A stretch of DNA of 64,000 bases from Betaproteobacteria bacterium (GCA_947457885.1 CANGXU010000003.1:6147-70146), one strand, 5' to 3'; positions 1 to 64,000 are shown, counted from the first letter of the stretch. Notes: generated by a model from the sequence alone, not told the origin. Numbers and translations are program-made.

Positions 1-1
1 C

Positions 2-292
2 AAGGACCTGATGTCGCGCATCGAACTTGTCGAGGATCCGGTGCTGACAGCCGGCTACCCGACGCAGCGCGCATCGCGGGTGAAGATGACGCTGACCGAC
101 GGCCGCAAGCTCGAGTTCTTCCAGCCCTACCGCAAGGGCGACCCCGAGCAACTGCTGACCGATGCCGAGGTCGATGCCAAGTTCATGGAACTCGCCGAGC
201 CGGTGATCGGCGCCGGGAAATCGAAGGCGCTGCTCGCCGCCCTGTGGAAGACCGAGGCCGGCAAGGCCTCGGCGCTGCCCTTCACCCGCTGA
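2..292 (+). CDS. MmgE/PrpD family protein, C-terminal fragment (5' end lies outside the window)
   Basis: The reading frame is open from the window edge. The tail ...RVKMTLTDGRKLEFFQPYRKGDPEQLLTDAEVDAKFMELAEP... resembles the conserved C-terminus of 2-methylcitrate-dehydratase-family proteins. Confidence 0.6.
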   Translation, partial: KDLMSRIELVEDPVLTAGYPTQRASRVKMTLTDGRKLEFFQPYRKGDPEQLLTDAEVDAKFMELAEPVIGAGKSKALLAALWKTEAGKASALPFTR

Positions 293-361
293 CCCGAAAT
301 CCGGGTCAGCGACATCAGGGTGACGTCGGGGTCAGACCCCAGGGTCAGACCCCGGCTTCGG

Positions 362-889
362 TCAGCCGAAGTAGGCGTCCTCGAGCACCTGCATCTCGAC
401 GGTCTTGTTCTCCTTCGAGTCGCCCTGCATGTATTCGCCGGACGGCCCTACGCGCGAGCTCGCCTTGCCCTGCAGCGCGTAGTTCGGCGAGCCGACGCGC
501 AGCATGACCAGCGGTCCTTCGCTCTCGACGGAGTGGAACCGGTACAGCGAGCCTTTCGGCACCAGGATGCCTTCGTTGGCGTTCAGCGTGGCCATCTCGC
601 CATCCTGGTCGTAGAACGTCGCTGCACCCTGCAGGATGATGAAGGTGTGGTCTTCGGTGGGGTGGGCATGCAGGCCGTTCTCGCCACCCGACGCATAGAC
701 CTTCACCATCACGGTCAGGTCTTCGGTCGCCGCGACCGGAATGTTGGCGCGGCCCTGCTTGAGCAATGCGGTGCGCATCTTGAACGCCTGCGGCTTGCCC
801 TTGTTGTCGGCGGCGATCTGGGTGAGCTTCTGGCGCAGCAGTGCCGAGTCGCTGAGTGCAGACTCCATTTCCCGGGCGACGAGTTTCAT
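362..889 (-). CDS. cupin domain protein
   Basis: ORF 362..940 trimmed to the ATG at 889, which has AGGAG 7 nt upstream. The core GGENGLHAHPTEDHTFIILQGAATF...LVPKGSLYRFHSV is a cupin-type beta-barrel metal motif. Confidence 0.65.
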   Translation of the reverse strand: MKLVAREMESALSDSALLRQKLTQIAADNKGKPQAFKMRTALLKQGRANIPVAATEDLTVMVKVYASGGENGLHAHPTEDHTFIILQGAATFYDQDGEMATLNANEGILVPKGSLYRFHSVESEGPLVMLRVGSPNYALQGKASSRVGPSGEYMQGDSKENKTVEMQVLEDAYFG

Positions 890-1038
890 GCGGGGCTCCT
901 GAGGGTGGCGAATCGGGGAATCGGTTGGGGGTGGTCGCAACGGGGACGTGGCAGGGAACTTGCTCCCCTTGCGTCATGACCTGCCATCATTGTACGAACA
1001 AATCGGCAGTCGCCAGAATCCCGTCCAACGGAGCAGCC

Positions 1039-2028
1039 ATGTCACTCAGCCGAATAACTCCCGCCGCCCTGGTTCTCGCAGGCGCCACGCTGGTCGCGAT
1101 GCCGGCCTTCGCCCAGCCGGGTACCGCGTTCCCGGCCAAGCCGGTACGTATCATCGTGCCCTTCGCCCCCGGCGGCCAATCGGACATCATCTCGCGCGTG
1201 GTCGGACAGAAGCTCTCCGAGCAATGGGGCCAGCCGATGGTCTACGAGAATCGCGGCGGTGCCGGTGGCACACTGGGCATCGACGCGATGCTGCGCTCGC
1301 CAGCGGACGGCTATACCATCGGTGCCGGCAGCCAGAGCGCCCTTTCGATTGCACAGCACCTCTACGCGAAGCTTCCCTACGATCCGTTGAAGGAAGTGCA
1401 GGGCGTGGTCACCCTGGTGCTCACGCCGTACGCGGTCGCCGTGAATACCCGGGTGCCGGCGAAGAACATCGACGACCTGGTCCGGCTCTCGCGCGCCAAG
1501 CCGGGTCTCCTCAACTTCGGCTCGTCCGGCGCTGGCTCGATCTCGCATATCGCGGCGGAGCTGTTCGGCGATGCGGCCGGTACGCGGCTGGTGCATGTGC
1601 CGTACAAGGGCACAGCCCCGGCGCTGGCCGGCCTGGCCACCGGCGAGATCGACCTGATGTTCACCGACCTGACGCCCCTGGGTCCGCATCTCGAATCGAA
1701 GCGCGCGCGGGTGATCGCGATCGCCGGGTCTCGGCGCAGCAGCGCGGCCCCGGGTGCGACGACACTGGCCGAGCAGGGCTTCAAGATGCAGGCGATCGAT
1801 GGACGCTACGGCTTCGTCGTTCCGGCCGCCACGCCGCGCGACGTGGTGAACCGGATCAACGCCGCATCGGTCGCCGCGCTGAAGATGGCCGACGTGCGCA
1901 ACCGGTTCGAGACGCAACTGGGTTACGCCATCGTCGGCGATACGCCCGAGGACTACCAGCGCGCGATCCGCAACGACTCCGAGACCTTCGGCAGGGTGAT
2001 CAAGCGGGCCGGCATCAAGGCGGAGTGA
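1039..2028 (+). CDS. Bug/TctC family periplasmic substrate-binding protein (tripartite tricarboxylate transporter family)
   Basis: ORF 856..2028 trimmed to the ATG at 1039. Signal peptide MSLSRITPAALVLAGATLVAMPAFAQ, then the family hallmarks PVRIIVPFAPGGQSD and VPYKGTAPA. Length is ~329 aa. Confidence 0.85.
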   Translation: MSLSRITPAALVLAGATLVAMPAFAQPGTAFPAKPVRIIVPFAPGGQSDIISRVVGQKLSEQWGQPMVYENRGGAGGTLGIDAMLRSPADGYTIGAGSQSALSIAQHLYAKLPYDPLKEVQGVVTLVLTPYAVAVNTRVPAKNIDDLVRLSRAKPGLLNFGSSGAGSISHIAAELFGDAAGTRLVHVPYKGTAPALAGLATGEIDLMFTDLTPLGPHLESKRARVIAIAGSRRSSAAPGATTLAEQGFKMQAIDGRYGFVVPAATPRDVVNRINAASVAALKMADVRNRFETQLGYAIVGDTPEDYQRAIRNDSETFGRVIKRAGIKAE

Positions 2029-2053
2029 ACGTTACGGACGTACGCCGGCCGGC

Positions 2054-3037
2054 TCAGTCGGCCCGCGCCCCCGACCGCTTCACAAGCTCTCGCCAGCGCG
2101 GGATCTCGGCGCGGATCAGCGCAGCGAAGGCCTCCGGCGTACTCGACGCCACATCCACGCCCTGACTGATGAAGCGTTCCCGGATCTCGGGCGAATCGAC
2201 GATCTTCGCTACTTCCCCGTGCAGCCGGGTCAGCAGCGGCCGGGGCAGGCCGGCCGGCGCCAGGACGCCATACCACGGCGTCACGTCGTAGCCGGGTGCG
2301 CCGCCCTCGGACACGGTCGGCAGTTCGGGGGCCTGCGGCGAGCGCTTGAGCGTCGAGACGGCGATCGCGCGCAGCTTGCCGGCACGCACGAACGGCATCG
2401 CGGTCAGCATGTTCGAGAACATCATCTGTACCTGCCCGCCGACCAGGTCGGCCAGCGCTGCGGCATTGCCTTTGTAGGGGATGTGCACGATGTCGATCGC
2501 AGCCGTGCTCTTGAACAGTTCGCCCGCCAGATGGGTCGGCCCGCCGCTGCCAGCCGACGCGAAGTTGAGCACGCCCGGCTTCGCGCGGGCGAGCGCGATC
2601 AGGTCCTTCACGTTTTTCGCTGGTACGCCGGGGTTCAGTACCAGCACGAACGGCAGCGTCGCGATCATCGAGATCGGCTGGAAGTCCTTGATCGGGTCGT
2701 AGTTGACCTTCGCGTACAGGCTGATGTTGATCGCATGCGTGCCGACATGGCCAATCATCAGGGTGTAGCCGTCGGGCGCCGACCGCGCGACGATCTCGGC
2801 GCCCACGCCGCCGCCAGCCCCCGCCCGGTTGTCGACCACGACAGGTGTGCCGAGTGCGACCGACAGGCGTTCGGCGATCGCACGCGACATGATGTCGGTC
2901 GGGCCACCCGGCGCGAACGGTACGACGTAGCGGATCGGCCGTGAAGGATACGGACCCTGTGCTTCGGCCGCCTGAGCCGCCGTGATCGGGGCCGCCAGCG
3001 CCAGCGCCAGCAGCGCCGACCGCTTCGATACGTTCAT
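2054..3037 (-). CDS. Bug/TctC family periplasmic substrate-binding protein
   Basis: ORF trimmed to the ATG at 3037, which follows GGAGGGGAG. Signal peptide MNVSKRSALLALALAAPITAAQA, then PIRYVVPFAPGGPTD and IPYKGNAAA. Confidence 0.85.
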   Translation of the reverse strand: MNVSKRSALLALALAAPITAAQAAEAQGPYPSRPIRYVVPFAPGGPTDIMSRAIAERLSVALGTPVVVDNRAGAGGGVGAEIVARSAPDGYTLMIGHVGTHAINISLYAKVNYDPIKDFQPISMIATLPFVLVLNPGVPAKNVKDLIALARAKPGVLNFASAGSGGPTHLAGELFKSTAAIDIVHIPYKGNAAALADLVGGQVQMMFSNMLTAMPFVRAGKLRAIAVSTLKRSPQAPELPTVSEGGAPGYDVTPWYGVLAPAGLPRPLLTRLHGEVAKIVDSPEIRERFISQGVDVASSTPEAFAALIRAEIPRWRELVKRSGARAD

Positions 3038-3171
3038 GTCGTGCTCCCCTCCGTGGCCGGACGATGACCAGCGGATCGAATTGATACACTGCGTCGACGC
3101 TTTTCGTCGACCGTCTTTTCGTCGACTGTCGCCACCCGGCGACAGCCCAGTCTGGAGCAACAACCGCGCCC

Positions 3172-4026
3172 ATGTCAAAAGCCCGCCGCCACCTGGTCTG
3201 CCTGACCTTCGACTTCGATGCCATCTCGGGTTTCATCGCGCGCGGCACGCCCACGCCCTCGGCCATCTCGCGTGGCGAGTTCGGGCCGCGCGTGTCCGCC
3301 CCCCGGCTGCTGAAGATGCTCGGTGAACGCGGCCTTCCTACCACCTGGTTCGTGCCCGGCCATACCGCCGAGACTTTCCCCGATGCAGTGGCCTCGGTGG
3401 CGCGCGCGGGCCACGAGATCGGACACCACGGCTGGAAGCATGTGCCGCCCGCGACGCTATCGCGCGAGGAAGAAGAGAACGAACTCGTGCGAGGCATCGC
3501 TGCCATCGAGCGCACCTGCGGCGAGCGCCCGACCGGATACCGCTCGCCTTCGTGGGACCTGTCGCCGCATTCGATCGAGCTGATGCTCAAGCACGGCTTC
3601 ACCTACGACAGCAGCATGATGGGGGACGACTACACGCCCTATTTCGCACGCCAGGGCGACATCATCGAGCTGGAGAAGCCGGCGGTGTTCGGCAAGCCGT
3701 CGAACCTGCTCGAGATGCCGATCAGCTGGTCCACCGACGACGCGCCGCATTTCGAGTTCATGCGCTACCCGAACGCGATCCGCCCCGGCAACATGAACGC
3801 CGACCAGGTACTCGGCAACTGGGTGGCCGACTTCGACTACATGCAGCGCGAACTCGACTGGGGCGTCCTCACCTATACCTGCCATCCGTTCATCATCGGG
3901 CGCGGCCACCGTATCCTGATGCTCGAGAAGCTGGTCGACACGCTGCTCGCGCGCGGTGCGGTGTTCGTGCGCATGGACGCGGCTGCGGCCGAGTACCGCG
4001 CACGCGTGGCCGCGGGCGAAGCATGA
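3172..4026 (+). CDS. polysaccharide deacetylase (NodB-homology) family protein
   Basis: LTFDFDAISG...TWFVPGHTAETFPD...GHEIGHHGW are typical NodB-type Asp/His metal motifs. Length 284 aa. Confidence 0.75.
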   Translation: MSKARRHLVCLTFDFDAISGFIARGTPTPSAISRGEFGPRVSAPRLLKMLGERGLPTTWFVPGHTAETFPDAVASVARAGHEIGHHGWKHVPPATLSREEEENELVRGIAAIERTCGERPTGYRSPSWDLSPHSIELMLKHGFTYDSSMMGDDYTPYFARQGDIIELEKPAVFGKPSNLLEMPISWSTDDAPHFEFMRYPNAIRPGNMNADQVLGNWVADFDYMQRELDWGVLTYTCHPFIIGRGHRILMLEKLVDTLLARGAVFVRMDAAAAEYRARVAAGEA

Positions 4027-4595
4027 GGGCTGCGGGCACGTTGGATCCGGTCGTCCTGATCCTGCCCGGCCGGGGCAACTCCGGCCCGGCGCACTGGCAG
4101 ACGCGCTGGGAGCGGCAGCGTCCCGGCTGCGTGCGCATCGAGCAGTCGGAGTGGACCACGCCGCGCCGCGACGACTGGGTCGCCTCGCTGCAGCGGACCG
4201 TCGCCGCACTCGCGCCCGCGCCGATCGTGCTGGTCGCCCATTCGCTCGCGTGCAGCCTGGTTGCCAACTGGGTGAAGGTGGGCGCTGTCGGTACGGTTGC
4301 CGCCGCGCTGCTGGTCTCGACCAGCGACGTCGATTCGCCCGACTGGCCTGCCGGCCCGATCGGCTTCGCACCGATGCCTCTGATGAAGATGCCGTTCCCG
4401 ACCATCGTCGTCGCCAGCACGAACGATCCGATGGTGGCCGAACCCAGGTCGAGGATGTTCGCCGAGGCCTGGGGCGCCGCGTATCGCGTGATCGGAGCGA
4501 AAGGCCACATCAACGCCGATTCGGGGCTGGGCGACTGGCCGCAGGGACAGGCCTGGCTCGACGAACTCATCGCAGGCGTGCGCGCGGCGCGCTGA
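4023..4595 (+). CDS. alpha/beta serine hydrolase, YdeN/RBBP9-like
   Basis: The ATG at 4023 overlaps the upstream stop (ATGA). ILPGRGNSGPAHWQTRWE...LVAHSLAC...VVASTNDP...GHIN matches the small Ser-hydrolase family with nucleophile motif HSLA. Confidence 0.7.
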   Translation: MRAAGTLDPVVLILPGRGNSGPAHWQTRWERQRPGCVRIEQSEWTTPRRDDWVASLQRTVAALAPAPIVLVAHSLACSLVANWVKVGAVGTVAAALLVSTSDVDSPDWPAGPIGFAPMPLMKMPFPTIVVASTNDPMVAEPRSRMFAEAWGAAYRVIGAKGHINADSGLGDWPQGQAWLDELIAGVRAAR

Positions 4596-4658
4596 GCGCA
4601 CGCCGCGCGGGCGCTGTACTGGCAACGACGGCACCTTGATGCCGGATGACTGCCGCCT

Positions 4659-5504
4659 TCATGGCTGCACCTCGCGCAGGCCCATCGAAAAACCGCCCGC
4701 GTGGGCGGGGTCGATCCAGGCTATGGTACCGTCACGGCTGAACGGTACGCCACGCGTCTCGAGCAGCGCCAGTGCATGCCCGAGGTCGAGCACGCCGACC
4801 GTCAGCGCGTGGAGCCCGGGCAACCTCGATGGCTGCCAGCCGTGTCTCGCCGCGAAGGTGGTGGTGTCGACCGCCTCCACCCCTGCCAGCCTGCCGAGCG
4901 CGTCCAGGTGCCGGATGATCGGCTGTGGATCGTCGGCGACGAACGTGGCCGAAAGCAGTGCGACTGCGCCATTGTCGTGGTCGAGGTAGCGCGGCTGCCA
5001 GAGGTAGCCGGGTGTCTGGTGCTCGATGACGATGTAGCGCGCTTCCGGGCAGTCGGCATCGCGGCTGAAGATGTTGCGAAAGCGCATGAGGCGCATCGCG
5101 CCATCGACATCGACCTCGCGCTCGCGTTGCACCGGAGGCTGCAGGAAGGGTGCATCCGCAGCGAGTGCCGCGTAGGCCTCGTCGGCGCTATCGCAGCGCA
5201 GCGCGAGGATATGCAGGCCGGAGCCGCGCGCCATGAAGGATGCCCATGGGTTGAACGCGCCCGGGCAGGTGATGCCGATCAGCTCGAGGTAACCGCGCCG
5301 GAACAGTGCACAGCGGTTCGAGGTGGCCCAGGGATGCATGCCCTCGCGCTCCGGCACCGCGCCGCGCTGGGGGCTGCGCGGGCAGAGCCGGAAGCCGAGC
5401 CGTTCCCATGCCGCCGCCACTGCATCGAAGTCCTCGGCGATGCAGCCGAGATGGTCGAGCGCCAGGACCGGTGCAGTGTCTACGCCGACGGGCTGCAGTG
5501 CCAT
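4659..5504 (-). CDS. VOC/glyoxalase-like domain protein
   Basis: This is the C-terminal 281 codons of the 684-aa track ORF. The ATG at 5504 overlaps the ligase stop by 1 nt (TGATG). LDHLGCIAEDFDAVAAAWERLGF...LELIG is a glyoxalase-like fold signature. Confidence 0.6.
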   Translation of the reverse strand: MALQPVGVDTAPVLALDHLGCIAEDFDAVAAAWERLGFRLCPRSPQRGAVPEREGMHPWATSNRCALFRRGYLELIGITCPGAFNPWASFMARGSGLHILALRCDSADEAYAALAADAPFLQPPVQREREVDVDGAMRLMRFRNIFSRDADCPEARYIVIEHQTPGYLWQPRYLDHDNGAVALLSATFVADDPQPIIRHLDALGRLAGVEAVDTTTFAARHGWQPSRLPGLHALTVGVLDLGHALALLETRGVPFSRDGTIAWIDPAHAGGFSMGLREVQP

Positions 5505-7033
5505 CAGGCAGGCTGGCCGGCCACGATCGCCGCGGCCTGCGCCTTCAGCGATTGCCGGTCGACCTTGTTCGGGCCTGCGAGCGGCATCGCATCGAGGAAG
5601 GCGACCCGCCGCGGATGCTGGTAGGCGGGCGCGTGTTCCAGTGCGAACCGCTTGACCTCGGCTTCGTCGAGCGTGCTGTCCGGCGCCCGCACCACGAATG
5701 CAAACGGCTTCTCGCCCTTGATCTCGTCGGGCACCGGTACCACGCAGGCCTGCTGGACCCCGGGGTGGCGCTCGAGGAGCGATTCGACCTCGCCCGGGAA
5801 GATGTTCTCGCCGCCGCAGACGAACATGTCGTCGGTGCGGCCGACGAAGAAGTACGCACCGTCCGCATCGCGCCGGAACACGTCGCCCGATACATACCAC
5901 CCATCGGGCGTGAGTACCTCGCGCGTCTTCTCCGGCAGGTTCAGGTAGCCGCACATGTTTGCCGGCGTACGCTGCCACAGCACGCCTTCGTCCGCATCCT
6001 TGCCGCCAGCATCGACCAGGCGCAGCTCGACGCCCTCCATCGGCCAGCCGATCGACAGGGGCGGCAGCGTGCGGTCCGGACGCGGGGCGCACACCACCGG
6101 GCCGGCCTCGGTCGTGCCGTAGGAGTTCATCACGAGCGCGCCGGGGAAGGTGGCCTTCACCTCGTCCCAGAGCTTGAGCGAGATCGGTGCCGAACCCATG
6201 CGCACCGTCTGCACCGACGAGCGGTCGCCCCGCTCGATCAGGTCGCGCTGCTGCAGGCACATCGCGAACATCGGTGGCACTCCGGTGAGCCAGGTGCAGC
6301 GGTAGCGTTCGATCGCCTGCAGGTACAGGCGCGCATCGAACTCGGGCAGCAGCACCATGCTCGCGCCCACGGCGATCGTGAAGAGCGACGTGCACAGCCC
6401 GTTCATGTGATAGAGCGGCGCGGCGACCAGCAGCCGCTGCGCGGTGAACGGTGCACCGCGCCGGGCGCGCGCGCGCAGGGCCCACAGGTGGCCGCCGTGG
6501 GTCAGTGGGACTCCTTTCGGGCGCCCGGTCGAGCCCGATGTGTAGAGCACCATCGCCACGTCTTCCGGTGACGGATGCACCGGCTCGAACGGCCCAGGGT
6601 CGAGCTGCGCGGCCAAGCCGTCCGGCCCGGTGCCATCGAAGACGGTGACTGGCAGCCGGCCGGTAAGCAGGGATCGGCCTTGCTCGTCGCACACCACATG
6701 CTTCGCCCGGCAATCGCCGAGGATGAAATCGATCGTCGCGGCCGGGAACCTGTAACTGACCGGTACTGCGACCATGCCAGCCCGTACGATGCCGAGAAAG
6801 GCGAACAGGTACTCCGCACGGTTGGCTGAAAGGATGGCCACCGCATCGCCTCGCGCCAGCCCGCTGGCTAGCAGGCCGCGCGCGAAGGCGTTTGCGGCAT
6901 CCTCCACCTGGCGGTGCGAGTACTCGCGCGGCGCATCGCGATCGAGCAGGTCGATCAGCGCGACGGTATCGCCGCCGCTCTGCGGGTACAGTTCCGGGTC
7001 GTACAGGGCGCCGAGGTTGTCCGTCCCGATCAT
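5504..7033 (-). CDS. AMP-dependent acyl-CoA synthetase/ligase
   Basis: AMP-binding motif VLYTSGSTGRPKGV plus YGTTE, GDV..RDADGYFFFVGRTDD and a C-terminal PNKVDR lysine motif. Length 509 aa. Confidence 0.9.
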   Translation of the reverse strand: MIGTDNLGALYDPELYPQSGGDTVALIDLLDRDAPREYSHRQVEDAANAFARGLLASGLARGDAVAILSANRAEYLFAFLGIVRAGMVAVPVSYRFPAATIDFILGDCRAKHVVCDEQGRSLLTGRLPVTVFDGTGPDGLAAQLDPGPFEPVHPSPEDVAMVLYTSGSTGRPKGVPLTHGGHLWALRARARRGAPFTAQRLLVAAPLYHMNGLCTSLFTIAVGASMVLLPEFDARLYLQAIERYRCTWLTGVPPMFAMCLQQRDLIERGDRSSVQTVRMGSAPISLKLWDEVKATFPGALVMNSYGTTEAGPVVCAPRPDRTLPPLSIGWPMEGVELRLVDAGGKDADEGVLWQRTPANMCGYLNLPEKTREVLTPDGWYVSGDVFRRDADGAYFFVGRTDDMFVCGGENIFPGEVESLLERHPGVQQACVVPVPDEIKGEKPFAFVVRAPDSTLDEAEVKRFALEHAPAYQHPRRVAFLDAMPLAGPNKVDRQSLKAQAAAIVAGQPA

Positions 7034-7039
7034 GGCCGG

Positions 7040-8089
7040 CTACTCGGGGCGTACGCCGGCGAGCTTCACTGCCGCTGCCCAGCGCACCAGTTCACGCTTC
7101 ATCAGCGCACCGAGTTCTTCCGGGCTGCTGGCGACCGGATCGGTGCCCTCGGCGAGCAGTACGCTGCGCACGTCGGCGGCGGCCATCGTGCGCCGCAGGT
7201 CGGCATTGAGCCGGTCCACGGTCGGCCTGGGTATGTTGGCGGGGCCCACTACGCAGTACCAGCCGGTGATGTCGAGATCCTTGTACCCGGCCTCGACCAG
7301 GGTGCCGACGTCCGGATAGATCGCCGAGCGCTTCGAGCCGGTGGTGGCGATCGCGCGCACGCGTCCACTCTTGACGAACGCGACCATGGTGTTGGGCTGG
7401 CTCACCTGCAGTTCGATCTCTCCGCCGAGCAGCGCATTGAGCGCCGGTCCGCCGCCCTTGTACGGCACATGCAGCAGGTCGATGCCGGCGGCATGCGCGA
7501 GCAGCGCGCCGGTCAGGTGGTTCGAGGTGCCCGGCCCCGCGCTGCCGTAGGAAAGCTTGCCCGGGTTTCGCCTGGCCAGCGCGATCACGTCCTTGATGTT
7601 CTTCGCCGGCAGCGAGGGGTGCGAGACGATCAGCAGGGGCTGCGTGGCGACCAGCGAGATCGGCGAGAAGTCGCGCATCGTGTCGTAGCCGACCTTGGCC
7701 AGTGCGGCCGGGTTGATCGCCAGCGGGCTGGTCGAACCCATCAGCAGCGTGTAGCCGTCGGGCGCGGAACGTGCGACCAGTTCCGCCGCGAGGCTGCCAC
7801 CGCCGCCGGCACGGTTGTCGATGATCACCGGATGGCCGAGGAACTCCTGCAGCCGGCGCCCGATCGGGCGCGCCATGATGTCGATCGCGCCGCCCGCGGC
7901 GAACGGAATGATCATGCGCACGGCCCGCTGCGGGAATGCGGAGTCCTGCGCGCAGGCCTGCGGCAGGCCGGCCACCAGTGCCGTCGACATGACGGCCAGG
8001 ACAGCCAGGTGGCGGCACGCGCGCTGGCGGGTAATCGGCGATAGTGAGGGGGTGTGCAGGTTCAAGGCAGCTACCTCGTGCGTGATCAC
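7040..8089 (-). CDS. Bug/TctC family periplasmic substrate-binding protein
   Basis: AVRMIIPFAAGGAID and VPYKGGGPA follow a signal-like RQRACRHLAVLAVMSTALVAGLPQACAQ. The exact start is uncertain. Confidence 0.8.
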   Translation of the reverse strand: MITHEVAALNLHTPSLSPITRQRACRHLAVLAVMSTALVAGLPQACAQDSAFPQRAVRMIIPFAAGGAIDIMARPIGRRLQEFLGHPVIIDNRAGGGGSLAAELVARSAPDGYTLLMGSTSPLAINPAALAKVGYDTMRDFSPISLVATQPLLIVSHPSLPAKNIKDVIALARRNPGKLSYGSAGPGTSNHLTGALLAHAAGIDLLHVPYKGGGPALNALLGGEIELQVSQPNTMVAFVKSGRVRAIATTGSKRSAIYPDVGTLVEAGYKDLDITGWYCVVGPANIPRPTVDRLNADLRRTMAAADVRSVLLAEGTDPVASSPEELGALMKRELVRWAAAVKLAGVRPE

Positions 8090-8184
8090 AGTTTCGCGGC
8101 TGCGGGCAATCGGCTTGCCATGGCGCCTCGCTCTTCTATACTTCGGACACGTCCATTTGTCACGCCCTGGCGGAGGAGCCGACC

Positions 8185-9795
8185 ATGCATGAGAAAGAAA
8201 CCTTCCGCGACTACCTCGACCGTCTGCGTGCAGCCGGGCAGCTGCTCGACATCCACGAGCCGGTCGACAGCAGGCATATCGCGACGCTGGTCGACCAGAG
8301 CGACAAGGCGCTCGCGTTCCATCGCGTGATCGGCTACGACATGCCGGTGGTGTCCGGCCTGATCCGCTCCAGCGAGCGGGTGGCGATCGGGCTGGGCGTA
8401 GAGAAGTACGCCGACATCGAACAGAAGCTCACCAAGGGAATCGCCGATCCGATCCCGCCGGTCTATGTCGAGCAGAGCAGCACGCGCGAAGTCACGCGCT
8501 ACGGCGACGACGTCGACCTGTTCGACCTGCCGATCCCGATGTCCTCGGTACTCGACGGCGGACCGATGATCACCGGTGGCATCACCATCGTGCGAGACGG
8601 GCAGGGCGGGCTCAATGCCGGCATCTACCGCTACCTGCTGAAGGAGAAGAACCTCACCGGCATCGATATCGTCACCCCGAACAACCTGCGTGCGCTCGCG
8701 CACAAGGCATTCCTCGAGAAGCGCCCGCTGCCGATCTCCATCTCGATCGGCACGCATCCGTTCGAGTTCATGGCTGCGGGTTACCGCGCGCCGATGGGTG
8801 TAGACGAGATCGACATCGCCGGCGGGCTGCGCGGCGGGCCGACCCGGCTGTCGATGTGCGAGACCATCGACGTGCCCTACCTGGCCGACGCCGAGATGGT
8901 GCTCGAGGCCGAGATCCTGCCCACCGGCTGGACCTGGCCGGAAGGCCGCTTTGGCGAGTTCACCCAGCTGATGGGCGGCCTGCACTGGAACCCGCTGGTC
9001 CGGGTGAAGGCGATCTCGCACCGGAGAGATCCGATCTACTACAACCTGCACATGCCCTGGGAAGTGGCATGGCTGATGATCCCGACGCGCTGGTCGCAAC
9101 TGCGCGGTGCGCTGAAGGCGGCCGGCATCCAGGTGAAGGACATCAACGTCACGCTGGGCGGCAATGGCTCCTGGCATGTAATCGTGTCGATCAGGAAGCA
9201 GGCCGGCGAAGGCAAGAATGCGCTGATGGCGGTGCTGTCGGTCGGCGACATCAAGCATGCGGTGGTGGTCGACGACGACATCGACGTGTACGACCCGCTC
9301 GACGTCGAGTGGGCGATCGCGACACGGGTGCAGGGCGATCGCGACGTGTTCATCGTCCCCGGTGCGCGTGCCAAGCCGCTCGACCCGAGCCTGCCGGTGA
9401 TGCCCGCGGGCGTGGTGCCCACCGGCGCGAAGGTCGGCATCGATGCCACCATCCCGGAAGGGATCCCGCGCGAGCGCTACGAGCGCATCCGCTATGCCTA
9501 CTCGGACACGGTGAAGCTCGGCAGCTACAAGCTCGACGAATCGGCGGTCAAGGCAGCCGACCGCAAGCCCCGGGCGGGCGAGGTGGAAGAGCTGGCCGCG
9601 CGTATCCTGGATCTGATCGGGCCGAAGCCGCTGTACTACGCCGAGGTGATCGACGCTTTCCCCGGATACCCGCTGCAATCGATCACCCGGGCGTTCGGCA
9701 AGCTCCACGTCGACGAGAAGCTCTGGCAGGACCCGGAAGGGCGGATGTGCGTGCGCGGGTCGGTATTCGCCGCGAAGGTGCCGGGCGGACGCTGA
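8185..9795 (+). CDS. UbiD-family (prFMN-dependent) decarboxylase, 536 aa
   Basis: Collinear with UbiD-type carboxy-lyases across the N-terminal ~460 aa (FRDYLDRLRAAGQLLDIHEPVD...GRFGEFTQ...). It carries an extra ~70-aa C-terminal tail. Confidence 0.85.
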   Translation: MHEKETFRDYLDRLRAAGQLLDIHEPVDSRHIATLVDQSDKALAFHRVIGYDMPVVSGLIRSSERVAIGLGVEKYADIEQKLTKGIADPIPPVYVEQSSTREVTRYGDDVDLFDLPIPMSSVLDGGPMITGGITIVRDGQGGLNAGIYRYLLKEKNLTGIDIVTPNNLRALAHKAFLEKRPLPISISIGTHPFEFMAAGYRAPMGVDEIDIAGGLRGGPTRLSMCETIDVPYLADAEMVLEAEILPTGWTWPEGRFGEFTQLMGGLHWNPLVRVKAISHRRDPIYYNLHMPWEVAWLMIPTRWSQLRGALKAAGIQVKDINVTLGGNGSWHVIVSIRKQAGEGKNALMAVLSVGDIKHAVVVDDDIDVYDPLDVEWAIATRVQGDRDVFIVPGARAKPLDPSLPVMPAGVVPTGAKVGIDATIPEGIPRERYERIRYAYSDTVKLGSYKLDESAVKAADRKPRAGEVEELAARILDLIGPKPLYYAEVIDAFPGYPLQSITRAFGKLHVDEKLWQDPEGRMCVRGSVFAAKVPGGR

Positions 9796-9881
9796 AGCCG
9801 TTCGAGCGCAGGGTACGGGCGTTGCGCGTATGCTGGTCCACTGGCTGCACTGTTCGCCGCCAGCAACATCAGGAGGCTTCG

Positions 9882-10019
9882 ATGCCCAAAGGTCAGCAGC
9901 GCAGCAACAAGGAAGTGAAAAAGCCCAAGCAGACGAAGAAAGCCTTGCCGCCCGGCTCGTCCGGTGCGGTGATCCCGTCGGGTGCTGCGGCCAAGCGCGG
10001 CAATCCGCCGGCACGCTGA
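9882..10019 (+). CDS. small lysine/arginine-rich hypothetical protein (45 aa)
   Basis: The ATG at 9882 lies 5 nt downstream of a perfect AGGAGG (9871-9876). Product is MPKGQQRSNKEVKKPKQTKKALPPGSSGAVIPSGAAAKRGNPPAR. In the track it is hidden in the tail of a longer shadow ORF. Confidence 0.5.
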   Translation: MPKGQQRSNKEVKKPKQTKKALPPGSSGAVIPSGAAAKRGNPPAR

Positions 10020-10043
10020 GGCCGCAACCTGCGGCCGCTGCCG

Positions 10044-10478
10044 CTACTTCGCTGCAGTGGCCTGGGCCAGGTAGGCGATCAGGTCGGCGCGTTCCTTCGC
10101 GTCGGCCAGGCCCGAGTACGGCATGCGGTTGCCCGGGATGACCGCCTGCGGATCGGCAATGAACGCGTCGCGCGTCTGCCGGTTCCATGACAGCTTGCTG
10201 CGCCGTATGGCGGGCGAGTAGCGGAAGTCGTCGATCGCACCGGCTCGGCGGCCGATGATGCCGGCCAGCGTGGGTCCCAGGCTGTTGGCGTCGGTGCTGC
10301 CGTCGAGCGCATGGCAGGACCTGCATTCGACGAACAGCTTCTCGCCGCGCTTGATGTCCGCCTGTGCGACGGCCTGTCCCGCCGACAGCAGGAACAGGCT
10401 GGCGCCCAGCAGTGCGGGCAGCCGCCCGCGGATATGTCGCTGCATCGGATTGCTCCTCACGCGCTGGTGCGTACTCAT
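10044..10478 (-). CDS. class I mono-haem cytochrome c (third subunit of the adjacent dehydrogenase)
   Basis: Single CRSCH haem-binding motif, distal NRMPY methionine, signal peptide LPALLGASLFLLSAGQAVAQA. The ATG at 10478 overlaps the GMC stop (ATGA). An alternative ATG is at 10445. Confidence 0.8.
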   Translation of the reverse strand: MSTHQRVRSNPMQRHIRGRLPALLGASLFLLSAGQAVAQADIKRGEKLFVECRSCHALDGSTDANSLGPTLAGIIGRRAGAIDDFRYSPAIRRSKLSWNRQTRDAFIADPQAVIPGNRMPYSGLADAKERADLIAYLAQATAAK

Positions 10479-12256
10479 GCGGACACCAGCGGGCCGGGGT
10501 TCTTCAGGTAGCGGCTCTTGATGATGTCCGCCGTGCGGTAGGCCAGCGCACCGACCAGCCCGGTTGGCTGGTAGGCACCGTTGTGCGGGAACACGTTGGC
10601 GCCCATCACGAACAGGTTGTGCGCGTCCCAGCTCTGCAGGAACGGGTTGACCGCGCTGGTCTTCGGGTCGGTGCCCATCGGCGTGCCACCGCCATTGTGC
10701 GTCGACAGGTAGGGCACCACCGTCCACGACTGCGGCTTGCCGCTGGCAGAGCCCATCCGCGTCGCGTTCAGAGACTTGGCGAGTTCGTTCACCACCTGCG
10801 CCGCGTGCGCATTCATCCGGTGCTCGTTCTCCTTGAAGTCGAAGGTCATGCGCAGCAGCGGCTGGTTGAACGCGTTCTTGTAGGTCGGGTCGAGGTCGAG
10901 GTAGTTGTAGCGGTGCGGCATCGATCCGCCGCTGGAGGTGATGCTCATCGACGCATCGCTCCACTTCGCCAGCGCCTGCTTCCACGCGGTGCCCCAGGCG
11001 GGCGTGCCGCCCGGTACCGGGCGGTTGCCGATCGGCAGGTTCGTATTGTGGCCGGCCGACACGATGTAGCCGCCGACGAAGCCATGCGGCGCGCGGTCGA
11101 AATCCCAGTTGGCGTTGAAGTCGTCGATCACCCAGTTGGTGCCGCCCGCCGAGATGAACCGGTTGAACGTACGGCCTTCGAAGAAGAGGTTGGCACCGGT
11201 GCGCGTCTCGTAGCAGTAGTTGCGTCCGATCACGCCGGTCTGCGTGGCAGGGTCGTAGGGCTGGCCGATACCCGACAGCAGCATCATGTGCGTGTTGTTC
11301 ATCGTGAAGGTGCAAAGCATCACCATCGATGCCGGCTGCTCGAGCTCTTCACCGGTGAGCAGGTTGGTGTAGAGAACGCCGGTCACGCGCTTCGCGGACG
11401 GATCCTTGAGGATCTGCGTGACCCATGCGTTGGTACGCAATTCGAAGTTCTGGCTCTTCAGCGCAGCGGGCACCACCGTGATGTGCGGGCTTGCCTTGGC
11501 ATTGGCCTCGCAGCCGAAGCGCTGGCAGAAGCCGCAGTACTGGCAGCCGCCGAAGCTCGCACCGTCCGGGTTGGTGTAAGCGCGCGATGCATTGGCGGCG
11601 GGGCGCGGGAACGGGTGGTAGCCCGCCTTTGTCGCTGCCTCCGCGAACAGCTGCGAGGACAGCACGTTCTTCAGCGGCGGCAGCGGGTACTCGCGTGCGC
11701 GCGGGCTTTCGAACGGATTACCGCCAGGCTGTATCCGGCCATTGAGGTTGCCGGCCTTGCCGGACACCGCAGCCATGTACTCGAACTTGTCGTAGTAGCG
11801 CTCCAGCTCGGCATAGGAGATGCCCCAGTCGCGCAGGTCGGACATTTCTGCGGAGATGAACTTCGAGCCGTAGCGCTGCTCGTACAGGCTGCGTACCTTG
11901 AATTCGTTGTCCGACCAGCGCCAGGTGCCGCCGCTCCAGTGCAGGCCCGAGCCACCGACCGCCTCGCCGGGCAGGAACGAACCGAGCCGGCGCACTGGCA
12001 GGGCATCCTGTTTCGGCGTGTTGCGCATCGTCACGGTGTCGCGCGAGGCGTCCTGCATCATTTCCTGGCGCTGCACGTAGCGCAGTTCGTCGCGCACCTG
12101 CTGCAACTGGAAGTCCGCCTCGGTGGTGGTCATCCTGCCGCGCTCGAGCGCGACCACCTTCAACCCCGCCTCGGAGAGTTCCTTCGCGAGGATGCCGCCC
12201 GTCCAGCCGAGGCCGATGATGACCGCGTCGACTTCCTTCAGTTTCCTGGCTGCCAT
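10475..12256 (-). CDS. GMC-family FAD flavoprotein dehydrogenase, gluconate 2-dehydrogenase alpha-subunit-like
   Basis: N-terminal dinucleotide fold VDAVIIGLGWTGGILAKELSEAGLKVVALERG. Length 593 aa. Sits between a gamma-like and a cytochrome subunit. Confidence 0.85.
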   Translation of the reverse strand: MAARKLKEVDAVIIGLGWTGGILAKELSEAGLKVVALERGRMTTTEADFQLQQVRDELRYVQRQEMMQDASRDTVTMRNTPKQDALPVRRLGSFLPGEAVGGSGLHWSGGTWRWSDNEFKVRSLYEQRYGSKFISAEMSDLRDWGISYAELERYYDKFEYMAAVSGKAGNLNGRIQPGGNPFESPRAREYPLPPLKNVLSSQLFAEAATKAGYHPFPRPAANASRAYTNPDGASFGGCQYCGFCQRFGCEANAKASPHITVVPAALKSQNFELRTNAWVTQILKDPSAKRVTGVLYTNLLTGEELEQPASMVMLCTFTMNNTHMMLLSGIGQPYDPATQTGVIGRNYCYETRTGANLFFEGRTFNRFISAGGTNWVIDDFNANWDFDRAPHGFVGGYIVSAGHNTNLPIGNRPVPGGTPAWGTAWKQALAKWSDASMSITSSGGSMPHRYNYLDLDPTYKNAFNQPLLRMTFDFKENEHRMNAHAAQVVNELAKSLNATRMGSASGKPQSWTVVPYLSTHNGGGTPMGTDPKTSAVNPFLQSWDAHNLFVMGANVFPHNGAYQPTGLVGALAYRTADIIKSRYLKNPGPLVSA

Positions 12257-12271
12257 GTCGTGGGTCTCCGG

Positions 12272-12997
12272 TCAGCTGATGTCGGCGATGCCGAGCGGGT
12301 TGGTCGGCATCCTGCGGTCGCGGAACTTGTCGATGTTCTGCTGGTTGGTCGCGATCACCCCGGGGAAGTTCACCAGTTTCCAGCCGGCCTTGTCGCGGTT
12401 GCCGCCGTAGATCGGATCCGCGAACATGCCCTCCATCACGTTCTGGTAGAGCATGCCGAAGAAGATCCGTACCGGTGGACCGTTCTCGAGCGTGACCTTG
12501 CCCTGCTGCATGGCGACCAGGAAGGCCTCGCGCTGCTCGGGGGTGACCTTGTCGAAGGTCTTGCCGTAGGCCTTCACGCAGGCGGCGTCGGCGGCCGGGA
12601 TCGCCGCGCGATAGAGTTCAGAGGGTGTCAGCGGCAGCTGGTAGCCCTGGTTGCCGGTGCCCTGCTTCCACGGCCCCTGCCGGTACAGTCGCTCGCCCTT
12701 GCCCCAGCCGCTGGCCAGCGCCCGGTCGATGTAGATGTGCAGCCCGAGGTCGGTGCCCTTCGGCGTTAACGCATCGGCTGGAACCATGTGGTCGACGACC
12801 GCCTCGATGAAGGCACCTTCGTCGGGCGTCAGGAACACATAGCCAGCCGTGGCGGGCGCACTGGCAGTGGCCTTGCTGCCGGCCGCCTGCGCCGAGGCCG
12901 TGCCTGGCAGCGCGGTGGTCACGGCGGCGGCGCTACCCGCGACTGCGCCCTTCAGGAACGCGCGTCGTCCTTCCGAGTCTCGATCCATCTCCTCCAC
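12272..12997 (-). CDS. gluconate 2-dehydrogenase subunit-3 (gamma)-like protein with Tat signal
   Basis: Twin-arginine motif GRRAFLKGAVAGSAAAV...ASAQA. The size and its position upstream of the GMC subunit are typical of three-subunit membrane-associated flavoprotein dehydrogenases. Confidence 0.75.
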   Translation of the reverse strand: MEEMDRDSEGRRAFLKGAVAGSAAAVTTALPGTASAQAAGSKATASAPATAGYVFLTPDEGAFIEAVVDHMVPADALTPKGTDLGLHIYIDRALASGWGKGERLYRQGPWKQGTGNQGYQLPLTPSELYRAAIPAADAACVKAYGKTFDKVTPEQREAFLVAMQQGKVTLENGPPVRIFFGMLYQNVMEGMFADPIYGGNRDKAGWKLVNFPGVIATNQQNIDKFRDRRMPTNPLGIADIS

Positions 12998-13372
12998 CCC
13001 TCGTGTCGTGAGGATCGCCCGATCGATGCCGGGGACAGGGTGTCCGCCGGATGCCGGTGCGATGCAGCGGCAACTGTCAGGCCACTGCGCACCGTCAATG
13101 CATCAAGCGGCCAGAGGAGCGTAAAGCACTGGCTCGTCTTGGAGCGGCCCCGGGGTATCCCGCCGCAGGGCTGCGTTTCCGGCATGGTCATCCGCGCTTC
13201 GATGGCGTTCAATCCAGGCCTTCCATGAGGAGGCGTCATGCACTGGAACCCGCCGCGCGTTGCCCGACCTGCGCCGACATACCCGCCGACCCAGCCAGGG
13301 TCGAACCGGCGGGGGCGGGTCGGCAGCCCGGCCCCTTTTGGCGAGATTCACGGTGGCGGTCTCACCGGACGG

Positions 13373-14863
13373 ATGCGCATGACACGCGTGGATCGCTTGA
13401 TTGCCCGGCTGCTGGTTGTCCTTCTGGCCGTCCTGCCGGTCGTACATCCGGTGGGGGAGGCCCGCGCGGCCGGCGGCCAGTTCAACCCGCGCTGGACGAG
13501 CGCGCCGGTATCCTCCACCGTGACGGTTCGCTACCCGCTCGACAACTGGTCGCTGCTCGGCGAGATCGCCGGGCGAGGCGCGGGCGGTTTCGACCTGCGC
13601 ATGCTGCAAGGCGAGCGATGGATCACCGCGGGCCGCGAAGAAGTCGGCCAACTGGGGCTCGGATCCGACGTCGTATCGAAGCTGGTGATGGCCTTTCCCG
13701 GCCATGCCGCGATGGTGTTCGCGACGTACTCCCCCGAGAACGCGCAATTGCGCATCCGTGTCGTCAAGGCCGAACGGCAGGCCGACGGACGAATCCGCAG
13801 CTACCTCGGCGACTTCACCCCGCATCACGGCGAGCGCTGGGCGGCGCAGCGGCACTACCTGTCGCCCGTCGAGGCAGCCGACGCGATCCGCGCCGGGCGC
13901 AACCCGTTCGCCGTGTTCAGGCCGACGGACGAGACAGACCCGGTCTTCTACAACATCGGCTGGAGTGCCGCCCAGGTCGCCGTCGGCCACGCCATGCGTC
14001 TCTACAACGCCCCCGCCGGATTCATCGCGATGACGGATACGCGATGGACGCAGGTCGTCACCCGATCGGGCAACCTGCTGCGACAGCGTGTCGACACGAC
14101 CACACAGGCCTGGGTACGTCCACGCTGGTTCGTCGCACTGCCGGTCGACCAGCAGCCGTACGGCGTACAGGCCGCGATCTGCACCCTGCCGGGCTCGACG
14201 TCATGCCCGACGATGGAGCAACTCGCGCAGAGCGGCGTGTCGGTATCCCAGTGGGATGGGGGAAACATGCCCAGCCCGGAGGACCTTCTCTACGCGTGGA
14301 CCGATTCGCGGTCGGGGTTCACGGTGCTGGCGTTTGCGCTGGTGACGGCGGCGTTTGTTTGGGTGGCGGCGAGTGCGGTGACGGCCTATGCGGGCGCTAG
14401 CAGCTTAGCAGGCCAAGTCGGGACGAGTTTTCTTTCCCCAGGTTGGGCAAGCGCATTTGCTGGAGGCTCCTATGCGGTGGGTTCAACAGTGGCTGGCGGC
14501 GGTGGTCCGATGACATCCGCACAAGAGTCATTTCTCGGTGCCACAGGCTCAGGATTTCTCGAAAGAGCGCTTCCGAGCGACCGACACGCCGCAGAGCTAG
14601 CCGATATAAGTTCCGCTCGTCATGTGCATCGAGACATAGCTGCTGGGTTGAGCGGTGTTCGTATACTGTTTGAAGGAGACTGCGCGAGAACTCGTACTGC
14701 GGATGATTGCGCGCGATCAACTGTCAACACGGGGCGAATACCTCGGACAGACACAACCTCCTTCCAGAATAACGTTGTTGAGATGCGGCAACGCTACGCT
14801 CAATGCGCTACACGAGGACTTCGTGGATCTGATCTCCGTACGTGCGCTGCACGGATGCATTAG
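13373..14863 (+). CDS. hypothetical exported/membrane protein: signal peptide, ~390-aa unknown domain, TM plus glycine-zipper segment, Cys-containing tail
   Basis: ORF 13238..14863 trimmed to the ATG at 13373 (MRMTRVDRLIARLLVVLLAVLPVVHPVGEARA). I recognise no family. The last ~150 codons lie in low-GC DNA. Confidence 0.55.
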   Translation: MRMTRVDRLIARLLVVLLAVLPVVHPVGEARAAGGQFNPRWTSAPVSSTVTVRYPLDNWSLLGEIAGRGAGGFDLRMLQGERWITAGREEVGQLGLGSDVVSKLVMAFPGHAAMVFATYSPENAQLRIRVVKAERQADGRIRSYLGDFTPHHGERWAAQRHYLSPVEAADAIRAGRNPFAVFRPTDETDPVFYNIGWSAAQVAVGHAMRLYNAPAGFIAMTDTRWTQVVTRSGNLLRQRVDTTTQAWVRPRWFVALPVDQQPYGVQAAICTLPGSTSCPTMEQLAQSGVSVSQWDGGNMPSPEDLLYAWTDSRSGFTVLAFALVTAAFVWVAASAVTAYAGASSLAGQVGTSFLSPGWASAFAGGSYAVGSTVAGGGGPMTSAQESFLGATGSGFLERALPSDRHAAELADISSARHVHRDIAAGLSGVRILFEGDCARTRTADDCARSTVNTGRIPRTDTTSFQNNVVEMRQRYAQCATRGLRGSDLRTCAARMH

Positions 14864-14867
14864 CCCG

Positions 14868-15395
14868 TCAGTTGAATAGCGGTGCAATTTTTCGCCAATC
14901 GTAGTCTTCGCAGATCACGCCGGCGGCCGTTGTAGTGCGGGCGAAACCGCCGCCAACCCAGCTGCAACCATCACGCTCGCCTTTCGAAGCGACGCTCACG
15001 ATCTCCGAGAAATGCGATGCTCTATAGCGCAGTATGAGGATGTCATTTTTTTGAATACCTTGGCTGGAAAGCGCGTACACGCCAGCGCCTTTTAGGCCGC
15101 CCCAATACGTGTTCATAAACATCACACTGACATAGGTGTACTGATCAGGATTTATGCACCAATCGTAAATTTTATGGCTGCAAAGTTTCTTGCCAATTGC
15201 GCTGTTCAATGACGGACGTACGTTCTCCGGGCTCACGCGATTTACCCAACCGTAGAGGACTAAGTCATCAAGTCGATTTCTACTGTCTTCGCTAAGTGTT
15301 GAGGCGCATCCACCAGACAAAAAGCCCAGCAAAACGCCGACCGTAATTTTTGTGTGCGTTGTCGGATTGAACGAAGCTCTATCTGGCGCGATCAC
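14868..15395 (-). CDS. hypothetical lipoprotein (175 aa) encoded in the low-GC islet
   Basis: Lipobox-like ITVGVLLGFLSGGC after a charged N-region. Sampled 60-nt lines give 38-53% G+C. I recognise no family. Confidence 0.55.
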   Translation of the reverse strand: MIAPDRASFNPTTHTKITVGVLLGFLSGGCASTLSEDSRNRLDDLVLYGWVNRVSPENVRPSLNSAIGKKLCSHKIYDWCINPDQYTYVSVMFMNTYWGGLKGAGVYALSSQGIQKNDILILRYRASHFSEIVSVASKGERDGCSWVGGGFARTTTAAGVICEDYDWRKIAPLFN

Positions 15396-15433
15396 GATTG
15401 GCGTTGTGGCTGATCAAATAGGGAAATTAGGCA

Positions 15434-15820
15434 CTATCGCTGAAGAATTAGAGCGGGCTTGATCCCCCGCGTACTCTCAAACGTTTCCTGCACCATCAAT
15501 ACGTCATAACTCGCGAGGCACCTCGGATCGCGATTCTCTTCCAGCAGCACGCCCTTGGTGTCCGCCCGAGCGGACATCTGCTGCTCGGACCAGAGCATCT
15601 CCATCGAACTCCGGGTGCACTCGCCGCGGATCGTCGCGGCTGCATACCGCCGGTCGAGACAGCAGCGACCCACCAGCCTGCCAGCCACTTCGAACACCAG
15701 CTGGCCATGGGCGTACCGGGTGCCGCGTGAAACACCGTCCGCGATCTCGCCCGGGTTGCTGCCCGATCTGAAGCCCGTCGCTTCGAAGTCGATGAGAATC
15801 GGCAGGCGGCATCGGGACAT
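15434..15820 (-). CDS. hypothetical protein (128 aa)
   Basis: ORF 15434..15943 trimmed to the ATG at 15820, because the longer version would overlap argG. Same strand as argG and the lipoprotein gene. I recognise no family. Confidence 0.4.
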   Translation of the reverse strand: MSRCRLPILIDFEATGFRSGSNPGEIADGVSRGTRYAHGQLVFEVAGRLVGRCCLDRRYAAATIRGECTRSSMEMLWSEQQMSARADTKGVLLEENRDPRCLASYDVLMVQETFESTRGIKPALILQR

Positions 15821-15905
15821 TGCCGCACGATAGCGCGCCGTGCGCCGCTGGGGAAGGGCCGCCGCCAGCGTGGGGGAAACCCTTCCGCGCGTGTCCTGCA
15901 GTCTT

Positions 15906-17153
<1,248 letters not shown>

Positions 17154-17225
17154 GGATTCGGATGTCGGGCGGGTGGGTGAAGGGAAGGGCGTAGAGGTGG
17201 AAACAGGCAGTCGGCGGACAGCCGC

Positions 17226-18251
17226 TCAATCGAGCCGTATCGACAGCTTGCGGATCAGCGGTGCCCAGCGTGCCGCCTCGGAACGGATCAGTGCGGCGAA
17301 TGCTTCCGGGCGGCCGCCGGCGGGGTCCAGCCCGGCGCCGGCAATCCGGCTGCGCGCGTCCGGGTGCGCGAGGATCGCATTGATTGCGCCGTTCAGTCGA
17401 CCGATCAGCGGCCCCGGCGTGCCGGAGGCGACGAGTATGCCGTTCCAGAGCATCGCTTCGAAGCCTGGATAGCCGGATTCGGCGAGCGTGGGCAGGTCGG
17501 GGAACAGCGGATAGCGCGCGGCGCTGGTCACGGCGATCGCGCGCACGCGGCCCGCCTGCAGGTGGGGCGCCAGTGCGGTCGGGGCCGAGAAGACGGCCTG
17601 CGTTTCGTTGCGCGCAACCGAAGCTGCAGCCGGCGGGGCGCCGTTGTACGGGCTGTGCACCGCGTCGAAGCCGGCCACCGAACGGAACAGCTCCATCGTC
17701 AGGTGCGACGAACTGGCGTTGCCGACCGAGGCGTAGGTCAGGCGACCGGCGCCGGCCCTGGCGTGGGCGACCCATTCGGCAACAGTGCGCACTGGCAGGT
17801 CGGCATGGACCGCCAGCAGGTTCGGCGAGGTGCTGGCGACCACCACCGGTGCGAGGTCGCGCGCCGGGTCGTACGGCAGCCTGGCATACAGGAAGGGTGC
17901 GAGCGACAGCGGGCCGTTGAAGCTGATCAGCAGCGTATGGCCGTCGGGTGCCGACTGTGCGCCGGCCGCGGTGGCCACCGTGCCTCCACCGGCTGGCCGG
18001 TTGTCGATCACCACCGGCTGGCCGAAGGCGTCGCGCAGGCGCTCGCCGATCACCCGCGCGACCACGTCGAGCGAGCTGCCCGGGCCGGCGGCGACCAGGA
18101 AGCGCAGCGGGCGCGAAGGCCAGTCCTGGGCGCCGGCCGCGCCCGGCAGCGCGCAAAGCAGCAGCAGCGCGGCGGGCACCGTCAGGACGCGCGCGCCACG
18201 GCTGGCAGATGCGCGGGAACCGGTGCCCGAGCCCGATTCCGGGGCGCTCAC
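17226..18251 (-). CDS. Bug/TctC family periplasmic substrate-binding protein embedded in the arg gene string
   Basis: The in-frame GTG at 18251 overlaps the argF stop (GTGA). Signal LTVPAALLLLCALPGAAGAQ, then PLRFLVAAGPGSSLD and SPYNGAPPA. Confidence 0.75.
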   Translation of the reverse strand: MSAPESGSGTGSRASASRGARVLTVPAALLLLCALPGAAGAQDWPSRPLRFLVAAGPGSSLDVVARVIGERLRDAFGQPVVIDNRPAGGGTVATAAGAQSAPDGHTLLISFNGPLSLAPFLYARLPYDPARDLAPVVVASTSPNLLAVHADLPVRTVAEWVAHARAGAGRLTYASVGNASSSHLTMELFRSVAGFDAVHSPYNGAPPAAASVARNETQAVFSAPTALAPHLQAGRVRAIAVTSAARYPLFPDLPTLAESGYPGFEAMLWNGILVASGTPGPLIGRLNGAINAILAHPDARSRIAGAGLDPAGGRPEAFAALIRSEAARWAPLIRKLSIRLD

Positions 18252-19171
18252 GGCGTGACGCGGCCCAGCAGCAGGAACTCCAGCAGGGCCTTCTGCACGT
18301 GCATCCGGTTCTCCGCTTCGTCCCAGACGACGCTCTGCGGGCCGTCGATCACCTCGGCGGTGACTTCCTCGCCGCGGTGCGCCGGCAGGCAGTGCATGAA
18401 CAGCGCTTCGGGCTTCGCCGCGCGCATCATCTCGGCGTCGACGCACCAGTCTTCGAAGGCCTTCATCCGCTGGGCGTTCTCGGCTTCGAAGCCCATGCTG
18501 GTCCACACGTCGGTGGTGATCAGGTCGGCGCCGCGGGCGGCATCCATCGGGTCGGCGAACTGCTCGAAATGGGTGGTGTCGTAGATGCCGGCGCGCTCGG
18601 GCTCGACCTCGTAGCCGGGCGGGGTGGACACGTGCACGTTGAAGTCGAGCACGGTGGCCGCCTGCAGCCAGGTGTTGCAGACGTTGTTCGAGTCGCCGAT
18701 CCAGGCAACCGTCTTGCCCTGGATCGGGCCGCGATGCTCGATGAAGGTGAAGATGTCGCCGAGGATCTGGCAGGGATGGTATTCGTTGGTCAGGCCGTTG
18801 ATGACCGGCACGCGCGAGACGCGGGCGAAGCGCTCGACGATCTCCTGTCCGAACGTGCGGATCATCACGATGTCGACCATGCGCGACACCACCTGCGCCA
18901 TGTCTTCGACGGGCTCGCCGCGCCCGAGCTGCGTGTCGCGCGTGTTCAGGTAGATCGCCGCGCCGCCGAGCTGGTGCATGCCCGCCTCGAAAGACAGGCG
19001 CGTGCGGGTGCTGGCTTTCTCGAAGATCATCGCCAGCGTGCGGTCTTCGAGCGGCCAGTAGCGCCGGTAGGACTTGAACTCGCCCTTGATCCAGGCGGCG
19101 CGTGCGAACAGGTGTTCGTACTCTTCGCGGCTGAAATCGAGGAACGTCAGGTAATGCCTGGGCGGAGTCAT
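18248..19171 (-). CDS. argF: ornithine carbamoyltransferase
   Basis: ATG at 19171. Motifs FEKASTRTRLSFE, HPCQ and HCLPAHRGEE. Length 307 aa. Confidence 0.95.
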   Translation of the reverse strand: MTPPRHYLTFLDFSREEYEHLFARAAWIKGEFKSYRRYWPLEDRTLAMIFEKASTRTRLSFEAGMHQLGGAAIYLNTRDTQLGRGEPVEDMAQVVSRMVDIVMIRTFGQEIVERFARVSRVPVINGLTNEYHPCQILGDIFTFIEHRGPIQGKTVAWIGDSNNVCNTWLQAATVLDFNVHVSTPPGYEVEPERAGIYDTTHFEQFADPMDAARGADLITTDVWTSMGFEAENAQRMKAFEDWCVDAEMMRAAKPEALFMHCLPAHRGEEVTAEVIDGPQSVVWDEAENRMHVQKALLEFLLLGRVTP

Positions 19172-19197
19172 GTCCTTGCCTGCGACGATGGTGGCCG

Positions 19198-20373
19198 CTA
19201 CCGCGCGAGGAAGTTGCGGATCAGCGGCGACAGCATCGACACGATCTGGTCGGCCTGGTCGTCGGAGATGATCAGCGGCGGCAGCATGCGCACGATGTTG
19301 TCGTAGGTGACATTGATCAGCAGGCCGGCCTCGAGCGCCTGTGCCACCAGCTCGTTGCAGGGGCGGTCGAGTTCGATGCCGAGCATCAGCCCGGCGCCGC
19401 GGATCTCGGTGATGCCGGACAGCCCTGCCAGTTCCTGCCGGAAGCCGGCCACCATGCGATCGCCGAGCACGCGGGCGCGGTCGAGCAGACCTTCTTCCTC
19501 GATGATCTCGAGGGTGGTCAGCGCCGCGCGGCAGATCAGCGCGCCGCCACCGAAGGTCGTGCCGTGATGGCCGGGGCCGAACACGTTGGCCGCAACGCCG
19601 CGGGCGACGCAGGCACCGATCGGCATGCCGTTGGCCAGCCCCTTGGCAAGGGTCAGCACGTCGGGCATCAGGTCGGTGTGCTGGTAGGCGAACCACTTGC
19701 CCGTACGCCCCATCCCGCTCTGTACTTCATCGAGCATGAACAGCCACTGCTTGCGGTCGCACAGTTCGCGCAGGTGGGAGAGGTAGGTCTTCTCGGGAAT
19801 CTGGATGCCGCCCTCGCCCTGCACCGGCTCGACCAGCACCGCGACGATGTTCGCGTTGTTCTCGGCGACCCGGTTCACCGCCTCGAGGTCGTTGAACGGC
19901 ACGCGCGCGAAGCCGCCGAGCAGCGGCTCGAAGCCAGCCTGCGCCTTGCGATTGCCGGTGGCCGACAGCGTGGCGATCGTGCGTCCGTGCCAGGAGCGGT
20001 CCATCACGACGATGGTCGGCAGTTCGACGCCGCGCTGGTGCCCGTAGAGGCGGGCCAGCTTGATCGCCGTCTCGTTCGCTTCGGCACCGGAGCAGTTGAA
20101 GAAGGCGTTGTCCATGCCGGAGAGCTGCGCGAGCTTCTCGCCGAGCTTTTCCTGCTCGATCACCCGGTAGATGTTCGAGGTGTGGATGACCTTCGCCGCC
20201 TGGTCGGCGATGGCTGCGACCAGCTTCGGATGCGCATGGCCCAGGCCGTTTACTGCGATGCCGGCCAGCGCGTCGAGGTATCGCTTGCCCGATTCGTCCC
20301 ACAGCCATGCGCCTTCGCCGCGCACGAACGCGACCGGCAGTCGCTTGTAGGTGTTCATCAGGTGAGCGGACAT
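19198..20373 (-). CDS. argD: acetylornithine/succinylornithine aminotransferase (class III)
   Basis: ATG at 20373. LMNTYKRLPVAFVRGEGAWLWDESGKRYLD, LDEVQSGMGRTGKWFAYQH and the PLP-lysine context LTLAKGLANG. Confidence 0.9.
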   Translation of the reverse strand: MSAHLMNTYKRLPVAFVRGEGAWLWDESGKRYLDALAGIAVNGLGHAHPKLVAAIADQAAKVIHTSNIYRVIEQEKLGEKLAQLSGMDNAFFNCSGAEANETAIKLARLYGHQRGVELPTIVVMDRSWHGRTIATLSATGNRKAQAGFEPLLGGFARVPFNDLEAVNRVAENNANIVAVLVEPVQGEGGIQIPEKTYLSHLRELCDRKQWLFMLDEVQSGMGRTGKWFAYQHTDLMPDVLTLAKGLANGMPIGACVARGVAANVFGPGHHGTTFGGGALICRAALTTLEIIEEEGLLDRARVLGDRMVAGFRQELAGLSGITEIRGAGLMLGIELDRPCNELVAQALEAGLLINVTYDNIVRMLPPLIISDDQADQIVSMLSPLIRNFLAR

Positions 20374-20491
20374 CGGGCCCTCCGGGGGCTGTTGCAGGTA
20401 CGGCTGTAGGGAATGCCACACGACGGTCATGGCACCGCCGGCGACTCGGGAATGTACTGTGGACTCGAAACGCATTCGAGGGCCGGAGCCG

Positions 20492-20520
20492 CAAAAGACA
20501 ACGGCGGCTGCCGCCGCCGT
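20492..20520 (-). terminator. candidate intrinsic terminator in the rpsT-argD spacer
   Basis: Minus strand reads ACGGCGGC-GGCA-GCCGCCGT, a perfect 8-bp GC stem, followed directly by TGTCTTTTGC. Confidence 0.5.
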
Positions 20521-20703
20521 GTTCATCGATCGCGAAACCGAACTCGATTTTGATCCTGCCAGTCGGGGACTGCAAGCAGGGGCGGGCAATCGAACTGTCT
20601 TTGCCGGAGGTGTTTTGCGCGCCTGCTACACTCGCATGCGTGTATCAGGCGACCTCAACCCACCACTACTGCCGCTCCCACACCAGCGCTCGCTGCCTTC
20701 ACC

Positions 20704-20724
20704 GGCTTGCCGTCGTGGCAAGCC
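20704..20724 (-). terminator. GC hairpin 18 nt downstream of the rpsT stop (no U-tract)
   Basis: GGCTTGCC-ACGAC-GGCAAGCC is a perfect 8-bp stem, followed by GGTGAAGG rather than a T-run. Confidence 0.3.
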
Positions 20725-20741
20725 TCGAGGACGACCTCGAA

Positions 20742-21005
20742 TCAGGCAATTGCCTTGACGGCAGCCGACAGGCGGCTCTTGTGTCGGGCGGCCTTGTTCT
20801 TGTGCACGATGCCCTTGTCTGCGATGCGGTCGATCACGGACACGCTGGTCGTGAACGCAGCCTGCGCATCGGCCTTGTTGCCGGCGGCGATCGCGACGCG
20901 AACCTTCTTGATCGCGGTGCGCAGCGCCGAGCGCAGGGTGGTGTTGTGGGCGCGCTGGGCGTCGGCCTGGCGTGCACGTTTGCGGGCTTGAGCGGAATTG
21001 GCCAC
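20742..21005 (-). CDS. rpsT: 30S ribosomal protein S20
   Basis: GTG start at 21005 gives (M)[34 protein letters not shown]...[12 protein letters not shown]. Length 87 aa. Confidence 0.95.
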
Positions 21006-21196
21006 GGCGGTTCTCGGTCGAAGGTACGGTTGGACGCCCGGACGAAATGTTGTTCGGGCAGCAGCGAAAAGCCTTGGATAGTACTTCGGACCGGCCGGGA
21101 ATTCAACCCGGCGGCGTTCGCTGGGGCTGGCGAGGCTCCGGCGGGGATCCGGCAGCGCCTCGACGCGGCGACCGCACCGGCTGTCGGCGGGCACCG

Positions 21197-22735
21197 ATGA
21201 ACCTGCTGCGTGCGTTCGGCGCCGTCAGCAGCATGACGCTGGTGTCGCGGATTCTCGGTTTCGCCCGCGACCTGCTGATCGCCCGGATGTTCGGCGCCGG
21301 CGCTTCGACCGATGCCTTCTTCGTCGCCTTCAAGCTGCCGAACCTGCTGCGCCGTATCTTCGCCGAAGGCGCCTTCTCCCAGGCGTTCGTGCCTATCCTG
21401 GCGGAATATCGAAACCAGCGCGGCGAGGCGGATACCCGGCACCTGGTCGACCATGTCGCCGGGACACTGGCGGTCGCGCTGATCGGGGTGACCGCGCTCG
21501 GCATTCTCGCCGCGCCGGCGATCGTCTGGCTGTCGGCGCCCGGATTCACCGCCGACCCGGACAAGTTCGCCCTGACCGTCGATCTGCTGCGCATCACCTT
21601 CCCGTACATCCTGTTCATCTCGCTGACCGCGCTCGGCGCCGGCATCCTGAACACCTACAGCCGGTTCTCCGTGCCCGCGTTCGCGCCGGCGCTGCTCAAC
21701 CTGTCGTTCATCGCCTTCGCGGTCTGGTTCGCGCCGTACTTCGACCCGCCAGTCGAGGCGCTGGCCTGGGCGGTGTTCGTCGGTGGCCTGCTCCAGCTCG
21801 GATTCCTGGTGCCGTTCCTGCGCAGGCTGCGCATGCTGCCGCGGCCGCGCTGGGGCGGCGCCGACGAGGGCGTGCGGCGCGTGCTCAGGCAGATGGGCCC
21901 GGCGCTGTTCGGCGTGTCCGTCGGCCAGGTGAGCCTGCTGATCAACACGGTGTTCGCATCCTTCCTGGCGAGCGGCAGCGTGTCGTGGCTCTACTACGCC
22001 GACCGGTTGATGGAATTCCCCACCGGGCTTCTCGGTGTTGCGCTCGGCACCATCCTGCTGCCGAGCCTGGCGCGCAGCCATGCCGACCGCACCACGGAGG
22101 AGTACGGCAGGCTGCTCGACTGGGGCCTGCGCATCACGCTCATGCTCGCTGCGCCGGCCGCCGTCGCGCTGGCCGTGCTGTCGGTGCCGCTGGTGGCGAC
22201 GCTGTTCCATCACGGCGCGTTCAGCGCCCACGATGTGGCGATGACCCGGGCGGCGCTGATGGCCTACAGCGTCGGACTGATCGGACTGATCGCGGTGAAG
22301 GTGCTCGCGCCCGGGTTCTATGCCCGGCAGGACATACGTACGCCGGTGAAGATCGCACTGGTCACCCTGGCCGCGACGCAGGTGATGAACCTGCTGTTCA
22401 TCCAGGTGTTCGCGCATGCCGGCCTCGCGCTGGCGATCGGGCTCGGGGCGTGCCTCAATGCATGGCTGCTGCTGCGCGGGTTGCGCCGCATCGATGCCTA
22501 CCGGCCGCAGCCGGGCTGGGCGTTGTTCGCGCTGAAGATCGCTGCCGCCCTCGCGCTGATGGCCGGCGCACTCTGGTGGATGGCCGGGCCCCCGTCGCAG
22601 TGGCTGGTCTGGCAGGGGCTCGAACGCGCGCTCCGGCTCTGTGTCGTGTGCGCCGTCGGTGGTGGTGTCTACTTCGCCGCACTGGCCGTGTTCGGCTTCC
22701 GGCTGAAGGATTTCTCGCGCCGGGTCACGGATTGA
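21197..22735 (+). CDS. murJ: lipid II flippase MurJ
   Basis: ATG at 21197. [63 protein letters not shown]. Polytopic, 512 aa. Confidence 0.95.
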
Positions 22736-22760
22736 CGCTGCAGGCCCCGGGGCCGCGCGC

Positions 22761-23558
22761 TCAAGCCCCGATGAAGCGCGCGCGATAGGCGCTCGGCAGG
22801 TCGGACAGCGCCAGCATCATCGGCAGGTCGGCGACGCCGAAGTCCGGATCCAGTGCAGGCGGTCCGAGGACCTTCCCGCCGCAGCGCAGGTAGCCCTTCA
22901 TCAGTGCCGGAGGCTCGGCTTCGCCGTGCAGGTCGATACGATCGAGGGGCAGGGGACGGCGCGGATGGACACGCCGCTCCAGTCCGCACAGGTGGGTCGC
23001 CCGCAGGGTCTGCCAGAGGTTTGCAGCGTGGGCACCACCGTCGTTCACCGATACGCTGGCGCAACCGATCATGTAGTCGAGCCGCGACCGCTGCATGAAC
23101 TCTGCCAGCGCCGTCCAGAGAAGCAGGATGACCGCTCCCCGGCGCCACTCGGGCGCGGTGCACGAGCGGCCCAGTTCCGCCATCCGAGGCCGCAGCGGAT
23201 CGAGCCGTCTGATGTCGAACTCGCTTTCAGTGTAGAGCGCACCGATGCGCCGCGCTCCCGCCGGGGTCAGTACGCGGTAGGTGCCGACGACTTCGGCTGG
23301 CGAGGCGTCCGAGCCGGCCGTGCGCACCAGCAGGTGTTCGCACGCATCGTCGAATCGATCCTCGTCCACGCCTGGCGGCGTACCTGCGGGCACCGTTATC
23401 CGCGCGCCCATCTCTTCGACGAACACCCGATAGCGCAGCCGCTGTGCGGCGCGCACGTCTTCCTGGTCGGATGCCCAGGCCACTTCCAGCGCGGGCGCAC
23501 GCGGCCTCGGGGGCGCTGCTGCCGCGAAACGTGCCTGTGGGGACGCCGTCGCGAGCAT
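22761..23558 (-). CDS. GNAT-type N-acyltransferase, OlsB / hemolysin-like (N-acyl amino acid synthase family)
   Basis: ATG at 23558, 2 nt after the GT4 stop. RLRYRVFVEEMGA...VVGTYRVL...LYTESEFD...ELGRSC...YMIGCAS...LMKGYLRCG follows the lyso-ornithine-lipid-synthase-like pattern. Confidence 0.7.
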   Translation of the reverse strand: MLATASPQARFAAAAPPRPRAPALEVAWASDQEDVRAAQRLRYRVFVEEMGARITVPAGTPPGVDEDRFDDACEHLLVRTAGSDASPAEVVGTYRVLTPAGARRIGALYTESEFDIRRLDPLRPRMAELGRSCTAPEWRRGAVILLLWTALAEFMQRSRLDYMIGCASVSVNDGGAHAANLWQTLRATHLCGLERRVHPRRPLPLDRIDLHGEAEPPALMKGYLRCGGKVLGPPALDPDFGVADLPMMLALSDLPSAYRARFIGA

Positions 23559-23559
23559 G

Positions 23560-24813
23560 TCAGGCCACTCGCCGCCGGGCCGGTATTGGTGCCGCCGGCC
23601 CAGCATCCGCCGCGCGCAGGACCCCACCCAGCACCGATTCGAAGCGCTCGACCACCGCGTCCCATCCGCAGGTACACGCGGTCGCGCGCGCGCGACGGCC
23701 GATCGCACGGGCCCGTGACCGGTCGCTGGCAAGTACGACGGCACCATCGATGAAGGCGGCGGTGTCGTCATAGGGAGCGAGCAGGCCGTTCTCGCCGGAG
23801 CGGATCAGCCTGGCTGCTGCGGCATAGTCGAATGCCACCACGGGCAGCCCGCTTGCCATCGCCTCGGTGGTGACGTTGCCGAAGGTCTCGGTCAGGCTCG
23901 GGAACAGGAACAGGTCTGCCGAAGCGTAGTGCGCGGCGAGGTCGTCACCGGTGCGCTGGCCGGCCATGATCGCGCCCGGGCAACGCTCAGCGATGCGTGT
24001 CCGCAGCTGTCCGTCGCCGACGACCACCAGCCGTGCCCGCGGGACACGCTGGCGGATGCCGGCGAATGCAGCGACCAGCGCATCCAGATTCTTCTCGGGT
24101 GCGAGGCGTCCGACGCTCAGCACGACCGGGTCCTCGGCGGCTGCGCCCCAGGTCGCGCGCAGCCGCTCGTCGCGACGTGCCGGATCGAAGCGCACCGTGT
24201 CGACGCCGCGCGCCACGACCGTGACATCGTGGAAGTCGCGCGCGGCAAGCTCTCCGCGCAGCGCTTCGGTGGGCACCATTGTCTGCTGCGTGCGGTTGTG
24301 GAAGCGGCGCAGGTAAGCCAGGATGGCCCAGTTCAGCCAGCCCGCACCGTAGTGCGCGCTGTAGGCGTGGAAGTTGGTGCGGAATTCGGAGGTCACCGGC
24401 AGGCCCAGCGACCGCGCGGCGGCCAGCGCCGACCAGCCCAGTGGTCCCTCGGTGGCGATGTGCACCACTTCGGGCGGCTGCCGCGTCCAGGCATCGATGA
24501 GACGGCGCTTGCAGAGCGTCCCCATCTGCAGGCCCGGATAGAACGGCAGCGGCAGGCCGGGCAACAGCATGTCGTCGGCGTCGGGCGAGGCGGCCACGCC
24601 TGACGCGTCGCGCGGACGCTGCGGCGGCGGCAGCAGCCGGACGAGGTGCACCCGATGGCCGCGGCCGCGCAGACCGGCCACCATCGACGCGACTGTCGTG
24701 GCCACGCCGTTCACGTCCGGCGGGTAGGTCTCGGTGACGTAGGCCAGCCGCAGGCGGAGATGCGTCCGTGCGGGCGTGTCGGTTGACGGCGACCATGGGT
24801 TGTCAGCGGGCAT
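23560..24813 (-). CDS. glycosyltransferase family 4 (GT-B, retaining)
   Basis: ATG at 24813. LRLAYVTETYPPDVNGVATTV N-terminal motif and the C-terminal ADLFLFPSLTETFGNVTTEAMASGLPVV (E-x7-E). Confidence 0.85.
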   Translation of the reverse strand: MPADNPWSPSTDTPARTHLRLRLAYVTETYPPDVNGVATTVASMVAGLRGRGHRVHLVRLLPPPQRPRDASGVAASPDADDMLLPGLPLPFYPGLQMGTLCKRRLIDAWTRQPPEVVHIATEGPLGWSALAAARSLGLPVTSEFRTNFHAYSAHYGAGWLNWAILAYLRRFHNRTQQTMVPTEALRGELAARDFHDVTVVARGVDTVRFDPARRDERLRATWGAAAEDPVVLSVGRLAPEKNLDALVAAFAGIRQRVPRARLVVVGDGQLRTRIAERCPGAIMAGQRTGDDLAAHYASADLFLFPSLTETFGNVTTEAMASGLPVVAFDYAAAARLIRSGENGLLAPYDDTAAFIDGAVVLASDRSRARAIGRRARATACTCGWDAVVERFESVLGGVLRAADAGPAAPIPARRRVA

Positions 24814-24866
24814 GGGCTGAGGATGGCGCCCGATTCCTGCAATGTGATGACCGATCCGTGTCCGAC

Positions 24867-24884
24867 GTGACACGAAAGCGTCAC
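24867..24884. promoter_or_regulatory. inverted repeat GTGAC-N8-GTCAC in the divergent GT4 / Mpo1-like promoter region
   Basis: Read directly from the sequence: cgacGTGACacgaaagcGTCACcgag. Confidence 0.25.
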
Positions 24885-24999
24885 CGAGCCTTCATGCAGG
24901 GGCCCCACGATCAAGCCCCGGGGCGGGCGCCACAGTCCGCCCGGGGTGGGCGCCGGTGCAGCAGGCAGCCCGCACATGACAACTCGCAGGAGGGCCGGC

Positions 25000-25590
25000 A
25001 TGAACGATGTACTCAGGGAACTCGCAACGCAGCGCTGGGACGACCACCGCTTCTACCACCACAGCCGGATCAACCAGTGCCTGCATCTGTTGAGCGCCAT
25101 GAGTTTCCTGGTCGCCTACGTGCTGTTGTTCATCGATCCGGCCGCAGCCGCGATTCTCGGCTGGTGCGTGTCGATGACTTCGCGTCAGGCCGGACACTTC
25201 TTCTTCGAGCCGCGCGGCTTCGACGAGGTCAACCGGGTCTCGGACGAATACAAGGAGGCGATCAAGGTCGGCTACAACATCCGCCGGAAGGTGGTGCTGA
25301 TGGCGGCGTGGCTGATGGTGCCGGTCGTTCTCTGGCCGTTGTCGGCCGATGACGCGGGGGCGGGCGAATTCCTGAACAGCCTCGGGCTGTGGTGGCTTGC
25401 CCTGGCGGTGGCCGGCCTGCTGCTGCGCGTCGTGCAGCTGTGGTTCAAGCAGAACCTGCTGACCGGCGTCACCTGGGCACTGAAGATCATCACCGATCCG
25501 TTCCACGACATCGCCCTGTACTACAAAGCCCCCTGGTACGTGCTGCGCGGCGAGTTCATCGATCCGATGCCGCACGTGCGGCATCGCTGA
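25000..25590 (+). CDS. membrane protein, Mpo1/DUF962-like
   Basis: ATG at 25000 follows GGAGGG. YHHSRINQCLH (H-x3-N-x3-H) and AGHFFFEP resemble the Mpo1-like His motifs. Several hydrophobic helices. Confidence 0.5.
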   Translation: MNDVLRELATQRWDDHRFYHHSRINQCLHLLSAMSFLVAYVLLFIDPAAAAILGWCVSMTSRQAGHFFFEPRGFDEVNRVSDEYKEAIKVGYNIRRKVVLMAAWLMVPVVLWPLSADDAGAGEFLNSLGLWWLALAVAGLLLRVVQLWFKQNLLTGVTWALKIITDPFHDIALYYKAPWYVLRGEFIDPMPHVRHR

Positions 25591-27286
25591 AAGGAAGCAG
25601 GCGCTGGCGCAGGGTCTCGACCAGCAGCTGGCGCCGGATCGACCGGTTGCTCACGGCAGGGCTGTCCCACCACCAGCCCTCTTCCTTCATCTGCACGCAG
25701 GCGCGCAGGAACCGGTCGCAGGCCTCGGTGAACTCGGCGTCGCCGTAGTTGAGGCTGAACACGAGGCGACCGGTACCCACCCAGCTCAGCGCCAGCCCAT
25801 GGAGGCGGAGATAGAACTGCAGCATCCAGTTGTAGCGCGATGGCAGCGTGTAGTCGACGGTCCAGATCGACGAAAGATGGGCCACCCGTACCGGTACCCC
25901 GGCCTCGGCGAGCCTGTGGTTGAGGCTCGCTGCCCTCTGGTCCCAGCGCTCGTCGATCCCCGCGTACATCGCCCGCACTTCGGACGTGTCGAGCCGGTCG
26001 AGGAAGGCCTTCATCGTCGCCATCACGTACGGGTGGGAGTTGAAGGTGCCGCGTGCGAAGCAGAGGTCGGCGGGCCGCTCCTCGCGGAAGCGCTTCATCA
26101 GCGCGCTGCGCCCGCAGACCACGCCCACGGGAAGGCCGCCGCCGAGCGTCTTGCCGTAGGTAACCATGTCTGCCTGCACGCCGAAGTATTCCTGCGCGCC
26201 ACCGGGCGCCAGGCGGAACCCGACGAACACCTCGTCGAGGATCAGCACGATGCCGTTGGCGCTGCAGGCCGCGCGCAGACGCTGCAGCCACTCGGTGTAC
26301 CGCGCGCGGTCGAAGCCTGCACGGCGGCCGCTGTCGAGCAGCGAGGAGTCGCCCGGCGCGCCCTTGTTGGGATGCAGCGCCTGCAGCGGATTGACCAGAA
26401 CGCACGCGATGTCCTTGCGGGTGCGCAGCACCTGCAGCGATCGTTCGTCCATGTCGCGAAGCGTGTAGGTCTCGCGGGGCGGCAGCGGGTTTCCCGGCCC
26501 GGGCTGCACGTCTTCCCACCAGCCGTGATACGCGCCGCAGAACCGTACGAGGTGCGTCCGCCGCGTGTGGTAGCGGGCCAGGCGCACCGCCTGCATCACC
26601 GCTTCGGTGCCCGACATGTGGAACGACACCTCGTCGAGGCCGGAGATAGCCTTCAGGCGCTGCGCGTTCTCGAGCACGCACGGGTGGTAGTCGCCCAGGA
26701 CCGGACCGATCGCGCGTGCGCTGGCGACGCCCTCGTCGATGCAGGCCTTGTAGAAGTCGTAGCCGAACAGGTTCACGCCGTACGACCCGGTAAGGTCCAT
26801 CAGCGTGTTGCCGTCTATATCGGTCACGGTCACCCCGGCGGACTCGCGCAGGAAGTGGCCGGCCTGGATATGCCGGCGCAGGTAGGCCTGGTACTGGAAG
26901 GGGACGCGGTAGCGTCCGGTGAACTGCAGGTCGGAGAGCGACTCGGCCGCCTGCAGCGTCATCGCCGAGCCCGAGGGGTAGCGTTGTGCGAACGCGGCGG
27001 CCAGCCGTTCGAAGCCACTGCGGCGGCGCATGACGATATCGGGCGGTGCGCCGTCGCTGGCGAAGAACGCATCCTCTGCGTAGGAATAGCCAGGGATCAT
27101 GCCTGCGACGCGCTTGGCCATTCGGGAATGACCGGCCAGGGAGCGATGCTTGGCGCGCGAGAGTTGCCAGCGCCGCCGCAGTTTCGGGAAAGACCATGCG
27201 ATTGCACAGGATGTTGCTGCCAGGGCTGCAAGGGTTGTCTGCATGGCGGGATCCATGGTTGGGTTACCAACGTGTATCAGCATCAA
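25556..27286 (-). CDS. class-III (GSA-aminomutase-like) PLP aminotransferase with N-terminal membrane anchor and ~130-aa extension
   Basis: HMSGTEAVMQAVRLAR, LILDEVFVGFRL and the PLP lysine in YGKTLGGGLP. N-terminal TTLAALAATSCAIAWSF hydrophobic segment. The start may be 27286, 27256 or 27244. Confidence 0.8.
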   Translation of the reverse strand: MMLIHVGNPTMDPAMQTTLAALAATSCAIAWSFPKLRRRWQLSRAKHRSLAGHSRMAKRVAGMIPGYSYAEDAFFASDGAPPDIVMRRRSGFERLAAAFAQRYPSGSAMTLQAAESLSDLQFTGRYRVPFQYQAYLRRHIQAGHFLRESAGVTVTDIDGNTLMDLTGSYGVNLFGYDFYKACIDEGVASARAIGPVLGDYHPCVLENAQRLKAISGLDEVSFHMSGTEAVMQAVRLARYHTRRTHLVRFCGAYHGWWEDVQPGPGNPLPPRETYTLRDMDERSLQVLRTRKDIACVLVNPLQALHPNKGAPGDSSLLDSGRRAGFDRARYTEWLQRLRAACSANGIVLILDEVFVGFRLAPGGAQEYFGVQADMVTYGKTLGGGLPVGVVCGRSALMKRFREERPADLCFARGTFNSHPYVMATMKAFLDRLDTSEVRAMYAGIDERWDQRAASLNHRLAEAGVPVRVAHLSSIWTVDYTLPSRYNWMLQFYLRLHGLALSWVGTGRLVFSLNYGDAEFTEACDRFLRACVQMKEEGWWWDSPAVSNRSIRRQLLVETLRQRLLPFSDAARAASDR

Positions 27287-27297
27287 TTGACAGTGCC

Positions 27298-28176
27298 GTG
27301 AAAATCTCCCTGATCCGACGATTCTTCGCGCAGGAGGACATCAACTTCCTGCTCTGCAACCGCGTCCCGCGCCGCCTGCTCACCCTTTGCATGGGCTGGT
27401 ACAGCCAGGTGACCCAGCCGTGGGTGGTTCGTATGTCGCTGCGCGCCTGGCAGTGCTTCGGCGACCTGGAACTGCAGGATGCCCGCCAGCGCGAGTTCCG
27501 GTCGTTGCACGACTGCTTCACGCGGGAACTCGTGCCGGGTGCGCGTCCAGTCGCCGCCGATGCATCGCTGATGACCAGCCCGTGCGATGCGATCGTCGGT
27601 GCCTGCGGTACCGTCGAGGACGGCCTTGTGGTCCAGGCCAAGGGGTTCCCGTACGGCATCGATGAACTGTTCGGTGACGCCCGGTCGAGCCTGCCCTACA
27701 ACGATGGCACCTATGTCACGCTGCGCCTGACCTCGGGCATGTACCACCGGTTCCACGCGCCCGATGCCTGCACGGTCGAGCATGTCACCTACCTCAGTGG
27801 CGATACCTGGAACGTGAATCCGGTCGCGCTGCAGCGCATCGAGCGGCTGTTCTGCCGCAACGAGCGGGCGGTGCTGCGGTTGCGGCTGGACACGGGTGGC
27901 TATCCGATTGCCCTGGTGCCGGTGGCCGCGATCCTGGTTGCCAGCATCCGCCTGCATTTCGCCGACGTGCTGCTGCACCTTCGCTACCGTGGGCCGAACG
28001 AGATCCCGTGCGATGCGCGCTTCGAGCGGGGACAGGAGATGGGGTACTTCCAGCACGGCTCGACGATCATCGTGTTCGCGCCACGCGGCTTCACGTTGTG
28101 CGCAGGAGTCGAGCCCGGTCAGCGGATCAGGATGGGTTCCCCGCTGATGGCACTGCCGGTGCAACCCCCTCGCTGA
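27298..28176 (+). CDS. psd: phosphatidylserine decarboxylase proenzyme
   Basis: Pyruvoyl self-cleavage site GYFQHGSTIIVF, plus SPCDA and YHRFHAP motifs. The GTG start at 27298 is inferred (the track ORF extends upstream). Confidence 0.8.
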   Translation: MKISLIRRFFAQEDINFLLCNRVPRRLLTLCMGWYSQVTQPWVVRMSLRAWQCFGDLELQDARQREFRSLHDCFTRELVPGARPVAADASLMTSPCDAIVGACGTVEDGLVVQAKGFPYGIDELFGDARSSLPYNDGTYVTLRLTSGMYHRFHAPDACTVEHVTYLSGDTWNVNPVALQRIERLFCRNERAVLRLRLDTGGYPIALVPVAAILVASIRLHFADVLLHLRYRGPNEIPCDARFERGQEMGYFQHGSTIIVFAPRGFTLCAGVEPGQRIRMGSPLMALPVQPPR

Positions 28177-28179
28177 TCG

Positions 28180-29058
28180 TCAGCCCGCTGGCGAGCGCGC
28201 CTGTGGGCTGACGATCAGCGGCGGTGCCGTGCCCGTCGCTTGGGCCGGCGGCGATCGCGTGGTGCGCGGGTATCCATCGGCCGCCATCGAACCGCTGCGC
28301 ACGATCTCCAGCGATCCGTCCGCGTGCTCCACCAGCGCGGAGAGGCTCTCGACCCAGTCGCCGTCGTTGCAGTACAGGATGCCCTCGATCTCGCGGATCT
28401 CGGCATGGTGAATATGCCCGCAGACGACACCGTGCACGCCGCGCCGGTACGCCTCCCGCGCGAGCGCATGCTCGAAGTCGCTGACATAGCTCACGGCCCG
28501 CTTTACCCGCAGCTTCAGGTAGCTGGAAAGGCTCCAATAGGGCAAGCCGAGGCGGGCTCGCAGCCGGTTGAACCAGCGGTTGAGCCTGAGGATCAGCGTG
28601 TAGGAGGTGTCGCCCGCCAGGGCGAGCCATCGAGCGCACTGGACAACCCCGTCGAACAGGTCGCCGTGGGTGATCCACAGCCGTCGCCCGTCGGCCGTCA
28701 CGTGGACGCAGTCGTCCATCACGTCCACGCCGCCGAAGTTGTGCGCGACATAGCGCCGGGCGAACTCATCGTGGTTACCCGGTATGAAGATCACCCGCGT
28801 GCCCTTGCGCGCCTTGCGCAGGATCTTCTGGACCACGTCGTTGTGCGCCTGCGGCCAGTACCAGTTGCGGCGCAGCTGCCAGCCGTCGATGATGTCGCCG
28901 ACCAGATACAGCGTCTCGCATTCGGTCGTGCGCAGGAACTCGAGCAATGCCGTCGCCTCGCAGCCGGGCGTGCCCAGGTGCAGGTCCGAGATCCACACCG
29001 TGCGGTAGGTGCGTTCGCCGGTGGCGGGGGCTTCGCTTCCTTTGGGCGGTGCATGCAT
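28180..29058 (-). CDS. LpxH-like calcineurin-type metallophosphoesterase (PlcP-like candidate)
   Basis: VWISDLHLGT...LYLVGDIIDGW...IPGNHDE...VCGHIHH metallophosphoesterase motifs, and the W-x-LRRNWYWPQAHNDVVQKIL insert. An alternative GTG start is at 28998. Confidence 0.8.
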   Translation of the reverse strand: MHAPPKGSEAPATGERTYRTVWISDLHLGTPGCEATALLEFLRTTECETLYLVGDIIDGWQLRRNWYWPQAHNDVVQKILRKARKGTRVIFIPGNHDEFARRYVAHNFGGVDVMDDCVHVTADGRRLWITHGDLFDGVVQCARWLALAGDTSYTLILRLNRWFNRLRARLGLPYWSLSSYLKLRVKRAVSYVSDFEHALAREAYRRGVHGVVCGHIHHAEIREIEGILYCNDGDWVESLSALVEHADGSLEIVRSGSMAADGYPRTTRSPPAQATGTAPPLIVSPQARSPAG

Positions 29059-29082
29059 GGCTCCGGAATTTACGGAGTCATG

Positions 29083-29101
29083 ATGACGTCGGCATGACGT
29101 C
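29083..29101 (-). promoter_or_regulatory. 11-bp-phased direct repeats GACGTCAT-gcc-GACGTCAT (Pho-box-like) upstream of the LpxH/PlcP-like gene
   Basis: Minus strand reads GACGTCATgccGACGTCATcatGACTCCGT, then TAAATT (29067-29072) 10 nt after the second repeat and 8 nt before the ATG at 29058. Confidence 0.35.
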
Positions 29102-29128
29102 CCGGGGAAAGTTCCGCGCGGGCGGCCG

Positions 29129-30679
29129 TTACAGCAGCTTGCGCACCTCCGATGAGGTGACCACCTGGCCTTCGCGCGCGAACCGCTCGTGGTTGTCGTC
29201 GATGTGCGGTAGCCGGTACAGGTAGTTCACCATCACCCCGGCCGACTGCGCGATGCCCTTGGTCGAGGTGTCGGCCAGCCAGTTCAGGCGCTCCAGTCGT
29301 GCGCCGTTGGACAGGTGGAAGCGCGCGACCGGGCAGTGTGGCCGGTCGCCGGCCTTGGCCTCGGTGAGGTAGTGCGCAACGGTGCGCAGCACGAACGGCT
29401 TCAGCAGGTCGGACAGGGACGGGTCGTTGGCACGTGCGACGAAGTCGATCGCGCGGTTGAGCGCCGCTGCGCCCAGTGGCTCGTGGAAGGTGGCCTCGAA
29501 CGTCTTGAGTTCGCGTTCGCGCAGGCCTGCGGTGATCACGGTGTCGTCGGCCTTCCTGAGCCAGCTGCGCAAGGCCGGGATCGGCGACAGCGTCGAGAAC
29601 TGGCGCAGCTGCGGCAGGTCGCGCTGCAGCGCCGACACCACCCGCTTGATCAGGAAGTTGCCGAAGCTCACGCCGCGCAGGCCGGCCTGCGTGTTCGATA
29701 TCGAATAGAACATCGCGGTGTCGGCCTCGCGCGGATCGAACTCGCGGCGCGTCTCGTCGAGCAGTACCTGCACGTTGTCGGCCAGCCCGCGGGTGAGCGC
29801 AACCTCGACGAAGATCAGCGGCTCGAGCGGCATGCGCGGATGGAAGAACGCATAGCACCGGCGGTCGGAGTCGAGCCGGTTGCGCAGGTCGTTCCAGGAG
29901 CGGATCTCGTGTACCGCCTCGTAGGCGATCAGCTTCTCGAGCAGCGACGCAGGAGAGTCCCAGGTGATGCGGTCGAGCGACAGGAAGCCTACGTCGAACC
30001 AGCTCTGCAGCAGCAGTTCGAGGTCGCGGTCGATCGCGGCCAGCGCCGGCTCGCGCGGCAGATGGCGCAGCACATCGGCGCGCAGGTCGACCAGGAACTT
30101 GGTGCCGGACGGCAGTGCGTTGAACTGGCGCAGGATCACGTTGCGCCGCGTGCGCACCGCCTCGCGCAGTTCGACCTCGGCCAGCGGCTGCGCGCTGCTG
30201 CCTGTCGAACGCTGCCACTCGGCGACCGCCGCGGCGACTCGCGCCGGGTCCGCGCCGAATTCGGTGGAAAGCAGCTTGAGTACATCGAGCCGGCTCGCAT
30301 CGTCGAGCCGCAGGTAGGTGTCGCCGATCTGTGCGGCGCGGGTACGTGCCGAGGCCTCGCCGCCGCGCTCGATCGCGCATTCGTTCAGTGTGTCGCGGAT
30401 GCGGTCGAGCGAGCGCCGGCTCATGCCGCCGGTGCCCGGGTGCCCGATCTCGTCCACCGAGCGGGCGAGGCGCGACCACAGCGAGCGCACCCGGCGCAGG
30501 CTGGCGTTGAGCAGCCCGTCCTCGGCCCGGGCCGGTGGCCGGTCGGCAGGCCCGGCGACCGGGGCGACGGGGCCTGGCTGCGCAAGGACGGCGTCGCTCG
30601 CCATGTCAGGGGTGGCCGCCATGGCAGTTGCCCCGGACGCAGGCGTTTCGATTCTGGATCGGGGGGCGGTCGGGGGCAT
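29129..30679 (-). CDS. malonyl-CoA decarboxylase
   Basis: LLEKLIAYEAVHEI...CYAFFHPRMPLEPLIFVEVAL...FYSISNTQ.GLRGVSFGNFLIK matches the MCD catalytic domain pattern. The start is uncertain (several in-frame ATGs). Confidence 0.8.
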   Translation of the reverse strand: MPPTAPRSRIETPASGATAMAATPDMASDAVLAQPGPVAPVAGPADRPPARAEDGLLNASLRRVRSLWSRLARSVDEIGHPGTGGMSRRSLDRIRDTLNECAIERGGEASARTRAAQIGDTYLRLDDASRLDVLKLLSTEFGADPARVAAAVAEWQRSTGSSAQPLAEVELREAVRTRRNVILRQFNALPSGTKFLVDLRADVLRHLPREPALAAIDRDLELLLQSWFDVGFLSLDRITWDSPASLLEKLIAYEAVHEIRSWNDLRNRLDSDRRCYAFFHPRMPLEPLIFVEVALTRGLADNVQVLLDETRREFDPREADTAMFYSISNTQAGLRGVSFGNFLIKRVVSALQRDLPQLRQFSTLSPIPALRSWLRKADDTVITAGLRERELKTFEATFHEPLGAAALNRAIDFVARANDPSLSDLLKPFVLRTVAHYLTEAKAGDRPHCPVARFHLSNGARLERLNWLADTSTKGIAQSAGVMVNYLYRLPHIDDNHERFAREGQVVTSSEVRKLL

Positions 30680-30896
30680 GGCGCAGGGGGATCCGGACGG
30701 GCCTGACAGCCTACCCGATTACCGTGGCAAGCTCGCTCAGGTCGAGATGAAGTTCGTGCAACGAACCCTTATCGGCAGCGATAACGGCTGTTCAAGGCCC
30801 GCTTGCCGCCCGCCCGCGGGCACGGATCGCCCGCGGTATGCATCGGTTTTCCGATTCCGGACGGAAACCGGCTATGATTCAGCGGCTTACTGCGCC

Positions 30897-31847
30897 ATGC
30901 GAGTCTTACGATCCATCCCTTCGACTGCCGCGCGTCCGGTTGCACTGACCATCGGCAATTTCGATGGGGTACACCTGGGCCATCGCGAAATGTTGCGTCG
31001 CCTGCGCGATGCGGCCGACGCTCGCGGTCTTCCGGCGGCGGTACTCACGTTCGAGCCGCATCCTCGCGAGTTCTTCGCGCCTGACCAGGCGCCCCTCCGG
31101 CTCACCGGGCTGCGCGACAAGCTGCGCCTGCTGTCCGATTGCGGCGTCGACGAGGTGTACGTCTGCCGTTTCGACTATCGGCTGGCCCAGATGCTGCCCG
31201 AGGACTTCATCGAGCGCATCCTGGTGCGCGGCCTCGCGGCGCGCTGGGTCCTGATCGGCGACGATTTCCGGTTCGGCGCACGGCGGGCCGGTGACGCCGG
31301 TACGTTGCGGGCTGCTGCAGCACGCCATGCCGGCACCCCGACTGCGTTCGAACTTGAGGGGTTGTCGAGCTTCCTCGTCGACCGCCTGCGCGTGTCGAGC
31401 ACCGCGGTGCGCGAGGCGCTGTCGGCCGGGGACATGCGGCTGGCCCGCTTGCTGCTGGGCGCGCCTTACGCGATCAGCGGGCGCATCGTGCATGGCGACA
31501 AGCTCGGCCGCGAACTCGGATTCCCGACCGCGAACGTCTGGGTGCCGAGGGCGCACCTGCCGCTGGCAGGCATCTTCGCGGTGAGCGTGGCCGGGCTGGC
31601 CGATCGTCCGTGGCCCGGCGTAGCCAGCCTTGGGGTACGCCCGACGGTGAAGGCAAACGGCCGCACGACCCTCGAGGTCCACCTGTTCGACTTCTCCGGC
31701 GATGTCTACGGCAGGCAGGTGAAGGTCGATTTCCTGCACAAGCTGCGCGACGAGGCGAAGTACGACGGGCTGCCGGCACTGATCCGGCAGATCGGCATCG
31801 ACTGCGAGCAGGCGCGTGCCTGGCTCGCCGCGGCAAACCTGATGTGA
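30897..31847 (+). CDS. ribF: bifunctional riboflavin kinase / FMN adenylyltransferase
   Basis: ATG at 30897. [18 protein letters not shown]...[10 protein letters not shown]...GFPTAN...LEVHLFDF. Confidence 0.95.
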
Positions 31848-31854
31848 TGGCGAG

Positions 31855-34743
31855 ATGAGCGAAGAAAAGCGGAACGAAGACAAGCGCAGCGACTGCAAGG
31901 TCGACTACAAGAAGACGCTGAACCTGCCCGACACGCCATTCGCGATGCGTGGCGACCTCGCGAAGCGCGAGCCGTCGATGCTGGCCGCCTGGCAGCAGCG
32001 CGGCCTGTACCAGCGCATCCGCGAGGCGAGCCTCGGCCGCCCGCGCTTCACGCTGCACGATGGCCCGCCTTATGCCAACGGCGACATCCATATCGGGCAT
32101 GCGGTGAACAAGGTGCTCAAGGACATCGTGGTCAAGAGCCGTACGCTGGCCGGCTTCGACGCGCCCTACGTGCCGGGCTGGGACTGCCATGGCATGCCGA
32201 TCGAGGTACAGATCGAGAAGACGCACGGCAAGAACCTGCCGACCGAGCAGACCCAGAAACTCGCGCGTGCGTACGCCGCCGAGCAGGTCGAGCGCCAGAA
32301 GAAGGATTTCATCCGGCTGGGCGTGTTCGGCGAATGGGACAATCCCTATACGACCATGAACCCGCGCAACGAGGCGGACGAGATCCGCGCGCTGGGCACG
32401 TTGCTGCAGAAGGGCTACGTGTACCGCGGGCTGAAGCCGGTCAACTGGTGCTTCGACTGCGGCTCGGCACTGGCCGAGGCCGAGATCGAATACGAAGATC
32501 GCACCGACACGGCCGTCGACGTCGGCTTCGCCTTCGCATCCGCCGAGCGCGGCAGGCTCGCTTCGGCATTCGGACTGCCGGCCCTGCCCGACAAGCCCGG
32601 CCGGATCGTCATCTGGACCACGACCCCCTGGACGCTGCCGGCGAATCAGGCGCTCAACGTGCACCCGGAGTTCTCGTATGCGCTGGTCGACGCCGGCGCG
32701 TCGCTGCTGATCCTCGCCGCCGACCGTGTCGAGGCCAACCTCCAGCGTTACGGCCTCGCCGGGCAGGTCATCGCCACGGCCGAGGGCGCGAAGCTCGAGA
32801 ACATCGCCTTTTCGCACCCGTTCGCCGACCGGCTGTCGCCGGTCTACCTCGCCGACTATGTGACGCTCGAGACCGGCACCGGCATCGTGCACGCGGCACC
32901 GGCCTACGGGGTAGAAGACTTCCAGGCATGCCGCCGCTACGGAATGAAAGACGACGATATCCTCACGCCGGTGATGGGCGACGGCAAGTACGTGTCGACG
33001 CTCGAGGCGTTCGGCGGCCTGATGATCTGGAAGGCCAACCCGCTGATCGTCGAGCGGCTGCGCGCCAATGGCGCGCTGCTGCACGAGGACCGCAAGCACG
33101 TGCACAGCTACATGCACTGCTGGCGCCACAAGACACCCGTGATCCTGCGCGCGACCACGCAGTGGTTCGCGGCGATGGACGAGGCCCCGGGTTACGGCGG
33201 TGCCAGGCCATCCGAGGCGCTGCGTACGACCGCGCTGCGCGGCATCGAGGCGACGCAGTTCTTCCCGGCCTGGGGCAAGGCGCGGTTGCACGCGATGATC
33301 GCGAACAGGCCCGACTGGACGCTGTCGCGTCAGCGGCAGTGGGGCGTGCCGATGCCCTTCTTCGTGCATCGCGAGACGGGTGCCCTGCATCCGCGCACGC
33401 CGGAGCTGCTCGAGGCAGTGGCAAAGGCTGTGGAGCAGGGCGGCATCGAAGCATGGCAGCGGCTGAATACCGACGACCTGCTCGGCGCGGACGCGGCGTC
33501 GTACGAGAAGATCAAGGACACGCTCGACGTCTGGTTCGATTCCGGCTCCACGCACCAGACGGTGCTCGGCGGTCCGCGCGCGGCGGGCGGGGCACCGGGA
33601 TCGCATCGGAGCGAGACCGGCTTTCCCGCCGACCTCTACCTCGAGGGTTCGGACCAGCACCGCGGGTGGTTCCACTCCTCGCTGCTGGTGTCGTGCATGA
33701 TGAACGGCACCCCGCCGTACAAGGCCCTGCTCACCCACGGCTTCGTGGTGGACGGCGCCGGCCGCAAGATGAGCAAGTCGAAGGGCAACGTGGTCGCGCC
33801 GCAGCAGGTGGTTGATTCGCTGGGCGCCGACGTGCTCAGACTCTGGATCGCCGCGACCGATTATTCCGGCGAACTGTCGATCTCGCAGGAGATCCTCAAG
33901 CGCGTCGTCGAATCGTACCGGCGGGTACGCAACACGATCCGCTTCCTGCTCGCCAACGTCGACGACTTCGATCCCGCACAACATGCCGTGCCTATGGCGC
34001 AGCGGGTCGAGATCGACCGCTACGCGGCGGTGATGCTCGAGCGGTTGCGCGTCGCTGTCGCCGCCGATTACGAGCGCTACGAGTTTCACCTGGCCATGCA
34101 GCGGCTGCTCCACTTCTGCTCTGAAGACCTCGGCGCGTTCTACCTCGATATCCTTAAGGACCGTCTGTACACGACCGCGCCAGGCTCGCACGCGCGCCGC
34201 TCGGCACAGAGCGCACTGCAAGAGATCGCGCACACGCTGCTGCAACTGTTCTCGCCGGTGCTGACCTTCACCGCCGACGAAGCCTGGGCGGTGCTCGCGC
34301 GCGATCCGGCATCGACGGTGTTCACGACGACGTGGTCGCCGGCTGCCGATACGCCGGATGATCCGGCGCTCGAAGCGCGCTGGGCATCGGTGCGCGAGGT
34401 GCGGGCGCTCGTGCTGAAGGAGCTCGAGGCGCTGCGTACCGCCGGCAGCATCGGTTCCGGCCTGGCGGCCGAAGTCGAGGTGCATGCGGCTGGCGCCGCC
34501 CACGATGCCCTTGCCGCGCTCGGCGAAGACCTGCGTTTCGTGTTCATCACCTCGGGTGCCAGGGTCGTGCGTGCCGATGGCGGGGTCGGCCCTGCGGTGG
34601 CTGCGGTGCCGAGTACCGGGGCGAAGTGCGCCCGCTGCTGGCACTACCGCAGCGACATCGGCAGCTATGCCGGGCATCCCGATGTCTGCGGCCGCTGCGC
34701 CGGCAACCTGGCTGGCACCGGAGAAATCCGTGTCCATGCCTGA
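31855..34743 (+). CDS. ileS: isoleucine--tRNA ligase
   Basis: [16 protein letters not shown] (HIGH) and KMSKSKGN (KMSKS). C-terminal Zn knuckle CARCWHY...CGRC. Length 962 aa. Confidence 0.97.
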
Positions 34744-35317
34744 AGCTGGCGGCTGGCGCGGGCGTATCGGCGCGGCCCTGTCGCGCTGGACGCTGAAGGA
34801 CTGGCTCGGCAGTGCCTTCGCGCTGGTCGTCGTCGACCAGATCGTGAAGGTGCTGGTGCTTCAGTGGCTTAGCAGCGGCCGCGTGGTCGAGGTCGCGCCG
34901 TTCATGAACCTCGTGCTGGTCTACAACCCGGGCGCGGCGTTCAGCTTCCTCGCGGGTGCCTCCGGATGGCAACGCGAGTTCTTCGTCGGCGTGGCGCTGG
35001 TCGCCTCGGGCTGGATCACGTGGATGCTCCACCGCCACCCCGGGCGCGTACTGTTCTGCGCTGCGCTGACGCTCATCCTCGGCGGCGCAGTCGGAAACCT
35101 GATCGACCGGCTGTGGCTGGGCGCGGTAATCGACTTCCTCGATTTTCATGTGCTCGGCTACCATTGGCCCGCGTTCAATGTCGCCGATTCCGCGATCAGC
35201 ATCGGTGCCGTCCTGCTGGTCTGGGATGCCTTCCAGCCCGTGGACGACACGCCGGAGGCGGGCGGGTCCGCCGTCACCGGCGGTTCGGCCTCGGACACCG
35301 GGGCACCGAAGCTATAA
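34736..35317 (+). CDS. lspA: lipoprotein signal peptidase II
   Basis: The ATG at 34736 overlaps the ileS 3' end by 8 nt. [14 protein letters not shown] and NLIDRL..G.VIDFLDF...WPAFNVADS. Confidence 0.93.
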
Positions 35318-35347
35318 TCGTGGTCCCGAGGCAGAGGAGTCCCGAAC

Positions 35348-36307
35348 GTGTCCAAGCAGGTCATCCTGGCCAACCCGCGCGGCTTCTGCGCCGGCGTCGA
35401 CCGAGCGATCGAGATCGTCGAGCAGGCGCTGGTCGCGCACGGGGCACCGGTCTACGTGCGGCACGAGGTCGTGCACAACAAGTATGTCGTCGACGACCTG
35501 CGCACCAAGGGTGCGGTGTTCATCGAAGACCTTGAATCCGTGCCGCGCGGCAGCACCGTCGTGTTCAGCGCGCACGGGGTTTCGCTCGAGGTCCGGCAGC
35601 AAGCCGAGCTGCTCGGCCTGAACGTCTTCGACGCCACCTGCCCGCTCGTCACTAAGGTGCATGTCGAGGTGGCGAAGATGCGCGCACAGGGCCGCGAGAT
35701 CGTGATGATCGGCCATCGCGGCCATCCCGAGGTCGAGGGCACCATGGGGCAGGCCGACGGAGGCATGCACCTCGTCGAGTCGGTCGAGGACGTCGCCCGG
35801 CTGTCGGTCGCCGATTCGGACAATCTTGCCTATGTCACCCAGACCACGCTGTCCGTGGACGATGCGCGCGGCATCACGCTGGCGCTCTCGGCACGTTTCC
35901 CGAAGATCATCGGCCCGAAGAAAGACGATATCTGCTACGCGACCCAGAACCGGCAGGACGCGGTGAAGAAGCTGTCGGCGGATTGCGACCTGATGATCGT
36001 CGTCGGTTCGCCCAACAGTTCCAACTCGAACCGCCTGCGCGAGGTTGCCGCCAATGCCGGGATTCCCGCCTACCTCGTCGACCGGGCGAGCGAAGTGAAG
36101 GCCGAGTGGCTGGCGGGTCGTGAGCGCATCGGCGTCACTGCCGGCGCTTCTGCACCCGAAGTGCTGGTTCGGGAAGTGGTCGACCGTCTGCGTTCGTTCG
36201 GCGGCGTCGAACTGATCGAACAGACCGGCATCGAAGAGCACGTCACCTTCCCGTTGCCGAAGAACCTGACCCTCGCAGCCGAAGCCGCCCGAGCCACGCG
36301 GCGCTGA
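35348..36307 (+). CDS. ispH: 4-hydroxy-3-methylbut-2-enyl diphosphate reductase
   Basis: GTG start. [32 protein letters not shown] and SSNSNRL motifs. Length 319 aa. Confidence 0.95.
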
Positions 36308-36324
36308 TCGATATCGATCAGCGC
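36301..36324. repeat. perfect 24-nt palindrome spanning the ispH stop codon
   Basis: GCGCTGATCGAT|ATCGATCAGCGC, read directly. The TGA at 36305-36307 lies inside the left arm. Confidence 0.9.
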
Positions 36325-36365
36325 TGAGCCCCGCTCGGCACTGCATCGTCGCTCGCAACTGCAGA

Positions 36366-36388
36366 CCGCGCGGTATCGCGCCGCGCGG
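36366..36388. terminator. GC hairpin between the convergent ispH and pilY1-A genes
   Basis: CCGCGCGG-tatcgcg-CCGCGCGG. The octamer is self-complementary, giving an 8-bp stem. No T-run on either side. Confidence 0.3.
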
Positions 36389-36400
36389 CCTGTCTGCCTG

Positions 36401-39400
36401 TCAGATCTGCGGCTCGGTGTACCAGTACACGCGCGTGGCGGCCCCCAGCGTCAACTGCTGCCGACTGAATAGTCTGGAGTCGGCCGCAGCCACGAAGAAC
36501 ACCCGGCGCGCCGCGGGGGTAGTGCCCGGCAGCACGATCAGCTGGCCGCTCGTACCATAACCTCGGTTGATGAAGTTCGAGTAGTACCGTGACATGCTGG
36601 TCGAGGTCACCGGGATCACGTAGGCCCCGAGCAGGTCCAGTTCGTTCAACCGGCTCAACCCGGGGGGCATGCAGGCGTTCACCTGCGCGATCGGCGTGTA
36701 GCTGCCGAAGCGGATTCTTCCGAAGAACACCGTCGGTTCACTGGTCACCTTCTCACCCGTATCGAGTACGCGATACCACCCCTTCGCGGTGGGGGTGGTG
36801 ATCAGTGCGGTCTCGGTAGCACCCGCTTCGGTCGAACCCAGGTTGATGAGGTCGCCTGCCAGAAGCGAAACGACCGAGGTGGAGGTCGCGTACAGACCGT
36901 AATCCGGGTCCTTGATCATCGCGATCACGTCGGTGGATGTGGCCTTCAGCGGGTTCTCGCGATTGCCGGTGCCGACGATCACCGCGTCGTAACGCACGCC
37001 GAGCCGCAGTTGCTTGACCGCCGCCGGCGGGAAGAAGATACGCCGGTCAGTGGGCGTGGTGGTCGCGAGCGTGGCCAGCAGCCTGCCGCTCCAGAGGCTC
37101 TTGTCCGCATTGCCGATGTCGAACCGCCAGACCTGGCCACCCATGTCTCCGACGTAGATCCGGTCGAGAAAACTGTTTCCGTCCAGGTCGGTGTCTAGCG
37201 CGGCAAGGTCGGAAGGGATGCTGAAGGACATGGATCCGCCGGTCACCAGCGGGTTCGAGTTGCTGAACGACGCCTCCAGACTGCCCGTGCGGGCGTTCAC
37301 CACGAACACGGCACGCCCCATCGTGTCGGCAGCCGTCGTCGGCCGGTTGTCCTGGTTCGGATCGTAGCCGCCGCCGAACAGAAGCACCGGGTCGGAGACC
37401 GCGCGTACCCGGCCGACGGTCGGGGTCGACCAGCTCTGGCCGAGTTGCGCGTAGGCGGTCGACGCGCTGCAGCTGCCCGCTCCGCAGATCTGCGTCGGCG
37501 TGATCTTCCACATGAAGCGGGGCGCGTTGACGTCGGTGATGTCCAGCGCGTAGTACGCGCGTCCGCCGCGCCGCAATCCGAAGAAGAGCCAGACCGAATC
37601 GGTACCGTCGACCACTCCGTTCCGGTTCGCGTCGTTGATCCGCACGACCGGCGAGCCGTCGGCAACGTAGATCTGTTCGCCGGTGGCGTTGGCCATCAGC
37701 GCCGCGAGCTGCGGCAGCGCCTCCTCGACGAGGAAGGTCCACTTTTCGGCCCCGGTGTTGGCGTCCACCGCATGGATGTAGCCCGCGCTCGACGCGTAGT
37801 AGAGATACTGCGCCGGCGGCGACGCGCCCGGGTTGTAGGTAACCAGCGCCGGGCGAGAATGCTGGACATCGCCGTGCGCCCACGACCGCCATGCGGTGCA
37901 GGCCGTCGCGGCGTTCGCGTCCGCACACGCCGCGTCTCCCGTGTTGCCGCCACGTGTCCAGTTCAGGATCGTGGAGCGCTGGGCATCGCTCATCGATGCA
38001 TTGCCGAGCAGTGTCTTGGTCAGATCGGCATTGTCTTCGGAGACAGCATTGCTCGAATGGGTTAGGTCTGCGTTGGTAGCGGTCGACAGGCGCGTGTAGA
38101 CCTTGCGCGTCGACGGGTTGTAGCCGGTGGTGTTGAGCAGCTGGTAACCGGTACCGCCGCTGTCCGGCTTGCCGGCATCGCGCAAGGTCGACGGTCCCCA
38201 GAAGCTGGAGGCATTCGGGTCCACCGTGGCGCTCTCGAGTCCGGTGATCGGATCCGTCTCGATCTTCTCGATATTCTTCGTGTTCGTACCGGACAGCACG
38301 GTCTGGCCGATCAGGCACAGGTCGGTGATGCCCGGCCCGCAAACGCCGGGTTCCGCGAGCGGATCCCCGAGCATGAATTTCTTGACCGTGCCGGTCCACG
38401 TCTGGGTGACCGAAGCCCTGAAGAACGACAGGTAAACGTCGGTCGAGTTGGTGGTGCGGTTGAGCGCCGAGATCGGCACCGTCGGCGAGGATACCGTCGG
38501 GTTCCAGTCGCGGATGGATACCAGTGCGTTGAGCAGCGCCGTCTTCAACTGGGCGCTGTCCTCGGCCACGTAGTACTGTCCGCCGGACTTCTGTGCCGCG
38601 TTCTGGAGAACCGGCGAACTCGCGCCGGCGAAGCCGATCGTGTAGGTGACCGCCGACTGCCTGCCCAGGATCCGGTCGGTGGTCGTCTCGCCAGCGAAAT
38701 TGATTGCGCCGGGACTGATGTCCGCGCGCGACATGAAGTAGGTAAGCTCGTCCAGCCAGACGTAGCCCCCGTCGGCCGAGGTGCCGGCCAGGTCGGTCGG
38801 TCCGAACGGCGTACCCGGGCTGACTTCGAATTGTTCCGAGGTGGTGTCCGCGTTGGTCTCGTCGGGAACGGTTCGCGGAGAGACGACGCCACCAGGTGTG
38901 CCGGTCCAGGTCATGTTCTTCACGCCGCGGCTCGGCGAGCCCGGCAGCGTGTTCGCCGCCGAGTCATCCTCGGGACCGCCGTCGGTGAGCAGAATGATGT
39001 AGTTCTTCTGGCAGCCTGCCGGCGCGGTGGTGGTGGGATTGTTCAGCATCGGCGATCGATAGACGCCGATCGACGGACAATCAGCCGAGATCGCCGTGCA
39101 TACGGCGGTCGTGTCGCGCCCCTGTGTGACTGTGCCGCCGGCCAGCGCGGTGGCCGTACTGGTACCCCATTGCGGGGTGCGCCCGGCGTAGTAGAGGTAG
39201 GCCTCGTACAAAGCTTCGGTCATGGGCGTACGCGCCGAGGCGGTGGTGCCCAGAATCGCGTTGACCAGTGCACTCCGGTTCGCGAAGTCGGCATCGGACG
39301 AGTTGGAGCCCATCCGGCGCATCGCAAACGCGACGTTCGCACCATCGCTGGCCAGCGTGCTGCTGGTACGGTTGAACACCATCAGCCCGAGGCGCATGCC

Positions 39401-41914
39401 GTCGGTGACCTGCACCAGGTCGGACAGTGCGCCCTTGGCGATCTGCAAGCGGGTCTTGCGACCGATCGGGTGGCCGTTCGGGCCCTTCGGACCGAACTTC
39501 CAGTTCAGGTAGTTGACCGAATAGACATCGATGTTCTTCGTGCTGTCCGCAGCGATCGCCCCGGACGCCTCAGTCGTATAGGAGAAGATGGTGTTGCTTC
39601 CAGTCGTCAAGGTGTTCCAGGCAGTGTCGAAGTTACGCGCTGCCGCCCGCATGTAGCTGTTGCCGCCGGGGTTGGCGGCCGGTTCATCCGCCTTGCAATC
39701 GTGAATCATGTTGATCTGCCTGTCCGCCGCTACGTCAGGTTTCGCGTAGTTGTAGACCCTGTAGAACCGGTTGGTGCCTGCACTGCCACCGATGCACTGA
39801 GTGTTCGTGGTCGTCACGGACAGGCACGATGACGAGTTGTTGGTCGTCGGGCAGGGGAGCCCGTAGCGCGTGTTGCAGGTCTGGTCGGTAGCGGCGCTGT
39901 TGACGCAACCGGCGGTGGCGCTGCCGCCCGCCACGTTGGTATAGGCCGTCCCTCGGATGTTGAAGCTCGGCGTGGCCGTGATCGAGCAGTTGGCCGTGGA
40001 CGGACCCGACGTACTCCGATTATCCCCGGTGCTGACCGTGCCCGGCACCGTAGTCAAGTTGCCCTGGCAGGTGCCGCCATGCCAGTAGGTGCCGGCGGTG
40101 ATCGCATTGGTGCAGCCGGAGGCCGCATTGGAAGGTGTCAACGGCAGGGGGAAGGGCCCAGTCACGTTGACCTGCGTGGTGCCGTTGACGGCCCTGGTCG
40201 TGCCGCCGGCGGTGCAGCTCGCGGTCGAACCGTTTTCCTCGCAGCTGCCGCCGTAGAGATACCAGCCCTGGCCTTCAACGAAGGCGCCGCCGCGTCCAAC
40301 CCACGCGCAGGTGTTCACTGCGACCGACGTACGGCTGCTCCACGCGCAGCTGTTACGGTTCGCGCTGAAGAAGTTATTGGTGGTGGCGAATCCACAGTTT
40401 CCGGGGGTCGCCGGGCAGCCGACGCCGAAAGGATCGTTGCACGAGCCGAGCGTGTCATTGGTGCAGGTGCCACCGCGCCAGCGGGTTGTGCCGGAGGCGT
40501 CTACTTCGCTCAGTGTGGGCGCGCTGAAGCTGCAGGTGCGCGTCTGGGTGGCCGATCGGTTGATACACCCCACCGTACCCGAGGGTACATTGATGCAGTT
40601 TGCCGACGCCGGGCCGGTGGCCGGATCGCACGCGACGGGCGTGGTGCTGGTGTAGCCAGCGGGGTTCATGCTGCTGATGTAGCCGTGCAGTCCGGTGACC
40701 ATGCCGAAGGCGGGCGCGGGCGAGTTGTCCCGGTTGCCCTTGATCGCGCTGAGCCGCTCGTCGGAGGCCAGCAGCGAGTAGCCGTAGAGGCTGCGCAGGG
40801 TGGTGAGCTGGGCCGCAGTCCAGGCGAAGGTTGGCGCAACCGTGGCTGGGGGAACAGCGGGATAAAAGGGCGAGTTGAGGGCCCCGAGGGAGACGAAAGG
40901 ATGGAATTCGGTCCCGGACATGTCTGCCTTCAGGTCCGTCCATCCGGCATGGCTACCGGAGCCGCGCACGCGGATCGGCGTCCCGACACTTCCGACCGGA
41001 CTACTCCCGATGTTGTCGCGGGCTGCGGCACCGGTCGGGGTATTGAGCGGCGCAACCGACGAGTCGAGGTATCCCCGGGCATAGCCTGCCGTGTTGATGC
41101 TGCTGCCGGGATAGTCGGCATTGTTGACCGTGTCCAGCGCCAGCCAGCGCTCGTAGCGCGCCCACTGCTGGTTGGCGAAAAAACCGGCGTTGCGGGCATA
41201 GGCCGTCGGCGCGAACACGGTCGAAGGCATGATCTCGGCCAGGCTGGTCGAGCACTGGTTGTAGAGGGTGTAGTCGTAGTCGGTCGTCCCCCAGGGGTTG
41301 GGCACGGCCGCAAAGGTGATGCCGCCACGGGTCCCGGCGACGAAGGCGCGCGAACCACGGAAGCGGTTGAAGGTGATCGAGCGCAGCCGCGCGTCGCTCA
41401 GGCTGGCGGTCGCTGGGCTCTGCGCCGGGACCCAGTACAGCCACGACGGGTCGTTGTAGTTGCGCCATGTGGCCCGCGTGCCCGGATCGCCTGTCTCGGT
41501 GGCGTTCGCATAGGTGCGCGCGGCATTCCACAGGGCGCGCCGCTGGTCCAGCGTGTCACCCGCCCAGGTGCCCCAGGGGCTGAACGGGGCGGCCGGCGCA
41601 GCGGCGGTAGAGATACGGGACGCGTTCTCGGTCGTGACTTCGGAGTTGCTGATCGCGGCGATGTCGTTCCACAGATACTCGACATGCGAGTCGTAGTCGC
41701 CCGGATACTCGCGCCACGCCTCGGGGATGTTCATCGAGTCCGAGGTGTCGAGTACCACCAGCACGTTCGGTTCTGCCGTCGATGTACTCGGGGTGGTGGC
41801 CAGGAAAATGTCGGTGTCGCGCGCGAACGCGGGCGAGAAGGCGCCGAACGGGTTCGCAAGGGTCACGATCAGCACCCAGGCCAGCATCTTTCGGATTCGA
41901 AGGGTCGTCGTCAT
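36401..41914 (-). CDS. pilY1: giant PilY1-like type IV pilus tip adhesin, paralogue A (1,837 aa)
   Basis: Signal peptide. N-terminal vWA start VLVVLDTSDSM (intact MIDAS) with the rest of the vWA fold ~740 aa later (RLGLMVFNR...IILLTDGGPEDD). C-terminal PilY1/PilC beta-propeller (YIHAVDANTGAEKWTF...) with Ca-loop DTDLDGNSFLD. GAGG lies 7 nt before the ATG. Confidence 0.85.
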   Translation of the reverse strand: MTTTLRIRKMLAWVLIVTLANPFGAFSPAFARDTDIFLATTPSTSTAEPNVLVVLDTSDSMNIPEAWREYPGDYDSHVEYLWNDIAAISNSEVTTENASRISTAAAPAAPFSPWGTWAGDTLDQRRALWNAARTYANATETGDPGTRATWRNYNDPSWLYWVPAQSPATASLSDARLRSITFNRFRGSRAFVAGTRGGITFAAVPNPWGTTDYDYTLYNQCSTSLAEIMPSTVFAPTAYARNAGFFANQQWARYERWLALDTVNNADYPGSSINTAGYARGYLDSSVAPLNTPTGAAARDNIGSSPVGSVGTPIRVRGSGSHAGWTDLKADMSGTEFHPFVSLGALNSPFYPAVPPATVAPTFAWTAAQLTTLRSLYGYSLLASDERLSAIKGNRDNSPAPAFGMVTGLHGYISSMNPAGYTSTTPVACDPATGPASANCINVPSGTVGCINRSATQTRTCSFSAPTLSEVDASGTTRWRGGTCTNDTLGSCNDPFGVGCPATPGNCGFATTNNFFSANRNSCAWSSRTSVAVNTCAWVGRGGAFVEGQGWYLYGGSCEENGSTASCTAGGTTRAVNGTTQVNVTGPFPLPLTPSNAASGCTNAITAGTYWHGGTCQGNLTTVPGTVSTGDNRSTSGPSTANCSITATPSFNIRGTAYTNVAGGSATAGCVNSAATDQTCNTRYGLPCPTTNNSSSCLSVTTTNTQCIGGSAGTNRFYRVYNYAKPDVAADRQINMIHDCKADEPAANPGGNSYMRAAARNFDTAWNTLTTGSNTIFSYTTEASGAIAADSTKNIDVYSVNYLNWKFGPKGPNGHPIGRKTRLQIAKGALSDLVQVTDGMRLGLMVFNRTSSTLASDGANVAFAMRRMGSNSSDADFANRSALVNAILGTTASARTPMTEALYEAYLYYAGRTPQWGTSTATALAGGTVTQGRDTTAVCTAISADCPSIGVYRSPMLNNPTTTAPAGCQKNYIILLTDGGPEDDSAANTLPGSPSRGVKNMTWTGTPGGVVSPRTVPDETNADTTSEQFEVSPGTPFGPTDLAGTSADGGYVWLDELTYFMSRADISPGAINFAGETTTDRILGRQSAVTYTIGFAGASSPVLQNAAQKSGGQYYVAEDSAQLKTALLNALVSIRDWNPTVSSPTVPISALNRTTNSTDVYLSFFRASVTQTWTGTVKKFMLGDPLAEPGVCGPGITDLCLIGQTVLSGTNTKNIEKIETDPITGLESATVDPNASSFWGPSTLRDAGKPDSGGTGYQLLNTTGYNPSTRKVYTRLSTATNADLTHSSNAVSEDNADLTKTLLGNASMSDAQRSTILNWTRGGNTGDAACADANAATACTAWRSWAHGDVQHSRPALVTYNPGASPPAQYLYYASSAGYIHAVDANTGAEKWTFLVEEALPQLAALMANATGEQIYVADGSPVVRINDANRNGVVDGTDSVWLFFGLRRGGRAYYALDITDVNAPRFMWKITPTQICGAGSCSASTAYAQLGQSWSTPTVGRVRAVSDPVLLFGGGYDPNQDNRPTTAADTMGRAVFVVNARTGSLEASFSNSNPLVTGGSMSFSIPSDLAALDTDLDGNSFLDRIYVGDMGGQVWRFDIGNADKSLWSGRLLATLATTTPTDRRIFFPPAAVKQLRLGVRYDAVIVGTGNRENPLKATSTDVIAMIKDPDYGLYATSTSVVSLLAGDLINLGSTEAGATETALITTPTAKGWYRVLDTGEKVTSEPTVFFGRIRFGSYTPIAQVNACMPPGLSRLNELDLLGAYVIPVTSTSMSRYYSNFINRGYGTSGQLIVLPGTTPAARRVFFVAAADSRLFSRQQLTLGAATRVYWYTEPQI

Positions 41915-41946
41915 GTGAAGCCTCGTTTCGATCTGTGGATGCCGGC

Positions 41947-42420
41947 TCAGCAGGAGCCGGGTGGTGCGATTGCTTCGGCGCCCTGGTGCACCGTCGAGCG
42001 GCCACCGCGGTTGACCGTGGCGGTCGCGGCGATGTCAAACTGCACCGCCTGCAGGCTACCCGCTCCCATCTGGGTGCCGAAGGTGTTCGCCGGAGCGCAG
42101 CCGAGCTGGGTCACGACCAGGTTCACGGTGCTGTCGTTGAGTACCGTGGTGGGAAAGATCGCGCCGCCGGCAGCTGCCGCCAGCGTGGCGAAGCCGGGCG
42201 CGAACCGCCCCTGGTTCGCATCGACGAAGTCGGCGATCGCGACTTCGGCATTGGCCAGGTTGATCGACAGCGTCTCGGTGCTGCCGCTGATGCGCAGCTG
42301 GAGGATCGACGTGCGCATCGTCGACAGGACCAGGATGGTCATCACCGCCATCAGGATCAGGCTGACCACGAGCGCGACGCCCTGCTCCGACCGTCTGGCC
42401 GGGTAGTGGATATGGGCCAT
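41947..42420 (-). CDS. pilX: type IV pilus minor pilin PilX, module A
   Basis: The ATG at 42420 comes 1 nt after the pilW stop. RSEQGVALVVSLILMAVMTILVLSTMRTSILQLRISG is a PilX N-terminal domain pattern. Confidence 0.75.
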   Translation of the reverse strand: MAHIHYPARRSEQGVALVVSLILMAVMTILVLSTMRTSILQLRISGSTETLSINLANAEVAIADFVDANQGRFAPGFATLAAAAGGAIFPTTVLNDSTVNLVVTQLGCAPANTFGTQMGAGSLQAVQFDIAATATVNRGGRSTVHQGAEAIAPPGSC

Positions 42421-42421
42421 C

Positions 42422-43501
42422 TCAACCTCCCCGTCGTTGTGCGACGTTACGCACCTGGAAGTTCTGCGTAAACACGCGGCGGCGGAACGCGCAGTCGACA
42501 TTCGCCGTACAGTTGAAATCGGACACGCCATCTCCGTCGAGGTCGTAGCGCTTTCCGGTATCGTTATGGCCGATGCTGGCGCGCGTGTCTCGCACCAGCA
42601 CCGACACGCGCACCACCACCACAGTGGTCCATTCGACGCCGACCGGCGTGGCCGTGAACCGGTCCGGCACGCCGTTGCCGTCCGCATCGAGGCCGTACAG
42701 GAAGTTCACCCGTTCCACGCCCTGCACCAGCGGGCGCTCGACCATGTTCACGCCCGCGAGTTCCTGCCTGACCAGCGTGGGTACCGGACGGCCGTCGTCA
42801 TCGGTGGCGAGACAACCGGGCGGCGTCGCGGTGCGACTGCAGGGACGCACGTAGTACATGTGGGCCTGGTATTCGAAGATCGGTGCGTCCGCACCGCCGA
42901 AGAGGGTGCGATGCACCCCGCCTGCGCGCAGCGTGCCGTAATCGCTGCCACGGAACAGGATCGCGCCGCTGGCGTTGCCCTGCACATAGACGCGGCCAGC
43001 CACGAACGCGGCGTCGGTCAGGTTGCCGTCGGCGTTCGGATCGGCCAGACGCTCGCCGGTGGCCAGACGAACCGCGAGTACCTGCAGCTGACCTGTCTGG
43101 AAATTGGTCGCGAGTACGCAGGGCAACGTCGCGTTCACGGTGGCCGGCGTCAACCCGGTGAAGCCCACCATCGGCACGATCGTGTCGAATGCCCAGTTCG
43201 CAAGGGGCGGATTGCCGGCCGAGCCGCAATCGACGACCGTGCTGACCCCACTGGCCGCGGCATCTACCGTCGTGGCCGCGTTGCCGATGCCGTAGAAGCC
43301 GGCATGCCGGATCGAATCGCCGATGTACGACAGGGCGGTCATGCCGTTCTCCTGCAGCCGGGCGAAGTCGTCCTGCGACTGGTAGCTGCGCGACGTGCCC
43401 ATGATCAGCACCATCAGTCCCAGGGTCAGGATCAGCGCGATCGTGATGCCGATCATCACCTCGACCAGCGAAAGACCGCGCTGTCTTGCGTGCATGAACA
43501 T
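42422..43501 (-). CDS. pilW: type IV pilus assembly protein PilW, module A
   Basis: ATG at 43501. Prepilin-like MFMHARQRG|LSLVEVMIGITIALILTLGL, then PilW-like FARLQENGMTALSYIGDSIRHAGFYG. Confidence 0.8.
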   Translation of the reverse strand: MFMHARQRGLSLVEVMIGITIALILTLGLMVLIMGTSRSYQSQDDFARLQENGMTALSYIGDSIRHAGFYGIGNAATTVDAAASGVSTVVDCGSAGNPPLANWAFDTIVPMVGFTGLTPATVNATLPCVLATNFQTGQLQVLAVRLATGERLADPNADGNLTDAAFVAGRVYVQGNASGAILFRGSDYGTLRAGGVHRTLFGGADAPIFEYQAHMYYVRPCSRTATPPGCLATDDDGRPVPTLVRQELAGVNMVERPLVQGVERVNFLYGLDADGNGVPDRFTATPVGVEWTTVVVVRVSVLVRDTRASIGHNDTGKRYDLDGDGVSDFNCTANVDCAFRRRVFTQNFQVRNVAQRRGG

Positions 43502-43503
43502 CT

Positions 43504-44142
43504 TCAGACCCTCACGTCGAGCGACACGACGCGCCGCCGTGTCTCGGTGCCGTAGAGGCCGTTGCCGCAGGTCGACGTGACCGGTGCGACGGTCGCGTCC
43601 CTCCCTTGCCACGCGACGGTCACCCGGTAGGTCGCCTGGGCGCTGGGGGCGACGGCTGCGACCACGATCTCCACGCAGCCCCGGGCATTCGTCGCGCCGC
43701 CTACCACGTCGGCGCCGGCGTTGACGGTTTCGGTCCTGCCCTGAAGCAGGCCGTCCCAGTAGGCCGCGTCGTACGCCGCGAGTGCGTCCGGCGCGCAGGT
43801 GGCTACCGCGCAGTTTGTAATCGTGCCGGTCACCAGGTCGTTGAAGCGGGTGCCGGTGCCCAGTGGCGTGGCGACCGGCGCGGCGGCTACGTAATCTGCG
43901 GCACGCGCCCCGTTTGCCCGGATCTTCTCGAGCATGTCGTTCGCCAGAGTGATCGCCTGCTGGCGCTGATACGCCTCGAAGGACGCCCGTTGACCCTTGA
44001 CGATCAGCTGAGCCAGGCCCAGCAGACCTATGGCGATCAGCGTCAGGGACACGAGGATCTCGATCAGCGTGAAGCCGCCGGCACGGACGCGAGGTACGCG
44101 TGGAACGCAAGGAGCACAGGGGGATGTACGATTTTCAGCCAT
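43504..44142 (-). CDS. pilV: type IV pilus modification protein PilV, module A
   Basis: G|FTLIEILVSLTLIAIGLLGLAQL...AITLANDMLEKIRAN. The leader length is uncertain. Confidence 0.8.
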   Translation of the reverse strand: MAENRTSPCAPCVPRVPRVRAGGFTLIEILVSLTLIAIGLLGLAQLIVKGQRASFEAYQRQQAITLANDMLEKIRANGARAADYVAAAPVATPLGTGTRFNDLVTGTITNCAVATCAPDALAAYDAAYWDGLLQGRTETVNAGADVVGGATNARGCVEIVVAAVAPSAQATYRVTVAWQGRDATVAPVTSTCGNGLYGTETRRRVVSLDVRV

Positions 44143-44259
44143 GCCGCAGCTTACGGCCTGACATGGCGATTTCCGAGGGGCGCAACCGTCTGCCCCGACG
44201 AACGGAAGACTGCGCTGGACGGGCGGCGCAGACGCTCTGAATGGGGGGGCGCCCAGGAG

Positions 44260-47200
44260 TCAGCTACCGGAGTCGAGATACCAGTAGACCCGTTGCGGTA
44301 CCCCGACCACAGCCACCTGGACGAAGGTCGCCGCCGGGCTGGTGAACAGGAAGCCGGCTCTGCCGTCGGGCAGGAGGATCAGCTGTCCGCTGGGCAGGAA
44401 GTTCCGCGACCAGACACCGTCGATAAAGGCCCGGCGGCTGCTGTTTCCCGGCAGCAGGGTGAGCGACGCGTCGAGGGCGGAATAACCGAAGATGCGACTG
44501 GTGAACGACGGCATGCAGCTCGACACCAGGCTCGGGAAACCCATCGCTGCCGCACTTCCGTAGACAGGTGCAAGCACGACGTTCCGGAACACCGTCGGCG
44601 CCTCGGTCACCTTGGCCGTCGCCGGCAACAGGCGGGCCCAGCCACTGGCGGTGCTGCCGGGCGCAGCCGAGACTGTCGAGTCGTCGTATGCCAGCTTCAG
44701 GAATTCGGGATCGGTGTACAGGATGGGCGGGCTCACGGACAGCGTCGTGCCGTGATCGCGGTCGATCAGCATCGCGAGGATGTCGACCGTCGACTGCTTG
44801 AACGGATGTTCACGATCGCCTGTGCCCAGGTAGATCGCATCGAACCGGCTGCCGCCCGCGGACTGCGGCACCACCGCGAACGGGAACAGGATCTTGCGGT
44901 TCGGGACAGGGCCGGTCGAGAGCTTCGCGATGAGCTTGCCCGTCCAGTTCGCAGGGTCGACATCCGAGATCTGGAAGCGGAACACGTTGGCCGCAGTGTC
45001 GCCGATGTATACCCGGTCGATCAGGCCGTCGCCGTTGGTGTCCAGCGCCGTCGGCTCGGCCGCGACGCTGTGGGTCATCGCCCCCGACGGCGCACCGTTT
45101 ACCAGCGTGTTGCCGCTGTCGAAACGACGGATCGGGATGCCGGTGACGAGGTCGACGATGTAGAACGCGCGGCCCATCGTGTCCGCAGCCAACACCGGCT
45201 CGTTATCCTGGTTCGGATCGTAACCGCCACCGAACATCACGACAGGGTTGGTCACGCCGGGCACCCGGCCGACCACGGGCGTCGACCAGGTCTGGCCGAG
45301 TTCCGCGTACAGCGGCTCGCTGGAACAGGTGCCGGTGCACCGCAGGCCGCCCCCATTGGCCGTGATCTTCCAGAGGAAGACCGGCGCCGAGAGGTTGGTG
45401 ACGTCGATCGCGTACTGCGTGCGGCCACCGCGCCGCAGGCCGAAGGTGACGATCACCTGGTCGCCCGCCTCCACGATGCCGTTGCCGTTGACGTCCTTTA
45501 CGTGGACCGCGGGTGCGCCGTCGGCGACCTGGATCTGCTCGCCGTTACCGTTGGACAGCAGGGTGCCGAGCTGCGGCAGCGCTTCCTCGACCATGAACGC
45601 CCAGCGCTCGCGACCGGTATTGCCGTCCACGGCATGCAGGAGCCCGGTGTTGCTCAGGTAGAACAGGAACTGCTGCGGCGGACTGGTCGCGGTGTTGTAG
45701 TACACGAACGCCGGCTTGGAATGCAGTACATCGGCATGGGGCCAGTCGGCCCACTGGTCGCAGGGTAGCCAGTAGGACACGCCATTGCACTGGGGCACGG
45801 TCATGTTGCCGCCCCGGATCCAGTTCAGCAGCCGGTAGCGGCCGACGGTGTCGGCCGCGCCCAGCCCCAGCATGGCGTTGGTGATGTTTGCATTGCCGCC
45901 CGTGACCGCGTTCGCCGGGCTCGTCAGGTCGGTGGCAGACACCGATGACAGCCTGGTGTAGACGCTGCGGGTACCGCTGCCATTGACCGTGCCCGGCACT
46001 ACGGCCGGCGCGGACGCCTTCAGCTGGTAGCCGGTGCCGCCGCGTGCTGGTTCGCGGCCGTCGATCTCGGTGGCCGGGTTCCAGTAGCTCACCGCAAGCG
46101 TGCTGATCAGCCGCTCGAACACGCCGGTCGTACCGATCTGCCCGGCCACCTCTATGTTCCTGCTGCCGCCCGGAAGCGTGGTCTGGCCGATCAGGCAGAA
46201 GGTGATCGGGTTGCCCTGTGGATCGTTGCCGCATTCGGTCCCGGTGGTGCCGATGCCGTACTTGCGTACCGAGCCCCGCCACGAGACGGCGCTGCTCGGC
46301 TCGAAGAACGCCATGTATACCTCGAGCGCGGTCTGCGCCCGGTTGTAGGCGGAGATCGGTACCGTGGCTGCGGCCAGCGAGCCGGTGAAGCTGGTGATGC
46401 TGGTGACCGCCTGCTGCAGCCGGCGGCGCAGATCCTGTACGTCCTGCGCTTCGTAGTAGATACCGTCGCCACGGGTCGCGGCCTGCTGCATGACCGGCGA
46501 GGATGTTCCTCGGAAGCCGATGGTGTAGGTGATGATCCCCTGCGCGCCCGGCAGCGCGTCACTGCCGTTGTCGCCCGGGAAGATGCGAGCCCCCGGGCTC
46601 ATGTCGGCGTTGCGCATGAAGTAGGACAGTTCGTCCAGCCACAGGTAGCCGCCGTCGAATGCGGTCGACGCCTGGTCGCGCGGGCCGTAGGGCTGCGCGG
46701 TGAGTGCGCTCTCGAACTGCTGGCTCGTGGTGGCGGGGTTGAATGCGTCGACGCCCTGCACCGGCGAGAAGGTGCCGACCGGGTTGGGCGAAGCGCTGAC
46801 GTAGGAGAGGTTGCGCACGCCGCGGCTGCCGGGCAGCGTGTTGGCAGACCAGTCGTCCTCCGGCATGCCGTTGGCGATCATCACCACGAAGTTCTTCTGG
46901 CAGGAGGCGGGCGCGGCCGTCGACGGGCTGGACAGCATCGGCGAGCGGTAGACGCCGAGCGACGGACACTCCGCCGAAATCGCCGTGCACACGGCGGTGG
47001 TGTCGCGGCCGTGGGTCACCGTACCGCCGATCAGTGCAACCGATGTCTCGGTTCCCCATTGCGGGGGGCGGCCCGCGAAGTACAGCATCGCCTCGTAGAG
47101 TGTCTCGGTCAGTGGCGCGCGCGAGGACGCGACCACGTTGTTGATCGCGCTCACCAGCGCTGCGCGGTTCGCGAAGTCCGGGTCGGCGTCGTCCGTGCCC

Positions 47201-55589: not shown

Positions 55590-56702
55590 ATGGCAGGAGC
55601 AGATTCCGGCAATCACGAGGGCAAGCCCGAGGGCCTGGAGGCACTGGTGCGGTCGATCCGCGCATGGGCAGGCGAACTCGGGTTCCAGCACACCGCAGTT
55701 GCCGCACTGGATGTGTCTGCCGCAGGGCCGCGCCTGATCGAATGGCTCGAGCAGGGTTTCCATGGCGAACTGGATTATATGGCACGCCATGCAGCGCTTC
55801 GCCTCGATCCGCACAAGCTGGTGCCGGGCGCGGTGCGTTCGATCAGCGTGCGGATGGATTACTGGCCCGCCGCCGCCCAGGATGCGAAGGCCGTGCTCGC
55901 AGATCCGGCGCTCGCCTACGTGTCGCGCTATGCGCTGGGCCGCGACTACCACAAGGTGCTTCGCGCCCGGCTCGCGAAACTCGCCGCGCGCATCGGCGAC
56001 GCGGCCGGGCCGCACGGTTGCCGGGTGTTCACCGACAGCGCGCCGGTGATGGAGGTCGAACTGGCCGCGGCAGCAGGGCTGGGCTGGCGCGGCAAGCACA
56101 CGCTGTTGCTCGATCGTGAGCATGGGTCTTGGTTCTTCCTCGGCGAGATCTTCACCGACCTGCCGCTGCCGGTGGACGCGCCGGTGGGCAGCCATTGCGG
56201 CAGCTGCACGCGCTGCATCGATGCCTGCCCGACGGGCGCGATCGTCGCCCCCTACAGGCTGGACGCGCGCCGCTGCATTTCCTACCTGACCATCGAGCTG
56301 AAGGGCGCGATCCCCGAGGCACTGCGGGCGCCGATCGGCAACCGGGTCTACGGCTGCGACGATTGCCAGCTCTGCTGTCCGTGGAACCGGCATGCAAGGC
56401 CTTCGGCCGAGGATGCATTTGCGGTACGCCACGGCCTGGACCGTGCCTCGCTGGTAGAACTGTTCGGCTGGAGCGAGGCCGAGTTCGAGCAACGGATGGC
56501 CGGCAGTGCGATCCGCCGCATCGGCCACGAACGGTGGTCACGCAACCTTGCCGTCGGACTGGGCAACGCTCCGACGACGCCGGAGGTGGTCGCGGCCCTG
56601 CGCCGGCGTGCAGACGACCCTTCGGCGCTGGTACGCGAGCATGTCGGCTGGGCACTGGCCCGGCATGGCGCCGCCGGGGCGGTGGCCGCCGAGATCGCCT
56701 GA
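55590..56702 (+). CDS. queG: epoxyqueuosine reductase
   Basis: ATG at 55590. YALGRDYHKV, GLGWRGKHTLLL, 4Fe-4S motifs CGSCTRCIDACPTGAI and YGCDDCQLCCPWN, and a HEAT-like C-terminus. Confidence 0.9.
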   Translation: MAGADSGNHEGKPEGLEALVRSIRAWAGELGFQHTAVAALDVSAAGPRLIEWLEQGFHGELDYMARHAALRLDPHKLVPGAVRSISVRMDYWPAAAQDAKAVLADPALAYVSRYALGRDYHKVLRARLAKLAARIGDAAGPHGCRVFTDSAPVMEVELAAAAGLGWRGKHTLLLDREHGSWFFLGEIFTDLPLPVDAPVGSHCGSCTRCIDACPTGAIVAPYRLDARRCISYLTIELKGAIPEALRAPIGNRVYGCDDCQLCCPWNRHARPSAEDAFAVRHGLDRASLVELFGWSEAEFEQRMAGSAIRRIGHERWSRNLAVGLGNAPTTPEVVAALRRRADDPSALVREHVGWALARHGAAGAVAAEIA

Positions 56703-56718
56703 CCGCCGTGGCGCATGC

Positions 56719-57993
56719 TCATGGCGCTGGCGGTCCGCCTTCCTCGGCTGCGCGTGCGTCGGCATCGGACCAGAGGCGGTCGACCACCTCGACCCAGTGT
56801 TCCACCGGCAGGTCGCAGCCGGACTGGAGATGGCCGAGACAGCCGATGTTGGCCGTGAGGATCGAAAGCGGTGCGCCCGACTCGAGCGCCTCGACCTTGC
56901 GTGCCAGCAGCTGCCGCGACAGGTCGGGCTGCAGGATCGAGTAGGTGCCCGCCGACCCGCAGCAGAGGTGGGCATCCGGGACATTGGTCAGTTCCAGTCC
57001 GAGGGCGGTCAGCATGGGCTCGACCACGCCGCGCAGCCGCAATGCGTGCTGCAGCGTGCACGGTGCATGGAACGCCACGCGCTGCCCGGATGCCGCGCGT
57101 GGCGGCAGGGCTGCGCCTGGGCGTGCGAGTTCGGCCGCCACCACCTCGGACAAGTCGCGCGAAAGCGCGGTGACCCGGGCTGCGCGTTCGGCGTAGGTCG
57201 GGTCGCCGGCGAGCAACGCGCCGTACTCCCTGACCATTGCGGTGCAGCCGCTGGCGGTGACGACGATCGCTTCGGCGCCAGCCTCGAGCGCTGGCCACCA
57301 CGCATCGATGTTGCGGCGCATATGGTCGAGTGCCTCGGCCGGGGCGTTCAGGTGATGCGTGACCGCGCCGCAGCAGCCTGCCGCCGCAGCGGGGACCAGC
57401 GATACCCCGAGCCGGTCCAGCAGCCGTGTCGCGGCGGCGTTGATGCCGGGCGCGATCGAGGGCTGCACGCAGCCCTCGAGCACGAGCATGCGCCGCGCAT
57501 GGCGGGGTGCCGGGCGCTGTCCGGCGCTGCGCAGCGGCGGTACCTTGCGCGCGAGCGCCGCCGGCAGCATCGGCTCGAGTGCACGCGCGATGCGCAGCAG
57601 CGGGCCGAACAGTGCGGGCCGCGGCAGCACGGTGCGCAAGGCCAGGCGCAGCAGCCGGTCGGTGCCGGTGCGCGGGACCTGTTCCTCGACGACATGGCGG
57701 CCGATGTCGGCGAGCCTGCCGTAGCGCACGCCCGATGGACAGGTGGTCTCGCACGAACGGCAGGTGAGGCAGCGGTCGAGGTGATCGCGCGTCTTCGACG
57801 TGGCTGGCGATCCTTCGAGCACCTGCTTGATCAGGTAGATGCGGCCACGGGGTCCGTCCAGCTCGTCGCCGACCAGCTGGTAGGTCGGGCAGGTCGCTGT
57901 GCAGAAGCCGCAGTGCACGCACGAGCGCAGGATCGACTCTGCTTCCCTGCCTTCCGGCGTATCGCGAATGAATGTGGCGAGGCTGGTCTGCAT
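56719..57993 (-). CDS. glcF: glycolate oxidase iron-sulfur subunit
   Basis: CVHCGFCTATCPTY and CLTCRSCETTCPSGV cluster motifs. CCG-type C-terminal domains (CCGAV.., CCGSAG). Confidence 0.9.
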   Translation of the reverse strand: MQTSLATFIRDTPEGREAESILRSCVHCGFCTATCPTYQLVGDELDGPRGRIYLIKQVLEGSPATSKTRDHLDRCLTCRSCETTCPSGVRYGRLADIGRHVVEEQVPRTGTDRLLRLALRTVLPRPALFGPLLRIARALEPMLPAALARKVPPLRSAGQRPAPRHARRMLVLEGCVQPSIAPGINAAATRLLDRLGVSLVPAAAAGCCGAVTHHLNAPAEALDHMRRNIDAWWPALEAGAEAIVVTASGCTAMVREYGALLAGDPTYAERAARVTALSRDLSEVVAAELARPGAALPPRAASGQRVAFHAPCTLQHALRLRGVVEPMLTALGLELTNVPDAHLCCGSAGTYSILQPDLSRQLLARKVEALESGAPLSILTANIGCLGHLQSGCDLPVEHWVEVVDRLWSDADARAAEEGGPPAP

Positions 57994-57994
57994 G

Positions 57995-59092
57995 TCAGAG
58001 TCCCGGGTACAGACGGCCGTGGTTGAATACGCCGGCCGGGTCGAACTCGGCCTTCAGGCGCTGGTGGATGCGCAGCAGGGCGGGCTCGAGTGGAGCGAAG
58101 CAGCCAGGCTGCGCGCCCTGCGCGGCGGCCGACCGGCCTCGGCGGAACAGCGTTGCATGTCCGCCGGCCTCGCGCGCCGCTGCGCGCAGCACGTCGGCCG
58201 GCTGCGCCGAGCGCACCCAGCGCAGCGCACCACCCCATTCCAGCAACTGCGCCGCCGGTAGCCCGCCGTCGGGCTCCAGCGGCGGTACCGCGGAGGGAAC
58301 CGACATCCGCCACAGCGGCTGATCGCCGGCGAAAAACGGTGCGCTCTGTTCCCGCAGTTCGCGCCAGAATGCAGCGGCGTCCGCTGCATCCAGCGGGTCG
58401 CCGCCCAGTGCGTGGCGGGCCGCGCGTATCGCCGCGGCAGCACCGGACAGCCGCAGGTGCAGCGTGTCGTCGGCCCAGGCCGAGGCGGACACCGGCAGCG
58501 GCTGTCCGGCCCAGCGGTTCAACCGTTCCAGCGCCTCGTGCTGGGCGATGCCGTCGAAGCGCAGGGTGGCTTCGGCCACGGGCATGGGCACGACCTTCAG
58601 CGACACTTCGGTGATCACGCCCAGGATGCCGAGGGAGCCCGCGAGCAGCCGGCTCACATCGTAGCCGGCGACGTTCTTGATCACCTGGCCGCCAAACGCG
58701 AGGTGCTGGCCGCGGCCATTGAGCAGCTTCGCGCCGAGCACGAAGTCGCGGATGCTGCCCGCACTGGCGCGCCGGGGGCCGGACAGGCCGGCGGCGACGC
58801 AGCCACCGATCGTCGCGCCCGGGCCGAAGTGCGGCGGTTCGCAGGCGAGCATCTGGCCGTTCGCGGCCAGCGTGACCTCGAGTTCCGCCAGCGGCGTGCC
58901 GCAGCGCGCGGTGACCACGAGTTCGCTCGGGTCGTACGCGACGATGCCCGCATGGCCGCGGGTATCGAGCACCGGTGTCGTACCGCCCGTCGGCGCTTCG
59001 CCATACCAGTCCTTCGTCCCGCCGCCGCGTATGTGCAGGCGCTGCCCGCCCTCGAAGGCCGCGCGCACCTGTTCCATCAATGCGTCGGCCAT
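57995..59092 (-). CDS. glcE: glycolate oxidase FAD-binding subunit
   Basis: LHIRGGGTKDWYG...IKNVAGYDVSRLLAGSLGILGVITEVSLKV. Sits between glcD and glcF. Confidence 0.88.
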   Translation of the reverse strand: MADALMEQVRAAFEGGQRLHIRGGGTKDWYGEAPTGGTTPVLDTRGHAGIVAYDPSELVVTARCGTPLAELEVTLAANGQMLACEPPHFGPGATIGGCVAAGLSGPRRASAGSIRDFVLGAKLLNGRGQHLAFGGQVIKNVAGYDVSRLLAGSLGILGVITEVSLKVVPMPVAEATLRFDGIAQHEALERLNRWAGQPLPVSASAWADDTLHLRLSGAAAAIRAARHALGGDPLDAADAAAFWRELREQSAPFFAGDQPLWRMSVPSAVPPLEPDGGLPAAQLLEWGGALRWVRSAQPADVLRAAAREAGGHATLFRRGRSAAAQGAQPGCFAPLEPALLRIHQRLKAEFDPAGVFNHGRLYPGL

Positions 59093-59093
59093 C

Positions 59094-60572
59094 TCAGAAC
59101 CTGTCCAGCCCGGGGTGCGGCAGCGCGCCGCCGTGGACCTTCATGCGCCCGTACTCCGCGCAGCGGTGCAGGGTCGGGATGCACTTGCCCGGGTTGAGCA
59201 GCCCGTGCGGGTCGAACGCGCGCTTGACGCCGAAGAACTGCTCGCGCTCGTCGGCCGGGAACTGCACGCACATCTGGTTGATCTTCTCGATGCCGACGCC
59301 GTGTTCCCCGGTCACCGTGCCGCCGAGCCGGACGCACAGTTCGAGAATGTCGGCGCCGAACGCCTCCGCGCGTGCGAGGGACGACGGATCGTTGGCATCG
59401 AACAGGATGAGCGGATGCAGGTTACCGTCCCCGGCGTGAAACACGTTCGGACAGCGCATGTCGTACTTCGCTTCCATCTGCTGGATCGCGCGCAGCATCT
59501 CGCCCAGCCGTCGGCGCGGGATGGTGCCGTCCATGCAGTAGTAATCGGGCGATACGCGGCCGGCCGCCGGGAAGGCGTTCTTGCGGCCGGCCCAGAAGCG
59601 CAGCCGTTCACTTTCCGAGGCGGATACCCGCAATCCGGTCGCGCCGGCCGCGCGCAGGACCTCGGACATGTGCGCGATCTCCTCCTCGACCTCCTCCGGC
59701 GTGCCGTCGGCCTCGCAGAGCAGGATCGCCGCGGCGTCGAGGTCGTAGCCGGCGTTGGCGAACGGTTCGACCATGCGCGTGGCGGGCTGGTCCATCATCT
59801 CGAGGCCGGCCGGTATGATGCCGGCTGCGATCAGTGCCGCTACCGCATCGCCGGCGACGCCGACGTCTCCGAAGCTTGCCATGATGCAGCGGGCGAGCTG
59901 CGGCCGGGGGATCAGCTTCACCGTCACCTCGGTCGTGATCGCGAGCATGCCCTCGCTGCCGATCAGTACCGCCAGCAGGTCCAGGCCCGGGCTGTCGAGC
60001 GCGCCCCCGCCGAACTCGACCACCTCGCCATCGATGGTGACCGCGCGCACGCGCAGCACGTTGTGCACGGTCAGGCCGTACTTTAGGCAGTGCACGCCGC
60101 CGGAATTCTCCGCGACGTTGCCACCGATCGAGCACGCGATCTGGCTCGACGGATCAGGCGCGTAGTAGAGCCCGTGCTTCGCCGCGGCCTCCGAGATGGC
60201 GAGGTTGCGTACCCCGGGCTGCACGCGGGCGGTGCGGGCCACCGGATCGATCGCCAGGATCGCGCTCATCTTCGCGGTGGACAGCAGCACGCCCTGGGCA
60301 TGCGGGGTCGCTCCGCCGGACAGGCCGGTGCCGGCACCGCGGGGCACGATGGGTACCTTCGATTCCCGGCACACCTGCACCACCGCGAGAAGTTCGGCTT
60401 CGGTCGACGGCAGTACCGTGGCCAGCGGCAACTGGCGGAACAGCGTCAGGCCGTCGCATTCGTATGGCCGCTGCGCTTCGTCGGTATGCAGGACCGATCC
60501 GGCGGGCAGCAATGCACGCAGCCGAGAGAGCAGTGCTTCCCGGGCGATCGCGTCTGCCGTCATCGTATCCAT
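59094..60572 (-). CDS. glcD: glycolate oxidase subunit GlcD (FAD-linked oxidase)
   Basis: VPIVPRGAGTGLSGGA...CSIGGNVAENSGGVHCLKYG...HAGDGNLHP. Length 492 aa. Confidence 0.92.
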   Translation of the reverse strand: MDTMTADAIAREALLSRLRALLPAGSVLHTDEAQRPYECDGLTLFRQLPLATVLPSTEAELLAVVQVCRESKVPIVPRGAGTGLSGGATPHAQGVLLSTAKMSAILAIDPVARTARVQPGVRNLAISEAAAKHGLYYAPDPSSQIACSIGGNVAENSGGVHCLKYGLTVHNVLRVRAVTIDGEVVEFGGGALDSPGLDLLAVLIGSEGMLAITTEVTVKLIPRPQLARCIMASFGDVGVAGDAVAALIAAGIIPAGLEMMDQPATRMVEPFANAGYDLDAAAILLCEADGTPEEVEEEIAHMSEVLRAAGATGLRVSASESERLRFWAGRKNAFPAAGRVSPDYYCMDGTIPRRRLGEMLRAIQQMEAKYDMRCPNVFHAGDGNLHPLILFDANDPSSLARAEAFGADILELCVRLGGTVTGEHGVGIEKINQMCVQFPADEREQFFGVKRAFDPHGLLNPGKCIPTLHRCAEYGRMKVHGGALPHPGLDRF

Positions 60573-60597
60573 CGAACGTCTTCCCCGGTCTTGGCTT

Positions 60598-60621
60598 TCA
60601 GGTCTCAGGTCTCAGGTCTCA
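60598..60621. repeat. heptamer TCAGGTC x3.4 at the ttuD stop / glcD upstream junction
   Basis: tcaggtc tcaggtc tcaggtc tca, read directly. On the coding (minus) strand the TGAs at 60612, 60605 and 60598 fall in three different frames. Confidence 0.9.
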
Positions 60622-61901
60622 GCGTCGACCAGGATCGCCCTGAAGTCGTTCACGTTGGTGTGCGTCGGCCCGGTGACCACTGCGTCATTCATGCGTTCGA
60701 AGAACGCATGCGCGTCATTGTCGGCCAGCATCGCGGCGGCGTCGATGCCCAGGTGCCGTGCCCGTGCCCAGGTGTCCGGGGCGATCAGCGCACCGGCCGC
60801 CGGTCCGGCGCCATCGATGCCATCGGTGTCGGCGGCGATCGCATGCACGCCAGCCTGGCCGCGCAGCGAGCAGGCCAGCGCCAGCAGGAACTCGACGTTA
60901 CGTCCGCCACGGCCGCCGCCGCGTACCGTCACCGTCGTCTCGCCGCCGGACAGCAGCACGCAACGCGGCGGCAGTGGCTGGCCGTGCCGTACCACCTGCA
61001 GCGCGGTTGCGCCGAGAACGCGGGCGACCTCCCTGGCCTCGCCCTCGATCGCATCGCCGAGGATCATTGGCGTGTAGCCTGCCTCCCGTGCTACCGATGC
61101 GGCAGCCTCGAGGGCATCCTGCGGACGTGCGACCAGCCGGGTGGTGGCGCTCGCCAGCCGTGGATCTCCGGGCTTGGGCGTTTCGGCTTCCGGTGTGTTC
61201 AGGAAGGTCAGCGCGCTCGCCGGCTGGCCCAGCCCGTGCCTGGCCAGCACGCGCAGGGCGTCGTCGCGGGTCGTGCTGTCGCCGACCGTGGGGCCGGATG
61301 CAATGGTCTCCAGGACGTCGCCCGGCACGTCGGAGATGGCGAGCGTGACGATGCGCGCCGGATGGCAGGCCAGCGCCAGGCGCCCGCCCTTGACGCGCGA
61401 CAGGTGCTTGCGCACGCAGTTCATCTCGGCGATGTCCGCGCCCGACTGCAGCAGGGTCCGGGACAGGGCCTGCTTGTCCGCCAGCGGTACGGACGCAGGC
61501 GGGCAGGCGAGCAGCGCCGAGCCGCCGCCGGAAATCAGGCAGACGACCAGATCGCGTGCATCCAGCCCTGACACCAGGTCGAGCAGGCGCGCGGTCGCGG
61601 CCACGCCGACCTCGTCCGGCACCGGATGCGCCGCCTCGACCACTTCGATCTTCCGGCACGGCAGCGCATGGCCGTAGCGGGTGATCACCAGCCCCTGGAT
61701 CCGGTCGAGGTCGGCCGCCCATGCGGCCTCGACGGCCCGGGCCATCGAGGCCGCCGCCTTGCCGGCGCCGACGACGATCGTGCGGCCACCGCCTTCGCGC
61801 GAGGGCAGCGGCGGCAGCGCGGGGCCGACACAGTGCATCGGATCGGCGGCCGCGACCGCCGCGCGGAACATCGCCAGCAGCAGTTCGCGTTGCGCGCTCA
61901 T
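60612..61901 (-). CDS. ttuD: glycerate 2-kinase / hydroxypyruvate reductase, MOFRL family (TtuD-like)
   Basis: ATG at 61901. IVVGAGKAAASMA...HPVPDE...LISGGGSALL...RKHLS.VKGG...GGETTV.V.G.GRGGRN...TDGIDG. Confidence 0.85.
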   Translation of the reverse strand: MSAQRELLLAMFRAAVAAADPMHCVGPALPPLPSREGGGRTIVVGAGKAAASMARAVEAAWAADLDRIQGLVITRYGHALPCRKIEVVEAAHPVPDEVGVAATARLLDLVSGLDARDLVVCLISGGGSALLACPPASVPLADKQALSRTLLQSGADIAEMNCVRKHLSRVKGGRLALACHPARIVTLAISDVPGDVLETIASGPTVGDSTTRDDALRVLARHGLGQPASALTFLNTPEAETPKPGDPRLASATTRLVARPQDALEAAASVAREAGYTPMILGDAIEGEAREVARVLGATALQVVRHGQPLPPRCVLLSGGETTVTVRGGGRGGRNVEFLLALACSLRGQAGVHAIAADTDGIDGAGPAAGALIAPDTWARARHLGIDAAAMLADNDAHAFFERMNDAVVTGPTHTNVNDFRAILVDAET

Positions 61902-61908
61902 CGGCGTT

Positions 61909-62790
61909 TCAGCCGACCGTCTTTCCGGCCAACGCCTCGAGCGCGCGGACCATCGCCGAGTGGTCCCACTTCGAGCCGCCCATCCCGCCGCAGGCATTGA
62001 ACAGCTCCTGTGCGGTGGCCGTGTTCGGCAGGCTCATGCCCATCGCGCGCGCACCGGCCAGTGCCAGCGACAGGTCTTTCTGGTGCAGCTCGATGCGGAA
62101 GCCCGGGTCGAACGTGCGCTTCACCATCCGCTCGCCGTGGACCTCGAGCACGCGCGAGGCGGCGAACCCACCCATCAGTGCCTCGCGCACCTTTGCCGGA
62201 TCGGCGCCGGCCTTTGCCGCGAACAGCAGGGCCTCGCCGACCGCCTCGATGTTGAGCGCGACGATGATCTGGTTGCACACCTTGCAGGTCTGGCCGTCGC
62301 CGACGCCGCCGACCAGGGTGATGTTCTTGCCCATCAGCGCGAAAAGCGGCTTCACCTTTTCGAACACGGCAGGCTTCGCACCGACCATGATCGTGAGCGA
62401 GGCGGCCTTGGCGCCCACCTCGCCGCCGGAGACCGGCGCATCGACATACTCGCCCCCCAGCGATTCGATGCGCGCGGCGAAGCACTTGGTCTCGATCGGC
62501 GAGATGGAGCTCATGTCGACCACCACCTTGCCCTTCGACAGCCCTGCGGCGACGCCCTTCTCGCCGAACAGCACGCGCTCTACGTCGGGCGTGTCGGGCA
62601 CCATCGTGATCACGATGTCGGCTGCACGCACCACTTCGGCCGCGTCCGGGCAGGCCTTGCCGCCGGCGGCGGTCAGTTCTGCCGGCACGCCGCTGCGGCT
62701 GTGCAGGAACAGGCTGTGGCCGCCCTTGATCAGGTTGAGTGCCATCGGCCTGCCCATGATGCCCAGGCCCACGAATCCGATGTTCGCCAT
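61909..62790 (-). CDS. glxR: 2-hydroxy-3-oxopropionate (tartronate semialdehyde) reductase
   Basis: IGFVGLGIMGRPMALNL Rossmann start and the beta-hydroxyacid dehydrogenase pattern DAPVSGG..GA...L.IMVGG. Length 293 aa. Confidence 0.88.
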   Translation of the reverse strand: MANIGFVGLGIMGRPMALNLIKGGHSLFLHSRSGVPAELTAAGGKACPDAAEVVRAADIVITMVPDTPDVERVLFGEKGVAAGLSKGKVVVDMSSISPIETKCFAARIESLGGEYVDAPVSGGEVGAKAASLTIMVGAKPAVFEKVKPLFALMGKNITLVGGVGDGQTCKVCNQIIVALNIEAVGEALLFAAKAGADPAKVREALMGGFAASRVLEVHGERMVKRTFDPGFRIELHQKDLSLALAGARAMGMSLPNTATAQELFNACGGMGGSKWDHSAMVRALEALAGKTVG

Positions 62791-62834
62791 GTTGCCGTCC
62801 TCCCTCGTCGTTCAGGTCCGGCGTGCGCCGGGGA

Positions 62835-63605
62835 TCATCCGCGCAGCCAGCCGAGGCTGGCTTCCGTGCCGGCGCTCGGCCGGTATTCCGCGCTCATCCA
62901 TCCCGTGTAGCCGAGCCGGTCGACATGGCCGAACAGGAAGGGGAAGTTGATCTCGCCCGTGCCCGGTTCATGCCGCCCGGGCGTGTCGGCAAACTGCATG
63001 TGCGCGATGCGCGGCAGCAGGCGTTCGATGGTCGGTGCGAGGTCGCCCTCCATCACCTGCATGTGGTAGACGTCGTACTGCAGGTAGAGGTTGTCGCTGC
63101 CCGCTTCGTCGAACAGTTCGATCGCCTGCGCCGAACGGTTCAGGTAGAAGCCGGGCATGTCGCGGTCATTGATCGGCTCAGACAGCATGCGTACCCCCCG
63201 CGCGGCCGCCGCGCCTGCGGCATAACGCAGGTTCGCGACGAAGGTCTCGCGCACCCGCAGCGGATCTGCGCCGTGAGGCGGCATGCCGGCGAGGCAGTTC
63301 ACCTGGGCGCAGCCCAGGGCGGCCGCGTACTCCAGCGCGAGTCCGACGCTGTCGCGGAACTCCGATACCCGGCCCGGATGGGTTGCGATCCCCCGTTCGC
63401 CCGCTTCCCAGTCGCCGGCCGGCAGGTTGAACAGCACCTGCGTCAACCGGTGCTCTTCGAGCAGGGCGGCGATACGCGCCGCGGGCAGTGCATACGGGAA
63501 GAAGTACTCGACGCCGGTGAACCCTGCCGCAGCGGCACGCGCGAAGCGCTGCTCGAAGGGTACCTCGTGGAACAGGAAGGACAGGTTCGCGGCGAAGCGG
63601 GGCAT
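62835..63605 (-). CDS. hyi: hydroxypyruvate isomerase
   Basis: ATG at 63605. MPRFAANLSFLFHEVPFEQRFARAAAAGFTGVEYFFPY...LQYDVYHMQ...IAHMQFAD.PGRHEPGTGEINF. Confidence 0.88.
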   Translation of the reverse strand: MPRFAANLSFLFHEVPFEQRFARAAAAGFTGVEYFFPYALPAARIAALLEEHRLTQVLFNLPAGDWEAGERGIATHPGRVSEFRDSVGLALEYAAALGCAQVNCLAGMPPHGADPLRVRETFVANLRYAAGAAAARGVRMLSEPINDRDMPGFYLNRSAQAIELFDEAGSDNLYLQYDVYHMQVMEGDLAPTIERLLPRIAHMQFADTPGRHEPGTGEINFPFLFGHVDRLGYTGWMSAEYRPSAGTEASLGWLRG

Positions 63606-63717
63606 GGGCGGGATTCCGCGGATGTGGACGGCAAGGGGTGCGGATCGGATTGTAGCCCCGGCCCTATAATCGGCGGCACACGCTTCCCGCCCGTATCCGT
63701 CCGAAAGGCTCGACCCG

Positions 63718-64000
63718 ATGTTCACCGGTACCGAACGCTACATCGCCACCGACGACCTGAAGATGGCGGTGAATGCCGCGGTCACCCTGCAGCGGCCGCT
63801 GCTGATCAAGGGCGAGCCCGGCACCGGCAAGACCATGCTGGCCGAGGAGGTCGCCGGAGCGCTCGACCGTCCGCTGTTCGAATGGCATGTGAAGTCGACC
63901 ACCAAGGCCCAGCACGGCCTGTACGAGTACGACGCGGTATCGCGTCTGCGCGACTCCCAGCTCGGCGAGGAGAAGGTCGCCGACATTTCGAACTACATCG
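63718..64000 (+). CDS. MoxR-like AAA+ ATPase, N-terminal fragment (runs off the 3' edge)
   Basis: ATG at 63718, open to the window end (absent from the track because there is no stop). MFTGTERYIATDDLKMAVNAAVTLQRPLLIKGEPGTGKTMLAEEVA contains Walker A. Confidence 0.8.
   Translation, partial: MFTGTERYIATDDLKMAVNAAVTLQRPLLIKGEPGTGKTMLAEEVAGALDRPLFEWHVKSTTKAQHGLYEYDAVSRLRDSQLGEEKVADISNYI

Follow-up and report, generated by a model that had tools for sequence, protein, structure and literature searches.

A putative PhoB-controlled lipid-remodelling island in a betaproteobacterium, with a conserved four-gene cassette containing an uncharacterised enzyme trio

Results

Gene content of the island

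Between murJ on one side and a malonyl-CoA decarboxylase (MCD) gene on the other, the 64-kb window (the whole stretch of betaproteobacterial DNA analysed) holds six lipid-related genes and several Pho-box-like repeats:

22761-23558, minus strand: OlsB-like GNAT N-acyltransferase, 265 aa (PF13444, E 1e-30)
23560-24813, minus strand: GT4 lipid glycosyltransferase, Agt/GpgS-like, 417 aa (PF13439, PF00534, PF13692)
24848-24862, minus strand: Pho-box-like repeat towards GT4 (GACA-N7-GTCA)
24869-24894, plus strand: three Pho-box-like repeats towards the Mpo1-like gene, in 11-bp phase (GACA / GTCA / TTCA)
25000-25590, plus strand: distant Mpo1-like (DUF962) integral membrane protein, 196 aa (PF06127, sub-threshold)
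25556-27244, minus strand: class-III (GSA-aminomutase-like) PLP aminotransferase (PF00202), start revised from 27286
27286-27305, minus strand: Pho box of the aminotransferase promoter (TTTTCAC-GGCA-CTGTCAA), containing the GTG start codon of PSD
27298-28176, plus strand: phosphatidylserine-decarboxylase-family paralogue (PSD), 292 aa (PF02666, E 2e-55)
28180-29058, minus strand: putative PlcP-type phospholipase C, an LpxH-like metallophosphoesterase but not LpxH (PF00149; identity to characterised PlcPs)
29084-29098, minus strand: Pho box of the plcP promoter (ACGTCAT-GCCG-ACGTCAT), with TAAATT 10 bp further on

All six open reading frames of the original prediction proved real, at the coordinates first called or within a few codons of them, and profile searches returned the families first named.

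PlcP, the glycosyltransferase and the acyltransferase

Judged by sequence, the product of 28180-29058 belongs to the PlcP phospholipases C and is not LpxH, as had been proposed. It is 56% identical to Pseudomonas aeruginosa PA3219 (E 7e-101) and 50% identical to Sinorhizobium meliloti SMc00171 (E 3e-97), and is thus closer to either than they are to each other (46.6%). These two proteins were identified by gene context (agt1 and cyaB, and sinR and sinI, respectively), an identification that rests on these neighbours and on the agreement of their mutual identity with the 46% published for the two characterised PlcPs (PMC8528852). The window protein is as remote from Escherichia coli LpxH (30% identity over 118 residues, E 4e-8) as both characterised PlcPs are, fails both LpxH equivalog models (44-47 bits versus cut-offs of 134-190), and matches solved LpxH structures only at an E-value of about 1e-6. 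The metal-binding motifs are all invariant. The motif W-x-LRRNWYWPQAH, previously taken for an insert absent from E. coli-type LpxH, instead aligns with an LpxH segment and is merely 3 residues longer; it is a signature common to the window protein and the characterised PlcPs.

The GT4 enzyme is 35% identical to P. aeruginosa Agt1 (PA3218) over nearly its full length (E 3e-44), in keeping with its earlier description as Agt-like; the characterised Agts share 35-41% identity among themselves (PMC8528852). Its best NCBIfam match is GpgS, at 138 bits versus a cut-off of 480. A single base separates its stop codon (TGA, 23560-23562) from the start codon of the GNAT gene (ATG, 23556-23558), which agrees with the spacing first reported, and given this proximity the Pho-box promoter of GT4 probably drives both genes. 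The GNAT matches the OlsB models over their whole length (146 bits, cut-off 350). It shares 34% identity with the only S. meliloti homologue and 51-54% with those of Ralstonia and Variovorax. No OlsA-like gene flanks it in the window, as had also been noticed: its neighbours are murJ and GT4.

The Mpo1-like protein, the aminotransferase and PSD

Against PF06127, the Mpo1-like protein scores 18.6 bits, under the gathering score of 24, and the same sub-threshold match is found in 30/30 members of its family. Seven residues are invariant (H16, H20, H29, H66, E70, D166 and D170). AlphaFold2 gives an all-helical model (pLDDT 83), and in structure comparison no solved fold lent support to the Mpo1-like assignment. 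Its gene and that of the aminotransferase are convergent, their 3' ends overlapping by 35 bp.

For the aminotransferase, the predicted family stands (PF00202) but the predicted start does not: the TTG at 27286 lies inside the promoter Pho box and was rejected, the likeliest starts being 27244 or 27256 (MQTTLAA...), where homologues begin. The enzyme has an N-terminal extension of about 135 aa that opens with a hydrophobic anchor, this domain being found in no other family, and K379 is invariant. Identity as HemL was rejected, the equivalog model being failed at 166 bits versus 527. Among proteins of solved structure, its closest relatives put amines on carbonyls bound to lipids or sugars: the best match is the aminotransferase domain of MycA (6KFM, 165 bits), which acts on a beta-ketoacyl-carrier protein and not on a sugar, and others are class-III C-6' aminotransferases and NeoN.

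PSD is of the pyruvoyl type, with a GST self-cleavage motif, and passes TIGR00163 (147 bits, cut-off 112). Comparison with E. coli PSD gives 96 bits; His144 is kept and Tyr137 is replaced by Arg, a residue seen at this position in 15% of true PSDs. The residues used on phosphatidylserine are retained, and the substrate of PSD may simply be phosphatidylserine.

Pho boxes in the window and in related loci

The whole 64-kb window was searched for GTCA-N7-GTCA with at most one mismatch. Six of the 24 matches fall within 309 intergenic bp of the island (P about 3e-9), where all three intergenic regions have them and each points towards its gene; the box in the plcP promoter is the sole exact GTCA-N7-GTCA in the window. 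A promoter scan found no sigma-70 consensus promoter in the region.

Across related loci, sense-oriented boxes, expected upstream of 8% of genes, precede the aminotransferase in 73/85, the Mpo1-like gene in 67/76, GT4 in 44/71 and plcP in 27/34. The positive control, phoX, has such a box in 8/9 cases (again with 8% expected), and an unrelated Bug gene in 1/10. In Bradyrhizobium, a perfect CTGTCATGAATCTGTCAG is present at the Pho box of the aminotransferase promoter. PSD has sense-oriented boxes of its own only at background frequency (8/83 loci), and its start codon is inside the aminotransferase's Pho box; instead of being induced along with the other genes, it might therefore be repressed by PhoB or not be regulated.

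Conservation of a four-gene core

We compared 40 fully flanked loci from Burkholderiales, Rhodocyclaceae, Bradyrhizobium, Sphingosinicella and Roseomonas. PSD, the aminotransferase, the Mpo1-like gene and GT4 are present together in all 40, which means that their clustering is not due to chance. PSD is divergent from the aminotransferase throughout (40/40), and the order and orientation of PSD, the aminotransferase and the Mpo1-like gene are kept in nearly all. The six-gene neighbourhood first described is therefore upheld for these four genes, which are the conserved functional unit, and not for plcP (17/40) or the OlsB-like GNAT (near the core in 5/40), which come and go. Adjacency to murJ is incidental, murJ and MCD both being found in 0/40.

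The variable companions in related loci are plcP, lplT, ugd, phoX and the OlsB-like GNAT, together with a UgtP-like GT28, PPK2 and GDPD; LplT is an equivalog match (487 bits) and ugd encodes UDP-glucose dehydrogenase. Alphaproteobacterial versions gain a PmtA-like lipid N-methyltransferase, and in Bradyrhizobium a Pho box precedes an operon of GT4, this methyltransferase and the Mpo1-like gene. A search of the literature gave no paper on the three proteins PSD, aminotransferase and Mpo1-like protein, and the earlier remark that the gene combination of this neighbourhood was not known as characterised holds. This trio is widespread and uncharacterised, and its product may be a new amine-bearing lipid.

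Discussion

We consider it very likely that this is a Pho-regulated lipid-remodelling island with a true PlcP. The full interpretation that we favour, to which we give a probability of roughly 0.7, is of a PhoB-controlled island that would be induced by phosphate starvation and would swap phospholipids for phosphorus-free lipids; the original reading as a phosphate-starvation lipid renovation locus gains support from the PlcP identity, the Agt-like GT4 and the Pho boxes. PlcP would strip the phosphorylated head group from phospholipids to leave diacylglycerol, and GT4, an enzyme of the Agt/GpgS kind, would glycosylate this diacylglycerol or a lipid derived from it. The GNAT, probably co-transcribed with GT4, would, if of OlsB type, make the first intermediate of an amino-acid lipid. 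The core cassette of PSD, aminotransferase, Mpo1-like protein and GT4, travelling as a unit, would build a phosphorus-free amine-bearing glycolipid that replaces phosphatidylethanolamine.

Starting from the observed family assignments, PlcP identity, cassette conservation, Pho boxes and companion genes, we infer the enzyme activities, the order of steps in the cassette and the nature of its product, an amine on a phosphorus-free glycolipid being our best guess. The Mpo1-like protein may oxidise a head-group hydroxyl or an alpha-hydroxy-acid carbon to a carbonyl, which the aminotransferase would turn into an amine; the PSD-like pyruvoyl enzyme would then take off the carboxyl adjoining the new amine, and in alphaproteobacteria the PmtA-like methyltransferase would N-methylate the amine to give a phosphatidylcholine-like head. 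We give even odds to the trio making an amine-bearing phosphorus-free lipid, and put forward the exact order of oxidation, transamination and decarboxylation only tentatively. The head group is left unspecified in this scheme because a pyruvoyl decarboxylase needs an amine on the carboxylate-bearing carbon, which a pyranosidic uronic acid cannot provide. Besides the reactions of the aminotransferase's solved relatives, there are lipid precedents for such chemistry: keto-glucuronosyl-diacylglycerol builds up in phosphate-starved Burkholderia cenocepacia (10.1101/2023.05.30.542800), and P. aeruginosa has a lipid of unknown origin 2 Da below glucuronosyl-diacylglycerol (PMC8528852).

PSD might instead be an ordinary paralogue outside the new-lipid pathway, with PhoB occupying its promoter region, so that the divergent PSD/aminotransferase pair is a switch that turns phosphatidylethanolamine synthesis down. 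Meanwhile GT4, the Mpo1-like protein and the aminotransferase, with the alphaproteobacterial methyltransferase, would make an amino-sugar diacylglycerol by oxidation of a sugar hydroxyl followed by transamination. Several observations are consistent with this: the Pho box that overlaps the PSD start codon faces away from PSD, whose sense boxes are at background; PSD clears the TIGR00163 cut-off and retains the positions that contact phosphate and carboxylate; the solved relatives of the aminotransferase include C-6' sugar aminotransferases; the Bradyrhizobium operon of GT4, methyltransferase and Mpo1-like gene lacks PSD; and keto-glycolipids occur in phosphate-starved bacteria (10.1101/2023.05.30.542800). 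We nevertheless regard it as unlikely, since adjacency of PSD and aminotransferase in 40/40 loci from two proteobacterial classes exceeds what regulatory convenience usually accounts for, and an extra PSD expressed just in phosphate-replete conditions has no obvious use. These taxa probably also have a short housekeeping psd beside pssA. Still less probable is a catabolic trio that dismantles phosphatidylserine and phosphatidylethanolamine head groups in phospholipid turnover, salvaging phosphorus, nitrogen and carbon, with PSD converting phosphatidylserine to phosphatidylethanolamine, the aminotransferase deaminating the ethanolamine head and the Mpo1-like dioxygenase oxidising the product. 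Class-III aminotransferases do act on terminal amines, including that of ethanolamine, and the scavenging genes phoX, GDPD, PPK2 and the lysophospholipid importer LplT are associated with the loci. However, phosphate is already freed by PlcP and phosphatases, GT4 is always present, and the Bradyrhizobium operon joins a PmtA-like N-methyltransferase to the Mpo1-like gene, methylation and glycosylation being biosynthetic steps.

In another alternative, the substrates of the aminotransferase and the Mpo1-like protein would be acyl chains rather than head groups. A 3-oxoacyl or 2-oxo fatty acid might, for example, be turned into an amino fatty acid, or a 2-hydroxy fatty acid might undergo alpha-oxidation, and the product would be a glycerol-free aminolipid acylated by the GNAT and glycosylated by GT4. 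The amination of a beta-ketoacyl-carrier protein by the MycA domain, the use of free 2-hydroxy fatty acids by the sole characterised Mpo1 (Pfam description) and the OlsB-like GNAT in the window would all fit. We judge this quite improbable: the GNAT is near the core in so few loci, related cassettes have no conserved carrier protein or acyl-activating enzyme, and PlcP, UDP-glucose dehydrogenase and the Agt-like GT4 point to diacylglycerol glycolipids. Public annotations (LpxH, glutamate-1-semialdehyde aminomutase, archaetidylserine decarboxylase) and the adjoining murJ could suggest a chance neighbourhood of housekeeping envelope genes, namely psd for phosphatidylethanolamine, LpxH for lipid A, HemL for haem and a polysaccharide GT4. 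This is contradicted by scores far under the LpxH and HemL equivalog cut-offs, the strong PlcP identity, the Pho boxes, and the conservation of the cassette while murJ and MCD are in 0/40 loci, and has hardly any probability left.

Comparison with known systems

The favoured reading, a phosphate-starvation island producing phosphorus-free lipids, has its closest described counterpart in the PlcP-Agt renovation pathway of S. meliloti (SMc00171), SAR11, Phaeobacter, P. aeruginosa (PA3219 with PA3218 and PA0842) and B. cenocepacia (BCAL2364-2366). The window resembles it in its PlcP (50-56%) and GT4 (35% to Agt1), both preceded by Pho boxes, and related loci in their UDP-glucose dehydrogenase and phoX companions. 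In contrast, plcP and GT4 do not form an operon in the window, being 3.4 kb apart with separate Pho-box promoters; the island is without dagK; and its GT4 is locked to the PSD paralogue, the aminotransferase and the Mpo1-like protein, which no described PlcP-Agt locus contains.

As in GpgSDF of P. aeruginosa (glucosaminyl-phosphatidylglycerol; PMC12713373) and HexSDF of Clostridioides difficile, a GT4 lipid glycosyltransferase is combined with amine-exposing head-group enzymes, with a putative flippase or transporter alongside. However, the island lacks a deacetylase; the amine would arise by transamination and not by deacetylation of GlcNAc. The island is also Pho-regulated and PlcP-linked, and this implies an acceptor without phosphorus. 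The GNAT, with its PF13444 domain, end-to-end OlsB alignment and Pho-box promoter, resembles OlsB/OlsA ornithine-lipid synthesis; yet it is under the equivalog cut-offs (146 versus 350), has no adjacent olsA and accompanies only 5/40 cores.

The route from phosphatidylserine through phosphatidylethanolamine to phosphatidylcholine (Psd, then PmtA) has parallels in the type-I-like pyruvoyl PSD, with its GST motif and His144, and in the PmtA-like N-methyltransferase of alphaproteobacterial clusters. Here, however, PSD and the PmtA-like enzyme are paralogues under the specific equivalog cut-offs, with no linked PssA, and their embedding in a Pho-box cassette with the aminotransferase, the Mpo1-like protein and GT4 suggests a non-phospholipid substrate. 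The proposed oxidation and transamination, with or without decarboxylation, to place an amine on a sugar also follows, by analogy only, the logic of the Arn pathway, in which UDP-GlcA is oxidised, decarboxylated and transaminated to give L-Ara4N, and of aminoglycoside 6'-amination (NeoQ/NeoN, GenQ/GenB). The oxidation and decarboxylation enzyme families of the island differ from these and, as all three proteins of the trio are membrane-associated, the chemistry would take place on a lipid and not on a nucleotide sugar.

Composition and conservation of the island

The six genes at 22761-29058, which the original prediction read as a lipid head-group remodelling neighbourhood adjoining murJ, are a four-gene core found at every fully flanked locus and two genes that occur at fewer of them. 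All six ORFs of that prediction are present and their families were rightly named, the Mpo1-like one only at a sub-threshold level:

22761-23558, minus strand: GNAT N-acyltransferase, OlsB-like (domain match, PF13444)
23560-24813, minus strand: GT4 glycosyltransferase (domain matches)
25000-25590, plus strand: Mpo1-like/DUF962 protein (sub-threshold match to PF06127)
25556-27286, minus strand: class-III aminotransferase (family match; extent as first called, start corrected here)
27298-28176, plus strand: phosphatidylserine decarboxylase (PSD) family protein (family model)
28180-29058, minus strand: calcineurin-like metallophosphoesterase, PlcP (family match)

Between the GT4 stop and the GNAT start there is a single base, in line with the earlier description. 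The aminotransferase start at 27286 has to be moved: alignment with 19 homologues puts it at MQTTLAA (27244) or 12 bases upstream of this (27256).

For the survey, an alignment of aminotransferase homologues was used to scan a single genome of each GTDB species. This gave at least 588 confirmed matches; 80 loci were retrieved, and the 40 with full 10-kb flanks served for the conservation counts. By tblastn with all window proteins, the core arrangement is fixed, with the PSD gene divergent from the aminotransferase gene, the Mpo1-like gene convergent with the latter, and then GT4. Each of these four genes is found in 40/40 loci, while plcP is found in 17/40 and the GNAT gene in 5/40; co-occurrence of the six genes thus holds in full for the core and in part for the other two. 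The adjoining murJ loses its meaning as a neighbour, since it is present at none of the 40 loci. Neither is malonyl-CoA decarboxylase (0/40), a gene that we considered as an island member and rejected, as only the closest relatives have it next to the island.

Carriers of the cassette include the Sphaerotilaceae and Comamonadaceae (Rubrivivax, Roseateles/Pelomonas, Ideonella, Piscinibacter, Variovorax, Polaromonas, Rhodoferax, Curvibacter and Hydrogenophaga), as well as the Rhodocyclaceae, Bradyrhizobium, Sphingosinicella and Roseomonas. Sphingomonas parapaucimobilis has the PSD, aminotransferase and Mpo1-like genes together with a methyltransferase gene, and GT4 was not found within its 9-kb flank. 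Culturable carriers exist (Variovorax, Curvibacter lanceolatus ATCC 14669, Piscinibacter defluvii, Pelomonas sp. V22, several Bradyrhizobium species and S. parapaucimobilis YK209), and the function of the cassette is therefore directly testable. Metagenome bins titled Bordetella parapertussis and Chitinophaga pinensis (loci L001, L031 and L074) carry a cassette of the Burkholderiales type, and their taxon labels look wrong.

In the window, which is a chromosome segment of 67% G+C, the island is flanked by housekeeping genes, at one end by rpsT and murJ and at the opposite end by malonyl-CoA decarboxylase, ribF and ileS. The six genes break a housekeeping stretch running argD-argF, rpsT, murJ ... 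malonyl-CoA decarboxylase, ribF, ileS, lspA, ispH (relative L081). Since the cassette has none of these flanking genes beside it in other taxa, acquisition or relocation of the island as one block is probable; there is no G+C anomaly. A metagenomic contig of a near-identical relative shows exactly the synteny of the window. Elsewhere in the window lie four paralogous genes for Bug/TctC-family periplasmic binding proteins (1129-2025, 2057-2950, 7049-7948 and 17229-18200), a set typical of Comamonadaceae and Alcaligenaceae-like genomes.

Further, variable companions emerged when all ORFs of the loci were clustered and the recurrent families annotated. An MFS protein encoded beside GT4 in 16/40 loci is an LplT equivalog (487 bits against a cut-off of 297). 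It occurs without its usual partner aas and convergent to GT4, often with its own Pho box, a PhoB-type direct repeat (L020:6788-8053 and about 30 other loci), an arrangement which suggests that lysolipid import or flipping belongs to the response of these Burkholderiales to phosphate stress. UDP-glucose dehydrogenase (ugd, 7/40), a UgtP-like GT28 (5/40) and PhoX (6/40) also recur, and PPK2, GDPD and a porin are companions in individual loci. None of phoX, lplT, ugd and GT28 lies within the 64-kb window. In alphaproteobacteria, a methyltransferase gene precedes or follows the Mpo1-like gene, and the best match of its product is the phospholipid N-methyltransferase PmtA (122-161 bits; next family at most 83 bits). 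In Bradyrhizobium, GT4, methyltransferase and Mpo1-like genes share a strand and a single upstream Pho box, and a gene for a NUDIX hydrolase comes immediately after PSD in the orientation of PSD, as in B. nitroreducens (L061:8447-9055).

New members of a known response

The metallophosphoesterase is, as judged by its sequence, PlcP, the Pho-regulated phospholipase C among LpxH-like metallophosphoesterases, and not LpxH, the UDP-2,3-diacylglucosamine diphosphatase. Reference PlcPs were found by tblastn against a plasmid collection, in two records that are really chromosomal DNA. The Sinorhizobium meliloti homologue adjoins sinR and sinI and is by this context the SMc00171 orthologue; the Pseudomonas aeruginosa homologue overlaps a GT-1/GT4 gene with cyaB after it, and the two are therefore the PA3219 and PA3218 pair. 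Over 236 aa without gaps, the window protein and the PA3219 orthologue share 56% identity (E 7e-101); with the SMc00171 orthologue, identity is 50% over 272 aa (E 3e-97). The two references share 46.6% identity, a value in line with the published 46% between characterised PlcPs (PMC8528852), which confirms the reference identities. By comparison, identity to Escherichia coli LpxH is 30% over 118 aa (E 4e-8), and the reference PlcPs are equally distant from LpxH. The LpxH equivalog cut-offs are missed by a wide margin (NF003743, 47.5 bits against 134; TIGR01854, 44 bits against 190), solved LpxH structures match at 24-31 bits, and no second LpxH-like gene was found within the 64-kb window. The predicted PlcP type is thus borne out. 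All the PlcP metal-binding residues (D25, H27, D55, N95, H131, H215 and H217) are invariant. A DGW-x-L...YWPQ signature is shared by the window protein and the P. aeruginosa and S. meliloti PlcPs and is missing from LpxH; what had been described as an insert is this signature, which lines up with the matching LpxH segment and exceeds it by three residues.

Some of the records used here have questionable titles. L088 (PLSDB CP090106.1), titled S. meliloti plasmid pSymB, is 3.7 Mb long, carries sinI, sinR and the SMc00171 orthologue, and is evidently a mislabelled chromosome. Small P. aeruginosa "plasmids" with plcP-agt1-cyaB also resemble chromosomal fragments.

Agts are GT4 enzymes that transfer glucosyl or glucuronosyl groups to diacylglycerol, from UDP-Glc or UDP-GlcA. 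The window GT4 aligns with P. aeruginosa Agt1 (PA3218) over almost its full length (35% over 375 aa, E 3e-44). The characterised Agts are 35-41% identical to one another (PMC8528852), and the window protein falls within this range. Its best NCBIfam match is to the GlcNAc-phosphatidylglycerol synthase GpgS, at 138 bits, under the cut-off. On the strength of these two similarities, GT4 is a predicted lipid head-group glycosyltransferase, the likeness to GpgS leaving the choice of acceptor wide. The Agt-type reading stands, the gene also having a Pho box upstream. GT4 lies 3.4 kb from plcP in the same island as a separate transcription unit; in Sphingosinicella (L065) a plcP-like gene and GT4 are adjacent.

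The likeness of the GNAT protein to OlsB, an ornithine N-acyltransferase, holds in part. PF13444 is present and the OlsB model is aligned almost end to end (positions 6-249 of 256), but the score of 146 bits misses the equivalog cut-off of 350; the OlsB models are built on alphaproteobacterial proteins, and the low score lowers the claim without excluding it. The protein is 34% identical to its sole S. meliloti homologue and 51-54% identical to homologues from Ralstonia and Variovorax. Its gene has murJ and GT4 as neighbours and, as had been noted, no OlsA-like O-acyltransferase gene beside it; in some species olsB and olsA are unlinked.

Predicted control by phosphate

The region between the PSD and aminotransferase genes contains a strongly conserved motif, TTTCAT-N4-CTGTCAA followed after about 10 bp by TA-A. 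This motif reads as two PhoB-type direct repeats in an 11-bp phase, then a predicted -10 element. The same intergenic position in Bradyrhizobium holds a perfect CTGTCATGAATCTGTCAG. For counting, we required the core GTCA-N7-GTCA with at most one mismatch, in sense orientation, within 200 bp upstream, for which the chance expectation is 8%. By this measure, Pho boxes precede the aminotransferase gene in 73/85 loci, the Mpo1-like gene in 67/76, GT4 in 44/71 and plcP in 27/34. The companions behave similarly (lplT 19/31, ugd 10/14, GT28 8/11, GNAT 7/10), with 8/9 for the positive control phoX and 1/10 for an unrelated Bug gene.

In the window, the boxes of the island include the following:

29084-29098, minus strand: plcP Pho box, ACGTCAT-GCCG-ACGTCAT, the only exact GTCA-N7-GTCA in the window
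24848-24862, minus strand: GT4 Pho box, core match with at most one mismatch
27286-27305, minus strand: Pho box of the aminotransferase promoter, including the GTG start codon (27298-27300) of the divergent PSD gene

The plcP box lies 25 bp upstream of plcP and is followed by TAAATT. Six of the 24 core matches (at most one mismatch) in the window fall inside the 309 bp of three intergenic regions, where 0.12 are expected (P ~3e-9), and each of the six is oriented to its gene. No sigma-70 consensus -35/-10 promoter was found in the region, as expected for activator-dependent promoters. A search with the E. coli consensus (CTGTCAT-N4-CTGTCAT, at most three mismatches) was abandoned: it gave no match in the cluster and a count equal to chance. 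The local boxes differ from that consensus at four positions and were detected by the core-only pattern and cross-locus comparison. We infer from these patterns that PhoB binds here and that the island genes belong to the Pho regulon. The earlier phosphate-starvation reading is thereby strengthened, with boxes in the island and in related loci alike.

PSD is the exception, with a sense-oriented box upstream in 8/83 loci, against a chance expectation of 8%. In over 60 related loci, too, the Pho box overlaps the PSD start, the PSD ATG there being provided by TTTCAT or CTGTCAT.

The decarboxylase, aminotransferase and Mpo1-like proteins

The remaining three proteins of the core are hereafter called the trio. 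The PSD gene is predicted to encode a cassette-linked paralogue of phosphatidylserine decarboxylase. Its product scores above the cut-off of TIGR00163 (147 bits against 111.75) and reaches none of the specific equivalog models (120-128 bits against 285-371). The GST self-cleavage motif is present (FQHGST), and His150 aligns with the catalytic His144 of the E. coli enzyme. Arg143 stands at the position of the phosphate-contacting E. coli Tyr137, where Arg is found in 15% of PSDs.

The aminotransferase was considered and rejected as HemL, which is a soluble protein of about 430 aa. It misses the cut-off of the HemL model (TIGR00713, 166 bits against 527) and has an extra, family-specific N-terminal domain of ~135 residues, in which a hydrophobic anchor is followed by a basic stretch. 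An exhaustive search with the N-terminal 136 aa found no alternative architecture, all 611 representatives belonging to the same family or its fragments. An apparent aminotransferase fusion of 774 aa (database protein P0056) is an artefact of gene calling, in which the ORF runs on, in antisense, into the Mpo1-like gene. The solved protein nearest to the aminotransferase is the mycosubtilin synthase aminotransferase domain (165 bits), which adds an amine to a beta-ketoacyl chain; solved relatives also include C-6' sugar aminotransferases and NeoN, and glutamate-1-semialdehyde (GSA) aminomutases reach at most 126 bits.

The membrane protein of 196 aa is best described as a putative distant relative of Mpo1, a weak assignment and not membership by the curated rule. 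The earlier Mpo1/DUF962-like call stands to the extent that PF06127 matches 30/30 family members (best E 4.5e-5), but these matches are sub-threshold, and the window protein itself scores 18.6-18.8 bits against a gathering score of 24. Invariant residues of the family are H16, H20, H29, H66, E70, D166 and D170. The AlphaFold2 model is all-helical and confident (pLDDT 83), and a Foldseek search with it against the PDB gave no fold match (best E 1.1). In P. aeruginosa NZ_CP137508.1, an annotated Mpo1-like gene of 105 aa lies two genes downstream of plcP-agt1-cyaB (L089:7471-7788); pairwise similarity of its product to the window Mpo1-like protein is not significant, and the link is a lead only.

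A candidate phosphorus-free lipid

Mpo1, an Fe2+ 2-hydroxy-acid dioxygenase, acts on alpha-hydroxy acids, class-III enzymes interconvert carbonyl and amine, and pyruvoyl PSDs decarboxylate lipid-attached alpha-amino acids. The chemistries of the three trio families would thus converge on one carbon, and for this reason the most economical model is one of oxidation, transamination and decarboxylation on a lipid head group, giving a primary amine. The diacylglycerol would be supplied by PlcP, through hydrolysis of phosphatidylethanolamine (PE), phosphatidylglycerol (PG) or phosphatidylcholine (PC), and glycosylated by GT4, while the GNAT protein may start an amino-acid lipid; in alphaproteobacteria, the resulting primary amine would be methylated by the PmtA-like enzyme. 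The product would be a phosphorus-free, amine-bearing glycolipid substituting for PE or PC.

Oxidised glycolipids do arise in the phosphate-starvation response, as is evident from the keto-glucuronosyl-diacylglycerol (keto-GADG) of phosphate-starved Burkholderia cenocepacia (10.1101/2023.05.30.542800) and the unexplained P. aeruginosa lipid that is 2 Da lighter than glucuronosyl-diacylglycerol (PMC8528852). A pyranosidic uronic acid cannot present an alpha-amino acid, which limits how far the head group can be specified in the trio model. A lipid-level Arn-like route (4-keto-GlcA to Ara4N) was rejected as the main model, since decarboxylation of a beta-keto or beta-amino acid is beyond a pyruvoyl PSD-type enzyme.

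A different explanation is that PSD is regulated in the opposite sense to the other genes and may simply make PE. PSD lacks a Pho box of its own and its start codon sits inside that of the aminotransferase, both of which favour this alternative; the lack of a sense-oriented box is also why PhoB might repress rather than induce PSD. On the other side stands the presence of PSD beside the aminotransferase gene at every fully flanked locus. We put at roughly one in three the probability of the trio model, namely that the trio and GT4, joined in alphaproteobacteria by the PmtA-like methyltransferase, make an undescribed class of phosphorus-free lipid with an amine or methylated-amine head, a glycolipid mimic of PE or PC that is built on the lipid by oxidation, transamination and decarboxylation and with which many Burkholderiales of fresh water and soil, along with Bradyrhizobium, would meet phosphate depletion.

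Comparison with known phosphate-starvation lipids

Public annotations name these proteins LpxH, HemL, asd or hypothetical protein. The current analysis corrects a systematic mis-annotation, in which PlcPs are named LpxH and the aminotransferase is named glutamate-1-semialdehyde aminomutase. The open-access literature contained nothing relevant on a Pho-controlled cassette of PSD, aminotransferase and Mpo1-like genes, and there is a realistic chance that the cassette makes a new lipid class. If the amine-bearing glycolipid exists, it would represent such a class, and its synthesis would be a new way to a surrogate for PE or PC. Should the model hold, the missing oxidases that give rise to the keto-glucuronosyl glycolipids of phosphate-starved Burkholderia and Pseudomonas would be Mpo1-like proteins.

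Replacement of phospholipids by phosphorus-free lipids is a major survival route under phosphate scarcity and alters susceptibility to antibiotics and phages. The known toolkit consists of PlcP-Agt glycolipids, ornithine lipids, DGTS and SQDG, and the plcP, GT4 and OlsB-like parts of the island are new members of this known response. In a large group of freshwater and soil Burkholderiales, in Bradyrhizobium and in sphingomonads, this toolkit is coupled to three more conserved membrane enzymes that are predicted to be under Pho control.
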